Counted from the first letter of the stretch, positions 1 to 64,000 are shown. The stretch: DNA of 64,000 nt from Curvularia clavata (GCA_023920165.1 CP089277.1:2914001-2978000), one strand, 5' to 3'. Numbers and translations are program-made. Notes: generated by a model from the letters alone, not told the origin.

Positions 1-2365
1 AGCTTGTCTGTCCATTGACCACTAGTTCCGTGGCTCCTGGAGCAAGCGAAATTGTGGTTCCGGATATCACTATGGAGCCACCAGCAGTTAACAGTATGGA
101 TCCGATCAGATATTCAGTCGCTGTTCCGGGTAATGGCTTGAATGTCACGTCTCCTATGGTTAGGAGAGGAGCGCTGGTAGGTAGGGGAACAGCAGCATTG
201 GTCAATGTCGACGTAACGTGATTGATCACGATAAAAGAGGCAGATGGGGCTAGTGACAACGTAGTACCAGAAATAGTAATCGCTGGACCTCCTGCGAAGA
301 GAGTTTCGCTGGCGACTACGAATGCTGGTCCTGAAGGCCTTGGAAGAGCACTGAATACCTGATTACCAACAGCGATAGTAGTTGGTGAAGAGACTGCCTC
401 GGTCTGGGCTCTCAACGTCGAAGAAGCTCCGTTGGCAATTAGCACATCTCCAGAAGGGTTCAGTGAAAGTGTTGTTCCTGAAAACGTGATAGCTGCTCCA
501 CCAGGAAGTAATGTCTGGTCAGACAGCACGAACGTGGGAGCCGCGCTGGGGTTGACTTGAGCGGGTTGTGCAGTTATCGTCGAGCTACCGAATACAAATT
601 GAGGTGTTTGAGTTGTAGTTGGTAGCAATACACCGCCTGTGGAGAGAACCTGGGTCGAACCACCAATAACGACGAAGGAAGCTGAGGGCGCAAGACTCAC
701 AACTGTACCATCAACAGTTGCGACACCACCTGGGGTCAAAGTTTGCCCTGGGGCGACGAAGAATTGAGTGGCAGCATTTGGCACTAGCGTAGACGAACCC
801 ACGGTCAATACCGGTGGTACGGGTGCCTGGAAGACTTGAGGTAGCAGACTTGTCTGACCACCCAAGACGATAGCTGTAGCCGAAGGTGCTAGGGAGACAG
901 GTGTTCCGTCGCCTACGTTAACAGCAGGGCCTCCTGGTTGCAGTGTTTGCGAGCCGATTACAACCTCGGAGGATGGGCCAATCACGATAGGGCTTGCTCC
1001 AACTGAGCCCACGGTAACGGATGCGGCCCCAAGGACGCGTGCTGTAGGCAGCAGTCCAGGAAGATTACTAGCTCTTACGCTGGCAGGGGTGGGCTGCATG
1101 CTCGTACTCGGAAGATTCCAATCCGCGACGGTAAGCGGGATCTTGTTGGAAGTTTCGGGTCCAAAGCCGTTCATGACAACAGGGGGTTCCTCGAACCCGT
1201 CTACCGATGACTCGAAATGAATGAAGAACGGATCAAGATTAGGTCGATTTCGGTAGTATAGATTGACAACAATGAGAACTGTCACCGTGGCCTGGAGTTG
1301 ACCAGCTTCGCAGTCCGAATGTGGAATTTGCTCAAGGAATTCTTCTGGTACAGGTCCAATAGCGGTATTTTTGTCGTCAGCGTCGTCTAGTCGATACGGA
1401 TAAGCCTGTGCAGATTGAAGCTGCACTCTTCTTGTTTCGTTGCCAGTCTCGATCTCGTAAGCAGTGAAATAAACGAAAGGCGTGGCGGACGTCTCAGCTT
1501 GGGTGACATTTGGTGCAAGTGTCACTACAGCTGTCGCTGAAGGGAACGAGTCCGGGCGGTATAAGTCGTATGATAGAGCATCCGAGATAGGGATGATGCC
1601 TTCTGACGGAAACGGCGAATATCCTTCAGATCGATAGATGACAGACGTCGTAGCCGCGCTAGGTGTTCCTGTATATTGCACACACATTGTCAAAGTAAAG
1701 TCGAACTCGGAATAATACGATTCTGTGAAAGTGCAGGCAAAATCTGACACTACTGCGCTTGTTACATCAAACGATGCTGTCTGAGGAACGAGTGTGTATG
1801 ATTGAGGATTTGTAAAATTTAGTGCTGCTGTTGTCATTGTCCCAATCGCATAACTATACGTCGGTGCAAACCAGTAGTCCAGGCTTGCATTGGGTATGTT
1901 GATTGTGCATGTCGCATTCGAACTGCGAGTAGGTTTTGTAGTGCCATTGATGGGAGTAGGGGCTAGCTCTGGAGTCACAGACAACAGTCCATCTAAGGAT
2001 GATGATGTGGCATTTGGAGGGATAGAAAGAGCCTGTGGTCTGGACGCGACCACGTTGGTTGGTTGTGATGTCTCATATTCGCTGGATGTTCCCGTAGCAT
2101 TGCTGTAAAAGTTCTGTAAACTGGTTGCGGAAGACGTAACGACCGATGTTGTTAAGGGTGTTTGAGCAGAGATGGACAAAGCTGTCGTAAAAGTTGTGTT
2201 GGAATATGGAGCTAAGCGATTTGGTCAGCATTCAGCGATGCAGAGCCCACAGGCTCAATCGAGTTTGTTGTTACCCGTTTCGTTTGCGCTACCGCGACGA
2301 TTAAACACAGCTCCCGCAGTAAATGAAACCAAGGTTAACGTGACAAGCGAGTGATATAAAGACAT
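1..2365 (-). CDS. Secreted Ser/Thr/Gly/Pro-rich repeat (mucin-like/cell-surface) protein, 3' end outside window
   Basis: ATG at 2365 gives MSLYHSLVTLTLVSFTAGAVFNRR (signal peptide). Intron 2274-2212 (GTAACA..CTGAC..TAG). The frame then continues to position 1, with repeated units like QTLQPGGPAVNVGDGTPVSLAPSATAIVLGG and QTLTPGGVATVDGTVVSLAPSASFVVIGG. Absent from the ORF track because there is no stop in the window. Confidence 0.85.
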
Positions 2366-3914
2366 GGTGGTGATAAAGTGCCGCGCATGCAGGCACTCTA
2401 TCCAACGCGCACGTTGTGAGCTCTGAGTCGCCCGGGAAAAACGATAGACATATGAGGGTGCAGGAATAATCTGGGACAGCGGGTCCAGGCCATTTTGAGC
2501 CTATCAGGGGGCGTGTCTAAAGGCTATTCGGAGCCGAGAGGTGCATGAGGGAGCTAGACAACATCAAGTCCGAGAGTAGCACCAAAGTTGTTTTGCCGTC
2601 CAGATGCAGACTGGACAGGTTGAAGGGTCTCGGCCTGGTCGCCCACGACGTGCAACAGAAGGCCAATGGCGCGGGCTGCTCGCTCAACAGGGTGTATTCG
2701 GCCATTTTCCCTGCACGTGTGGCTGGCTGGCTGGCGTGCCAATTCAGGCCCCCAGCCATTGACTGGAGCAGCAGTAGGTGACTCTCCTGAAGTGTGGGGA
2801 TGCAGGCACTATAGCAGATCGGCGTGAACGAACGCTTCCCTGGATTGCGCGAGTCAGTGCACCAGGTCTCAAACTGTGCTTGTACAATCTGGCAGGGCTC
2901 TAGTTTGACTGGATGCTCGCTGTGACTTTGGTGGGCGTGCAGCTGTGGCCGAGGATGGAGGCGCCATGTTGAGAGCAGGCGGGTAAGCTGCAGCGCAGCA
3001 TGGCAGTAGACGAGGCGGCATGTTATTTGAATGAGTGCGCTGGTGAAGTGCGTTGATCACATGTCGACATTTGGACAAGCGTATCGGAAAGCAGTTCGGA
3101 AAAGGAAGCTAATGGGCGAGTGGGTCGATCAGGGAATCCAGAATGCGCCGGCATGGTGGGCAAGGAGCGGGTGGCTGGCTCCCTGAGGAAGTCCGGCCTT
3201 GGGCGTTGCACATGGCAGCGCCTTGCCGTGGCGTCGTGTCGTCGTCGACATGCCGCCCGCCAGGCTCATTCGGGTTCTTTGCGCGAAAAAAGGAAACACG
3301 CATAATACGCATAGTATAGGTAGGTAGGTTGGTAGGACGAGGGCTCGGGTGGCTCGTAGGTGCAGTCGCGGCAGTCATCTACCTTCATCTATGGTGCTGC
3401 GGAAGAATGCCGGCTGAAAGCAGCGGGAGGGGTATCACTGTACGTACGGTGTATCACGCACCGTGTGGATTCGCCGGGGCTGCCGCCAGACGACGGCTAG
3501 GGCGCATCTGGCACCTCAGAGCGGCCGTCACGTCGCAAGTGACGATGGTGGTGCCAGTGGGAGCGGGAGCTGGCCGTCGAACTAGGCGCGAGCCGTGGGC
3601 GTGGCAAAGGGGCAGACTGCGCTGTCGAGCCAAGGCATTGATTGTGCAGCACAGCGCAATCTTTGCTACAGGGCTTGGCCTGCTCGGCTCAAATACCCCA
3701 GGGCTCGGCCAATCTGGCTCCAGACGAAAGTCTGAGTGCTTTTGCGCGTCTGACTATCCCGGCCTGCCCTCCTCCCCTCTCCCCTCCCGTCTCCCTCCCC
3801 TCTTCGTGGCGCTGGCGGAGGCAGACAATGTCGCTCAGTGATGCTGCTCGCTGCAAACCGTCGTCCTTGAGTGGCTCTCCCTTCATCTTTCCATAGGCCG
3901 CCTAGGCCCGGAAC

Positions 3915-6084
3915 ATGATCGCTCTGCGAAGCCGTCGCGGCTTCGTCTCGACAGTATGCCCTCTCCTCGCTGCTACGCTACTCCTGCCGGGCCTCGCTGC
4001 CAAATATGTCCACCCAAATATCACACAAACGCCCAACTTCAAACTGCTGCCCGGCGTGGCCTCGGTGCCAGCACCCGTCTCCGTTTCGCCCGACCAGAGC
4101 TGGATGGGAATCGATGGTGCATGGAGCACCTTCTCTCTCAACCTAGGCGCACCGGGCCAGCCCATGCATGTCTTCGTCTCCACAGCTAGCCAGCAGATTT
4201 GGGCCGTCAATCAACTGGCCTGCATTGTCAACATTACGGATCCTGTCACGGGGAACATCACTGGCCTCAATGTCTTGGATTCCGAATGTAGAGAAAGTCG
4301 TGGCTTTCTGTTCAACACCGACGTCTCCTTGACGTGGCAACAGAAGGGATACTACCAATTGTGGATAGAGAAGAATCTGGGACTCGTTGGAAATGGTCTC
4401 TATGGCTTTGACTCGGTCGGCATGGGATTGAAGGGTGACGAAGGGCCTCTTGTCGACAACACGACAATCAGTACACTAGTCACACCCAATTTCTGGCTCG
4501 GACATATCGGCGTGCACGCAAAGTCGACCAACTTTTCCGCCTTCGAAGACTCTGTCCCAAGCTACCTGACGGACCTCTTCGATCAAAAGAGTATCCCGAG
4601 TAAATCCTTTGGTTACACAGCTGGCGCCCAGTACCGTAAGACACGTCTATTCTCCACTTGACCATGACTGACATGTGTGTCTAGGCGATCAAACCATACT
4701 CGGCAGTCTTACTCTTGGCGGCTACGATGCTTCACGCATAGTTCCCAATGATCTCACCTTCATCTTGGCCCCAGACAACGAGCGAGACCTAGTTGTGGGT
4801 GTGGTTGGTCTCACCGCAAACACTACCAACAAGAAAGACATCGACCTCCTGGGCAGCCTGGGTGGCCGCAACGGTGTCGCCATGTTCATCGATACGACTA
4901 TCGCGGAACTGTACTTTCCAGTCGCAATTTGCGAGGCCTTTGAAAATGCCTTTGGATTGCAATACGACAAGGCCACTGATCTTTACCTTGTCGACGACGC
5001 CCTTCACCAAAGTCTCTTGTCACAGAATCCCACCGTTACGTTTACGCTCGGCCAGAAATTCAGCAGTGATGCAACGGTGACGATTACTCTGCCCTATGCT
5101 GCCTTTGACATGGAGGCCTCGCCACCTTATAGAGATTTGCAGAACAAGACACGCTACTTCCCTATCCGGCGAGGCAACGAGTCAAGCGATTGGGTGCTGG
5201 GAAGAACGTTTTTGCAAGAGGCCTATCTGACTGTGGACTGGGAGCGCGAGAACTTTACAGTGTCGGCTGTCGACTGGACGTTTGGCAAAGCGCCAGAAAT
5301 ACTCCCAATTGTCTCGCCTCAATATGCAGTCTCATCTCCCACATCCCAGAAGAAGAAGAAGGGCCTGGCTTCTGCCGTCATCATTGGTCTTGCTGTGGGA
5401 GGGGGCTTTTTCTTTGCCTTGGTCGTATGTGCTATTGGGTGGTTCTTTTGGCGCCGACGCCATAAACGGGACTTGGAGGCAATCGAAGCCAAGCACCAAG
5501 CCGAGGTTGCCGCAGTTGCAGCCAAGAAGGTGGAGGAGCCTCCGCTTACCGCTACGCGCAGTAATGCAGACGAGAGGACAATCTATTCCAAAGCCGAATT
5601 ACCCGGCGAACCTGTGATGAATCATGAGGGCGGTTCGAGCACGCAAGAAAAGGGCTTCATGACGGTCAACGAAGCCGACGGTACAGAAAGACAGATTTAC
5701 GAGATGCCTGGCGACATGCCAGTCCCCCAGGAAGCAGACGGGCGCCAGCTGTCGGAAAAAGAATCCATGGTTGCGCGCGAAAAGATATACAACGGTGTGG
5801 ATCCGAGTGGGACACAAGAAGTGGCGCAAGTGGCGCAGGAGCCTCGACGCACACTGTCTCCGTGCGAGGTCTCGATGGTCAGCGGCCAGCTGCCACACGA
5901 TGTCTCGCCCACTACTCCACGCGCACCACGGGACGGGGCGTTCTTAGAGGCTTCCGACACGTTTTTCCAGCTGCCTCCGTACCGCGCACGTGACGCCAGG
6001 CGAGCGGACACGGACGAGGCGCCCATCTCGCCATTGGAAGAGTCGACAGATGCATCGCGACGGCGGTTTTCGTACGAGTCATGA
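3915..6084 (+). CDS. Type-I membrane pepsin-like (A1 aspartic protease fold) protein, probably non-catalytic
   Basis: Signal peptide; pepsin hallmarks (GLYGFDSVG, SFGYTAGA, GSLTLGGYD, VLGRTFLQEAYLTVDWE); intron 4636-4684; TM segment AVIIGLAVGGGFFFALVVCAIGWFFW followed by RRRHKR; long cytoplasmic tail. Confidence 0.9.
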
Positions 6085-6947
6085 GGCTCACAGGCTGGCT
6101 TATTTGGCGACATACTACACACTACATGACGACTGGAGTTTCTGGCATTTGGCGTAACTAGTGGGGCGTTGTCGACTTGGCGGCACGCAACGCTACTGGA
6201 CAGGGCGTTTGGATTCCGGGACTTGATACCTGTGTGATTCTGTGCCAAAGATGCACATAGACGGAGGGAGGGTATCTGGATGAGGCTACATTTTGCTTGA
6301 GCTTGTTGCTGTATATACCCTTGTTTGTTTGTTTGTTCTTTTTTTTGGAGGGGGGCACTTGTATGGCGCGCGCAAAAGCGCAGCGGTGTCAGTAACCACA
6401 CAATACAGTCAGACCGACATGAAATACACTTATGTGCTTACCAAACAGGCCAAGTTTATTCTGGTCAGTACCAATCAATACTACTAAGACAAGGCGGCTG
6501 CGCGGGCAGAGCGGTCTGCGTAGCTGAGCAGAAGGCTGTGTCCTGGGCGTTACAAGCCAGCCGAACCCCTCATCAGCTCTGCGAGTGGACAGCAACCCCA
6601 CTGTAAGACCGCCTTTCTGTTTCCGCCTTTCTGCCTTGTCGCATTGTCCATGGCCTTGTGCATGCTTCAGCCTCCCCGCTGAAGATTCTGCGCCCCATTC
6701 CAGCGTCCCACCCGCTGCATACTTGTACTGCGCATTGTGTGCTGCACACTCGCCACAGCCGCCGCCCCGCTTTGTTCGCAACAGCAGCTGTCAGTCATCA
6801 CATTGGCCGCGCGCCTAGCCCTGGACCATATCTTCTGCCCACCTCCTGCCATTCTCTCCCCAGTGTTCTGTCCTCTGTGACCACCTCGGCCCCTTTTCCC
6901 CAGACTCTCCTCTTGCCGGTCTTCTCCAGCTCAACCCAACCGCCATC

Positions 6948-8559
<1,612 letters not shown>

Positions 8560-9257
8560 TTCAAGTTTGACAAAGAAGTGTTGGATACAAGGACTGTCTA
8601 TCAGTGGCTCGAGCGTGCAGATATGGCACAGTTTGTGACCTACAGGCTTTTACATAATTTCTTGCCATATACAAATCTTCGTTTACTTGCATTTAGGCTC
8701 GGTTGCTGTGTGATTTTTAATATCTGAGTTCCGGAAGTTAATGAGGGGTCAAGGCAAATGCCTTGGCAGTTGATTTTGTTCACCTCGCTGTAAACCCACA
8801 AGGCAAACGAACCCTTGAAGTTCTCCATTATTTTTTAGAATATGAATAAGGAATCTCTTTTTGAACTTTGAGACGGGCAGCATGAGCCATACAAGAGTCT
8901 CGATGGCGGGTAAAGTGATAAGTGTAAAGTTAGGCAATCAGAACGTTGTTTACACATATGCAACACAAAACCCAGGGATTTCCACAATATACAACTAGTA
9001 TACGTATGCACAAGAATTGATGCTTCCATCTTATGTGGTACATGGCTGCGATGGCTTTGGAGATGTTCCTTTTCTGTTCCCCACCCAAATACAATTGCAA
9101 TTGCACGTCGCGCCTCGGACATGGCCCGTGCACCGACCAGGGTCCTCTAGCGCAGTAACTTTTTCGATTCCTACAACTTTGGTCTTGCACTGCAAGTCGA
9201 ACTTTTTTCGTGTCAGTCTCCCACGCCCCGAACCACGCACGATTTGGCGATTTCACA

Positions 9258-11461
9258 ATGTCGCCTACTACGGTCGAGTCTAGCAATAAGAGGAAGCGAT
9301 CCCACAAGAGCAAGAAGAGCGCAGAAGCTGCTGCTGCGCCGGCGCATAATGGCGTAGAGAAGGCGCGCAAGAAGGCACGCAAGGCCAAGGAGGTCGAAGC
9401 TGCTGTGGAGGATCCGGTTGTTGAGGATGCGTCTGCGCATGAAGACAGCGACGAAGAGGAGGTCGAAAATCAATCTGAATCTAAGAAGGATAGCACGGAG
9501 GCGACTGCTCCCAAAGAGGCTGAGAGCGAGGATGAAGCCGACAACGAGAACGACGATAGCAAGCTCGAAGAACTCCCCACCGGCAGCAACGCTCTCGATC
9601 TCCCCTCGGGCACTTCCATGCCGACACCTAACCCAGTTCTTTTTGAAGAGCTCAATCTCTCTGAGCGTACAATGAGCGCCATCAAGGAAATGGGCTTTGA
9701 GAAAATGACAGAGATCCAACAAAAAGCAATCCCGCCGCTCTTGTCAGGCAGGGATGTGCTCGGTGCGGCCAAGACAGGTAGCGGAAAGACGCTTGCCTTT
9801 CTTATACCCGCGATTGAGATGCTTTCGCAGTTGCGATTTAAGCCCCGCAACGGTACCGGTGTCATTGTCGTGAGCCCGACCCGAGAACTGGCGCTCCAGA
9901 TCTTTGGCGTGGCACGCGAGCTCATGGCAAACCACAGCCAGACTTTTGGTATCCTGATTGGAGGAGCGAACCGGAGCGCAGAGGCAGAAAAGATTCGCAA
10001 GGGATTGAACTTGGTTATCGCCACACCCGGAAGACTGCTGGACCACCTCCACAATACGCAGGGCTTTGTTTTCAAGAATCTGCGTTCGTTGATCATCGAT
10101 GAAGCAGACAGAATATTGGAAGTGGGATTCGAGGATGAAATGGTGAGACTGGGTAAATTATGATTTGTAGGACATGTGCTAACTCTCCCCGGTAGCGATC
10201 CATCATCAAGATTCTGCCCACCGAGCGTCAAACCATGCTGTTCTCCGCCACACAGACGACAAAGGTCGAGGACCTCGCCAGGATCTCGCTCAAGCCAGGT
10301 CCTTTGTACATTAATGTCGACCACCGAGCCGAACACAGCACCGTGCAGGGACTGGAGCAAGGCTATGTCCTGTGTGATTCAGACACACGGTTCAGGCTGT
10401 TGTTCAGCTTTTTGAAGAAACGGTATGTGACAATCGCTATGTATATTTTAGAGTGTTTTACTAACTTTGCGTAGTATGTACCGGATTTTTGTGGCCCATG
10501 TCTTGGGACTGTCCAAGTATTTACTAACTCATGTGCAGATCAAAAGAAGAAGGTCATTGTTTTCCTTTCATCCTGTGCATCGGTCGATTTCTACAGCGAA
10601 CTTCTCAACTACATTGACTTGCCTGTGCTTGGTTTACACGGCAAGCTCAAACAGCAAGCACGAACCAACCGCTTTTTCGAGTTTGTGAATGCCCAGAGTG
10701 GCACACTCATCTGTACCGACGTAGCAGCACGAGGTCTCGATATTCCTGAAGTTGACTGGGTGATTCAGTTTGATGTAAGGATATATGCTAGCGAAGAAGT
10801 TGTGTGCAAGCTGCTGACATTGCTAGCCTCCGGATGATCCACGAGACTACATCCACCGCGTCGGACGAACAGCAAGAGGTGCCAACGGCAAAGGCAGGAG
10901 TCTCATGTTCTTGCTGCCGTCAGAAGTTGGCTTCTTGAAGCTTCTCAAGGAGAACCGGGTACCATTGGTTGAAGTAAGTGGTAGCTGGAGTAAAGGCAGT
11001 GAGGCGAGTGCTGACTCTTTGGTTCCAGTTCGAACTGCCCAGCAACAAGATTCTCAACATCCAGAGCCAACTTGAGGCTTTGATGTAAGTTTTCAATCAC
11101 ACTGAAGTGAGCAGGCAGAAGAAACTGATGACGGTTGTAGATCGAAGAATTACTACCTGAACAAGAGTGCCAAGGATGGATACCGGTCCTACCTGCAGTC
11201 ATATGCTAGCCACAGTCTGCGCTCAGTGTTTGATGTGCACAAGCTGGATCTCGTCAAAGTGTAAGTCGATGTGTGACTATCTTGTCGACTGTGTACTAAT
11301 GTTGGACTAGGGCCAAGAGCTTTGGATTCTCGACGCCGCCGCGCATCGACATCAGCCTGGGCGCAAGCTTGAGTCGCGATAAGAAGGTGGAGGGGCGAAG
11401 AGCGTACGGCAGCCAGCCGCAGCAAGGACGACGACCAATGAAGCAGGGCAGGCGGTTTTGA
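9258..11461 (+). CDS. HAS1: DEAD-box RNA helicase Has1 (DDX18 family), 606 aa
   Basis: Exons 9258-10142, 10196-10421, 10539-10774, 10827-10973, 11029-11084, 11141-11260, 11311-11461. Motifs [72 protein letters not shown]. Confidence 0.97.
10422..10538 (+). other. [D1,2] spliceosomal twin intron (stwintron) in HAS1
   Basis: Internal intron 10423-10474 (GTATGT..TACTAAC..TAG) splits the donor of the external intron (G10422 + TATGT at 10475; TACTAAC 10522-10528; CAG 10536-10538). Only two-step removal gives in-frame [17 protein letters not shown]. Confidence 0.88.
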
Positions 11462-12663
11462 GGCAATGCATGGAGCAGAGAGGTACTGATGGGAGTTTGG
11501 CGTACTAAAATATTATGCCGTCTAGGGCAGTGCTTGAGGGATCATGGCTGTAGTCGCATTACATGTTTGGTCAAAACAAGGCACAAAGATTTTTTTTGAG
11601 TGAAGTGTTGATAGGCGGACATGCAACTTGTCAACGTGGTACATGTTGGATGCTGTGCCATGCAAGGGCAGGGCTCCCTCGAATGGCGAGCGAGTGGGCT
11701 TTGGAGGGGCCAAAAAAGTCTGACGGGCGCAAACTGCCAGTTCACTCGTGGCTTGCATGCAGCAGGACGACGACGACCTTGAGTCTGTCAGCTCGTGGCA
11801 GCCAGCCCTACGCAGAGGGGCCCAGACGTGCCAAATGTGACGGGGGCTGTATGGGTGATGCGCTGGCAAGCTGGGCCAGGGTGTGTTTGCCAGGGTCGGG
11901 GGCCAATGGCAGGGCAGAAACGAGGGGCAAAAGAGAGGCGGATGCGTCCGTCCGTGGGTGGGCTCGGCATCATCACCCCTGGTTACCAGCCGGGTAACTA
12001 GATGGGCTAGCTAACAGAAGGCCGAAACATGACGGTGGTATAGTAGTCGCACTCTTTTGGCGGTGAGGGATGCAGGCTGGTCCGAGGCAAAGCAAAGCAG
12101 ACGGCCCACGGTTCAGAGCAGCGTCAAGCAAGGCACAGAGTAAGAATAGCAATCGAGTTGAGGGTTTAGTGACGTGGGTTTTGCTTTTTGGCGTGTGCGA
12201 CCAGCCATCTTTTGCGCCGACGGGACTGTGCCGCGCAGAGGCTGGTAATGGCCAACGGCGGCGGCCACGAGGTTTTTCTCAGGCACGTTGGGCGTCTCGT
12301 GGTGGCTGGGTAGACTGGGTAGACAGCATCCAGCCCAGAAGATCAGGTTAGACACACTGCGACTAGCAACTAGCAGTCCCCTCCCCTTTCTCCCTGACGT
12401 CCTGCCGCCGTGCACTTGGCCTCTCATCACCATCATCATCGCCGCTCTCCCCGCCCCCCCAAAAGCGCAGCCTCTCACGACGGGCGGTTAGCGCCGACCG
12501 GGATCTGCTGCCAGACGCCTTGACCCAGCTTTCTCTCCACCATCGCTGGGGACGACGCTGTTCCTACGCCAGCTGCCTCGACGCCAGCTCCCTCCGAGCT
12601 TCAAACCCCATTGTCACTCGCACGACACTCGCTGTCTGTGCCTCTTCGTGGCGCCGGTATGTC

Positions 12664-12693
12664 CTGACTGACTGACTGACTGACTGACTGACT
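12664..12693 (+). repeat. (CTGA)7.5 microsatellite inside a probable 5'-UTR intron (12657-12830)
   Basis: Perfect tetranucleotide run just after GTATGT at 12657; GCTAAC..CAG ends at 12830. Confidence 0.85.
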
Positions 12694-13180
12694 CTCGCCC
12701 ACCCAAGCGTCCAAGTCGGCTCCCGTCTTGTTTTCTGCCTCTCTCTCCCTCCCGCTCGCCATAACATCCATCTCTCTTTCCCTTCGCTTTTGCTGCTGCC
12801 GCTGTTCAGCTGCTAACACGTGCGCCCCAGCCTTCGCTACGACTCGCCGGCGCTCAGCCCGCTATTGTCGCAGAGCGTCGTCCGCCACAGAGCTGCCTCG
12901 CACAGCCTCTATTCTCCTCTCTGCTATGAACTAGCCATCCTCGCCCTCACCCCATCAATCAACCACGCCGCTGCTGTCCGTGGTTGCTCGAGCCTGCTCC
13001 CGTCGCTCACGTAGCACCACGCACCGTTTGCGCCCGCGCAAACCCGTCGCGGCCACCATCTGGTCCTGCACCCACCCTAGCTGTCGCACTACTTTTCTCT
13101 CTCCCACGTATTCGAGGAAAATGGTGCCGGGCATGTCTTCGCTCATCCACCCCACCTTCTAGGAATCTTCAGATTCTACG

Positions 13181-16100
13181 ATGGGTTTTGATACAGACAG
13201 ACCTCCTCTTCCGGCTCCTACTGAATCTTCGACTCTCGATTCCGCAGACGAATCCATCCACATTGACGACATTGACACCAACGTTTCCACAAACGTTTCC
13301 AACCGCACCGACAGAACCTCGTACTCTGTTCCCGACGACGGCACCCCCATTACCATCAACACCACCACCCCTACCAAGCCCCACGGCGGCCGCGCCCTCC
13401 GCAAAAAGTATCCCTCGCAGACATCGCTGCTGATTGAGTACTTTGACGTAGGCACCTCCGAAGGACCCGACCAGAGGCGCTCAAGCGTACGCGTACGGGT
13501 CACGCCTTCCTCTCGCAAGTCCAACAAGACCCCCGCCAACGATCGCATTTCGATCTCCCAAGCCACTCGCAACCATCGTAAGCCCTCCTCCACCCGGCGC
13601 ATCTCGCTCGGAAAGAAGTCCCGTGACGAGCTTATCGATACCCGCAGCGTTGATTTTTCCGACATCTCCTCCCTCCCGCCAGAGGACATCGAGCTACTGC
13701 CCAGCTTCACCGACCAAGACAGCGACGGCGGCCGCTTCATTCCCGTTCCCTCGGACATTTCGTCTATGCCCACAGACAGCATGACGGGCGCCACAGAAAT
13801 CCTCCCTCCAGCCCGGCGAAGGAGCCGGAGCTTGGAGCGTGATGAAGTCACCGACACGTTGGTTTCCGAGGCCATCAAAGACACGTTGAAGGCTCCCAGA
13901 GAACACCGAAGCAGGAGTCTCAGCAAAGACCGCATCACCCAGCGCGTAATGGAGAAGCTGCAACAACAGGCTGCCGAAGGTAACCTTTCCAAACCCAAAG
14001 AACGATCCTCAAAGTCAAGAGAAACCTCGAGACGGAGAGAAGACGACGTCTCCTCGCCGCGCAAGTCGCATCGAAGGAGGAGCAGAGACGTCGAGCGCGT
14101 CAGCGGCACTGACTCCAGTGTTCTGTCGTCAAACATCGACCGGCGCTCTGGCGTTTCTGGAACTTCTTCCATCAACAATCCAAAACTGCTGGCTACGGTT
14201 GAGGATGCTATTAAGCGCTTGATTCTTCCAGAATTAAATGCGTTGAAAGAGGAGAACCGCACATCACGGAACCTCGACAAGTTTGACCGTTCCAACCGCG
14301 ACAGCACAACTCTTTACGAGCCTGCTGAATCCACAAGCTCTCGCGACCCCAAGCGACGGGTGTCCAAATCATCCAGTGCACCCAAGCTTCACAGCAACAA
14401 GCCCAAGGTTGTTCTCAACAAAGATGGCGACGATATTCCAATCACCATAACCGGCGCATCCAGCCGCAAGAGTGAGCGACGATCCAGCCGAAGTTCCATC
14501 TCGAGCTTTGCAGAGTCGACTACTAGAGAGGAAAAGTCGCACCGGAGAAAGAGCAGGGACAAAGAGGGCATGTCCCAACGGGAATCTGCCCTGCTTGGGC
14601 TTGCGGGTGCTGGCCTTACCGCTGCGGCGCTAAGGCATCATACGTCCCGTGAAGAGAAGGAAGAAGAGCGTAAGCACAGAAAGCATCGTTCTTCCCGCAG
14701 CATTCGAAGCCAGTCAGAAAGCGTGTCGGAGAGTTTGCAAGAAGAAAAGCGTCCCAAAGAACTTGTTCCGCCGTTACCGTTCAACCACAGTGAGCTGATA
14801 GGCGGGTCTGAGCTCACCCGCGACTCAATCCTCTCTGCCGACACTGAGACCAAGGAGAGGCCACAGTCTAGGTCATCTACCAGCACAGGTATTACGGGTA
14901 CCGGTGCTGAAACACCTCTCAAGCAGGTCCCTCGTGGTATTGCTTCGCCTTCGCCTCTCACACCGAGTCGCACCCCCAACGCGCTCCAGCAGACTCTTGG
15001 CTCGGCCCAGAGCAACCGCTCTGCTGGGGATGTTCGACAGTCAACGCCCAAGAGCGAGCGCAGCTACACTTCCCGAGCAAAAGGATCCACCGATGCCGGC
15101 TTGTCAGCTGCTGCTGCGGCTGCCAAAATCCGTGCGATTGAGCAGTCTCAGCTTCCAACGTCACAGTATGAGATTGAGAGCGACACCCAGTCCGGACGCG
15201 GTGTCAGCCCGATTCAGAGCGAGGCCAGTTACCGGGGGGATGCCAATACTGGCTCTCCTCGAAGATTCCACTCCATTCGTAGTGGGCCATCGGTGTCATC
15301 GCTCGGTGATCATTTCGAACGGCGACAGTCTGGTCTTTCTATTGCCTCATTGGATTCGACAGCGAGCACAAAAGCGGCCCGAACTCGCAAGCGACCGCAG
15401 GGCGTCACGCTTGAAAGCAAGAAATCCATTCTCAACGAGCCAAGCACTCCTACCGACACCAAGGAGTTCTTCGAACGCAACCACAAGAAGAATGAGCAGT
15501 ACCGGCGTGAGCTGGAGGAGAGTCCTCTCACACCACCACCTGTGAACTACAACCGCCTGACCCAGTACACGGATGACAGCGTGGGAGGACCTGACCTCGA
15601 CCCAAAGCTAGATCAAGACGTTCGCAAGGTCGGATCGATTCCTGAATACATTCACACTCCACTCGCCGTGGAATCTGCCGTGGCCTCTCTGTACGACCAA
15701 ACTGAGCTCAGCGTCCGTTCGTCCAAGATGTCAAGCCCGGTGAAGAAGAGCACACTATCGCAGGTCAGCAACAACCCCGATTATATGCAGACGGAAGAAG
15801 TGCCCAGTGGCCAGAAATGGTCTTCTGTTCGTGAGAAGGCGGAGGCATTCTCACAAGGGCGTAAGGTCGAGAACTCGCCAAAGCAAAGCATTCCTCGTGA
15901 GAATTCTCCCAGGCAAAGCATCGCAGAATCTGAAAATGCCGAATCAATCAACGAACCACCTCGTATGCACCATAGCGCTATCCCAGGAGGCTACGATGAC
16001 ATGCCTGAGATTGGATACGGCATGGATGATGAGTCGGATGTGACAACCAATCCCTCAATCATCCAGGGACCCATCGGAGGAGGAAACGGCTACCGTGACC

Positions 16101-18483
16101 GGACCGATGAGCTGCTTGATATGCAAGAAGAGCGAGACCGCACACCTACCTCGTTCGCCAAGGGTGATCATCTTCAGAGGCACGACCAGCAAAGTCCAGC
16201 CTCTTTCGATGACGAACACCAAGCCACCGTAGAAGATGACTACGATCATCCCTATCCAGGTGAGAACCAATACGAGCAGGCAGGCTATGCGCAGAGTATT
16301 CGCACTCCTTTGTCAGGCCAGACCGGCTGGAAAGATGAGGGTTACCAGTCGGCTAACCAACCTGAAGGCTACACGCCTCAAAACGGCAAATACTCCAAGA
16401 TGTTTGATGATGGTTATGATGATGAGTATGATGCCATGGACCTCGGAGATGCAGAGGCGTTTGCTACACGAGCCAAGCATGACCGACATGTCAGCGGTAA
16501 CTCTCATGGCATGGATTCACCACTCTACGACGCAGCTACTGGCAAGGGCATTGACCACATCCAATCCAAGGATATTGTTGCGCTCATGGACCATCTTACT
16601 GTTCGCGATGCCCAGCGCAATGCTCGCGACACTGAGATTCTGGTGACGCTCGTTCGCAGCGCGGCTGAGATGCGTACCCAGTTGGACGACCTTAAGCAGT
16701 TCATCAAGGTTCAAGACAACATGATCATGAACACCACCGACAAGCGAGTCAATCTCGCCGAGCAAAGAATCTTGGGTGGTCCTCGCCCGCAGCCACTCAC
16801 ACCGCCCCGCGTCAACCGCAACCAGTCTGAAGAGGAGATTGAAACCAAGAAGAAGAGCGTCTTCAGGCGTGCCCTCAAGGGCCTGAGCGCTGGCAAGGGA
16901 GACGGCGATATCAAGCACATCGAGTCGATGCTTGTTCAGTTGCTTAGCGAAGTCGAGGGCTTGAAGCAAGTCAATCAGCTCAACCTGGATCAACAACAAG
17001 CTCGAACCAATAGCATGACCTCGTTTGAGAATCGTCGAGCAAGTGGCGATGCAGGCTACGAGCCAGAAGGTCGTGCCAACACTGCGTCCTCGCCAAACCA
17101 GTCGGGCTATTTCTCGATTCCTTCTCAATCACGTCGTGTCCAGGATCTCCACTCTGGTTATGACGTTGTCCCGACAACCCGTATCAGCACTGTGCGAGAA
17201 GAGAGCGACGAGGAGTATGAGGAACGCAGTCCTGGATACGAGAACACGGAGCGAATGACCACACCTACCCAGGAGGCTTTCCATGAGAAACGTGCATCTC
17301 TAGGAACCCCACCACAAGCCTCAAGGGCAGCACGGGACTCTTCACAGAGCCAGGAGGACACACCAAAGCGCAAGCACAAGTCCAACTCGTCATCAATTTT
17401 TGGAATCCCGAAGATTTCGCGATGGTCCAAGACTACTGCCTCGACGAACCCGGAGAGTCTGCCACGCCACAGCGGATCTGGAGACAAGCGACCTTACTCA
17501 ACTCATTCGGTCCACTCCAGATCGTCCTCACAGGATGACTACTATGACGACGAGGAGCCATATGAACAGCATGGCGACGACAGGCTTCGCTCCAACACGT
17601 CTCTTGCCAGAGATGACCAGGGCTCCATTCGCTCTGTGCGCTCTCCATCGCCCCTTATTCCAGAAGATACCCCGTACGAGATGGAAGACCCCAAGTACCA
17701 GGCTCACCGCAACTCGCTGAACCTGCAACACCCCCAGCCACGGCCTGGTCCTACTGGCCGCCACCAGAACAACCTGGAGACACAGGCACAAATCTTCCAG
17801 CCCATGCGCTTGAGTGTGGGTTCTCCCGACTTTGACCAGTGGGGCAGCATGCCGTCGCTTGCTCGCAACCGCCTTTCTGGCATGTCGGCTCCTCACGCCA
17901 GCAACCTCTCCCCAATTTCATCTGATGGCAGCTACAGCCAAGCCTCAGAGCACCAGGCGGGTCCACCTCGCCCACCCAAGATCATGGATGACGGGCCACT
18001 TGTGCCTCCACCACAGACCCTTGCTGGTTTCGGCCAGACGAGGCAAATGTACAGCTCTCCCAATGAGTTTGGCAGTCAAGGTGCCTTGACACCGCTCGCA
18101 CCCATTGCCGAGGTGCGCTATTCGCTCGAGACTGATAGGGGCCATCGCGTAAGTTGAGCTTGCACATCTCTACAGAGAGATGTATGCTAACATTACGCAA
18201 AAGATGACACCTACCGCTTCGCCTCGCGCGAGCACTTCGAGCCTCCGCACCATGAGCGACTTGAGTGCGCCCCAGCGCAAGGTCACTGGCCCCAGGCCCA
18301 TGGGCAGCAAGAGCCCACTGCCAAGCAGCCCGCTACAGCACTCGGATACCGTTGTCCGAAGGAAGCCCATTGCTGGTATGTTTGACCTTCAGGTGACATT
18401 AAAACGCAGTACTGATAAAAAGTGCAGATGATGAAGAGTCTCTAGAGAGCTACCGCAGCAGTCTCGACTCGGAGATTTTCTAG
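13181..18483 (+). CDS. Large (~1731 aa) Ser/Arg/Pro-rich fungal protein of unknown function
   Basis: 1658-codon ORF extended by introns 18149-18203 and 18376-18427 to TAG at 18481-18483. Mostly low complexity, with ordered-looking islands (YPSQTSLLIEYF; VEDAIKRLILPEL; DIVALMDHLTVRDAQRNARDTEILVTLVRSAAEMR). Confidence 0.88.
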
Positions 18484-19401
18484 GCGAATGATTGAATGCC
18501 CAAGTCACGCACGCAGTTGGCCAGAATGGCAAACAAGACACACGATTATGCTACCGAAGACGCTAATATAGAAGGCACCAAAAAATAGTTCTGTGTAACT
18601 TTTTCTTTTGGCTTGCTGAGGAGAGTGGAAAGGAGGAAAACTAATGGAATGGACGGGAAAAGGCTAGGCAATGAACTCAAGGTGATTTTGTTGCAAAACA
18701 AAAAAGTCCTGTTCACCACACGAAAAAAAATGAACCTTCCTTGGTTTATGTGTTTATTTATCATGTGTCCGGTCGTTTTTCTTGTTTTTCTCGGTTTTGT
18801 TCATTCATCTGAACATAATTATTTGATGTGCGCATGATATCATGTTTTGTTTTGTTTTTTGGAGGGAGCGATGTAGCAAGCGAAAGGGAACTCTCTTTCT
18901 GTCGTTTTTTTAAGGCGAAACATTATATAGCACGATAGAGGGCGTTTTTCTTCTTCTTTTCTCAATTCAAGCTTTTTGGATGAGGGAGAATGTAACGATC
19001 GCTTTTCATGGGCTTTAGTTTAGTTTAACGAGAGATGATGGTGTTTTTTGTTGGTGCTTTTGATCATGTGGATAGGAATAGGTGGGATGAATATATAGTG
19101 TTTTTTTTTTCATGCTGAGCTGATATGGCTTTCTTGGACAAAGTGATTGTGACAAATGTGATTGATGCCGTGTGTAGGATGAGGTACAGTCAATGACTGT
19201 TGCAATCTTGCTACAAATTAAATACATAGGAGTTCGCACCACGAACAGAATGACCGAGTCAACACATGCACACTCACATTCTTCCACATCAAGGCTTCGG
19301 AACCAAACAATCAAATAAGTAGTCAGAAAGATTTCATTACTTCATTAGCCACTTCTTTTACTCTCTAGCAGTGCTTTTTTTTTCACCAAAAATCAAACAC
19401 T

Positions 19402-19822
19402 CTAGTTCCTCACATTGCCCCTAACGGAATCATCCCCACCATGCCTCTCCGCAAACGCCTGATCCCTCTCCTCTGGTGCACCTACGCCTCCGTGCGCGAA
19501 ATCCACATCCTTGGTCGTCTGTCCGTTCGCCTTGATGGAGCCCCCTTCGTCAAGTGGAATCTCACGGCCAGTGGCGGCAGAGCCGTATTTGACTTGTGCG
19601 CCGGCGAACTTGTTTTCGACAGAGGTGTCGACGCCAGACTCAATGGCTAGAGGAGGTTAGTGTCTGGGTTGGGTGGGAACGTTTGGGGTGATATTAGGGG
19701 GAGGAAGGGAGGAAGGGGAGAAAAGACGTACTGGAGTCGCCGTGGGCGTGGCCATGCTTAGCACTGTGGCTGTTGAGGTCGCGCTCGGCTTGCTGGGCGA
19801 GCTCGTTGAGGTTGGTGGACAT
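19402..19822 (-). CDS. Small (111 aa) Gly-rich hydrophilic protein, hydrophilin/stress-protein-like
   Basis: Exons 19822-19732 and 19646-19402, intron GTACGT..CTAAC..TAG. Translation MSTNLNELAQQAERDLNSHSAKHGHAHGDSTIESGVDTSVENKFAGAQVKYGSAATGREIPLDEGG...HGGDDSVRGNVRN*. TATAAA about 140 bp upstream. Confidence 0.85.
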
Positions 19823-20384
19823 GATTGTGTTGTTGTATGTGTGTCTTTTGGGTTGGTTCGTTGGTTGTAGAAAGAAGAGGTTGGTATAAATGTGCTTTGA
19901 GTGTATTGGAAATGTGTTTTTTAGGTATGATGAGACAAAGAGAACTTCTAATAGTTGTCTTTATAAACAACACACCCATCGATCGCGTGCGATGATGCAT
20001 ACAATGATGCAAATTGGTGGGACCCTGCAATGATGTCAGAGCGACGACATAACAGCGGGCCGACACCTTGCGATCTTTTGCATATTAAGGAAAAAGTACT
20101 GCAACTCGGTCATGGATGGGATTGTATGGCGGGGAGAACCCGGGTCGTTTTATGCAGCCAGTGGGTAGTGTTGCTGTGATGGTCGTGTGCGCGTTGGGCT
20201 TGGTGGTGATGACATGGGACAACCAAGCCTACGGCTGGAGCTTTGCTCCTTTTTTGTGATGCTCACCGCATTCTGGCCTTGTGCTTAGGCACTTCCCAGT
20301 AAAGAGAATAATCCTAGTGCTATCATTAAGAGTTTAAGTATTTGATAATCTTTAATGCCTGATGACTCTTCCCACCGATGCTCT

Positions 20385-22008
20385 CACCCCTGTGACAAAA
20401 AAAGAGTCCGTTCCGACACCCCGACGCTATGCTGTTTTGGGTGACAACCCCATACAACCCAACATATTGATTATATATATCACTGTCGCAACACTTGAAG
20501 GCTGGTTTTAGAGCGCTTTTGAAGCCAAATATTTACATATTGATAGTAGTATAATCTAGTTTTTTAGTGTTGAGTTACCAAAGTCGTGTTTTGACTCGAA
20601 CTTCTGGATGCTGATAAGCTTTCTGCAGTCTCTTTGGCATCTCTTTAATCCGCCGCTGGACGTCGTCTTGACTAATATTTCTCCACTCTGCTTGTAGAGC
20701 AGCTTTGAGATCGCTTATAGTATTAATATTCCCAATATTTCATTTTACTCGTTCCTTAATTAGCTCCCAAAGACTCTCAATTGGGTTGAAGTCTGGTGAG
20801 TTAGCTGGGTGACGTAGTGTCTTGATGCCGTGATTTTCTCGATATCGCGACGGCACTGAGACTGGATTCTTAGTGCCATGACTTGGGTCGTTGTCTTCAA
20901 CAAGATACCAGTTATAACGATAATCTTGGTGGATGTGGGCGCGGAGTGAGTTACTCTGAGAGACCAGCGAGATGTAGGCGTCGCCATAGATTGGGAGGAT
21001 GTTTTTGGTGTAATATTCTGCCGTCATAGAGTTGCCCGGACGAGAAATAATTGGATTAAGAGCTTTCTAAGCCTCCCAGTCAGCCACCCGGGCTTGATAT
21101 ACATCGTCAGTCTCAGTCGTCAGACGACGTCGTGGTTTTGGTGGTGGTTTTTTAATCTCAACGTCGTCCATTTCATCATTATAAAAGACTAGATCGGCTT
21201 ATCTATTATAGTAATTCACCCAGGCAGCAAAGTGTACGTCAGTAGCTGTTCTTGAAGGAGTTGAGAGTATGTTTTTTGGAATGTTTCTTTCACCTTTAAT
21301 CCATAAAATATTCTGCTGCGGCAGCTCGCTCATCGACATATGAGCTTCGTCAGTAAATATTACTCCATCCCAGAAGCCATGGATAGGCTTAAGTCGATAT
21401 TTCTCGCAGTAATGACGACGCTGGGTGGCTTGGGCTAGAGTAATTCTTGTAGACGTAGCAGCTCGATAGACTCTAGCATTCATTCTCCAGAGACGGCGCT
21501 GGACAGTCCGCTTAGACGCTAATATACCTACTCGCGATATCTGATCTAAGAGTCTAGAAGATCGGACTTCTGGTGGAGCTTCAAGCATGGCATGTAACTG
21601 ATCGTCTGACACGACTGTTGGGCGTCCAGAGCCAGTGCTTCCAGTAATTTCTTGCTTATGGGCTCGAAGTTTAGATCGGGAGTCAGCAAGAGAGCCATAT
21701 AAATCGCGATCTCGAAGGTAGCGTCGGCCAGTCCTCTCGTTAATATTGAACTGTTTATATATGGAGCTTAGAGGTTCTGCACCGCGACGATCTACAGCTT
21801 CAAAAAACCGCGCCCGCTTTGGTGTATTGAGATGCGGCTTTGAAGAACGACAGCTACGAGTCTTAGGAGTCATGTGACGAAAAAAATCGTTTAAAAATGT
21901 TACATATTGATAGAGTTGTGGTGGTGCAAAGCTGTGGCGGGCAGGAGAAGCTAGCTTGGTGGTTGGGGGCCCGTGCTCGGGGCGGACACTTTTATTGTCA
22001 CAGGGGTG
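20385..22008 (-). mobile_element. Complete Tc1/mariner-superfamily DNA transposon (1624 bp)
   Basis: 26-bp imperfect TIRs: CACCCCTGTGACAAAAAAAGAGTCCG (20385-20410) and reverse complement CACCCCTGTGACAATAAAAGTGTCCG (21983-22008). Flanked on both sides by CTCT and encloses a DDE transposase frame. Confidence 0.93.
20575..21873 (-). pseudogene. DDE transposase pseudogene (433 codons, three in-frame stops)
   Basis: One continuous frame with HTH-like N-terminus, VIFTDEAH, LVEDNDPSH, SPDFNPIESLW and C-terminal ...LQAEWRNISQDDVQRRIKEMPKRL. Stops TAA 21199-21201, TAG 21067-21069, TGA 20740-20742. Confidence 0.92.
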
Positions 22009-22331
22009 CTCTCGAACGATCTGCTGACCTAATGCATGAGTGACATCCCATTGAACAAACAGTATCGTGACGCCAAGGTGTAGGTCTACTGTTATTCGAT
22101 TTAGAGGTAGATAAGCTGTTTCGATGCATTTGAGGGCAGAGCAGATTGTGATGAACGGATTGATCGATTGGGATGCAGATTACGCTCTAACAAACGCCAT
22201 GTGCAACTTTACTTCAACGACAATGAGAGCTTCATTTCGAACTGGAAAGTTTTCTCCTATATCTGAAAACAGTTTACAGCCATAAATTTTAATATTTGCA
22301 ATTGGACTAAGAGAATGATGTCAACTTCTTT

Positions 22332-24112
22332 TCATTGTCTAGCAAGTAGATCTTCTCGGTTGGGGTCGATCTGTTCATGAGGTGGATGTGTTTTACGCAT
22401 GTGCTTGAGCAAAGCATCCGATCGCACAAAGACGCGTCCACAATCCGCGCAAGTGATGTCCGTAGTCCCCAGGTGTTTTGCCCTCATATGTCTTTTCATG
22501 TTCCCTCTTCTGAATTTTCCAGTGAATTGCGCGGCGCAAAATGGGGATGGGCAACACAATGTGTGTGAACTAGATGAAATAGATCCGTCTTGCTCATTCG
22601 ATAGAGTGGAGACAGAAGAGCAAATTTCAGGAGGATGAGTTATTTGAGAGTCAGATAGGCGCCATGAAAGTACTCGGTTGTTTAGCATCTCGTTGCTCCC
22701 TTGTTCCATGGATTTCATTAATTCAGCGTATAGTGGATCTCTGGAGGAACCTTGGTAGTTTTGAGCAGGTGTGGAACCCTCTGGCTCGATGGAATTGTGT
22801 GTGCGAGATGGGGTTGTATCTGATATGAGGGAAAGTGTTGTTTCGGAGACCTGGGTACATGCGTCATGCGAACTTGCTTGAGCTGTATTTGGCTGTATTT
22901 GACTTTCAAATCCCCCGCTTTCCAAAGACCTTCGACTTATGATTCTCTGAGGCGCCCAGGGATCTTGATCGAAGACATTTGTCCAGGCGTGTTCGATTGC
23001 AGGCCATGCTTGTGGCACAGGAGTTTCGTTCAGCCTGTTGAACGCCAGCGATGAAGTCTACTAACATCGTGAATCAGATAGAAATTCGACTCTACACAGC
23101 TTGCACTTACGTGTTGTTGTTGGGTCTCTTGTTCTCTTTTGTCAGAGTCAGACTCAACAATGGATTGATGAGGAATAGCATCCTCTTGGTCCTGTTGAAT
23201 AGGCGGATCGACAGGAGACTCTACTACATCGTTGCCTAGCACCGATGGGACGGGGAGCCCGGCACTAGGTCCTGGTAGGGTGGAGTCGTCTTCGTTCTGA
23301 TCTTGGATGGTAATGTCATTATTACTTCTGTGGATTGGAAATAGAAAATATGACATACGTATTGGGAGATGTTGTGACCACATCGCTGCTTCCACTTGAT
23401 CGTACAGTAATTTCCACTGCACCTGCGCTTTGTCTCCTCTGCGGCCAGGCTTCGGGTTGTTGCAAAACTCTCCTTTGTAGCCATGTTGAGATTCAAACAC
23501 TCCCCTATCGATGAAATCCTCCTTACAGGTGGTGAAAAGTTCCAGAAACGATAACTGGCGTACATAACCACGGCCTGGTCGGGTTGTCAAGTGGCGCCGC
23601 ACATCTGCCATGTTTGCACCCTTGTAGTTATTACACGTACGTTGCCAACCATTTCGAATTTCTGCGACAAACACAGGACAGTCGAATCTGCGTCGATCGG
23701 AGGCCATGTTGGGAAGTTGATAGTTAAACCACCACAGATCCTGGTATATACCAGGCCATATTGTCTCCAGAGTCCACAGTTCAATTCCGATCCCCGTATA
23801 TAAAAATGAAATCGCCTGGTTCAAAAGCTATGAAAATTGCTCAGTACGGACAATAAGCGTGTCAATGGATGGGAACGTGTGTGCAAGAAAAGACACGTTC
23901 ATTTCACTTACGCTTGGAGGGTACGTGAAATATAACGATATATGCTCTTCGGATACGGGACTCTGGTTGGTATCATGAATGGCGTCGTGAAAGAAGCTTT
24001 GTGTGACACTTTGAACGACTGAACCGTCGTTTGTTGAAGCACTAGGCTCACCAGAGGACGAAGGACTAGGCTCATCGGGGGGCGAAGGATTTCGCTGGAT
24101 TGGGGGGGTCAT
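22332..24112 (-). CDS. C2H2 zinc-finger protein, 4 exons
   Basis: Introns 23911-23828, 23358-23302 and 23110-23058 join three track ORFs in frame. Two C-terminal fingers CPSPFC..KRHMRAKH and CADCGRVFVRSDALLKHMRKTH. Confidence 0.78.
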
Positions 24113-24322
24113 GGCAACACAAGGTTCCGGAACACAGCGAAGGACTCGTTCAAGGACAGGGGGACTCGCTCAAAGACAGAAGGACTCACCCAAAGACACA
24201 AGGAACTCTCTTTGGGGGGTAGGACGGCTCTTAAGTGTAAACCGGCTTATTTTGTCATTGGTTCATTCATCGCTTAGCGTGAGATTGGCTTGCATGAATG
24301 CAAGTTGTCAACTTGTAGATAT

Positions 24323-24421
24323 GCAGACTTGCAGACTTGCAGACTTGCGGACTTGCGGACTTGCGGGTTTGCTGATTTGCTGATTTGCCGGTTTGTGTAC
24401 TTGCGGGTTTGCTGATTTGCC
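24323..24421. repeat. Degenerate 8-bp-period minisatellite (GACTTGCA/GACTTGCG/GATTTGCT)
   Basis: gcagacttgcagacttgcagacttgcggacttgcggacttgcgggtttgctgatttgctgatttgc... Confidence 0.85.
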
Positions 24422-25131
24422 TTGTTGCCTAGAAACTGCTCTATGGATTCAAGAATGAAACGTATGACCCATAGAGAATGGGCTGAGGGGTGATTGTATG
24501 CTTGACTTGTAGAAAAATGCTACTGTTCTATTTGATGCCAGCTCAGCGAGCAGAAAAGTACGTCATCTGCGACATTGACGAGTTGCCACTTACACGTGGA
24601 TGTGGTTGGATGCTCACTTGCTGAATTGCATACTAACAGCTGGAAATCGGGGAGTTGAAGAGAAAATCAAGGCATATGTAAAGCGACATAATATTTTCTC
24701 AGAGTACATATGTCGAAGAGTTGAATATTATTGAAGTATGTTGGGGGGTAGAAAGGCTGAAGTGTACTTGGTCTGCGCCACCAAAGCCAAGCAGCCGCGG
24801 CCGACTCCTAACGGCTTCACAGTGGCAGTTTGCACAGTAAAAGGACCATATGGAAGCAAGGCTGTCTTCAAAACCACCATCAGAGGACGTGAAGGTTTAT
24901 TGCCAGTTTAGACCACTATCTTTACAATGCGTCGTGGATATTGTAGTTCCAGGTCTTTAAAATCGCCCCGCTGTTGACTTGAAAACATAGAGAGGAGACA
25001 ACACAACACAGGCTGAAACAGGAGTAATAACTAAGAACTATCGTGATGATGAGGCAATGATATAACTAGACTGGGTATCAACGCAATTCGTAAGCAGAAA
25101 AAAGTGTTGCGCCATTACGCACAGCTGAAGG

Positions 25132-26826
25132 CTATGCCCATACGCCAAGTGTCCAGCTAGCCCTTTCTCCGCCTTTGTTGGTCAATCCAGGACCCATGCT
25201 CTGTCGCTGGGCAATAACTGATACTTCCTTTTCACGGGATGCACCGTACAAACCATCTTTCAGGTATCTTTCACGCTCAACCTCGACGATGCCCTTGATA
25301 CGCTGCTGAGCAACAAGGCTTGCACCTGCCCATGCACCCAACGTTTCAACGCCTCTAACAACACCGCCGACTAAACTTGAAGGTGGCGGACCATTACGAA
25401 GGGCCGTCTGGGCCAACTTGGTGTCTATAGCATCTAGTTCAGGTGATTGGAACGCTGCTGGAATCGATTGGTCTGGGTCATCCTGATCACGAGAAAACGC
25501 CACGCCATCCTTGCCTTCTTTATGACGCAACTCTATTTCCCGGTGGTTGCGGAGCTTTTCTTCTCGGAGAGCGCTTGCTTTCCCATAGCTCTTAACGGGA
25601 TCCCAGCCCTTTGCTTGCACCAATGCATCCAGCTCTTTCAGTATACGAGTTTTGATCCCAGGAAGGTTCGACACACCGCCTGTGATGATTATGCGTGACA
25701 TGCATAGTCGACGGACGTCTATAGGGAGGTGTACGAGGGTGCGGTATATGAGGTGGTGCAACGGGAGGTCTTCATCATCGAATTCGCTAATGGACATGTC
25801 TGGTGCAAAGAGAGCAGTGTCTGTAGGCTTGGCGAGTGCCGCAAAAGATATCGTAAGGTCGGTAGGTGGGGTATGTTTTGGAAAGGGGATTGTAACGGTG
25901 GGCGGTGGCGACTCGACGGCGTCTTCGAATTCTTCGAGCACAGGTGCTTCGCGCGCGGGGAAGTAGACAGTTCTTCGATTCGACCTAGCAATGGGTTTGC
26001 ACCATCCAACACGGGTGAGGACCTCTTCGGCTTCCTCGAACGACACGTCTGCTTTTGTTGCGCCAGGCTCAGCATTGTCTAGCTCGGTGTTCAGCAACTT
26101 GGCCATCTCTTGACTAAGCATCTTGCCTGCACGTATGCTACGCCTTTCAGACACTTCGCGATACTCATACACCGCGGTGACTAGTGTTTCTGCCCAACCG
26201 ATATCCACAACCAAGGCTGATCGCAGTCCGGCCGCTACGGCCGATAGCACGGGAGTGGACATGAGGGTGATACTGGGGGCCTGGAAGCTTGTGAAGAGCA
26301 CATCCATGAAGGTAGACATCAGAGCGTGCGGCATTCGAGGCGGCATAGCAAGTAACACACGGCGGGGCTTAGTGTCGAGTAAGAAATACTTGGTGTACGC
26401 CTCACGCATAGCCCTCTCAAATTTGTCTTCAACAAGGCCCAGGTCGAGTTTGCTCAAGTCTAAGCGGTAGAGCTCATGCTGTTCTCCCCATTCCTCGTCC
26501 TTGTTCCGCTTTGGTCTCTTCTGTGCGTATTCCGGGTCCCACTGCCTGTAGTCACCCACCCTCCGCTGATTCTCGGGCCCGAATGCGAGGGTGCATCGTG
26601 GCGCACTTTCGGCGGGAAAACCACCACGCACGAAGCGTGAGCCAACTTCAATGACGATGTACTCGTCCTCGGTGCGGTACGAGCCACCGGGAGAGCCAAA
26701 CGTGGACGAAATGGAACGAAGGATAGGTGTTCGTGGGGATTCTCCGAGGTCAGCGAGACGCGGGGCCGTCCCCCTTGTGCTGCGGCTAAGGGAGCCCGGG
26801 ACTTTGCGTTCGCCGCCAGACGACAT
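25132..26826 (-). CDS. ARP10: Actin-related dynactin subunit (Arp10/Arp11, Neurospora RO7-like)
   Basis: Likely start MSSGGERK at 26826. Actin-fold motifs IVIEVGSRFVRGGF, LVVDIGWAET, IIITGGVSNLPG and GAWAGASL, with the divergent C-terminus SWTLGVWA. No introns. Confidence 0.88.
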   Translation of the reverse strand: MSSGGERKVPGSLSRSTRGTAPRLADLGESPRTPILRSISSTFGSPGGSYRTEDEYIVIEVGSRFVRGGFPAESAPRCTLAFGPENQRRVGDYRQWDPEYAQKRPKRNKDEEWGEQHELYRLDLSKLDLGLVEDKFERAMREAYTKYFLLDTKPRRVLLAMPPRMPHALMSTFMDVLFTSFQAPSITLMSTPVLSAVAAGLRSALVVDIGWAETLVTAVYEYREVSERRSIRAGKMLSQEMAKLLNTELDNAEPGATKADVSFEEAEEVLTRVGWCKPIARSNRRTVYFPAREAPVLEEFEDAVESPPPTVTIPFPKHTPPTDLTISFAALAKPTDTALFAPDMSISEFDDEDLPLHHLIYRTLVHLPIDVRRLCMSRIIITGGVSNLPGIKTRILKELDALVQAKGWDPVKSYGKASALREEKLRNHREIELRHKEGKDGVAFSRDQDDPDQSIPAAFQSPELDAIDTKLAQTALRNGPPPSSLVGGVVRGVETLGAWAGASLVAQQRIKGIVEVERERYLKDGLYGASREKEVSVIAQRQSMGPGLTNKGGERASWTLGVWA

Positions 26827-27097
26827 GGCTGAGGGGAGGGAAAAGATGAGCAGGCATAGTACGTAGCTGGTGGTTGGCTCAGTCGCAGCGAAAGCGAGCT
26901 TGTACAATCTGGGCCTAGCGCAATTCAGGTGGTCCGAGCTCAGGAAAAAGTTCGAGCTGGGAATCTGCACGACCAGAGCTTGCGACAAACCCCATCGCGA
27001 CTTCGCACACTCCGTCCAAATCCACCACCCAGGGCAGTTGCGCTCCGCGAATCGCGAATTCCACCGGACCCCTCTCTCTTGCCCGACCACTCGCACA

Positions 27098-29004
27098 ATG
27101 GGTCTTTTCATTCTTTCGGAAACCTCGGCCGGCTATGTCCTTCTCAAGTCCAAGGACAAGAAGCTCTTGGGCGGAGACTCCAAGGACTCCTCGAGCATCG
27201 CCGAGCAGCTCAAGCTGAAGAAGTTTGCCAAATTTGGTAGCGCCGTCGATGCGCTCGAGCAAGCCGCCGCTCTCCACGATGGCAAGGTCACGCCCATGCT
27301 GTCGTCGCTGTTGAACGAGTTGAAGGACGAGACCAAGGCTACTTGTACGCCACTCCAAGAGCGTTTTGTGCAGGATGTTTAGGCTGACAATTTTCAAGTG
27401 GCCGTTGCCGACCCCAAGCTCTCCAATGCCATTGCTCAACTCCCAGGTCTTTCCCTCAAGACCGTCTCAGACTCGTCCACACAGGACGTATTCCGTGCCA
27501 TCCGCGAGAATCTGACTTCCCTTCTGCCCGACCTACTTCCTTCAGAGGAAGCCGCAACTCGCCTGGGTCTTGCCCACTCCTTGTCGCGACACAAGCTGCG
27601 ATTCTCGCCCGACAAGGTCGACACCATGATCATCCAGAGCATTGCTTCGCTCGACGTCTTGGACAAGCAGCTCAACACTTACGCTATGCGCGTCAAGGAA
27701 TGGTATGGCTGGCATTTCCCAGAGCTTGCCAAGATTCTCAACGACAACCTTGCCTACTGTAAGTCTCCAGTTGTTTTTGCGTTAACGCTTGCTAATTTCT
27801 CCAGCTCGTGTCGTTCTAAAGATGGGCTTCCGCACCAATGCTCGCCAGAGCGATCTCTCAGACATTCTGCCTGAGGAAATTGAGGTGAGTTCTTTGCGCT
27901 CTTGCGTCAGTGCGATTGCTGACTTTGGATATAGGCGGCTGTCAAGGCGGCTGCAGAAATCTCTATGGGTACCGAAATCACCGAAGAGGACTTGGAAACC
28001 ACCTCCGCTCTCGCTGAGCAGGTAGTCGACCTGACTGAGCACCGTCAAAACCTCGGCAACTACCTGTCGAGTCGCATGCAGGCTCTTGCTCCTAACCTGA
28101 CTGCTCTTGTTGGCGAGCTTGTTGGCGCGCGTCTTATTGCGCACGCCGGATCTCTTATGAACCTTGCCAAGTCGCCCGGTTCCACCATCCAGATTCTTGG
28201 TGCCGAGAAGGCCCTGTTCCGCGCGCTCAAGACGAAGCACGATACACCCAAGTATGGTGTAAGTATTCGGTCGCCATCGTAATGCTATATTTGTACTAAC
28301 TCCCCTAGCTTATTTACCACGCATCTCTTATCGGCCAAGCAACCGGAAAGAACAAGGGAAAGATTGCTCGTATGCTTGCTGCCAAGTCCGCCTTGGGTCT
28401 GCGTGTCGATGCCCTCAGCACTTGGGGCGTCTCGTCAGAGGACACATCCAAGGAGCCTACTGAGGAAGAGAAGTCCCAGATTGGTCGCGACGCACGCCTG
28501 ACCATTGAGAGGAGACTGCGCGCCCTCGAGGGCAAGCCACTGAAGAGCTTGCCCAACGCTAACCAGACAGCGCTTGGTGGACAGAAGAAGTGGGAGGTCA
28601 AGGAGGCCCGGAAGTACAACCCAGACGCCGATGGTCTGACTGGTGACGAGCCCGCTGCTGACGCCCCCAAGGCCAAGTCGGCCAAGACCAACGGCACACC
28701 CAAGAAGCTGGTACAGGAGGTTGACAGCGACGGCGATGAGGACATGGCCGATGCCGATGGCACTTCAGGGTCTGACTCTGAGCCTGAAGAGAAGGCTGCC
28801 GGAAAGGCGGACAAGGCATCCAAGAAGGCGGAGAAGGAGGCCAAGAAGGCACGAAAAGCTGAGCGGGCCGCAAAGCGTGAGGCCAAGGCAGCAAAGAAGG
28901 CAGCCAAGGAGGCAAAGAAGGAGAGCAAGGACAGCAAGAAGCGGAAAGCGGATGACGGCGAGGACAAGGCCGAGAAAAAGAAGAAGAAGAAGAGCAAGGA
29001 CTAG
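27098..29004 (+). CDS. NOP58: Box C/D snoRNP protein Nop58
   Basis: Introns 27345-27398, 27759-27804, 27885-27934, 28259-28308. Motifs [58 protein letters not shown], and a Lys/Glu-rich tail. Confidence 0.96.
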
Positions 29005-29519
29005 ATGCGCCATGAATCAGGGACAGAGAGAGTGTGTGGCCATTGTGTGTACCAGTAGCCATTTTCCCCTCTCTGACACAAAAACGGGCACCATGGCGTT
29101 TTGTTAACGGGTTTGAGCTTGTTCATGTTTGGGCGAGTGGCGCAATTCCGGGGTCTTTGGGGCATCTTCTTTTATCTGTGTAGTTATTTTTTTACACCTT
29201 TGAAAAGGGCCGTTTTTCATGTTGCATGATGTGGGATGCGATGATGCGGTGGATGGATACCCGCCAGCTGGTAGCATACAATTACATGTTTTGGAAAAAA
29301 AGTTTCTGAGTTGGTCTTGTGATTGTGATTGTGATAATGAAGTGTGTGTGGTGGAATTTTCGATCTTGTCGGTTCGTCTATCCGCTCGCTTCGTACATGG
29401 TAATATCTCCAATCTACATGCCGTTCACGACTTTCTCTCTTCTTTCCAACCAGTAGTTTCTTTCTTCTTCACAATAAGACTCACCCATCCTCTCTCTCTC
29501 TTTCATACTGTACACAACT

Positions 29520-30185
29520 TCAAACCTTGCGCTTAACCTTCCTCTTCTTCTTATTCGCCGCACCCAGCAGCTTATTCGTGATCTTAGGCATTTCCATGTC
29601 CTCAACACCCTGAGGAATCTGTGCTTCTTCCTCATCAAAGACATGCTGAATAATAGCCAGCATATCATGCAATTCGTCTTCTGTGAAGCGAGTACCTGCC
29701 TTTTTTTGTGTACTCGTTAGCGTTTGTGTGAAGAGAGAGAGAGAGAGAGAGACAAAGAAAAAGAAAAAAAAGGCCATACCTCCTCAACCACCAACTCCAG
29801 CATAACCTGCGTCGTAGGTCTCAAGTTATAAATCTGCAGGTATTCTGCCTTGTTCAATCTGTACTTTGGCGCGAGTGCTCGAAATAAGCTGTTGGGGCCC
29901 TTGTACAGCGTCATGGGTCGCTCAGGGTGCGCAGCAACCAGCGCAGACGTCGTGTAGTCTGGTGTTTGCAGATAGGCAAGGCCATCACGTAGTACGTGGG
30001 TGAGGCCAGAGGGCTTCTTACGCGTGCGGTTGGTGGAGTCGGTGCCGGTGTATTCAGCTTCTTCGGTGAGGAGGTGTAGGAGTACCTCGTGGTTGGTGAG
30101 AAGCGCGGATTGAGGGGTTTTGATCTAGGGATCATGTGAATAATTTGGTGGAGTGGTACATTTTAAGAATGAAGCTTACGTGCAT
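29520..30185 (-). CDS. RPC17: RNA polymerase III subunit C17/RPC9 (Rpb4-like HRDC family), ~176 aa
   Basis: Exons 30185-30180 (ATG CAC), 30124-29780, 29699-29520. MHIKTPQSALLTNHEVLLHL...YRLNKAEYLQIYNLRPTTQVMLELVVEEAGTRF is the family pattern. Confidence 0.85.
29732..29752. repeat. (AG)10 microsatellite in RPC17 intron
   Basis: Direct read of the dinucleotide run. Confidence 0.9.
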
Positions 30186-31009
30186 GCTGTCGATGGCGTG
30201 GTGTATCCCCCTTTGGAGAGCAGGCTGTTGGGTAGTTTGGACAAAGTCACGGGATCTCTAGAGTGCGCCGTGTACTATGTGAGTCAGTTTCATGGTCTAG
30301 TTTATTGGACGGTGTGGCTGGTTTGTAGATGGATGGGTTTGGGATGCGGATTGAGGGTTTCTGATATTGTCTTTTGATGGTCTCGATATTCTCACTAGTT
30401 GTCGATTGTACATGCATGGTGAATAGGTAGGTGCTGCCAAGCCGCAGCCAGCAAACGCACCGCCAGATGGGAGATAGCACGTACCCGCTTAGTGAAGACG
30501 ACGCTGTACGTGTATCAGAGCAAGGAAATTCTAGGCAAAATCTATGCCGCTCTTTGGTATTGGGCTGCTATCAGCTAACTCAAGGTCTACATGTTGCGTG
30601 TGGATCTGGACAGTGAGAGAAAAGGTTAGTAGAGGGCAGATTTTCGCGCTAAGGGCTTGGCATGCCTAGGGCAGTTCCACTGGAGAAAAAGAACAAGGCC
30701 CTCATGCACATCATGACGGAAGATTCATCGTTCTTCACTCTGGTCCAAAAGAATTGCAAAATATAGTCGTGAAACGTTGCTGTATTTTTTATGCGCTAAG
30801 TCGTCACAAGATATTAATATTACATGCCTTTGCCTTTTGCACTGTTCCAGACAGGTCTCGAATGCTGCTAACGCCGCGCAATGCTATGCGGAGAATGGGA
30901 TACTCGCAATGTCGTACAAGGAAATTCAGGGATGTGCAGGCTCCAACGCCCCAGCCGGTTTGCTTCGAGTTGGCCCCTCAGACCTTCCGTAAGCCCCTGC
31001 CTACATGTG

Positions 31010-32888
31010 TTATTGCTCAGCTGCATTTGCAGCCTTTGTTTTTTTGACGATGAAGATGCCGACTTCGACCCCTTTGGTCGGTGCTACGTCTTGGTATTCT
31101 CGTTTTGATACGCCGTCGAGGACGTGTTGGATGAGGGTTGCGGCACTCATTTCGCCCATGGGAAGCTTTTTTGATTTGTTGAAGTATTTCATGACGACAT
31201 CCCGCACACGAGGCTTCTCTTGTTTGATCCACCAATCGTCTGCCCATGCCGATCTTTCTAGTAGGACTTCCTCTTTTGCTGCGTGTATAACTTGGTAGAT
31301 TGCCCTCTTGTCAACTCTTGTATATCGCTCGCTCATTGCCTGGCAAAACTTCCGCACTTGGACCTCGAGGTGATCGTAATCATCCAGGTAGTTGACCGAG
31401 CTCATCTGGCCTATATCTCTTCCGAGTTCCGAGTGAAGTTCATGCACCACAGTCACAGTGCGCAACAGAGGATCGAGAATGGGGCCAAGGTACTGCCTCA
31501 TGAATGTTTTTGCGCCGGCTTTGGTTGGGTAGATGAAGAGCAAGATGCCGTTATCGCTAGAAAGTTCGATTAGGCGGTCATAGAGCAGAGATCTGCCTTG
31601 AAACGTGAACATCTCGGCGAACTCGTTGGTATTGGTGGGCGGAATATATCTCTCGACGATGGATATGTTGATGCTGCCCGGTGGAACTACAGGCCTGGGC
31701 GATGGAGGTAGCAGCTTCGAGTCGAGTTGGTAGTCGGGTATGGGAACCGCACTATCAAAGATCTTGCTGGTGAAGTAGGAGTCTCCTCCCACGGCAGGGC
31801 CTGGGGTTGAAGGTGGTGACTTTGGCAAGTCGAGGAGGGTGTAGCGTCCTGGTAGGGCATGGAATACATTGATCCACGCCGTGTGTGTTGAGGATGCGTC
31901 GTGAATGGAAGAAATGACGTCGCCAAACACATGGCCTGTTGTCGAAGGACAAGGAAGGGCATGAGAAAGGATCTTGACCGAGTCCAAGCCTAGACAGCCA
32001 GATTCATGTACTTGAAGTAATTAGTATGGTGAAGGGGAGAAACGTGAGAGGTGAAAGAGAAGGGGGCTACTTACTGATGGTGCTTTTGGCCATTTCGATC
32101 CACGCTGCCATTCCCGATACGTCGTCCTGGGGTGGGTTGTGCGTGGGCACGATGATTTGCGCTTGTGGAGGAGCCGATTCGCGAATAGGAATGCTTGGAC
32201 TGGGAGACACACCGGGATCTGAATTTGGAGGCGAGCCCAATCCAGCCGTGCGTGTATTCATAAAGGAGCCCCAATTGATGGTAGCCAGGTCCGAGTCCGA
32301 AGGAGGGGTGTGGGTAGAGAGTGAAGGACCCACGTGGGAAGCGACGGCCTTTGGACTGGTAAGGGGCGTGTGCAGGGCCGCGTCCGTGAGAGTCGAGTTG
32401 TGAGGCAACGGGCTGAGTGCATGGAGAGGATCTTCTGGCTTTGATAGTGGCCCCGCGCCTAGCGGGGAGAAGGGCAGATCAGGTTGCGCCAGAATACGAT
32501 CAGGGTGGGGCGCGGCTATGCCGAGGACGTGGAACGAGGGCAGACGCAGATTATGCTTTGATCTGGCTGCTGTTGGTGGAAGAAGCGAAAGATTACTACT
32601 TGGAGGCAGATTAAGGGTCAGATCGACATGTGGCCGGTCCTCAGTGATGGGTGTGGTGAGAGGCTGGGGTATGGCGGAAGGCAGCGGGAAGGGCTGCGGC
32701 AGGGAAGCGTCGAGCAACGACGAGGAGTCGGTGGGAACCAGAGGGCCGGAGCAAGGACCCGCCTTCACGTCTTGATCGGGCGTGAGTGGAGTGGAAGGCT
32801 GAAGGGGTTCGTGGGGGGAAGGTTGAGGGCCGGTGGGAGCATGGAGGTGGTCGACGACATGGGCCGGGGGAATGGGGATGATGGTCAT
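31010..32888 (-). CDS. Conserved-looking fungal hypothetical protein (Pro-rich N-terminus, ordered C-terminal domain)
   Basis: ATG 32888 (MTIIPIPP). Intron 32074-32011 joins the two track ORFs in frame. C-terminal part VKILSHALPCP..WINVFHA..IVERYIPP..GVEVGIFIVKK. Confidence 0.8.
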
Positions 32889-33081
32889 GGCCGACGACGA
32901 GAGCAATGTTTGCAGCAGAAGTCCAGTCCAGTCCAATCCAGTCCAGTCAGGCTATGCTTGCTGGGCGGGAGAGACAGGCGCACGGAGACGTGGCTGCAAG
33001 ATCTGGCGTCCAGGAACCAAACGCTCTAGCTCTGCTGCGGGGCGGCAATAAACGGCGCCTGTGCTGTGGGTAGGTGATGGT

Positions 33082-33114
<33 letters not shown>

Positions 33115-33150
33115 GAAGAAGACGAAGACGAAGAAGACGACGACGACGAC
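33082..33150. repeat. (AGC)10 followed by (GAA/GAC)n compound microsatellite
   Basis: Direct read; lies upstream of the 31010-32888 gene. Confidence 0.9.
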
Positions 33151-34495
33151 GGCAACGAGGGCGATGACGGCCAGGACGTAGGCGGGTGACGATGAGTGAA
33201 TGAGTGGAGCAGCCACGAGATAAGGGAGAGCGGAAGAGGCCGTTGGTGGTGCTGGTACTGGTGCAGCAGCAAGCAGCAAGCAGCGCAGCAACCGTACTGT
33301 ACCTAGCACATAGTACAGTAGAGAGCCTAGTAAGCCACGGATGAAGTGCCCGGCCCTCAGGCTGCAGTTGATGCTGCTAGTGCATTTGCAGCCCAGCGTT
33401 GCGGCAGAGTTCTAGACCACGCCCACCAAACCATGCCGACTACACAGCACATGGGCGTCTCTGCCCCCGTGTCAGCCCGGCTTTGGCATTAGCTTTGGCA
33501 TGCCAGCTCCGGCACCGTCGCCCACTCTGCCCGGCCGACTGTCTTCCTCCCTTGTGCCGTGCGCCCATACATACTTTACCCTACTATGTACGTACTTGTA
33601 CTGCGACCGGACGTGCGTGCACGGCAACGCCCACGTCCATGCTAGCGCCGCTGTCGATGCAGCATCGCATGCATGCCCGCAGCTGCAGCTCACACTAGCC
33701 TCCAACCGCCGCATCCTCTTCTGCTCTTCTGCTCTTCTGCCTCGGTGCTCCCCCCCAGCATACTACTCACACGCCTGCACCACGGCCTGACTTTCGGCTG
33801 CCCATACCTTCACCATTCCCCGTGTCCGACCACGCCCACCAAGACTGCCATGCACCCCTGTGCTGTGCTGTGCTCTGCTGTGCTGTACTGTGCTGCCCTG
33901 CCAGACGCTCCTTTGGGAAACAGGCCATGCGAGTCTAGAATGCCCGTCGACATGTCCTAGCCGAAATTAAGCGACCACATGCCTTTGTCTGTCGTTGCTT
34001 TTGCGCCCAAATCTGTCGTTGCAACTGCTTTCAAAGCGGCTCCCAGCATCCTCATATCCCATGCCCATCCTCCCCAGCTGCTAGCCCTCCAACAAGGTTC
34101 AGGCCCCGGTACTTTTGAAACCACAAACACCGTGTGGCCGAACGTGCGGCCGCTCAGGTGCTGCGCGTCAGCCGCCGTGGCACCACCTGGGAGCCCTACC
34201 AAACTCACCATCCGTAAGCGACACCCACCCTGGACATCAGTCGGCAATAAAAAAAAAGACGTTGGCCAAGTCGTACCGTTGGCTCATGTGATAACGGCCT
34301 GGCACGTCCCAATTACTGCAAGACAACACGTAAAGTTCGCATGCATTTCAACCAGAATGGACGCCTGCTTTTCGTTTGATTCGTACGTGTACGTCGATGC
34401 CATTTGGTGGCTGGTCGCTTTGCCATGTTCCTTTCTCGTCGTTTTCCCCCCTCCCCACCCACCCCCCATCTCCCATCATGTCGCCATGCAAACGC

Positions 34496-34935
34496 TTAGG
34501 TGTCAAACTGGCACGCAATTAGCCATCTTTTTCGTTTCTCTTACATACGCACATCACACTCACCTGCCACTTCTGCAGCCCTCTCTCGCGTGTCCCTCCC
34601 TTGGCTGCTCCACTCGACCGACTCGCCATCTTGGGCTCGTGCAATTTCACATACTCTTGCGCCAAAATGGGGCAGGCCTTTTTGTGTGCTTTGAAGTGCG
34701 TCTTTTGACACTCCTTGTTGCAATATGCCACGCTGTGGCACTTAATGCATTGCTTGAGCGAGTCTGGCGACTTGCCGCATTGAGCACAAGCCGTCGGTGA
34801 CACCTGACGAGAGGCTGAAGACGAGCCTTCGGATTGACTTTCTTCTTGCATTTGTGTCGATGCTGCGGCTGTGATATTGGTTGCCTCGGACTCGGCAGCG
34901 GACGCATTCTTCGTATCTGAACTCGGGTCCGCCAT
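34496..34935 (-). CDS. Small MYND-type zinc-finger protein (127 aa)
   Basis: CAQCGKSPDSLKQCIKCHSVAYCNKECQKTHFKAHKKAC. Intron 34563-34508, final exon TTT GAC ACC TAA. Confidence 0.85.
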
Positions 34936-37900
34936 CCTGTGCGCGGGATGGATCGAGATTCTTCGTCGAGACTTTCTGCCTGTTACAAGAGTTTCTCGTG
35001 TCAATGTGCGACTGTGCTGCCCACGACTGTCAAAGTTCGGTGATCAGCATTTTGCTTGCAGGGATCCTTCTTAGGCGAATAGGCTAGGGCTAATCCATCT
35101 TAGTGCCATCGGCCATCAGTCCACCGCGCCAAGAGCCAATACCAAGCGTGGCTGTTCATTGTGTACACGCAGTCAGTGAACACCCAAAGCGACGCGCCAA
35201 TCAATCCAAACAATTATATTTGATCCATCACATCTGGCCAGGAGCTGAAACCTCCAACGTCTACAGCATTCTACACCTGTGCAGAAACTTCCAAAGCAGC
35301 TGTCCAGTTTGGATGAGAATGCCCACAAGCAGACACGTTGCCCAAGCCACAATGAGGTGTGGACCTTTCGGGCTATGCTTGCCCACATCTAATCAGTTCG
35401 GGTGAATGCTCGGCAGCAACTTGGCCCGAAACTGCGGGTGGGCGCCTGAATGCCCGCGTAGCCCAAGCATAGGTGATATCCAGAATACCCCGCACATCAA
35501 GATCGCAATCACAATCACGAATTGAATGCCGGGGCGACATATCCTGATGCTATTGCCAATCGAACCAAACCTCAACTTTTCATGCCAACATGACAGTACC
35601 CTCTACATCAGCCAGTCTAAACAGCATCTTCTTGGGGGAGAGACGTCTTTTCCAAGTCGGCCCGTTGATTCCCATTCGGACAATCCTCCCAATGCCGAGT
35701 ATGCACGCGTCATGTAACAACCGGTATACAGGGAGCTTGCGAACCAGGATGATCCCTTTGCTTTCCTACACAGACTTCTACCTGCAGATGGATCTAGACT
35801 TCATGTAAATTCACACAAGAGCGACAACGTGGATAATGGGCAACTGCCATAGAATACGACCGAGCACGCTCACGTTCACAGCAAGTCAACACGAGCCAAC
35901 GTGATTGCAATTTACTCATGCCTCCACTTGTCGCAAGCTAACATGATCCGTTATCATGGTATCTGGTTTCAATCAATAGAAAGAGAGTTTTGACTGACTA
36001 GTGTTATCGATTCTTTGAGTCACAAGAGACTTTGTACTAAAAGACTATCAGCTCACCAGGGTGTCATTTGAAACTAATTGGAACTAGTAGCAACGGCTTA
36101 CGAATTCATTATAAGGTTTGCATATTCTGTATATGTTGCCTTGAGACAAGCAAGCCAGGGTAGGTTGGCCAAGCGGGGCAACAGATTCGGCAATAGTGCT
36201 ATGCAGAAGAAACGATTGCCGACGACTGTGGTGACAAAGGTGCGGAGACGTTAATGCTGTTAAAGATCTAACAATACACAGGAACAACCCCGAGCATGAC
36301 TCATTGCTTTACGCCCTCAATCTAGTAATCACAATCCAGCAACGTTACCCTGTATTCAGAAAGCTTGGTTTTGACTCAAAGGAAAAGAGCCGCCGAAGAT
36401 AAACACACTTTGGCATGTACAGCTTACTGACTCGTCAAAACGTACTGGAGCTCTACGCATCATACACGGATTAAACCAAGTACGCTTCGAGTAACAATCT
36501 CCAACTTCGCTCACGCATTACAACAAACCTGTACCTGGACTACACCATGGAGCTGACCATCACCCTCGATAAACAAAAATACAGCGCTTCTACCAAGGCT
36601 TTTGGCCAATTGAATCGTGACAAGAGTGGAATTTCCAGGCTTCGAAGATTAACTGAATCAGTCTTTGGAAATATCTGTTGGTCGTATGGATCTGAGATAT
36701 CACCAAAAAAACTGCTTCGACTTCGCCAATACCACTTTGACTATCAGACGTCCAAACAATACCTACTATATCCACATGAAAGAGCTTGATCGAAAACTCC
36801 AGATAAGGCAACTCGCACATGAATACACTTAAAGCGTCGACCAGTATCCAGCCGGGACGACAGTAGTCACGTCGACAAGGGGGTCATCCGACACACACAG
36901 GCCAGGCACAGCAAATTTCATTGACCTCTTCACCAGTGTTGAACAACAGTACCCCTTAATTGTTCAAAGGCCTTGGTCTGAGCTTAGCTGTCGTCTTCCC
37001 TTGGACCATAAAAAGTGGAGCACCCAAGTGGAGTAGAAAAAAAATCAAAAACATACGACAGCGGGGATTCGCCGGTGGTCACCCACCCGACTACTAGTCC
37101 GCCGGTCTCGAGCTTAAGTATGATTGATCGAACGGGGAATCCTGCTTTCTCGAGCCTATGGTCGTATGTGAAAGAAAGAGTTGCTGGTAATGAATATGTA
37201 GTGCTAGATTCTAGGTCACGTGACACTCGAACATCTGACAACTCGAAGACAAGACTCGTTGACAATACAAAGCCTAAGATTCCGACAGTCAGAAGGTGCT
37301 GAGCCGTTTCGTTGGAAGTGGCCTGGGTGAGGCAGGTGTCTAAGGGTGACGCTTGGCGCGAGTTCGAAATCTTCCTCGAAATATGTCACTAAACGACCAC
37401 CAGAACAAACTAACAGAGAGATATCATTGACTGATATCTCCCAGGTACATCGGACTTCAATGCAGGCAAATGCTTGAACAAAACTAGGACCGGAGTCTGG
37501 GAACGCCACGCTGCCTCATGACGCGAAGTCCGATAATCCAAGGGAACAACTGCACGATACGAACAGGCCCTTACAGACTGTGCCACTCTCTGGAACAAAG
37601 GTTTTCAAGAAAGAACATAACTGATGACCTCAACACCATGTGGTGCAAAATGATTTTGAAAACCCAGCTAGGTTGAGTAGCCCAACATGGCGCAATATTT
37701 TGAACAGATCCTAATGCTTATGGATTCTACGCCTGAGACAAGCCACAATAACAGTAGATGGTCACAGATCAGTGTGTACACGTACATTGCTGACACTCCG
37801 AAAGCCATCTCCACCAGCCGAGCCAGTCAACTTGCCCAAGATCTCAGTTCTCAACATCGCTACTCTCACATAGCTAAGCAGCGGAGATTGCAGGACTTTG

Positions 37901-38186
37901 CAAAAATTTTGGCGAGGGAATACAAGCCATAATTGGAGAGAAAAATGACTTCAGCCATCATAGTACAGCGAAGGATTCCGCACATCCAGCAAACACGACG
38001 CATATTGACGCGTTTTCCATGTAAGGAACAATGGCGGGACTCAGTACCACGTAACCCTTGATGTATCTCCTTGGGAATCTTGAAAGAGAAGCCAAAAGGG
38101 AATATATAGCTCGCATCCCTATCCAACTAACCTATCCAACCAGCATCCTCAAGTTCATTTACCAACATCCTCCTACCTCTCTAACA

Positions 38187-38636
38187 ATGCGCTTAACACT
38201 CCTTGCCCTCCTCCCCAGTGCCCTGGCCCTGGCCATCCCTGAAAAACGCGCCTCACCACCCTTCCACCCACCCCCTCACGCCATCTTCTCACACTCAGCC
38301 ATTACAAAGACCATCACCGTAACTACCACCACAACGATCACTGTACCCGGCATCTTTCCAACTGGAAACACCACTTTCCCCAATGCCACGGCTCCGGTTG
38401 AAACAACGAGTACGGATTTGGCACCCATTACTTTGATCACACTGCCGAGTGAGACAGAGGCAGTGACGGGGGAGACGAGCGGTTTGGCGCCCATCACGCT
38501 CATAACGCTTCCTAGCGAGACGGAAGTAGTAGCGACGGGGACGGCGACAGCAACGGTGGATCAGGGGGCGGCCCCGACGCCGAATGATATTGCGCCGATT
38601 ACGTTGATTGATGTTAGCACTGCGACGCCGATTTGA
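38187..38636 (+). CDS. Small secreted Thr/Pro-rich protein with internal APITLI repeats (149 aa)
   Basis: MRLTLLALLPSALALAIPEKR (signal peptide plus dibasic KR); LAPITLITLPSETE twice and IAPITLI once. Confidence 0.8.
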   Translation: MRLTLLALLPSALALAIPEKRASPPFHPPPHAIFSHSAITKTITVTTTTTITVPGIFPTGNTTFPNATAPVETTSTDLAPITLITLPSETEAVTGETSGLAPITLITLPSETEVVATGTATATVDQGAAPTPNDIAPITLIDVSTATPI

Positions 38637-39159
38637 GGGTATTCTTGAAAGGAAGGAGAGAGAAGGGGTTTTCAAGAGAAGGGAGGAAGGAATGCGAGGT
38701 TGGTTGCAGTGGGCTCTTTGTACATACGTGTAGTTTTTGTGGGTTGAATGTGATAAGGAAAGGACACTCGTTTAGTTGGTTCAATTGCGATAAATGGGAT
38801 TTGAAAACTTGAGACATTTGGTCTTGGCGTGAAGTATACATAAGCAAGTTGTATAGCGGATACATACGTAGGTTAGAGAATTCGATTGGAAACTACATGA
38901 CGTGCTTGCAATTATTTGGAAACAGTATGTCCAGACAGCAGGATTTAGAGGCAAAAGTAAACCATTTTCCATACCGTCATCCCAACGCCAAAACGCACGC
39001 ATGTTCATTGACAATTCTCATACAGTGCCGCCGGATCTAGCCTCATGGACGTACTCACCCTGCTGCTCCGTCGAACGTGTTTCCGTCCCACTGGCCTGTC
39101 ACAAAATTAGCATTCATCTCACCTCCCAAAAATAATCATATATCAAAGACAGAAAACAC

Positions 39160-40284
39160 TTACGCATCCCCTATAACCTTCCTCATGACCAAACTATCCA
39201 CCCACTCCCCCTTGACCAACTCCTTCTCCTTGGTCAAACTATGCCGCTCAAACCCTAGCCTCTCCGCCAGCTTCCAGCTCTTCTCGTTCCGCGGATCGCA
39301 TTCAATCTCCATCTCCACCTTTCCCTGGTCCTGCAACCTATCTTTGATGGCGCCGATAAACGCCGTCATAGCCTCGGTCGCATAGCCCTTTCCCTGGGCA
39401 GATGGCAGAAAAGAAAACCACAGGTCAGCATGGGTAACAGGCTTGATGCTCGATTCGCCTGGCAGCTTGTCAGAGTTAGCTTGCGATGTTTTTGCGCCCA
39501 CACGCCCGATGAATTTGCCGTCGAGGGTTTCAACCGCGAGCTCGTAAATGGTGCGCGGGACGTCGTTGTGGTTGCGGATGTTTTCTAGCACCAATTCGCG
39601 GGCTTCTTGGCGGGTTCGTGGCGGCCAGTATTGGTACCGCGCGTTGGCTTCGTTGCCTTCGAGTTCAAAGTAGCCGTCGACGTCTTGCGTGACGAATTCG
39701 CGGAGGAGCAGGCGTGGTGTTTTGATGGCGCCGAAGCGCTCGCCTTTGACATTTGCGCGGGCAATGGTGGCGAGTTCGTCCTTGCTAAGGGCGTTGGAGC
39801 TTGCAAGAATTTTTTGAATGATTGTCCCTTTGGCTTCGACATAGTCGACAATGTTTGTCGATTTGGCCGCGAGCTCAATTTTCACGCGCGCATACTCGTC
39901 TCTGAGCTCGGTGTTTACGCGCAGAGTGTCCCTCAGGCTGAGATGGTTGCGTGTCTGAATAGCCCCGTCTACGCAGACGTAGATATTATAGGGTACAGAC
40001 TGATTTGGGTCCTTGAAAACATGGCGATCGATGATACCGAGTTCTCCTAGGTAGTCAAACTTTCCATTTGTGACGAGAGCATCAATCGCAGACTGCAGAT
40101 TGTCGCGGGACACAATGACATCAATATCGATTATTGGTTTGGCAGCCAGTCCAGGCACTGATGTGCTACCCACGTGCTCGATTGAGAGGTACTCGACGCC
40201 TCGCAGATGATTCTCCAACTTTGACTTGATGCTTTCAAACTGTTTGGGCCATTCCGGGTTGTACTGCTCGACTTCGACAGACAT
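39160..40284 (-). CDS. GrpB/UPF0157 nucleotidyltransferase-fold domain fused to RimJ/RimL-type GNAT domain
   Basis: N-half YNPEWPKQF..IEHVGSTSVPGLAAKPIIDID..NHLSLRDTLR..YARVK..YVEAK. C-half IKTPRLLLREF..QGKGYATEA..NEKSWKLAERLGF. No introns. Confidence 0.92.
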   Translation of the reverse strand: MSVEVEQYNPEWPKQFESIKSKLENHLRGVEYLSIEHVGSTSVPGLAAKPIIDIDVIVSRDNLQSAIDALVTNGKFDYLGELGIIDRHVFKDPNQSVPYNIYVCVDGAIQTRNHLSLRDTLRVNTELRDEYARVKIELAAKSTNIVDYVEAKGTIIQKILASSNALSKDELATIARANVKGERFGAIKTPRLLLREFVTQDVDGYFELEGNEANARYQYWPPRTRQEARELVLENIRNHNDVPRTIYELAVETLDGKFIGRVGAKTSQANSDKLPGESSIKPVTHADLWFSFLPSAQGKGYATEAMTAFIGAIKDRLQDQGKVEMEIECDPRNEKSWKLAERLGFERHSLTKEKELVKGEWVDSLVMRKVIGDA

Positions 40285-40631
40285 GGTTCGGGTTTGGAGG
40301 ACAGGTGGGAGGGCTGAGGAGAGGAGTCAGGCGCTAGATATTTACATCTAGGCTGCAGAGATGAATGCATGAGCTAGGCCCCGCCATTGGCTGACCCTGC
40401 GCAATCCATCCGGGTGCGCCCGAGATGCACAAGGCTGGATAGCGGTGTAAGGACACATATAGGGAATATGGGCGGCAGTTATGCACCATGTACTGTCGTG
40501 TAAATGCAGTGTTGGGTGGTGTACATGTCGCCAACCGGGCGGTTGCACAGATTCGATGCGTGTCGGAGATAGCGGCAAGAGTTCCGAACCAGTTGATTAG
40601 ATTGCACTTCCCTACTTTTGAGTTTCCAACA

Positions 40632-41678
40632 CTAATCACAAAGCTCAATTTTGATCACTGGGAGATCTGGGTATGGCGGGGACGCATGACAGCCCAACAG
40701 CGAAGTCTTGGCTGCTGAACCCCCGCCAACGCTGCCTTGCTGCCTGGACTGGCAACGTGCTACCACGACGATGCCGATTGCAACCAGCAGCGTTAGCGGG
40801 AGTAGGACGTCGATGCAGTGTACACAGCCGAACCAAAAGGCGCTTAGGTTGCCAACAATCAGCTTCCGGACCCTTGCCCATGTGCCAAATCTACCGTGTT
40901 CGTCCCACTCGTTCGGGTCGAAGGCTGTTTGTATCATGGCCAATCTGCCGCACTTCATTCTGAGGGGCTGGACTCGGTCTTTTTCTCCAACAACCTGTAC
41001 ATCAGCAATGAGGAGCGTGTATGCGTTGGCGCTCTGGCCCTCAGCCTCTTGATGCGTCTGGCTTTCACGCAACAGAATCTGTAAGGCCTTGTGGCCAGTC
41101 TTGAACGGTGCAGAACCCTCTGCCCGAGCTAGACCAGTCACGTTGAACTGAATCCATAGCCCCTCCCCTCCCTCAGCTCGGAACAACGTATGTTCGTACT
41201 GGAGTGGGAATTTGATTTGTTCGGATATGGCCCTGTCAGCTTGCCAAGCGGCTTCCTCTTTGCCGAGATTTGTAGGGACTTGCACAGCATCAATGTGTGG
41301 AGGTGACGAATCAAGAGGAAAGATGCGCTTGTCGTTGAGGAATAGGGCAGATCCAGATTGGTCAATACCGAGCATTAACATCTGTGTTCTTGTTAGCGTG
41401 GCGTGCTACGCGTCGCCGCAGGGTACACTCACCAAAGAGTTGCCAGGAGGCGGATGTTGCCATTCTACAGCATCGGGGTTCTTTAATATCCCAAAGGGAC
41501 ACCCGAGGCATTCAAGCTGGATGGCGTATGTCCTGTTCAGGTTGACTACGGTTATAATTGGGGCCGCCTCCTTGGCGGCGGGGGTGTGGATCGTCTCGAC
41601 TTTGTGTTCTTGGCTCGAGAGAGGTGAAGACACCGCGGCAGCTGCAGCCGCAAGATTAAAGAGAACAAAAGAGTGCAT
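40632..41678 (-). CDS. Secreted/single-pass membrane fungal protein of unknown function
   Basis: Signal peptide MHSFVLFNLAAAAAAVSS; intron 41432-41382; C-terminal TM LLPLTLLVAIGIVVVAR. Confidence 0.75.
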
Positions 41679-42541
41679 GGTGAAATCAAATGAATGTAGG
41701 AAAGATAGCGAAAGACTATGGGTCAGCCACGAAAGGTGTATTGTTTAAGGAGAAGGACTGCCCAAGTTGGTAGAGAGATGACACGGGCAGAAACCTCGGT
41801 CGACGGCTACACTAGCGCAGGAACCGTGAACCTGGAGACTGCTGGTTCTAGATTCCTGGTGACCATCTCAGACTCGTGGAAACAAGCGGGTAAAATATAC
41901 GGTAGATAGCATTGATACCACCTCGCATAAGAGTCCAAATGGGCCTTGTGTGAGCTGCCGAGGCAGGCCAAACGCTGGACAACTGCTGAGTGGTTGAGAG
42001 CGGCACATGTTTTCAATATGCTGACACGATGTACGCGTGGACCTATCTAATGCGTTATTTTTGGCTGAACCTTTTTTCCTATACTATCCCCACTCGAGCC
42101 CTTTTGCGTACCGTGTGAACACGATAAGACCGTTATCAAAAGCAGTCTAAGCGTAACACCGAATTGTGCAATCCTTGAATCCCTCTTCCATCTTTCATCA
42201 AGGCCTGTCTTAGGGTTTGCATATGCCTGTAGAACATCCAAGTTTGTCGGCAATCCCACAGACAATAGAGCATGAGTGTCTGATCATGCTGCAATCTTCG
42301 AGTGTGCAACCATCAGCTGTAGACTCCTCTTCCCAAGGGTAACCGAGCAGCCCGAAAAGACGATCTGGACGACAGGGAAGCTCGCCGCGTGAACTCAGCG
42401 AATGGAAGAAACGGGAAACTACCGCATCTACTGGTACTACTTCAATTAGAAAAAGTAGCGTAGCGTGGAGGAATGTAACGTTCTCAACACACACTGTGTT
42501 TGTTCAGGTGGTGTAGGTAGTGTTGACCCTCTAATGTAGCT

Positions 42542-44069
42542 TCACTCCTCTTCGCTTTCTTCACTGCTGTCTCCACCCTCCAGTCCCCGCCTCATCAACT
42601 CTTCTAGATCGTCTTCGTCATCGTCTGCGGGGACTTCAGCGGGTGCACTAGGTTTTCGATCGTGGCCGGCTGTATCTGGTTGTACAGGAAGGTCAATGTC
42701 CATGGGTTCAACGTCCCTGTCGTGGTATCCGTCTTCATCCGCGTCTTCTTCGTCCTCTTCGTCATCCTCATCGCCTTCAGCATCATCTCCACCCAGATCA
42801 CCAAAGTCAATCTCGTCCTGTGTATTGCGGTTGCGTGCGTGTGGGTTTGGAGAGCCTTCTACATCACTGTTTGCTGCACTAGCAAGGGATATGGGACCGT
42901 TGGATGGTGAGCGCATATAGCCAGTTCCCAACGTTGAACCTAAACCAAGAGCTACCAGCGCACCATTCTTACGTCGTGGTGGGCGTGCATCAGGTACTTC
43001 AATTTCAAGACCGCCATCATCGTCATCCGACTGAGCCTCAGAGTCGTCTTCGTCCTCGTCATGCTGGTGATGCGCTTGTTGTTGACTTGATTTAGACGGA
43101 GGCGAAGGAGCTGCCGGCGAGGATGCAATCTCGCCATCGGACTCGTCTGATGAATGTATCACCTCTGCAGACTTGATCTTGGAGGATGGAGGCGCGGTAG
43201 ACTTGGCTTTGGCCTTGGGCACGGTGTCTGTTGCAGTGCGCTGAAGACGGACAGCAGGCGTGGGCTGAGTCTTCTTGGGCTTGACCATCGGGCTCGCTGT
43301 TGTGGTCTTGCGCTTCTTGGGTGCGGCTGCTGTACCAGGCTTACGCGCTGGTGCACTCACGGCAGGGGCGCGGGTACTGGCTTGTGGTGTATGAGCAGCA
43401 CTGCTTGTGCCCGTTCGGTGTTCTGGCGAGGATGCATAACGGTAGTCGGACTCGTCGCCTCGCTTGTTCTTCTCCTTAGCTAGGAAGTGCCTGAAGTCAT
43501 AAGGGTTATCAGGATCCGGGTCGCCCCCCTCGTCATTCCCTGCCGCCTCACCAAACAGGTCGTCGTCATCGTCCTTGTCCTGGGCATCGTCCTTAAGCTT
43601 CTTGGGGTATATCTTGGCGTGCTGTGAAGAAACGTCTTCGCCGTTTTTGGTAGCGAGGTTGAACGTGTAGCTGCTCGAGAGCGGCTCTAGGGTCGCTTGT
43701 TGGGTCGCAGGATCGAATATGAGCACGTATGACTTCTTCGGCTGCGACTTCTGGCCAGTGAAGGTAAAGACATCCTGATGGCCCGAGTCGCTCGTGTCAT
43801 CGATTCGGAGGTTGCAGAAATTTGTCGACGAGGGCGACGAGAGGGTTGTAGAACGGGTGCCAGACGTCTGGGTAGGCTTGTGGTTGTCTGCATTCCGCAT
43901 CAGAACGCTGCAGGCAGCAAGTCGTGTTCATGACAGGCTAGGACTCACACTTCACGCTGCTGTATTCTCCTGCAGCATCGTCGTGGTTCTGTATCCGGTC
44001 GCTGAGGTGGAGGGTGAAGTGCGCCTTCTTGTGAGGCTCGATGCGGTTTTCTACCATAGGCGACGCCAT
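42542..44069 (-). CDS. EAF (ELL-associated factor) N-terminal-domain transcription elongation protein
   Basis: ATG 44069 (MASPMVEN). Intron 43948-43888 gives SSVKYNHKP, then FTFTG..KSYVLIFDP..ATLEPLSSSYTFN, followed by an acidic disordered tail ending ESEEE. Confidence 0.82.
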
Positions 44070-46939
44070 TCCTATACACGTTGCAATACGGCGACGGCAA
44101 AAAGCAAGACAGGGTTGTCGAGAGCGATGGCACGCAGCCGCGGAGCAAGAATCATGCGAGGAGTGCTGTTTGCTGAGTCTGGCGCGCCATGGTGCATGTC
44201 CGGAGACTGGCCGGTCTGGGTTGAGACGCTCCGCCTGCCGGCCTCCCGCCGCTAGTCAGGCACCGACTCACCACTCCACTACACTCCACACATGACAAGA
44301 ATAGTCCAAGCCTACCGACGTCTCCGCTTTGTTAGATCCTCGAGCCGTCAGGCATCCACCTGGCTTCAATTTCATTGTCATATGTTCATACTAATCTACA
44401 CAGCTGGCTCTGACATGGTGGTTCAGCCAGCACGCATCGAACAAGGCAATCAGCAAAAAACAAAGCGCCCGAGCACCGTACGGCGCCACATTGCGCACTA
44501 TTACCAGTCCGCAAAAACAATACTGCCATTGCATCGGGCTCTGGGAGCCGTCATTGGCGGCTGCATCCTACCCTTGGACACAATCTTACAGGCTCACGGA
44601 TTGAGTGACCACGCGCTAACATAACATTACGAAACCTTGCAGAGGGCAGGTTGGAATCAGGAGATGGCCATCAGGAGACAGAAGGCTGTTGTTGCTGTGG
44701 TATGGCCGTCGCTGTCGAGCGCCAAATCTACCAGCAACCAGTTAGCTGTGGTTCGTCTTCGAAAACACTTATACAAAGCGGTTCGCTCCATACACGTTCT
44801 ACATAATGTATTGAGTCTCCTGATGCTTTCTGTATTGGCAGCTACGACCACTGCTGTTGGTATCGCAGTCCTTGTCAACAAATTTCCGGCGCCAACCCAT
44901 GTCTGGTCAGTTGCAAGTTTAGTCAATCTTTGCCGTGACATAAACGCTTGCCAGGAATAACATCCAAATTGTGCATACTTCGTTCCGGAACAACGGCACT
45001 AGCAGGCATCTATCGAGAGGAAACGCGTGGTAATGATAAGGCAAGAGGCATTGCCATCAAAGTCACTAAGAGCCCCAACGGCCTCAAATCTAGGGCTCAT
45101 CAGTAAGCGTTTACGTACAACTTGGACGGTGAAATAGCCTGGTACAATCCAGCATCGCATTCAATGAGCCTTTCGCAGGCTGTCAGATGTAGATCGCTAG
45201 CGACAGTGGAAGATCCATCTTGCAAGCCAATGGGACCTACCCCGGTCAGCTGGAGAATGCACTGAGCGAGGGGAAATTATTCTTCCTCAACCTTGCTACT
45301 TGACTAGAGTGAATCCGAGCTGTCGGTGGCTGCAGCGGGGCAATACCAGCGTTAAGCCACTGTGCGCTATCATGAATGTTTTGCCTCGTAAACCGGGAAA
45401 CACCTGGATGCTTTCGTAGCAATCCCGCACAATGTCGCTCCGAGTCATGCCATCTTATCTCATGATACTAGGAAACTAACGGTACGAAATACTATACTAG
45501 TTGAACCGCCAGCCGCCGACAGGGCAGCAGATCACTGCTTGACTGGGCACACCAACCGACAAGACACGTGGAATCCGGTGCTTCTTGCCAGAATCAGTAT
45601 CCACCCAGAAGACCCAACGTGGCGGTAAGAGGGCGTGTGGGCGAACTGTGGGCGAGGCTGGGCATGGAAAACATGGGGTAAATGCATGCTCTGCTGGCCG
45701 GCCTCGGTTTTCGGAGCCCGCTTGTGCGCGCTGCCATCTCACGTAAGTCGATTCACTTGCCTTGAATATTATATTTTCGACCAATGATGCCATCGCCCAA
45801 AGTTCTTCATAAGAAAGAGCCAGCTCCGTTGTTTGCAGGCCATCTCTATCACTGGCATGTATCGTTTTGGCTGCCTGATCTCCGGTGCTCCGAGTCAGGT
45901 CGCCCAATCGCCCACCCACCCAACGAGTTGCTTTTACGCTGCTCGTCAGCTATGCCGCAATTCGACTTCATTATCCAGCGAGAGCATAGTTGGCGCACGA
46001 GTCAAGATGGCGTCTTGCATTGCTTGCATTGCTGATACCAAGCAGACGGCGACATCCTATCTCTAGCTCGCCCTCTTCTGGCTCATCGCCGCCCGTCACG
46101 CTGCATGCTGCTACTGCGTGATTGCAACTGCAGGCGACATTGAGCCACATACATTGGCTGACGCGGCGCGGAGCGGAGTCGAGATGGTGGTCTTTTTCTT
46201 TTCTGCGCAACCTTGACTTCGGAAATTGTCCAACAACAGATAGCAGACGGCATTGGAGTAATGCATGCGGCGCAGACTCACCAACGTTACCCTTCATGTC
46301 GTTTAGCCGCAATCCGGTGGCGCTGACGCGCGCACACGACCGGGCTCAGTTGCTGTCAGACCCAAAGGGCCCCGCCGGGTTCCCGGCCTCTCCGCAAAAA
46401 TCATTGGCATGACAGGGCCGTATCGGTTCCCTGCATCTTCTATTCGCTAGAGCCGGGCCTCGCACATGGCCTTATCAACCGTCCGCCTGGAACACCCTGG
46501 CTACCAATTCACATGGCGGCCGTCTTCGGGCTCCGCTGAGACCCTTCAAGGCAAAAGGCCCTTTCTCGCCCTCTGCCGCCATGCTGGGCCCTGCGCCGTC
46601 ATCGGCTGCGCTGAAGCTGATTCGCTTTTAAGCGGGCAACCCGTTGGCATGCCGCTTGCCACGACGAGATGCCTTCCGAGAGGCTGATCAGCTTCTGTAC
46701 TACAGCTAGCAGCCGACAGCCATGATTCCCCCCGCGGATGCCTAATAACAGTCCTTCCTCGCCTGCTCGCACTTGTGAAACTATTCCTCTGCATAATCCA
46801 CCGCTTTTCGACTTCCCGCTCCCTGGAAATGATATCTAGCCTACTACGAACCTGGCTGGACACGCGACACAAGAGCCTGTGCAGACGCCATTGAAACCAC
46901 CGTTCCAAGAGCCCGACTACCGAGCTCTAAATCCCCACA

Positions 46940-49036
46940 ATGAGTGCCAGGACACTAACGAATGTCGTAAACGACCAAACAGTTGCCCTGAACGCTCTCA
47001 TCTATGGATACGCCGGGCACAGCTTAGTCACCCCTCAGCACGCTCTGCAGCATATTTGGTGGACCGAGGAAAGAATCAACGACAAAGTCACTAATGAATT
47101 CGTCTCTTCCCGGCTGCAGCCACAGGAGAGGGAACGCCTCCACCATCCTGTAGGCTTTGGCGATCTGAGCGATGACACTTATATCGAATGGATCATGGAG
47201 AAAGCACGACGGTTATTCCTGATACTGGTTGAAATCGGCGAGGCAGACCGCATATTTGCCGTCGTCGACAAATCCTGGGACGATGATGACCTGCCTCTTG
47301 AGATGGATGACATTGAGCAGCTGTCATTGTCCAATCGGCGTGACAATCATGCCGATGCTCGCTTCTACCACACCCAGTTCACTTTTTTGCTACGAGAGCT
47401 CCGACAAGGCGTGCACATCGACTATGCTCAAAATGAAGAGGTGCCAATTGAGAATGTCATGACTCTTCCGGTTGCGGTAAGCTTGCAAGCTTGGTCTCGG
47501 ATACACTTGCCCAAAAAACCAAACGAAATCTACATGCGCCGAAAGTTTCCGCTTGGAAATGCAGAGGATCCAGAAGCGTTCCACCAAGACTTCATACTGG
47601 ATGTTGAGAGTGCGAGGATGGTAGAGCACGAGCATTTGGCCCCGGTTTTTGCTTCGTACACTGCAAAAGGTAGTGGTTACATTGTCAGTAGCTTTGTCGG
47701 TCACCACACTCTACGCACCTTCATCGACCATCGCAGTCCGGCACAGTACCAGAAGCTACCAAAACCTGAGAGACGGTGGTTGGTGCTCAATTGGCTTCAC
47801 TGCTTGGCTGACGCCATTGCAACACTGCATCAAAACGGGTTTTGTCATTCCGCTATCCGGCCGTCTAGGATCCTCGTTGATGAACAGAATGCGATTGCGT
47901 TTAGCGACATTGGCAGCCTGGAGACATTTCAGAAGGACAAAAAGCCTGATGCGATGGAGGAATATATATACAGCGCCCCTGAAACACACGAAAGCTTAGA
48001 GTCGCTAGAGCTGATTTCTTCTATACCTGCATCCAATCTCCCAAATGGCCGACACGCCTCTACTATCAGCAAAAGTTCATCAGGATCCTCAAACAGCAGC
48101 AGCTCGCATCGTCAGAAGCTAACCAAATCCGCAACATCGGACTTTTCAGGATTTAACTTTGGTTTCAAGAAATCGGAGCCGACTCCCACGCGTCAATCTC
48201 GAGGACAAGAAAGTGAAAAAGCAGATGTATTTGCTTTGGGTTGTGTGTTCGTGGAAATTGTGACGTTTTTGCTGAAGAAGAAACCCCACGATTTCACAAA
48301 GCATCGGACGTCGAAGCAGAGAATCAACACGGGCGGCAAGAACTCGCGTACCGATTCCTCGTATCATAGGAATCTCGACAAGGTCGAAACCTGGATTTCC
48401 ATGCTAGAGAGAGCGGCTCGCGAAAGCGATGACGAAGCTCTCGGCACAATCCCTGATATTTTAAATATTGTCCGTAATATGCTCAGCAAAGACCCTATGC
48501 TCCGTCCAACAGCACGCGACGTGCGCGATGGTCTGTTTGAAGTCATTCGCTGCACTTCGATCCCTAGCGTTCACTGTGGCGCACACAGGCACGACATTGG
48601 TATTGCCTCATCTTCACATTCAAGTCGAGACCGAGCTTCCAGTATTGTGTCGCTTCAGACAGTGTCAACAACAAGCTCGAGGTATTCTGATACAGATACA
48701 ATACGCTCGGGTACGACACAGGCGCATTCTATATTGAACTACTATTCCGACCGATCTACATTGTCTGGGATTCAGGAAGATGACAGTGCTTCCCTGGAGA
48801 CGATAGAGCCGCCACCTATGTCGCACAACACATATAAACTGAATGAGTCGTTCGGTGGAACGGCTGTCATGCCAGAGTCGCCTACCCTGTCTGAGTTGCC
48901 AAGCTCACCTGCTTCGCCTACTTCACCACTTCCTCCCTTATCACCCATTTTTGATCGTTCCTCCAGTCCGTCGAGACTAAATGCGCCAACAACGAAGGCA
49001 AAGTCTTGGAGCAAGCCATTTCTTTTGCTTCCGTGA
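46940..49036 (+). CDS. Protein kinase-fold protein, probable pseudokinase (698 aa)
   Basis: HEHLAPVFASY, CLADAIATLH, HSAIRPSRIL, FSDIG, YSAPE, KADVFALGCVFVEI, MLSKDPMLRPTA. Confidence 0.9.
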   Translation: MSARTLTNVVNDQTVALNALIYGYAGHSLVTPQHALQHIWWTEERINDKVTNEFVSSRLQPQERERLHHPVGFGDLSDDTYIEWIMEKARRLFLILVEIGEADRIFAVVDKSWDDDDLPLEMDDIEQLSLSNRRDNHADARFYHTQFTFLLRELRQGVHIDYAQNEEVPIENVMTLPVAVSLQAWSRIHLPKKPNEIYMRRKFPLGNAEDPEAFHQDFILDVESARMVEHEHLAPVFASYTAKGSGYIVSSFVGHHTLRTFIDHRSPAQYQKLPKPERRWLVLNWLHCLADAIATLHQNGFCHSAIRPSRILVDEQNAIAFSDIGSLETFQKDKKPDAMEEYIYSAPETHESLESLELISSIPASNLPNGRHASTISKSSSGSSNSSSSHRQKLTKSATSDFSGFNFGFKKSEPTPTRQSRGQESEKADVFALGCVFVEIVTFLLKKKPHDFTKHRTSKQRINTGGKNSRTDSSYHRNLDKVETWISMLERAARESDDEALGTIPDILNIVRNMLSKDPMLRPTARDVRDGLFEVIRCTSIPSVHCGAHRHDIGIASSSHSSRDRASSIVSLQTVSTTSSRYSDTDTIRSGTTQAHSILNYYSDRSTLSGIQEDDSASLETIEPPPMSHNTYKLNESFGGTAVMPESPTLSELPSSPASPTSPLPPLSPIFDRSSSPSRLNAPTTKAKSWSKPFLLLP

Positions 49037-50408
49037 GCTCTGCACATGCTATCCAGAGCCATGGCAACTAAACCATTTGGGGTACTTTGGCAGCGATCAC
49101 TGGCTGCCAAGAGACGAACGTGTGCCTCCAAGACACGGTGCTGCGGGGAGTCCCTTGGGGGCGCGCCTAGTAGTACTCTGCTAGGGGATGTGGTAACGAT
49201 GCTGCATAAGATTCGGAAGAGGAAGGTATCCTTAGATCCCGGAGATACATGTTGTGCACTTGACTCTGATTTGTCATGCACAGGACGACTGATCAGATAG
49301 TCATGAGGCGGGTGTGAAGTACTAGGCGTGGAAGTAAAGTGGAGTAGCGTTGTATGGCCAGACATCCACTTGCATTGCGCGATGTTGATAGCTGGGGGAA
49401 GAGACACAGTGCGAGCACCCGGTGCTACAGCACAACAATCAAAATCATTAGTATTCAAAGATAAATTCTAAGTGCATCGTTGTTATCGTGAGCCGTCTTG
49501 CACGGGCTATAGACATGTGACCTGTCTGCCACCTATTTGACCCAATTTCAAAATGCGGGGTTGGTTGTCATCCGAGTGTCCAACTTCACACACGAAGCTC
49601 CACCACCTAGGACGCCGACCGTACGCCACATTGCTTAGCTTCCAGTTCCCGGTATTTTCTCAACTTGCGCATTGACGTCAGACATCTTGCTACCGTTCTG
49701 CATACATGGTGGAGTAGACCTGGCACAGTCTTTTCGCCATGCATCCGTCGCGTACCACATTCACGAGGAGCCAGCGTGTACCGGAATATGTATACGCAGC
49801 GTTACACAAACACACTACCGTCTTAGGAACTTGGCAATACAACAGTGAACGAGCGTGATGTCCCTTGCTTGTTAAAAGTAAACGGGCGATCTGGAGACTC
49901 AACAAGATGCTAGCCAAGACGATGATCCCAGCCCATTAAGGCATGTACCTCTGCATCTGACACGATGCATTCAGGACCAGGGTGCATCCACATCATCGTA
50001 CCATCAACCGACGTTCATCTACCCTTGGATTAATCTCTCTAAGCTCCTGGTGCCCCTGTACCGGTGGCTCTTGGCAGCCCGGAACAACCCAGCAAGTACA
50101 TGTTAACGCGCATGTTGGTCAGCCGGTGTTGCCATATGACGACCATAACCTGTGCGAACATCCGCCCAGCGGACGCGATATTGCCGTGGCCGTCCGGGGC
50201 GTGCAGCCATCAGGATCATCCCGCCGCTATCCTCAGAGCTAAGGCCAGTGGCATGCAGCTCCGCAGCCATTACAGGTACCGCCGAGCTATGCTGTCATAA
50301 GCCTGCAGACCGCTTAAATACTACGGTCTTCTCCCTGATCTTCGTCTCTCTTTGTGCATTCTTGGATACGTGTTTGGACGCTGTATCTTAGCGTCTTTGA
50401 CTTCCAAG

Positions 50409-52538
50409 ATGCGGCTCTCCATCGGCTTCGTGGCGAGCCTGCTAACCCTGACGATCTCTGCTTCGAGTGACAGTAAGCTCTTCTCGCGCCAAAACAACAA
50501 CACGGACTACAAGCTTGGATTTACTCCCCTCAAAACGCAATGGACTGATACTGTTGGAACCAACCCATGGCCTGAGTATCCACGGCCACGCCTCCAGCGA
50601 TCAGAATGGAAGAATCTCAATGGTGTCTGGCGATACCAGAATACCACCAATGGCTCAGACGCCTCACCACCATTTGGACAACGGCTCCAGGATCCAGTCT
50701 TGGTTCCCTTCTGCTTGGAGAGCGCTCTGTCAGGTGAGCACTGTTCACACGCACTTACTGAAGTTTACTAAAACCAGCGCAGGTGTGACTGGCAAGGGGC
50801 GCATCTGGAGCTGGTACCAAACGTCATTCGATGTCCCGTCGTCATGGCCAAGCGGAAATAGTGTCATTTTGAACTTTGGTGCCGTTGACTATGAAGCTAC
50901 AATCTTCGTCAACGGTCAAAAGGCTGGATTCCACAGAGGTGGCTATTTCGAGTTCAGTGTTGATGTAACTCCGCATCTGAATTCTAACGGGACTAATGAG
51001 CTGTGAGTGTGTTGAGCTCCAAGAAGGACGAGGATAAAAAAAGCTAATGACTATGCAGCTTGGTATACACTTATGACCCAACTGACATCGACCGCGTTCA
51101 GATTCCAATTGGAAAGCAAACCTTGAACCGCGGTGGAATGATCTGGTATACGCCCTGCAGTGGCATATGGCAGACGGTGTGGCTTGAGTCCACGCCGAAA
51201 GACCATATTTCGAAGCTTGATCTAACAGCGGATATGAATGGAGAAGGTTAGTTATTCATTCGTGTTTCTGGGCCTGGTTGCTCACACCCTTTAGTCACTG
51301 TCACTGTGCACAGTAGTGCCAACTCAAGTGCCTCATATGATATCACGATTCATGAACTTGATTCAGCCGATGCCAAAGCAAAGGCTACAGGTACCAGTGG
51401 GAGCCAACTTACTTTTAATGTGGATTCACCTCAGTTGTGGACCCCAGATAGTCCCACCCTGTACAATATCACCATCAAGATGGGTGATGATGTAGTGCAG
51501 AGCTATACCGGATTCAGAACCATCTCAAGAGGTGTCATCGGCGGTGTGCAGCGGCCCCTTCTCAATGGAAAATTTGTTTTCCCATTTGGCACCTTGGACC
51601 AAGGATATTGGCCGGATGGCATATATACGCCCCCTAGTGCAGAGGCCATGGTATACGATCTCAAAGTACTCAAGAATGTCGGCTACAACATGGTACGCAA
51701 GCATATCAAAGTTGAACCAGCATTATACTACCGGGCTTGTGACGAAATGGGCATGATGGTCATCCAGGACATGCCTTCATTGCGTCCTGATTTGCCTGAT
51801 CCTGGAAACTGTGGAATCATACGACTGGAGCCAGGCGCGCAAGCTGAGTTCGACCGGCAACTCCAGCTCATGGTCGAGCAGTTGAAGTCGCACCCCAGTA
51901 TTATTGCCTGGACAATCTACAACGAGGAGTGGGGCCAAGCAACTCAGCCGCCATGGCCTGAGTTTGGGTTAACAGATATGCTGCGAAGGATCGATCCGAC
52001 TCGCCTTGTCAATGCTGTAAGTGGATGGACCGACCACATGGCCGGCGACTTTGACGACAACCACCATTACTCAACGCCCCAATGCGGAGCGCCCTTCTGG
52101 TCAACCCAAGGTGGTGGCTACGACTCAGCCTACGACCCTGGCCGCATTGGTCTGCAAGGCGAATTCGGCGGTATTGGTACCCAGCTGCCAGAAAACAACT
52201 TTGAACACGCGTGGTACAAGGATCTGGGTCGACAAACCGCCTACGAGCTCACGAACAGTACGATTTATTGGAATTACCGCTGCCACGACCTGCTCGTTCA
52301 GTTGCGCGAGCAAATCGACTTATTCGCTTGCTCGGGCGGCGTATGGACGCAAACGACAGACGTGGAGGGTGAGGTCAATGGAATGATGACATATGATCGG
52401 AAGGTGATTAGGATGAACGAGACCATGTGGAAGGAGGATATCCAAGCCCTATACGATGCTGCAGCGAAGCGTGGAAACAACTCTTCCATGGTCATTAGGG
52501 ATTCTGGAATGGAGAGCATGCAGCACGGCATATTCTAA
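50409..52538 (+). CDS. Secreted glycoside hydrolase family 2
   Basis: Signal peptide; introns 50734-50782, 51003-51058, 51247-51294; motifs PEYPRP..WKNLNGVW, LNFGAVDY, GTLDQGYWPDG, NMVRKHIK, YNEEWG, GEFGG. Confidence 0.94.
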
Positions 52539-52592
52539 TGTTCTTGATATCTACAACTAAACATTTGGTTGGCCATCACAAATCCAACTAGA

Positions 52593-53279
52593 TCACTTTC
52601 CTCCACTCGCTGCTTGCCTCGCCCTCCACTCGTCCTCCAACATGCCCATAGTAACCGTATCATACCACTGTCCCTCATACCACACTGCATCCCTTTCTCT
52701 TCCCTCCATCACAAACCCTAGCCGCTCATATAGCCGTATCGCGCCTGTATTCCATCCAAACGCCTTTAGCCGAATACTATGCAATCCTGCGCGCCTGAAA
52801 CCCAAATCCAATGCCCAATTAATCGCCTCACTGCCATACCCTCTTCCCTGATACTCCGGCAAGATATCGATTGCGAAATCCATGGTCCGATGGCACTGCT
52901 GATGAATCGTCGTAGGCGCAGAATTGATCTGTCCTACGGGGACTCCCAGCTCGTCTTCTTCATCCGCACTTGCATTCTGACCAGCAGCTAGCCTGGCTTT
53001 CTTGCGCTCTGCAATCTCGGCTTTCTTTTCTGCAGAATTTGGCAAGACGATTATCGCGGCGAGGAGGGATTCGCCTTCGCCGCCGCTTTCCTTCATGTGC
53101 TCATCTGCGTCCCGGGCGTCAGGTAGCTTGGTGGTGTCGTGCGAGCTGCCGAAGTATGTGGCGGGATTTGTGGCTAGGGTCCGAAAGAGAGATATGTCGG
53201 ATGGGCGTTGGGCGCGGTAGAGTAGCCGTGCGCTTTGCCAAGGGGAGTAGGAAGGGGGAAGGGGATTGTTTGGGGGCAT
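52593..53279 (-). CDS. GNAT (RimJ/RimL-like) N-acetyltransferase
   Basis: Likely start MPPNNP; ILPEYQGRGYGSEA, NTGAIRLYERLGF, MGMLEDEW. Confidence 0.9.
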   Translation of the reverse strand: MPPNNPLPPSYSPWQSARLLYRAQRPSDISLFRTLATNPATYFGSSHDTTKLPDARDADEHMKESGGEGESLLAAIIVLPNSAEKKAEIAERKKARLAAGQNASADEEDELGVPVGQINSAPTTIHQQCHRTMDFAIDILPEYQGRGYGSEAINWALDLGFRRAGLHSIRLKAFGWNTGAIRLYERLGFVMEGRERDAVWYEGQWYDTVTMGMLEDEWRARQAASGGK

Positions 53280-53806
53280 TTTCCAGACTCTTTTTTTTTC
53301 GTCGAGCAGATATAGAGAAGAGATGATGTGATAGCAGGGTTGAGATCTGGATGTGAGAGAATTTAAGAGATGTGCGTGGTTCTTGGGTATCTTGGTACTA
53401 TTCATGTTGTCTTTGTATACCAATCATAGAGCAGCCTGCGTATAGTTATAAGATGGGGCCGTGCTAGTGCCGGCGTCGTGTCGCACCGCTATGCGCCCTT
53501 TTTCGATATGAAACTGTATGATACGTTGTTGGAGAGAAGCAGAGCTGACAGCTGCTAGACGAAGAATGGAGCGGACTGGCGCGGCTCACATAAGTATATG
53601 CACGTATGGGCGGAACAGACATGGTTCTATACGAAGATCGTCATATTCGTGTGTCACAACGTAAATGCCTAGAATAGTAGTATACAGGGGCTACAATAGC
53701 CCTTGAAATCGCATGTAGCCACGGAGTGGAAAAACCAGATTTGTTGGTGGAGTGCGAAGTATATGCACCGGTGATAGCCCCACTATTCAGTCCTCTTTCC
53801 ATGCGC

Positions 53807-54866
53807 TTACAGCGAAATCTCACCCCTCCAAGTACCTTCAGTCAAGCCTAGCGTCTCAATGCAGTGCTGCCATCTCGGTCCACCTCTCTCCTTCCTCCTG
53901 AGGTACTGCAGTAGCTTTTGTCTCCTGTGTACCAGTAACCGTAGGTTGCGCTTGTTGTGCTTGTCACCCTTTCCTCGTGTCTGCAAGAAATCCGCCAGTG
54001 TCTTGATCTTGGCTGTCAGGATGGCGATCTGGACTTCAGAAGATCCAGTGTCCGGTCCTACTCGCTTGGCTGCTGCGGCAATATTTGTTTCTGGACGGAC
54101 TGCGCGAGTCTCCTCTACGCCGGAGCGGTTAAGTGATGGCGCTTTTGGTGGGAAGATCTTGTCGGTGTTATGGCGTCCAAAAGTCTCGACACATCGTGCA
54201 ATATTGACGCGCATGCGGTCTTTGCTGGACCCATTTTCGAGAGCAGTGATTCGCCTGATCGCCTCTACTGCACGTGCATGATCCTTCTCGTTCTGCTCCT
54301 GAATTTCTTGGACTGACTTCTCAATGGCCCTTGTCTGGTCATATCGCGATCCATCGTTCCAGGGATAGGGTCCGGGCGTGGCTTGCTTTGCGATTCCACT
54401 CAGTGGGACGGCCAACTTTTGACTCCTCTTCAGTTGTTGCTCGACAGTGGCCGGGTCGAATGCGTAGTTAAGATGCGTCCGGTCCTGAGGAATCTTCTTG
54501 CCCTCCTCATGGGCAATAGGCTTGCCAGTATCAAAGGACTCAACGAATGGGGTTGATACACCGCGGACAGGGTTTCCGAGGCTAGCCACGCGGGCTTGTT
54601 CGAGTTCAGCTCGCCGAGATAGGTTGGCTGCCTTCTTGCGGTTGCGCTGTGCAACTATATAGGGGTCGCTGGCGAGGCGCTTCTTTTGTCGCTCAATTGA
54701 TTCGGCCTGGAACCGCGATGTCGACACAAAAGTCCGGATCGGAAGGGTGAATTGAGCAGAAACGGAGGGTGCTGTGACACCGTTAGCACTGTATATTAAA
54801 TCTGAATAATACGAACTCACATGTCGATGCCCGCAGGCATGACAGAGCTGGTATTCGCGGCGGCAT
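53807..54866 (-). CDS. MRPS28: Mitochondrial small-subunit ribosomal protein uS15m
   Basis: Presequence-like [15 protein letters not shown]; intron 54820-54772; S15 motif [38 protein letters not shown]. Confidence 0.92.
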
Positions 54867-55090
54867 GGCTGGCTGAATACACACTCACTGCCATTCACCC
54901 GCCGCGAATCTTTTGCGGATCTCCAGTATCGGAGCGTAGGTTTCGCCGCGCCGACAAGTCCCGGTTCGGCGCGATACCGTTTGCGGCCGCTAGCTCGCAC
55001 TCAAATATTCGTATCATCAAGTCCCCTCCAAAAGTTCTCCCGCACGCATCACGACAACTTCTCTATAGCCACCAGCGCCAAACCGTCAAA

Positions 55091-56130
55091 ATGGCCCCTT
55101 CCAACCTCCCCGCCATCTTCAACCCCACCCAGCAGGATGTTGAGATGCTCCTCGCTGCTCAATGCCACCTCGGTAGCAAGAACCTCCAGGTCCACATGGA
55201 GCCCTACCTGTGGAAGACCAGGCCCGACGGTGTCAACGTCCTGAACATTGGCAAGACCTGGGAGAAGATTGTCCTGGCCGCCCGCATCATTGTCGCCATC
55301 GACAACCCGGCTGATGGTACGTTTGGGCGCGCAAATTCGAGATATCTGAACTTGGACTTTGCGCAAACATAGCCCAGTGCTTTTTGCTGACACAAGACAG
55401 TCTGTGTCATCTCCGCCCGTCCCTACGGACAGCGTGCCGTTCTCAAGTTCGCCTCGCACACTGGCGCCACTCCCATTGCTGGTCGTTTCACCCCCGGTAA
55501 CTTCACCAACTACATCACCCGCTCTTTCAGGGAGCCCCGCCTGATTATCGTCACCGACCCCCGCACCGACGCCCAGGCTATCAAGGAGGCTTCCTACGTC
55601 AACATCCCCGTCATTGTAAGCAGAAACACCCGAAAAGAAAGAGACTGAAATTTGGAGCTAACCTGGAATAGGCTCTTTGCGACGGTGACTCTCCCACCGA
55701 GTACGTCGATGTTGCCATCCCCACCAACAACAAGGGTCGCCACGCCATTGGTCTCGTCTGGTGGATGCTTGCCCGTGAGGTCCTCCGCCTCCGTGGTACT
55801 CTCGCCAACCGCGAGACTGAGTGGGATGTCATGACTGACTTGTACTTCTACCGCGACCCTGAGGCTGAGGAGAACAAGGACAGCGCTGGCGTTGAGGAGG
55901 CCAAGGTCCCCGGCGCTGACGAGGTCGGCCCTGCCGCCGTTGCCGATGGCTTCACCAGCGAGTGGGAGGTCTCTGGCGCTTCCGCCGGTGCTTTCACTGC
56001 TCAGGCTGCTGCCCCTGGCACCAGCTGGGACGCTGATGCCGCCGACTGGGCTGCCTCTGGCGATGCCCAGACTGGCAATGAGGGCTGGGGTGCCGAGGCC
56101 GCTGCCCCCACTACCACTACTCAGTGGTAA
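55091..56130 (+). CDS. RPS0: 40S ribosomal protein S0 (uS2)
   Basis: [54 protein letters not shown]. Introns 55317-55400 and 55616-55671. Confidence 0.98.
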
Positions 56131-56743
56131 ATGTCGTTATGAGCATCTTCGTCAATTCTTCTCTTACATACCCTGTCTTTGAAAAACAACGGCATGTCGG
56201 CGTAGGAGTAGGCAATGGGAAAAGGAAAATATGAGACCATTTGACAACGACTCAACAAGCAATGCATGATTGATAGGACAGGGGTGTGTTGAGGGATATG
56301 ATCAATGCTATGCGCTTATGAGGGAAAGATATCCATACTTGTCTGCAGGTATGGGGGAAAGCCCTGTGCTGGCGATCGGGTTGTACTTAAATGGCGCCCA
56401 ATCCTTCAATGCGAACCTTGATTCTACATCTTGTTTGAATGATTATCTGCGACTTGATGTGTTTGTGACATGACCTGTTGCCGCTGAAAAGATTTTTGTA
56501 AGTGGGAATTCGAGCAAGTCAACCGTGATTTTGATTTGTCTTGTGCCCGACCGCCAGCGGGATATCTATGCAAAGTGAAACTTCCCTCATACCATCATTA
56601 CAATATGCGTTATGTCCCATCCACCATGCCATGTCAAGTAAGTAAAGTCGAAACTATATACAGGAAGACATGTGCGTATGACGATAGCTCCGTCTCAATC
56701 CCTTAATAGAGGAAGAAAGGGGAAGTAGAAGAGCTAAACAAAT

Positions 56744-58275
56744 TTACAACCAAGCAAAGACGGCCAAGACACCAACGAGTAGGGCTGCTGTGCTCTTGAA
56801 CTCCTTGCCCAGGCCATCTGCCGCTGCCCCAGCAGAGTTAGTAGCAGCCGGATCGGCAGCTCCAGAAGCTGTGCCTTTTCCTCCTGAAGTAGGCGTTTGT
56901 TTTGCGCCCGAGGAGGCTGACGTGGGGTTGTTGTCGTAGTTGTGCTTCTGACCTAGGGTCGGAAGAACTGATGTAGGAACTACTTCCCACGCTCCCTTGG
57001 TGAAAGCTGGGCAGGCGATGGAGGTCTGCGTGGGATGGTAGTTAGAGGCCTTGATGCCGGTGGGGTTGAGGGTTTTCCAGACAGCGGAGAGGTTGGGGAA
57101 ATCTGGCTCGACGGGCGTGGGTTTGCCTAGTCGTATTAGCATATGTTTGTGATTATTGTTATTTTCCGTCTATTTCCAAACATACCTGAGCGAGGAAATC
57201 CATCTGGTGGGGCATCGGGGCTGGAAGGATCAACCTTGGGGCCATAGCTGATGAGGCCGTAGTTGTTCTGCTCCTCGATCCACTCGTAGATTATACTGCC
57301 GGACCAAACGTCGGCCATTTCACCGAATAGCGCTTCCTGGTCCTTGAAGTCACGCGGCCGGACGGTGTTGCAACCGGTCTCGCTCATGAATATGGGCACG
57401 GGAAGATCCTTTGCATTTTTCTCTAGATTGTCGTAGCCAGCCTGCTGGTAGGAGCTGTCGCCGCACCAGGAATACGCGTTCAGAGCGAAGAAGTCGATGC
57501 GCTCGGAGGCATTGCCACCGCAGGCAAGGTAGTCTTGCAACATGGGACGGAGAGAAGCAATATCGGCGGCCGAGTATCCGATAGGAATGTTTCGGTAGCC
57601 TTTCTTGTCGCGGTAGGCCTTCATGTCGCGGGCAGCGGCCTTGATGTAGGGAGATGTGACGGATCCGTTTCCAGTAGTGATGGCTTCATTTCCGACGAAG
57701 AACCCGGCAACATTGTCGTACTGTTGGAACTCGTCCATGACCTGGGCATAGGCATCGTATTGGTCCGACTCCCACCGAGGAGAGGTTTGCTCAACATATG
57801 TTTCAAAAGTATCGAGATCGACCCAGATGTAGACTGTTCGGCTAGTTAGTATTTGGGCTGCGATTTTCGAGACAAAAGGCTGCTAATATAGCACCTGAGG
57901 CCCATGGAGTTCCCCAGTATACGTACTTCCAGCATCCGCAAAAGCCTTCATGCAATCTTTGTGATCCGCAGTAGGATCAACATGATAGACGCGGATTGAG
58001 TTTGCGCCAATTGTTTTCATGAGCGCAGAGTCGAGACCGCATTGTGTTGCGTCGACGAGAGGGTCGTCTGGGACTAATTGGTATGCGATACCTGATTTAC
58101 GTTATTAGAAGCCGTTTCTTTGACAGTGCTTTTTCGACAATGTATTTGTACCTTTAACATAGAACTGATTGCCCTCGCTGGTAAAGAACTTGGAGCCCTT
58201 GACTTCGATTGTTGGAATGGCTGAAACGACAGCGCTCAAGCCGGCTAATACAGCCAGCGACAGGGATTGAACCAT
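56744..58275 (-). CDS. GH72 beta-1,3-glucanosyltransferase (Gel/Gas family, no X8/CBM43 domain, GPI-anchored)
   Basis: Signal peptide; introns 58151-58092, 57926-57834, 57185-57127; motifs KGIAYQ, NSIRVYHVD, FFVGNE, YSWCG, FMSETGC, WSGSIIYEW; hydrophobic C-terminal GPI signal. Confidence 0.95.
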
Positions 58276-59960
58276 AGCGAAGTTGAACGATTGGAATGGT
58301 TCCAGATATGTTTTGTTTACAATTAGGAATCAGGCGAACAGAAGCTCGACTCGTCGCTCAATCGGAAATATGCACGCAAACGCACTAGACGCTACCTGTG
58401 CGACACCGGACCGCACACGTAGTAAAAGTACAAGCAATGGTTCAGAAAACACCAAACGACTGTGGTATAGGAACGAGGGTGCGCGAGCAAAAGCGCGCAA
58501 ACGAGGGCGGACAGCGAATGTTTATCAAGTCGGCAGGAGAGAAACAAGGAAGACGCGCCCCCATACACCTACCCAAAACCCAGGCCGTCGATCCTTCCAA
58601 TCTCCATGACGTTCTGGCTAAGATAGCCATGGTGCCGCACCATAATTCCCGCTTGTAGCTGGTGCTAAGCAGGCTCCTCCAGTTGAAGGCGCCGAACGGG
58701 CAAACGAGGCGGATCAATGAAGTTGACAAGAGGACAAGCGCAGTGGAGACGTGCGTGGGTACTGCGACACGCACCTGCTGTGGTTATTGGCTGTGGTCGA
58801 CTTAAGCCTATGTGGAGCGCATTGCTTGATGCACCTAAGCGGGACACGGCAACACACTGGGAATTGCTTGGTCGTGTAGGTTATGCACATTGGTGGCTGA
58901 CAAGAGTTGGTCGGAGAGCCGATGCGTTCACAAATACAAGTTTCTTTGGAGCTAACAATATGCATTAAATTTTTTTCCTTTCTGCTTACTGCGCGCCGAA
59001 GAACAGTCTGCGTGCGCGATGGCTGACCGGCTCTTTGAGTCTGCTGTTATCAATTGCCAAACACGGGTGGCTACACTGACAGCCCGTGTAATCTTGTTCG
59101 TAATCTCCGCCCAATACCTGTTACCGCGACGTAAGATAGCCATGGGTTCCGGATGGCCTGTCAGAGCTCTGATTGCGCCAAGAATAGCCCCATGCCAAAC
59201 ACTAGTTAGCTGGCTGTTAGCCCCCCACGTCTTGCCCAGATACACCACACCGTGCTTTTTCTGAACCAAACATCGTGTGTATTAGTTCGCTGGCTAAGTA
59301 TCTCTCCACCTAGTTCTCGTGACCATATAGTCCTGTATGGCCTTTTCACTCGTTACCTCAAACGACACCAAGCTATTGTATTCCCTGTACTAGTATTGAA
59401 CGAGCCATAAAGTCCCCACGGAGTCCAACCCTCTCCTACAGGCGTTTGGTCCACTATCCTGCGCATACGATTCTCATGTGATTTGGGTGCAGTAGCCGCT
59501 ACGATGTCGGCATCGGAAGAAGAGCCGAAAGAGTCGATGCACGTTGTTTGACACCAATTGGAATAATGACCTTGCGGCCTAGGGACAGCAGCGGCCGCCG
59601 AACCCTCAGACCTCCAATGTTCTGGTTCATGTTGGGTCGTGTGCTCGAACGTTGAAGGCATAGTCTTCGTGTGACTACTTGATTTATTTGAGTCAGTGAA
59701 AAGGAAATAGACAAAGGGACTGGGAGCAAATTTTGTGAATTCTTAATGGCGAGCAGCGCGTATTTGCAGATATGTATGTACATGATTATCAATAACTTGT
59801 CGATACAAAATTGTTCCAAAATAATCAACAGCGAGAGGAAGCAGCCTTGCTAAGTCGTTATCGTCGTAGAGTAAAGAAAAAAAAAGTTACACTCTGTGTC
59901 CAAAGATGAAAAACTCCCTTTCACTGGTATCTCCCTAATCCGTCCCCTTGCCTAAACCGT

Positions 59961-62900
59961 TTACAACTCCCCCGCGCCATTCCCAGCAACCACATCCCTC
60001 ATGCGCACCAACAACTCCGCAACGCGAAAAGGTTTCCCAACAACATGATCCATACCTGCCTCAACCGCCTTTTCAATCTGCTGCTGTCTCACATTCGCCG
60101 TAACACCAATGACCGGTACTCTCCCCATCAACAAGCCCTCATTTTCTAGCCTACGAATCTCACTTACCGCCTCAAGGCCGTTCATGATGGGCATTTCCCA
60201 GTCCATTAGAATGAGGTCAAGGAGGATCGGGGGGACTTCGTCGTAGCCAAAGGGCATTGGCTCGGTCGAGGGGACGTGGTATGTTTCTTTGCGGGATAGC
60301 GAGAGGGAGAGAGGATGTGCATGGTTCCAGAGGGATGTTTTGGGCAGGAACTCGAGTGCTTCTTGGCCGTGGTTTGCGACGCTGATTTCGCAACCAAGGT
60401 TGCGTAGTTGTTTTGCAAGCACGCGCTGGTTGACTAGGTTGTCTTCGACGATGAGGACATGGAGGGGTTCGGGGGCGCGCTTTTTGGTGGGCCTGGGGTC
60501 TTGAGAATTAACCTTTTGACCATTTCCAGCCATAGCGGAATCGGATTTGAAGTGCGTTAATGGGGACTGGATGGTGTGGGCGGATGGCCGTCGAATCGTC
60601 GGATCGGTAACTTTCGCTATTCGGGCGTCTTCGGTAGTAAAGGAGCGCAAAGGAGGCGAGGGCCTTGTCGAGCTCACCAAAGGCCTGTGTTTGACATCTT
60701 CAGGAAACACATGCGGTAAGCTTCCGTTTCGCGTAGTGGTAGGTTTTGTTTTCCTCGTTTTGATGTAGAAGGAAAAGGTACTACCCTTCCCGGGTTGACT
60801 TGAGAGGCCAATAGAACCACCTTGCAATTCAGTCAGGCGTCGTGATATAAAAAGACCTAACCCAGAACCTCCATAATGTATGTGTGTACGGGGTGAAGCC
60901 TGTGAAAAACGAGTAAATAAGGTGCCCCTCTCCTCTTCTGAAAGGCCGCGGCCAGTGTCGGAAACGGAAAACTGTAGGTAGAATAAATCCTGGGCATGCT
61001 TCCAATCCTCTGCAAGGTGTCGATCGTGTTCTACAAGTCTCTCCTCGTTGAATTGGATGCCTCCTGGACTTGATGTGGGCTCAGTGGCACTGGCAGAAAG
61101 TATCATCTTCACCATTTTAGTCTTCTCAAGGCGGGTGAATTTAATAGCGTTGGTAAGGAGATTAATCAGAATTTGCAACACCCTCGTTGGATCCAGAGAC
61201 GTCCAGTCGATTTCCATGTCCCGATAAGATTGGCCGATGTCTAACGAAATATCGATGCCTGCAGCTTTTGCTTCCGCTTCGAACATTCTGACAGCATGTC
61301 TTGCTATGTTTTCAGGCTGCGCAACGACGGGTGTCATGTCTAGAAGCCCAGAGTCAAGCTTGGATATCGTGAGAATGTCGTCTACAATGTGTCTCATGTG
61401 CTGAGCGCATTGAGCAATAGTCTGCGCAGCATCCAGAGTGGATTCCAAGAATGTTGACCATCCGTTCGTAGTTATAGTATGGCATTCGTCGTGGCCATAC
61501 GCAGATATGATCGAGTCCGCGCATTGCATTATGGCACTCAAAGGATTGCGCATCTCATGCGAAGTCGTGTCGATGAAATGTTCGAGATGTTGTTTTCCTT
61601 GAAGCGCGCTGTCGGTACGAAACTTTTGCATACCTTCGGCCCATTTCTGTTTTGAGATGTCGATGATGTTGCCAACTATCTCGACCAATTCACCACTAGG
61701 TCCCAGTTCGGGATATGCCGAGCACCAGATCCATCTGAAGTGCTCCGTGTCTTCAGGCTGTAATTGTGTAAGTTCTGAGGGTGGTAGCCATGGCATCCTC
61801 GTTCGCAGCTCGAAGCAAACGCTTTCGTGGTTCATCACCAGTTTCGCAAAGACGGATTCGCAGAAGGGGATGTCCTCTTCAAAGGCAATCTTGTCCCATG
61901 CCTCTGTAGCATTAGTGACAAACTTGGCGATATCAAACATGTCGTACCAGCGCTGGTTACGGTACGTGTATTCGCCAGTGGGGCTCGCTGTGAAAATGGC
62001 AACGTCGGAGCGCTCTGCGAAGCGCTGAAATTTGCCTTCCTCCAGTTTTATCTCTGCCAACAACTGCTCCTGAATCTGTGCAGCCTGAGCGACGGCATTC
62101 TCATGTTGCCGAACCTCTTCCTCGAAGAGAACGACGGAAGCTAGTGAAGTGGCAAGCAAGCGCACCATGACCTGGAGGTATTTCTGGTAATCCTCATCAA
62201 AGGGCCTACGGGGATTGAGGCCAATTATTAGAAAGCCTTCGACCTGATTTCCGGTGGTTGGAATGATCGGACACACGACAATCGTATGACAGGGGTCTCC
62301 ATAGCCTCTCCATTTGATCCCTTTCAAAGTAGCCTCGGAAGCTGGGAGTTGATCCAGATATACGACAGTAGCTTTTCTAGATTTTGCAGCGCGACGCAAG
62401 AATGGATGAAGCAGATAAGAGTCTTCATTGATATTGATGGTAGCGGGAGCAATGGGGTGATTAGCCTCCACACCGATGGCGCCCTTGAGCACACATCCAT
62501 CGAGTGGTAGAGTGCTTCCCGGTGAACACGTGGATGTCATTTCGGCGCTTACATGTCGCTCAGCAGCATACAAGAGAGCGAGCGGCACATCTTTGTCGAT
62601 CAAACTTAGAGAGCTCAAGGTTGTGTTCCAGAAAGACGGAAAGTCTCGAGCATTGGCACTCTGGGTACCCAAGGCTACGAGACTAGAAACGCGGCGTTCG
62701 AGGAGACGGTGTCCAGTGACTTCGAAGAAGGTTTGGTAGTAGGCCTTTACGTTGCAATGACTATCCAATATTGGCACAAACTGGAAGGACCAATGCGTCT
62801 CTTCGAGATATCCGTCTCTGTCAATGAAAAGCAGTATATCTGACTCGTCCAAGGACTCGCCCGTATCTTTGATGTGATGGACCATGGTTTGAAACGCGGG

Positions 62901-63791
62901 CCAACGCTCTGGTATGTGAGTGCGAAGGCTCTTACCCATACAGGGGTGAAGATGGCCGAGTAGTTGAACGTATGCCTCATTGTATAGCATGATAGCATCC
63001 TCTCCCCAGAACAAGATAGTTGGGGCGCTGTTACCAAGAACCATGTTGGCCATGCATCTCAAGTCAGGTGACCAGGACTCAATCGGCCCCAGCGATGTGT
63101 TGGCCCAGTCTGCGGCATGGAAATAATCGATGTAAAAGCCAGGTACCAGGTCCAGTGGGAGGGCAGCTGAGGTATAATCAAAGGATCCCCGCATATGAGG
63201 CTTGTAAGGAGCAGAAGAGTATGCGCTATTCTCTGGAGTTTCAGGTAGGTTTGCTGGCAACGCAGGTGGAGTAGTAGGCGGCGATGCGTCTCTGGGATAC
63301 TTGGTTTGTGCTACCTTTCCCTCACGACTCATCTTCCGAGCAGCCTGGCTTGATGGTCCTGTGTTCAGCCACATCAGAAACGTAGGTACTCCACTGACAA
63401 TCCGGTAATTCCCGATGGTGAGAGCGCTCCACAGATGGCCTTCGAAGGTGTAGACATGGCCCGGCCATTGCATGCCGCATTCTTGTGGTGCGCCACAGAC
63501 CCAATTCCTGAAGGCAAGCTGGGCCGTGGTGCTTTCCTCCAATGTACTTGTGTCATGGTACCCCGTTATCCTCGCAAGCAGTCCATCAGCGGCATCGAGG
63601 GCCGCGTTGGAGTAGGCCAGGTCGAGCGTATCATGGGCGGAGCGAGAGGGTAATCTGAGGGCGAAAGAAGGACGGTGGTCGACATCCAGAGCTTCGAGGA
63701 GGGTGAGAGCGGCCAGGTCCGTCGGTATGGGCTGCTCGAGCTGCCCCTCATAGTCCATTGTATTTGGCACCCCCTCACTCTCTCTTAGCAT
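59961..63791 (-). CDS. Hybrid sensor histidine kinase/response regulator with PAS-like input domains (1276 aa)
   Basis: H-box TTSHEMRNPL, N-box NLLTNAIKFT, G1 VSDTGRG, G2 GGSGLGL; receiver VEDNLVNQ..ILMDWEMP..GVTAN..GKPF. No introns. Confidence 0.95.
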   Translation of the reverse strand: MLRESEGVPNTMDYEGQLEQPIPTDLAALTLLEALDVDHRPSFALRLPSRSAHDTLDLAYSNAALDAADGLLARITGYHDTSTLEESTTAQLAFRNWVCGAPQECGMQWPGHVYTFEGHLWSALTIGNYRIVSGVPTFLMWLNTGPSSQAARKMSREGKVAQTKYPRDASPPTTPPALPANLPETPENSAYSSAPYKPHMRGSFDYTSAALPLDLVPGFYIDYFHAADWANTSLGPIESWSPDLRCMANMVLGNSAPTILFWGEDAIMLYNEAYVQLLGHLHPCMGKSLRTHIPERWPAFQTMVHHIKDTGESLDESDILLFIDRDGYLEETHWSFQFVPILDSHCNVKAYYQTFFEVTGHRLLERRVSSLVALGTQSANARDFPSFWNTTLSSLSLIDKDVPLALLYAAERHVSAEMTSTCSPGSTLPLDGCVLKGAIGVEANHPIAPATININEDSYLLHPFLRRAAKSRKATVVYLDQLPASEATLKGIKWRGYGDPCHTIVVCPIIPTTGNQVEGFLIIGLNPRRPFDEDYQKYLQVMVRLLATSLASVVLFEEEVRQHENAVAQAAQIQEQLLAEIKLEEGKFQRFAERSDVAIFTASPTGEYTYRNQRWYDMFDIAKFVTNATEAWDKIAFEEDIPFCESVFAKLVMNHESVCFELRTRMPWLPPSELTQLQPEDTEHFRWIWCSAYPELGPSGELVEIVGNIIDISKQKWAEGMQKFRTDSALQGKQHLEHFIDTTSHEMRNPLSAIMQCADSIISAYGHDECHTITTNGWSTFLESTLDAAQTIAQCAQHMRHIVDDILTISKLDSGLLDMTPVVAQPENIARHAVRMFEAEAKAAGIDISLDIGQSYRDMEIDWTSLDPTRVLQILINLLTNAIKFTRLEKTKMVKMILSASATEPTSSPGGIQFNEERLVEHDRHLAEDWKHAQDLFYLQFSVSDTGRGLSEEERGTLFTRFSQASPRTHIHYGGSGLGLFISRRLTELQGGSIGLSSQPGKGSTFSFYIKTRKTKPTTTRNGSLPHVFPEDVKHRPLVSSTRPSPPLRSFTTEDARIAKVTDPTIRRPSAHTIQSPLTHFKSDSAMAGNGQKVNSQDPRPTKKRAPEPLHVLIVEDNLVNQRVLAKQLRNLGCEISVANHGQEALEFLPKTSLWNHAHPLSLSLSRKETYHVPSTEPMPFGYDEVPPILLDLILMDWEMPIMNGLEAVSEIRRLENEGLLMGRVPVIGVTANVRQQQIEKAVEAGMDHVVGKPFRVAELLVRMRDVVAGNGAGEL

Positions 63792-64000
63792 TCGGCTGTC
63801 TTATCACATGGGCGCTGGATGGAGGAAGTGGTGCGCGTGCTCGATGTCCGTCTCAAGAAGCGCATCGCGCTCAGTCGCTGCGGGCGCCCAGAAGACTAAC
63901 GCGTCAGTAGGCCTGGCCAACTCATCCACTGTCGCCAATCTCCATGGTACAGTAGCGTCCCGGCCCACTAGCTCTGCCCGATCTTCTCCACTTCATCGTC

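What the first reader, a model, noticed from the sequence alone, without database searches (positions are those of the whole stretch)
10422..10538. Intron nested inside another intron's donor site ([D1,2] stwintron) in the helicase gene HAS1
Seen: the upstream exon ends AAG AAA C and the downstream exon starts AT CAA AAG, so the junction must be phase 1. The visible donor GTATGT at 10423 is phase 2. The segment reads C|G[GTATGT..TACTAAC..TAG]TATGTA..TACTAAC..CAG|AT. Removing the 52-nt inner intron (10423-10474) joins G10422 to TATGT, which rebuilds a perfect GTATGT donor for a 65-nt outer intron. The total CDS then sums to 1821 nt and gives [17 protein letters not shown]. One-step splicing 10423-10538 leaves an extra G and a stop about 26 codons later. 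Known: [D1,2] stwintrons are a described but rare fungal intron architecture that gene predictors miss. Inference: this instance may be unreported, and the mis-spliced NMD-type product could tune Has1 levels.
Basis: partly seen in the sequence, partly recalled or inferred. Interest (0 to 1): 0.88.

Follow-up and report, generated by a model that had tools for sequence, protein, structure and literature searches.

The report
Twin intron in fungal HAS1 helicase
The HAS1 RNA-helicase gene of this Curvularia fungus is interrupted by a 117-base "intron within an intron" of an already described rare type, which transcripts show is removed exactly and which most public gene models of this fungal group get wrong.

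Summary
At 10422-10538 the HAS1/DDX18 gene (best protein match Curvularia clavata, 100%) carries a 117-nt intervening sequence that begins GG and ends AG. It contains a complete 52-nt intron (10423-10474) followed by TATGTA...TACTAAC...CAG. Spliced RNA contigs from two studies and one metatranscriptome join 10421 to 10539 exactly, while the other five introns are GT..AG. An independent DNA contig matches the region without a difference. No single canonical excision gives this mRNA. Only one two-step canonical route has branch sites for both steps, and it is the [D1,2] stwintron route. The splicing intermediate was not seen, because only contigs were available, so the two-step order is inferred. 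Eight of nine named Curvularia/Bipolaris gene models are wrong at this junction. In 19 of 19 related metagenomic loci (Alternaria-, Pyrenophora-like and others) the site holds no intron. The position is therefore lineage-specific and does not derive from an old phase-1 intron. The NMD-tuning idea has no support. This is a new member of a known kind. No searched paper links stwintrons with HAS1. This scan has noted stwintrons in other genes and genomes, but not in HAS1.

The parts
9258..11462 (+). HAS1/DDX18 DEAD-box RNA helicase gene, from ATG to stop. It has 7 exons, a 1821-nt CDS and 606 aa.
   Evidence: Gene model and translation. The protein is collinear with HAS1 proteins of Pleosporales. 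RNA contigs X8 and X10 cover all exons with all six intervening sequences removed.
10196..10421 (+). Exon 2, ending ...AAG AAA C (phase 1).
   Evidence: pieces 10195/10196-10421 of the RNA contigs.
10422..10538 (+). Complete [D1,2] stwintron, 117 nt, GG...AG.
   Evidence: RNA joint 10421^10539 'skips 117, ends GG..AG', with no positional ambiguity, in X8, X10 and X14. It is the only match of search model A in the window.
10422..10422 (+). G1 of the split donor of the external intron.
   Evidence: Read from the sequence. It is absent from the mature RNA.
10423..10474 (+). Internal intron, 52 nt. Donor GTATGT is at 10423-10428, branch box TACTAAC at 10459-10465 (branch A inferred at 10464), and acceptor TAG at 10472-10474.
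   Evidence: Its size and signals match the other five introns of the gene, which are 50-56 nt. Its excision is inferred, not observed.
10475..10538 (+). Remainder of the external intron (65 nt together with G10422). Donor positions 2-6, TATGT, are at 10475-10479, branch box TACTAAC at 10522-10528 (branch A inferred at 10527), and acceptor CAG at 10536-10538.
10474..10480 (+). Competing canonical donor GTATGTA in the primary transcript. It shares G10474 with the internal acceptor. Using it first leads to out-of-frame dead ends.
   Evidence: Sequence and computed translations. No such product was seen in the contigs.
10539..10774 (+). Exon 3, starting AT CAA AAG. The first base is A, so no alternative [A2,3] route exists.
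   Evidence: The rule for the [A2,3] alternative comes from passages of PMC9024468 and PMC5639578.

Best explanation
The 117 nt at 10422-10538 are a [D1,2] spliceosomal twin intron in the HAS1 helicase gene. The spliceosome pairs splice sites across short introns, as is usual in filamentous fungi. It first removes the ordinary 52-nt internal intron 10423-10474 (GTATGT...TACTAAC...TAG). That step joins G10422 to TATGTA at 10475 and creates a new perfect donor GTATGT. A second ordinary reaction then removes the 65-nt external intron up to CAG at 10538 and joins C10421 to A10539, giving His371 (C+AT). Shown here: the DNA sequence, the exact mature junction in RNA, the lack of any single canonical route, and the reading frame. 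Inferred: the order of the two reactions and the existence of the intermediate. The element sits at an intron position that is empty in Alternaria- and Pyrenophora-like relatives. By read-through of faulty gene models it appears shared by Bipolaris species, so it was most likely gained in the Bipolaris/Curvularia lineage.
For: Mature junction: it is 10421^10539 (skips 117, GG..AG, no ambiguity) in spliced contigs X8 (depth 165) and X10 (depth 236) from two studies of the same organism. It is also in a root metatranscriptome contig of X14 (depth 4.4, 30 letters on the short side). The same contigs remove the five other introns as GT..AG.
DNA check: contig X3 record 14 covers 10400-10618 with 0 differences.
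Route enumeration: 0 single GT/GC..AG excisions give the observed mRNA. There are 3 two-step canonical routes, all starting at donor 10423. Only 10423-10474 followed by the 65-nt intron has a branch motif at a workable distance for both steps.
Motif and size: the region is the only match of the published [D1,2] motif formula in the window, against 0.19 expected by chance. The internal intron (52 nt) is the size of the gene's other introns (50-56 nt).
Protein: the product is collinear with 27 of 32 aligned HAS1 orthologues at this junction. The 5 exceptions are the Curvularia/Bipolaris models.
Relatives: Bipolaris models that read into the element begin R-Y-V or R-H-V, as CGG TAT/CAT GT would give.
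Literature: [D1,2] stwintrons are excised in two steps with a detectable intermediate in A. nidulans lipS and in Hypoxylon (passages of PMC5639578; PMC9024468).
Against: The intermediate (10422^10475) was not observed. All four runs laid were assembled contigs, which drop rare forms, and no raw reads were available. Nothing here distinguishes two canonical steps from a single non-canonical cut before GG. Conservation of the internal splice signals in relatives could not be checked at the DNA level, because no Bipolaris or other Curvularia DNA was reachable. One named relative model (B. sorokiniana, P0124) has the correct junction, and I cannot say whether its gene has the same structure.
Confidence: 0.85

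Rival explanations
1. Single-step non-canonical splicing. U1 binds GTATGT at 10423, but cleavage occurs one base upstream (a GG-AG intron). The 117 nt leave as one lariat branched at the downstream TACTAAC, and the internal TACTAAC/TAG are unused.
For: The only RNA evidence is the final junction with ends GG..AG, which this would also produce. No intermediate was seen.
Against: It needs cleavage at a non-GT dinucleotide next to a perfect GT donor. It also leaves unexplained a complete, consensus internal branch box and acceptor placed exactly so that the next five bases finish a perfect donor. At 117 nt the intron would be twice the size of the gene's other introns. Published [D1,2] cases tested by RT-PCR showed the two-step route (passages).
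Confidence: 0.08
2. Regulated unproductive splicing. The element exists to divert part of the HAS1 transcripts into frameshifted, NMD-sensitive products and so sets Has1 levels. The diverting routes would be one-step 10423-10538, or first use of the donor at 10474.
For: Both diverting routes are computable, and both give early stops. Occasional one-step missplicing of [D1,2] stwintrons is reported in Hypoxylon and Xylariales (abstract of PMC12403724; passages of PMC9024468).
Against: No such joint appears in any of the three RNA runs, although contigs cannot show rare forms. The papers describe missplicing as infrequent error, not regulation. Relatives manage without any intron at this site.
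Confidence: 0.05
3. Artefact. A one-base assembly error at 10421-10423 turns an ordinary phase-1 intron into an apparent stwintron, or the true product is the in-frame 629-aa isoform that uses GTGACA at 10427 and TAG at 10474.
For: A single extra G would be enough. The 10427-10474 model is open in frame.
Against: A separate DNA run matches 10400-10618 with 0 differences. Eight gene models from five species and several assemblies fail at the same junction, and their read-through begins R-Y/H-V. The RNA contigs carry 10421^10539, not the 629-aa form. Orthologues have no 23-aa insertion.
Confidence: 0.02

Closest known systems
Uniquely occurring [D1,2] stwintrons of Hypoxylon sp. CO27-5 and other Hypoxylaceae (PMC9024468; passages read)
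   Same: Both start 5'-G|GU. A complete internal U2 intron is followed by U2-6 of a second donor. Both fit the same motif formula, give a +1 frameshift if the distal sites are used in one step, and are missed by gene predictors.
   Different: This one is in a different class of fungi (Dothideomycetes, Pleosporaceae) and a different gene (HAS1). No sequence-similar copy was found in the 64-kb window. The intermediate is not shown here.
[D1,2] stwintron of the A. nidulans / A. niger lipS gene (PMC5639578; passages read)
   Same: The internal intron is 52-53 nt. The split donor lies between G1 and U2, it splits a codon after its first base, and auto-annotation got it wrong.
   Different: In lipS the intermediate was cloned and sequenced, and the stwintron arose at a position held by a standard intron in earlier-branching classes. 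Here the position is empty in all 19 relatives examined.
[D1,2]/[A2,3] stwintron of the Helminthosporium solani alternative oxidase gene (as summarised in the Background of PMC5639578; original paper not seen)
   Same: It is in the same order (Pleosporales; placement recalled). Two canonical introns overlap at one G (AG|T).
   Different: There the downstream exon starts with G, so two alternative routes give the same mRNA. Here it starts with A, so only the [D1,2] route is productive, and first use of the donor at 10474 is a dead end.
Sister stwintrons of Xylariales with near-terminal inverted repeats (PMC12403724; abstract, Introduction and Discussion read)
   Same: Both occupy a new, lineage-specific intron position. 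An 8-bp near-terminal stem can be drawn.
   Different: The stem is not beyond chance: 798 of 20000 shuffles reach it, and the fold z-score is 0.11. No sister copies were detected, although the whole genome was not available.
Recursive splicing at zero-length-exon ratchet points in long Drosophila and vertebrate introns (recalled; no paper read)
   Same: A 5' splice site is regenerated by a first splicing step and used in a second.
   Different: In recursive splicing both steps use the same upstream exon end, and the regenerated GT lies wholly downstream of the first acceptor. Here the first donor lies one base inside the intervening sequence, and that base becomes G1 of the second donor. The introns here are tiny, not long.

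Membership tests
[D1,2] spliceosomal twin intron (stwintron) | The intervening sequence starts with two Gs. The first is G1 of the external donor and the second starts the internal donor. | tested here: met
   GG at 10422-10423, followed by TATGT. The RNA joint ends are GG..AG.
[D1,2] spliceosomal twin intron (stwintron) | A complete canonical internal U2 intron (donor, branch element, acceptor) starts at base 2. | tested here: met
   10423-10474: GTATGT, ACTAAC 6 nt before TAG, 52 nt. It fits model A of PMC9024468.
[D1,2] spliceosomal twin intron (stwintron) | The bases just after the internal acceptor complete a canonical donor with G1, and are followed by their own branch element and acceptor. 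| tested here: met
   G10422 + TATGT(10475-10479) ... TACTAAC 10522-10528 ... CAG 10536-10538, 65 nt.
[D1,2] spliceosomal twin intron (stwintron) | The mature mRNA lacks the whole sequence exactly. This cannot be reached by one canonical reaction, and the frame is kept only in this way. | tested here: met
   The joint 10421^10539 appears in 3 RNA runs. Zero single canonical excisions reproduce it. The result is a 606-aa ORF collinear with orthologues.
[D1,2] spliceosomal twin intron (stwintron) | A splicing intermediate lacks only the internal intron, which is the experimental proof of two consecutive reactions. | not testable with these tools
   Only assembled contigs could be laid, and no joint 10422^10475 is listed. 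Contigs drop rare forms, so this says nothing either way.
[D1,2]/[A2,3] alternatively spliced stwintron | The first exonic base after the distal acceptor is G, which allows the acceptor-split route. | tested here: not met
   The base at 10539 is A. Removing 10474-10538 first leaves GCGTA|ATC and out-of-frame products.
Sequence-similar 'sister' stwintron / introner family | Similar copies occur at other loci of the genome, often with complementary near-terminal repeats. | tested here: inconclusive
   There are no similar copies in the 64-kb window beyond 10-mers. The terminal stem is not beyond chance. No whole genome is held.
HAS1/DDX18 DEAD-box RNA helicase | Full-length collinearity with named HAS1 orthologues, and DEAD, Helicase_C and PF13959 domains. 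| tested here: met
   87-97% identity over 508-608 aligned columns to the named Stemphylium, Alternaria and Pyrenophora proteins P0006, P0007 and P0024 (names). The hits carry precomputed PF00270, PF00271 and PF13959. Matches to bacterial DEAD-box models lie below their cut-offs, as expected for a eukaryotic protein.

The most novel reading that the evidence does not exclude
The whole stwintron entered an empty site of HAS1 as one unit in the ancestor of Bipolaris and Curvularia. On this reading the still unexplained [D1,2] propagation process described for Xylariales also operates in Pleosporaceae. It would be part of a wholesale replacement of this essential gene's introns, since none of its six positions was seen in Alternaria- or Pyrenophora-like loci. 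The alternative is a stepwise gain: a canonical intron arrives first, and a second intron later lands in its donor.
Probability: 0.3. Interest if true: 0.55.

Novelty: new member of a known kind. Interest (0 to 1): 0.42.

Why it matters
There are four reasons.

1. Annotation. Eight of nine named Curvularia/Bipolaris HAS1 models delete or insert residues at the start of the second helicase domain because predictors cannot model this element. The correct product is 606 aa with FLKKHQKKK.

2. Range of the class. It places a transcript-supported [D1,2] stwintron in an essential ribosome-biogenesis gene of Pleosporaceae. The essentiality is known from yeast Has1 and is recalled, not tested. Most described cases are from Xylariales.

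3. Origin. The site is empty in every relative examined outside the Bipolaris/Curvularia group. The gene is therefore a compact natural case for asking how stwintrons, and introns generally, are gained.

4. Robustness of splicing. The element is a pure [D1,2] with two computable dead-end routes. It could be used to measure how reliably intron definition picks the productive order. That is a modest use, not evidence of regulation.

Tried and rejected
- Whole-genome scan for further stwintrons or sister copies: no genome is held for this window.
- Intermediate or one-step junctions: none were listed, but all four runs were contigs, so this says nothing.
- Earlier notes of this scan: there are no look-alike stretches in other windows and no notes on this genome. 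Fifty stwintron notes exist on other genomes, and the eight shown concern other genes. A search for notes holding HAS1 and intron found none. None of these changed my reading.
- Near-terminal stem like the NTIRE-10 of Xylaria: an 8-bp stem with three G-U pairs exists. It is reached by 798 of 20000 interior shuffles, and the whole fold has z = 0.11 with 107 of 200 shuffles as good. I rejected it as evidence.
- Similarity between the internal and external introns: they share only the 10-mer around the branch box, so a tandem-duplication origin has no support.
- Literature search combining stwintron with Bipolaris, Cochliobolus, Curvularia, HAS1 or RNA helicase at two terms minimum returned taxonomy papers and was uninformative.
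- The NCBIfam scan only confirmed a generic DEAD-box helicase, because the library is prokaryotic.
- A roughly 92%-identical relative in run X3 aligns through 10429, and again from 10532. About 103 unaligned letters appear to lie between, against 102 skipped here. Its interior could not be read, so it is only a weak hint of a similar-sized element.

Full report
**What is there.** The window region 9258-11462 (+) encodes a DEAD-box RNA helicase. The translated first exon matches a 590-aa Curvularia clavata protein at 100%. It also matches many Pleosporales proteins that their sources name HAS1 or DDX18/HAS1 (7129 proteins at E<=1e-30 among 8000 scored, best 120 listed). The gene model has ATG at 9258 and five ordinary GT..AG introns of 50-56 nt: 10143-10195, 10775-10826, 10974-11028, 11085-11140 and 11261-11310. 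A sixth intervening sequence lies at 10422-10538. Removing exactly these 117 nt gives a CDS of 1821 nt with its stop and a 606-aa protein reading ...[19 protein letters not shown]....

**Anatomy.** Exon 2 ends AAG AAA C at 10421.
- 10422 is G.
- 10423-10474 is a complete 52-nt intron: GTATGT, TACTAAC at 10459-10465, six bases, then TAG.
- 10475-10538 reads TATGTA ... TACTAAC (10522-10528) ... CAG.
- Exon 3 starts AT CAA AAG at 10539.

Joining G10422 to 10475 creates GTATGT at the head of a 65-nt intron.

The published search formula for [D1,2] stwintrons (model A; passages of PMC9024468) matches the 64-kb window once on both strands, starting at 10422. The mean was 0.19 matches in 100 Markov-1 random windows. 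A strict-consensus version gave 0 matches in 300 random windows.

**RNA evidence.** Of 22 runs listed I laid four on 9100-11600.
- Two runs of the same organism from two studies (X8, X10) each hold one contig, of 2543 and 2004 letters. These contigs lack all six intervening sequences, so they derive from spliced RNA.
- Five joints have ends GT..AG.
- The sixth joint is 10421^10539, 'skips 117, ends GG..AG', with no letters that fit on either side. Its place is therefore unambiguous.
- A root metatranscriptome (X14) has the same joint in a small contig (depth 4.4, 30 letters on the short side).
- A separate DNA run (X3, another organism label) has a contig covering 10400-10618 with no difference. 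This argues against a one-base assembly error.
- The joints 10422^10475 (intermediate), 10422^10539 (one-step) and 10426^10475 (629-aa form) are not listed. All runs were contigs, which drop rare forms, so only the absence of the 629-aa form as the main product carries weight.

**Why two steps.** I enumerated every GT/GC..AG excision in 10380-10580.
- No single excision yields the observed mRNA.
- Three ordered pairs of excisions do, and all three start at the donor at 10423.
- Only one pair, 10423-10474 followed by the 65-nt intron, has a branch motif 4-20 nt before the acceptor in both introns.

That pair is the [D1,2] stwintron route. Such elements have been shown to be excised through a detectable intermediate in A. 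nidulans lipS and in Hypoxylon (passages of PMC5639578, and PMC9024468). Here the order of reactions is inferred, not observed.

The main rival is a single cut before GG. It would leave a perfect internal branch box and acceptor, placed exactly in front of TATGT, as coincidence.

Other first reactions are computable dead ends.
- One-step 10423-10538 keeps a G and stops after 26 wrong residues.
- The donor GTATGTA at 10474 overlaps the internal acceptor by one G. Using it first leaves GCGTA|ATC and gives early stops.
- Exon 3 starts with A, not G. The alternative [A2,3] route described for other stwintrons (passages) is therefore closed.

**Relatives: gene models.** I aligned the model with 32 of the 120 listed proteins. 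Of these, 27 are collinear at the junction (FLKK-H-QKKK or FLKR-N-LKKK). The 5 Curvularia/Bipolaris models all deviate, each in its own way.

Adding the cluster members brings the named Curvularia/Bipolaris models to 9, of which 8 are aberrant.
- C. clavata skips 16 residues.
- B. maydis C5 skips more.
- B. victoriae, B. zeicola, B. oryzae and two B. maydis models read into the element (KKRYVAMTIY..., KKRHVAMII...) before an invented donor.
- One B. maydis model reads KKRHKK.
- Only B. sorokiniana ND90Pr (P0124) has FLKKHQKKK. An unnamed 622-aa protein from a 2083-base contig (P0128, 95% identical to my model) has it too.
- Three 309-aa Logan members stop in intron 1 and do not reach the site.

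The read-through R-Y-V is what C GG TAT GT gives. R-H-V in B. maydis would fit GG CAT GT, that is, a GC donor. Codon degeneracy keeps both as hints.

**Relatives: DNA.** One metagenome scan with exon 1 gave 22 loci.
- Nineteen cover the junction. L007, L017 and L021 do not.
- In 19 of 19 the coding sequence runs straight through (for example AAGAAAC ACCAGAAG), with no intron.
- Seventeen of the 19 have introns elsewhere in the gene, so they are genomic. L008 and L013 show no intron in the part covered.
- Several loci are near-duplicates: L001/L006, L004/L005, L009/L010 and L018/L022.
- By best named protein, L001-L006 are Alternaria-like (97-99.8%). L018 and L022 are Pyrenophora-like (93% and 99%). 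L014 is Parastagonospora-like (96%). L008 and L015 are Plenodomus-like. Several others are Leotiomycetes-like.
- The Alternaria-like intron lies in the Asp codon after DPR, and the Pyrenophora-like introns lie near residues 214 and 508.
- None of these coincides with the six positions in this window (295.0, 370.33, 449.0, 498.0, 516.67, 556.67).

The stwintron therefore sits at a lineage-specific position. I found no relative with a plain phase-1 intron there.

**Other checks.**
- An 8-bp near-terminal stem can form. It is not beyond chance: 798 of 20000 shuffles reach it, and the fold has z = 0.11.
- No similar copy lies in the window.
- No whole genome was available.

**Comparison with what is known.** [D1,2] stwintrons are a described class. 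Passages of PMC9024468 report 117 in Hypoxylon sp. CO27-5 and more than 1500 across Hypoxylaceae. The abstract of PMC12403724 reports 288 sequence-similar ones in 14 Xylariales. Passages of PMC5639578 describe lipS in Aspergillus and an alternative oxidase case in Helminthosporium solani.

Twelve papers in the searchable library contain the word stwintron. None also contains HAS1. The two that contain 'helicase' refer to a POLQ-like HelQ gene. Earlier stwintron papers in subscription journals were not searchable, and supplements were not opened, so 'unreported' holds only for these searches.

**Verdict.** This is a real, transcript-supported [D1,2] stwintron. It is a new member of a known kind. 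Its practical value is for annotation, and it has some evolutionary interest as a lineage-specific gain in an essential gene. The proposed tuning of Has1 through missplicing has no support here.

Noticed in passing
window 7915-8559 (+) and 9258-11462 (+): The gene just upstream is a MAP kinase; its last exon translates to a typical MAPK C-lobe. Many public models fuse it with HAS1 into 1000-1050-aa 'MAPK protein MPS1' or 'multifunctional fusion' proteins: P0003-P0005, P0045, P0059 and P0121-P0124. The C. clavata HAS1 model itself is mis-named 'MAPK protein MPS1'. The X10 RNA contig begins at 9196 and the aligned part of the X8 contig at 9227, preceded by 28 unaligned letters, so neither reaches the kinase gene. 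A contig end is not a mapped transcript start, so this is consistent with a separate gene but does not show it.
   Followed up: partly
window 10143-11310; loci L001, L004, L018, L022, L009, L014: None of the six intron positions of this HAS1 gene was seen in the Alternaria-like loci (one intron, in the Asp codon after DPR) or the Pyrenophora-like loci (introns near residues 214 and 508). The intron set of this essential gene seems to have been replaced within Pleosporaceae.
   Followed up: partly
proteins P0003, P0121, P0123 (Bipolaris maydis models): Read-through into the element gives R-H-V instead of R-Y-V. This would fit GGCATGT, an internal intron with a GC donor, in B. maydis. I had no DNA to check it.
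   Followed up: no
protein P0124 (B. sorokiniana ND90Pr) and P0128 (unnamed, 2083-base contig): These are the only two close relatives with the correct FLKKHQKKK junction. P0128 looks transcript-derived. Whether the B. sorokiniana gene has the stwintron, a plain intron or none is unknown.
   Followed up: no
run X3, record 13, laid on window 10223-10429 and from 10532: A contig about 92% identical in the exon keeps AAACGGTATGTG. It realigns at the distal acceptor, with about 103 unaligned letters apparently between. This may be a relative with a similar-sized but diverged element.
   Followed up: no
window 10423-10430 with 10529-10536: An 8-bp stem with three G-U pairs brings the internal donor and the external acceptor together in the MFE and centroid folds. 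It recalls the near-terminal repeats of Xylaria stwintrons but is within chance.
   Followed up: yes
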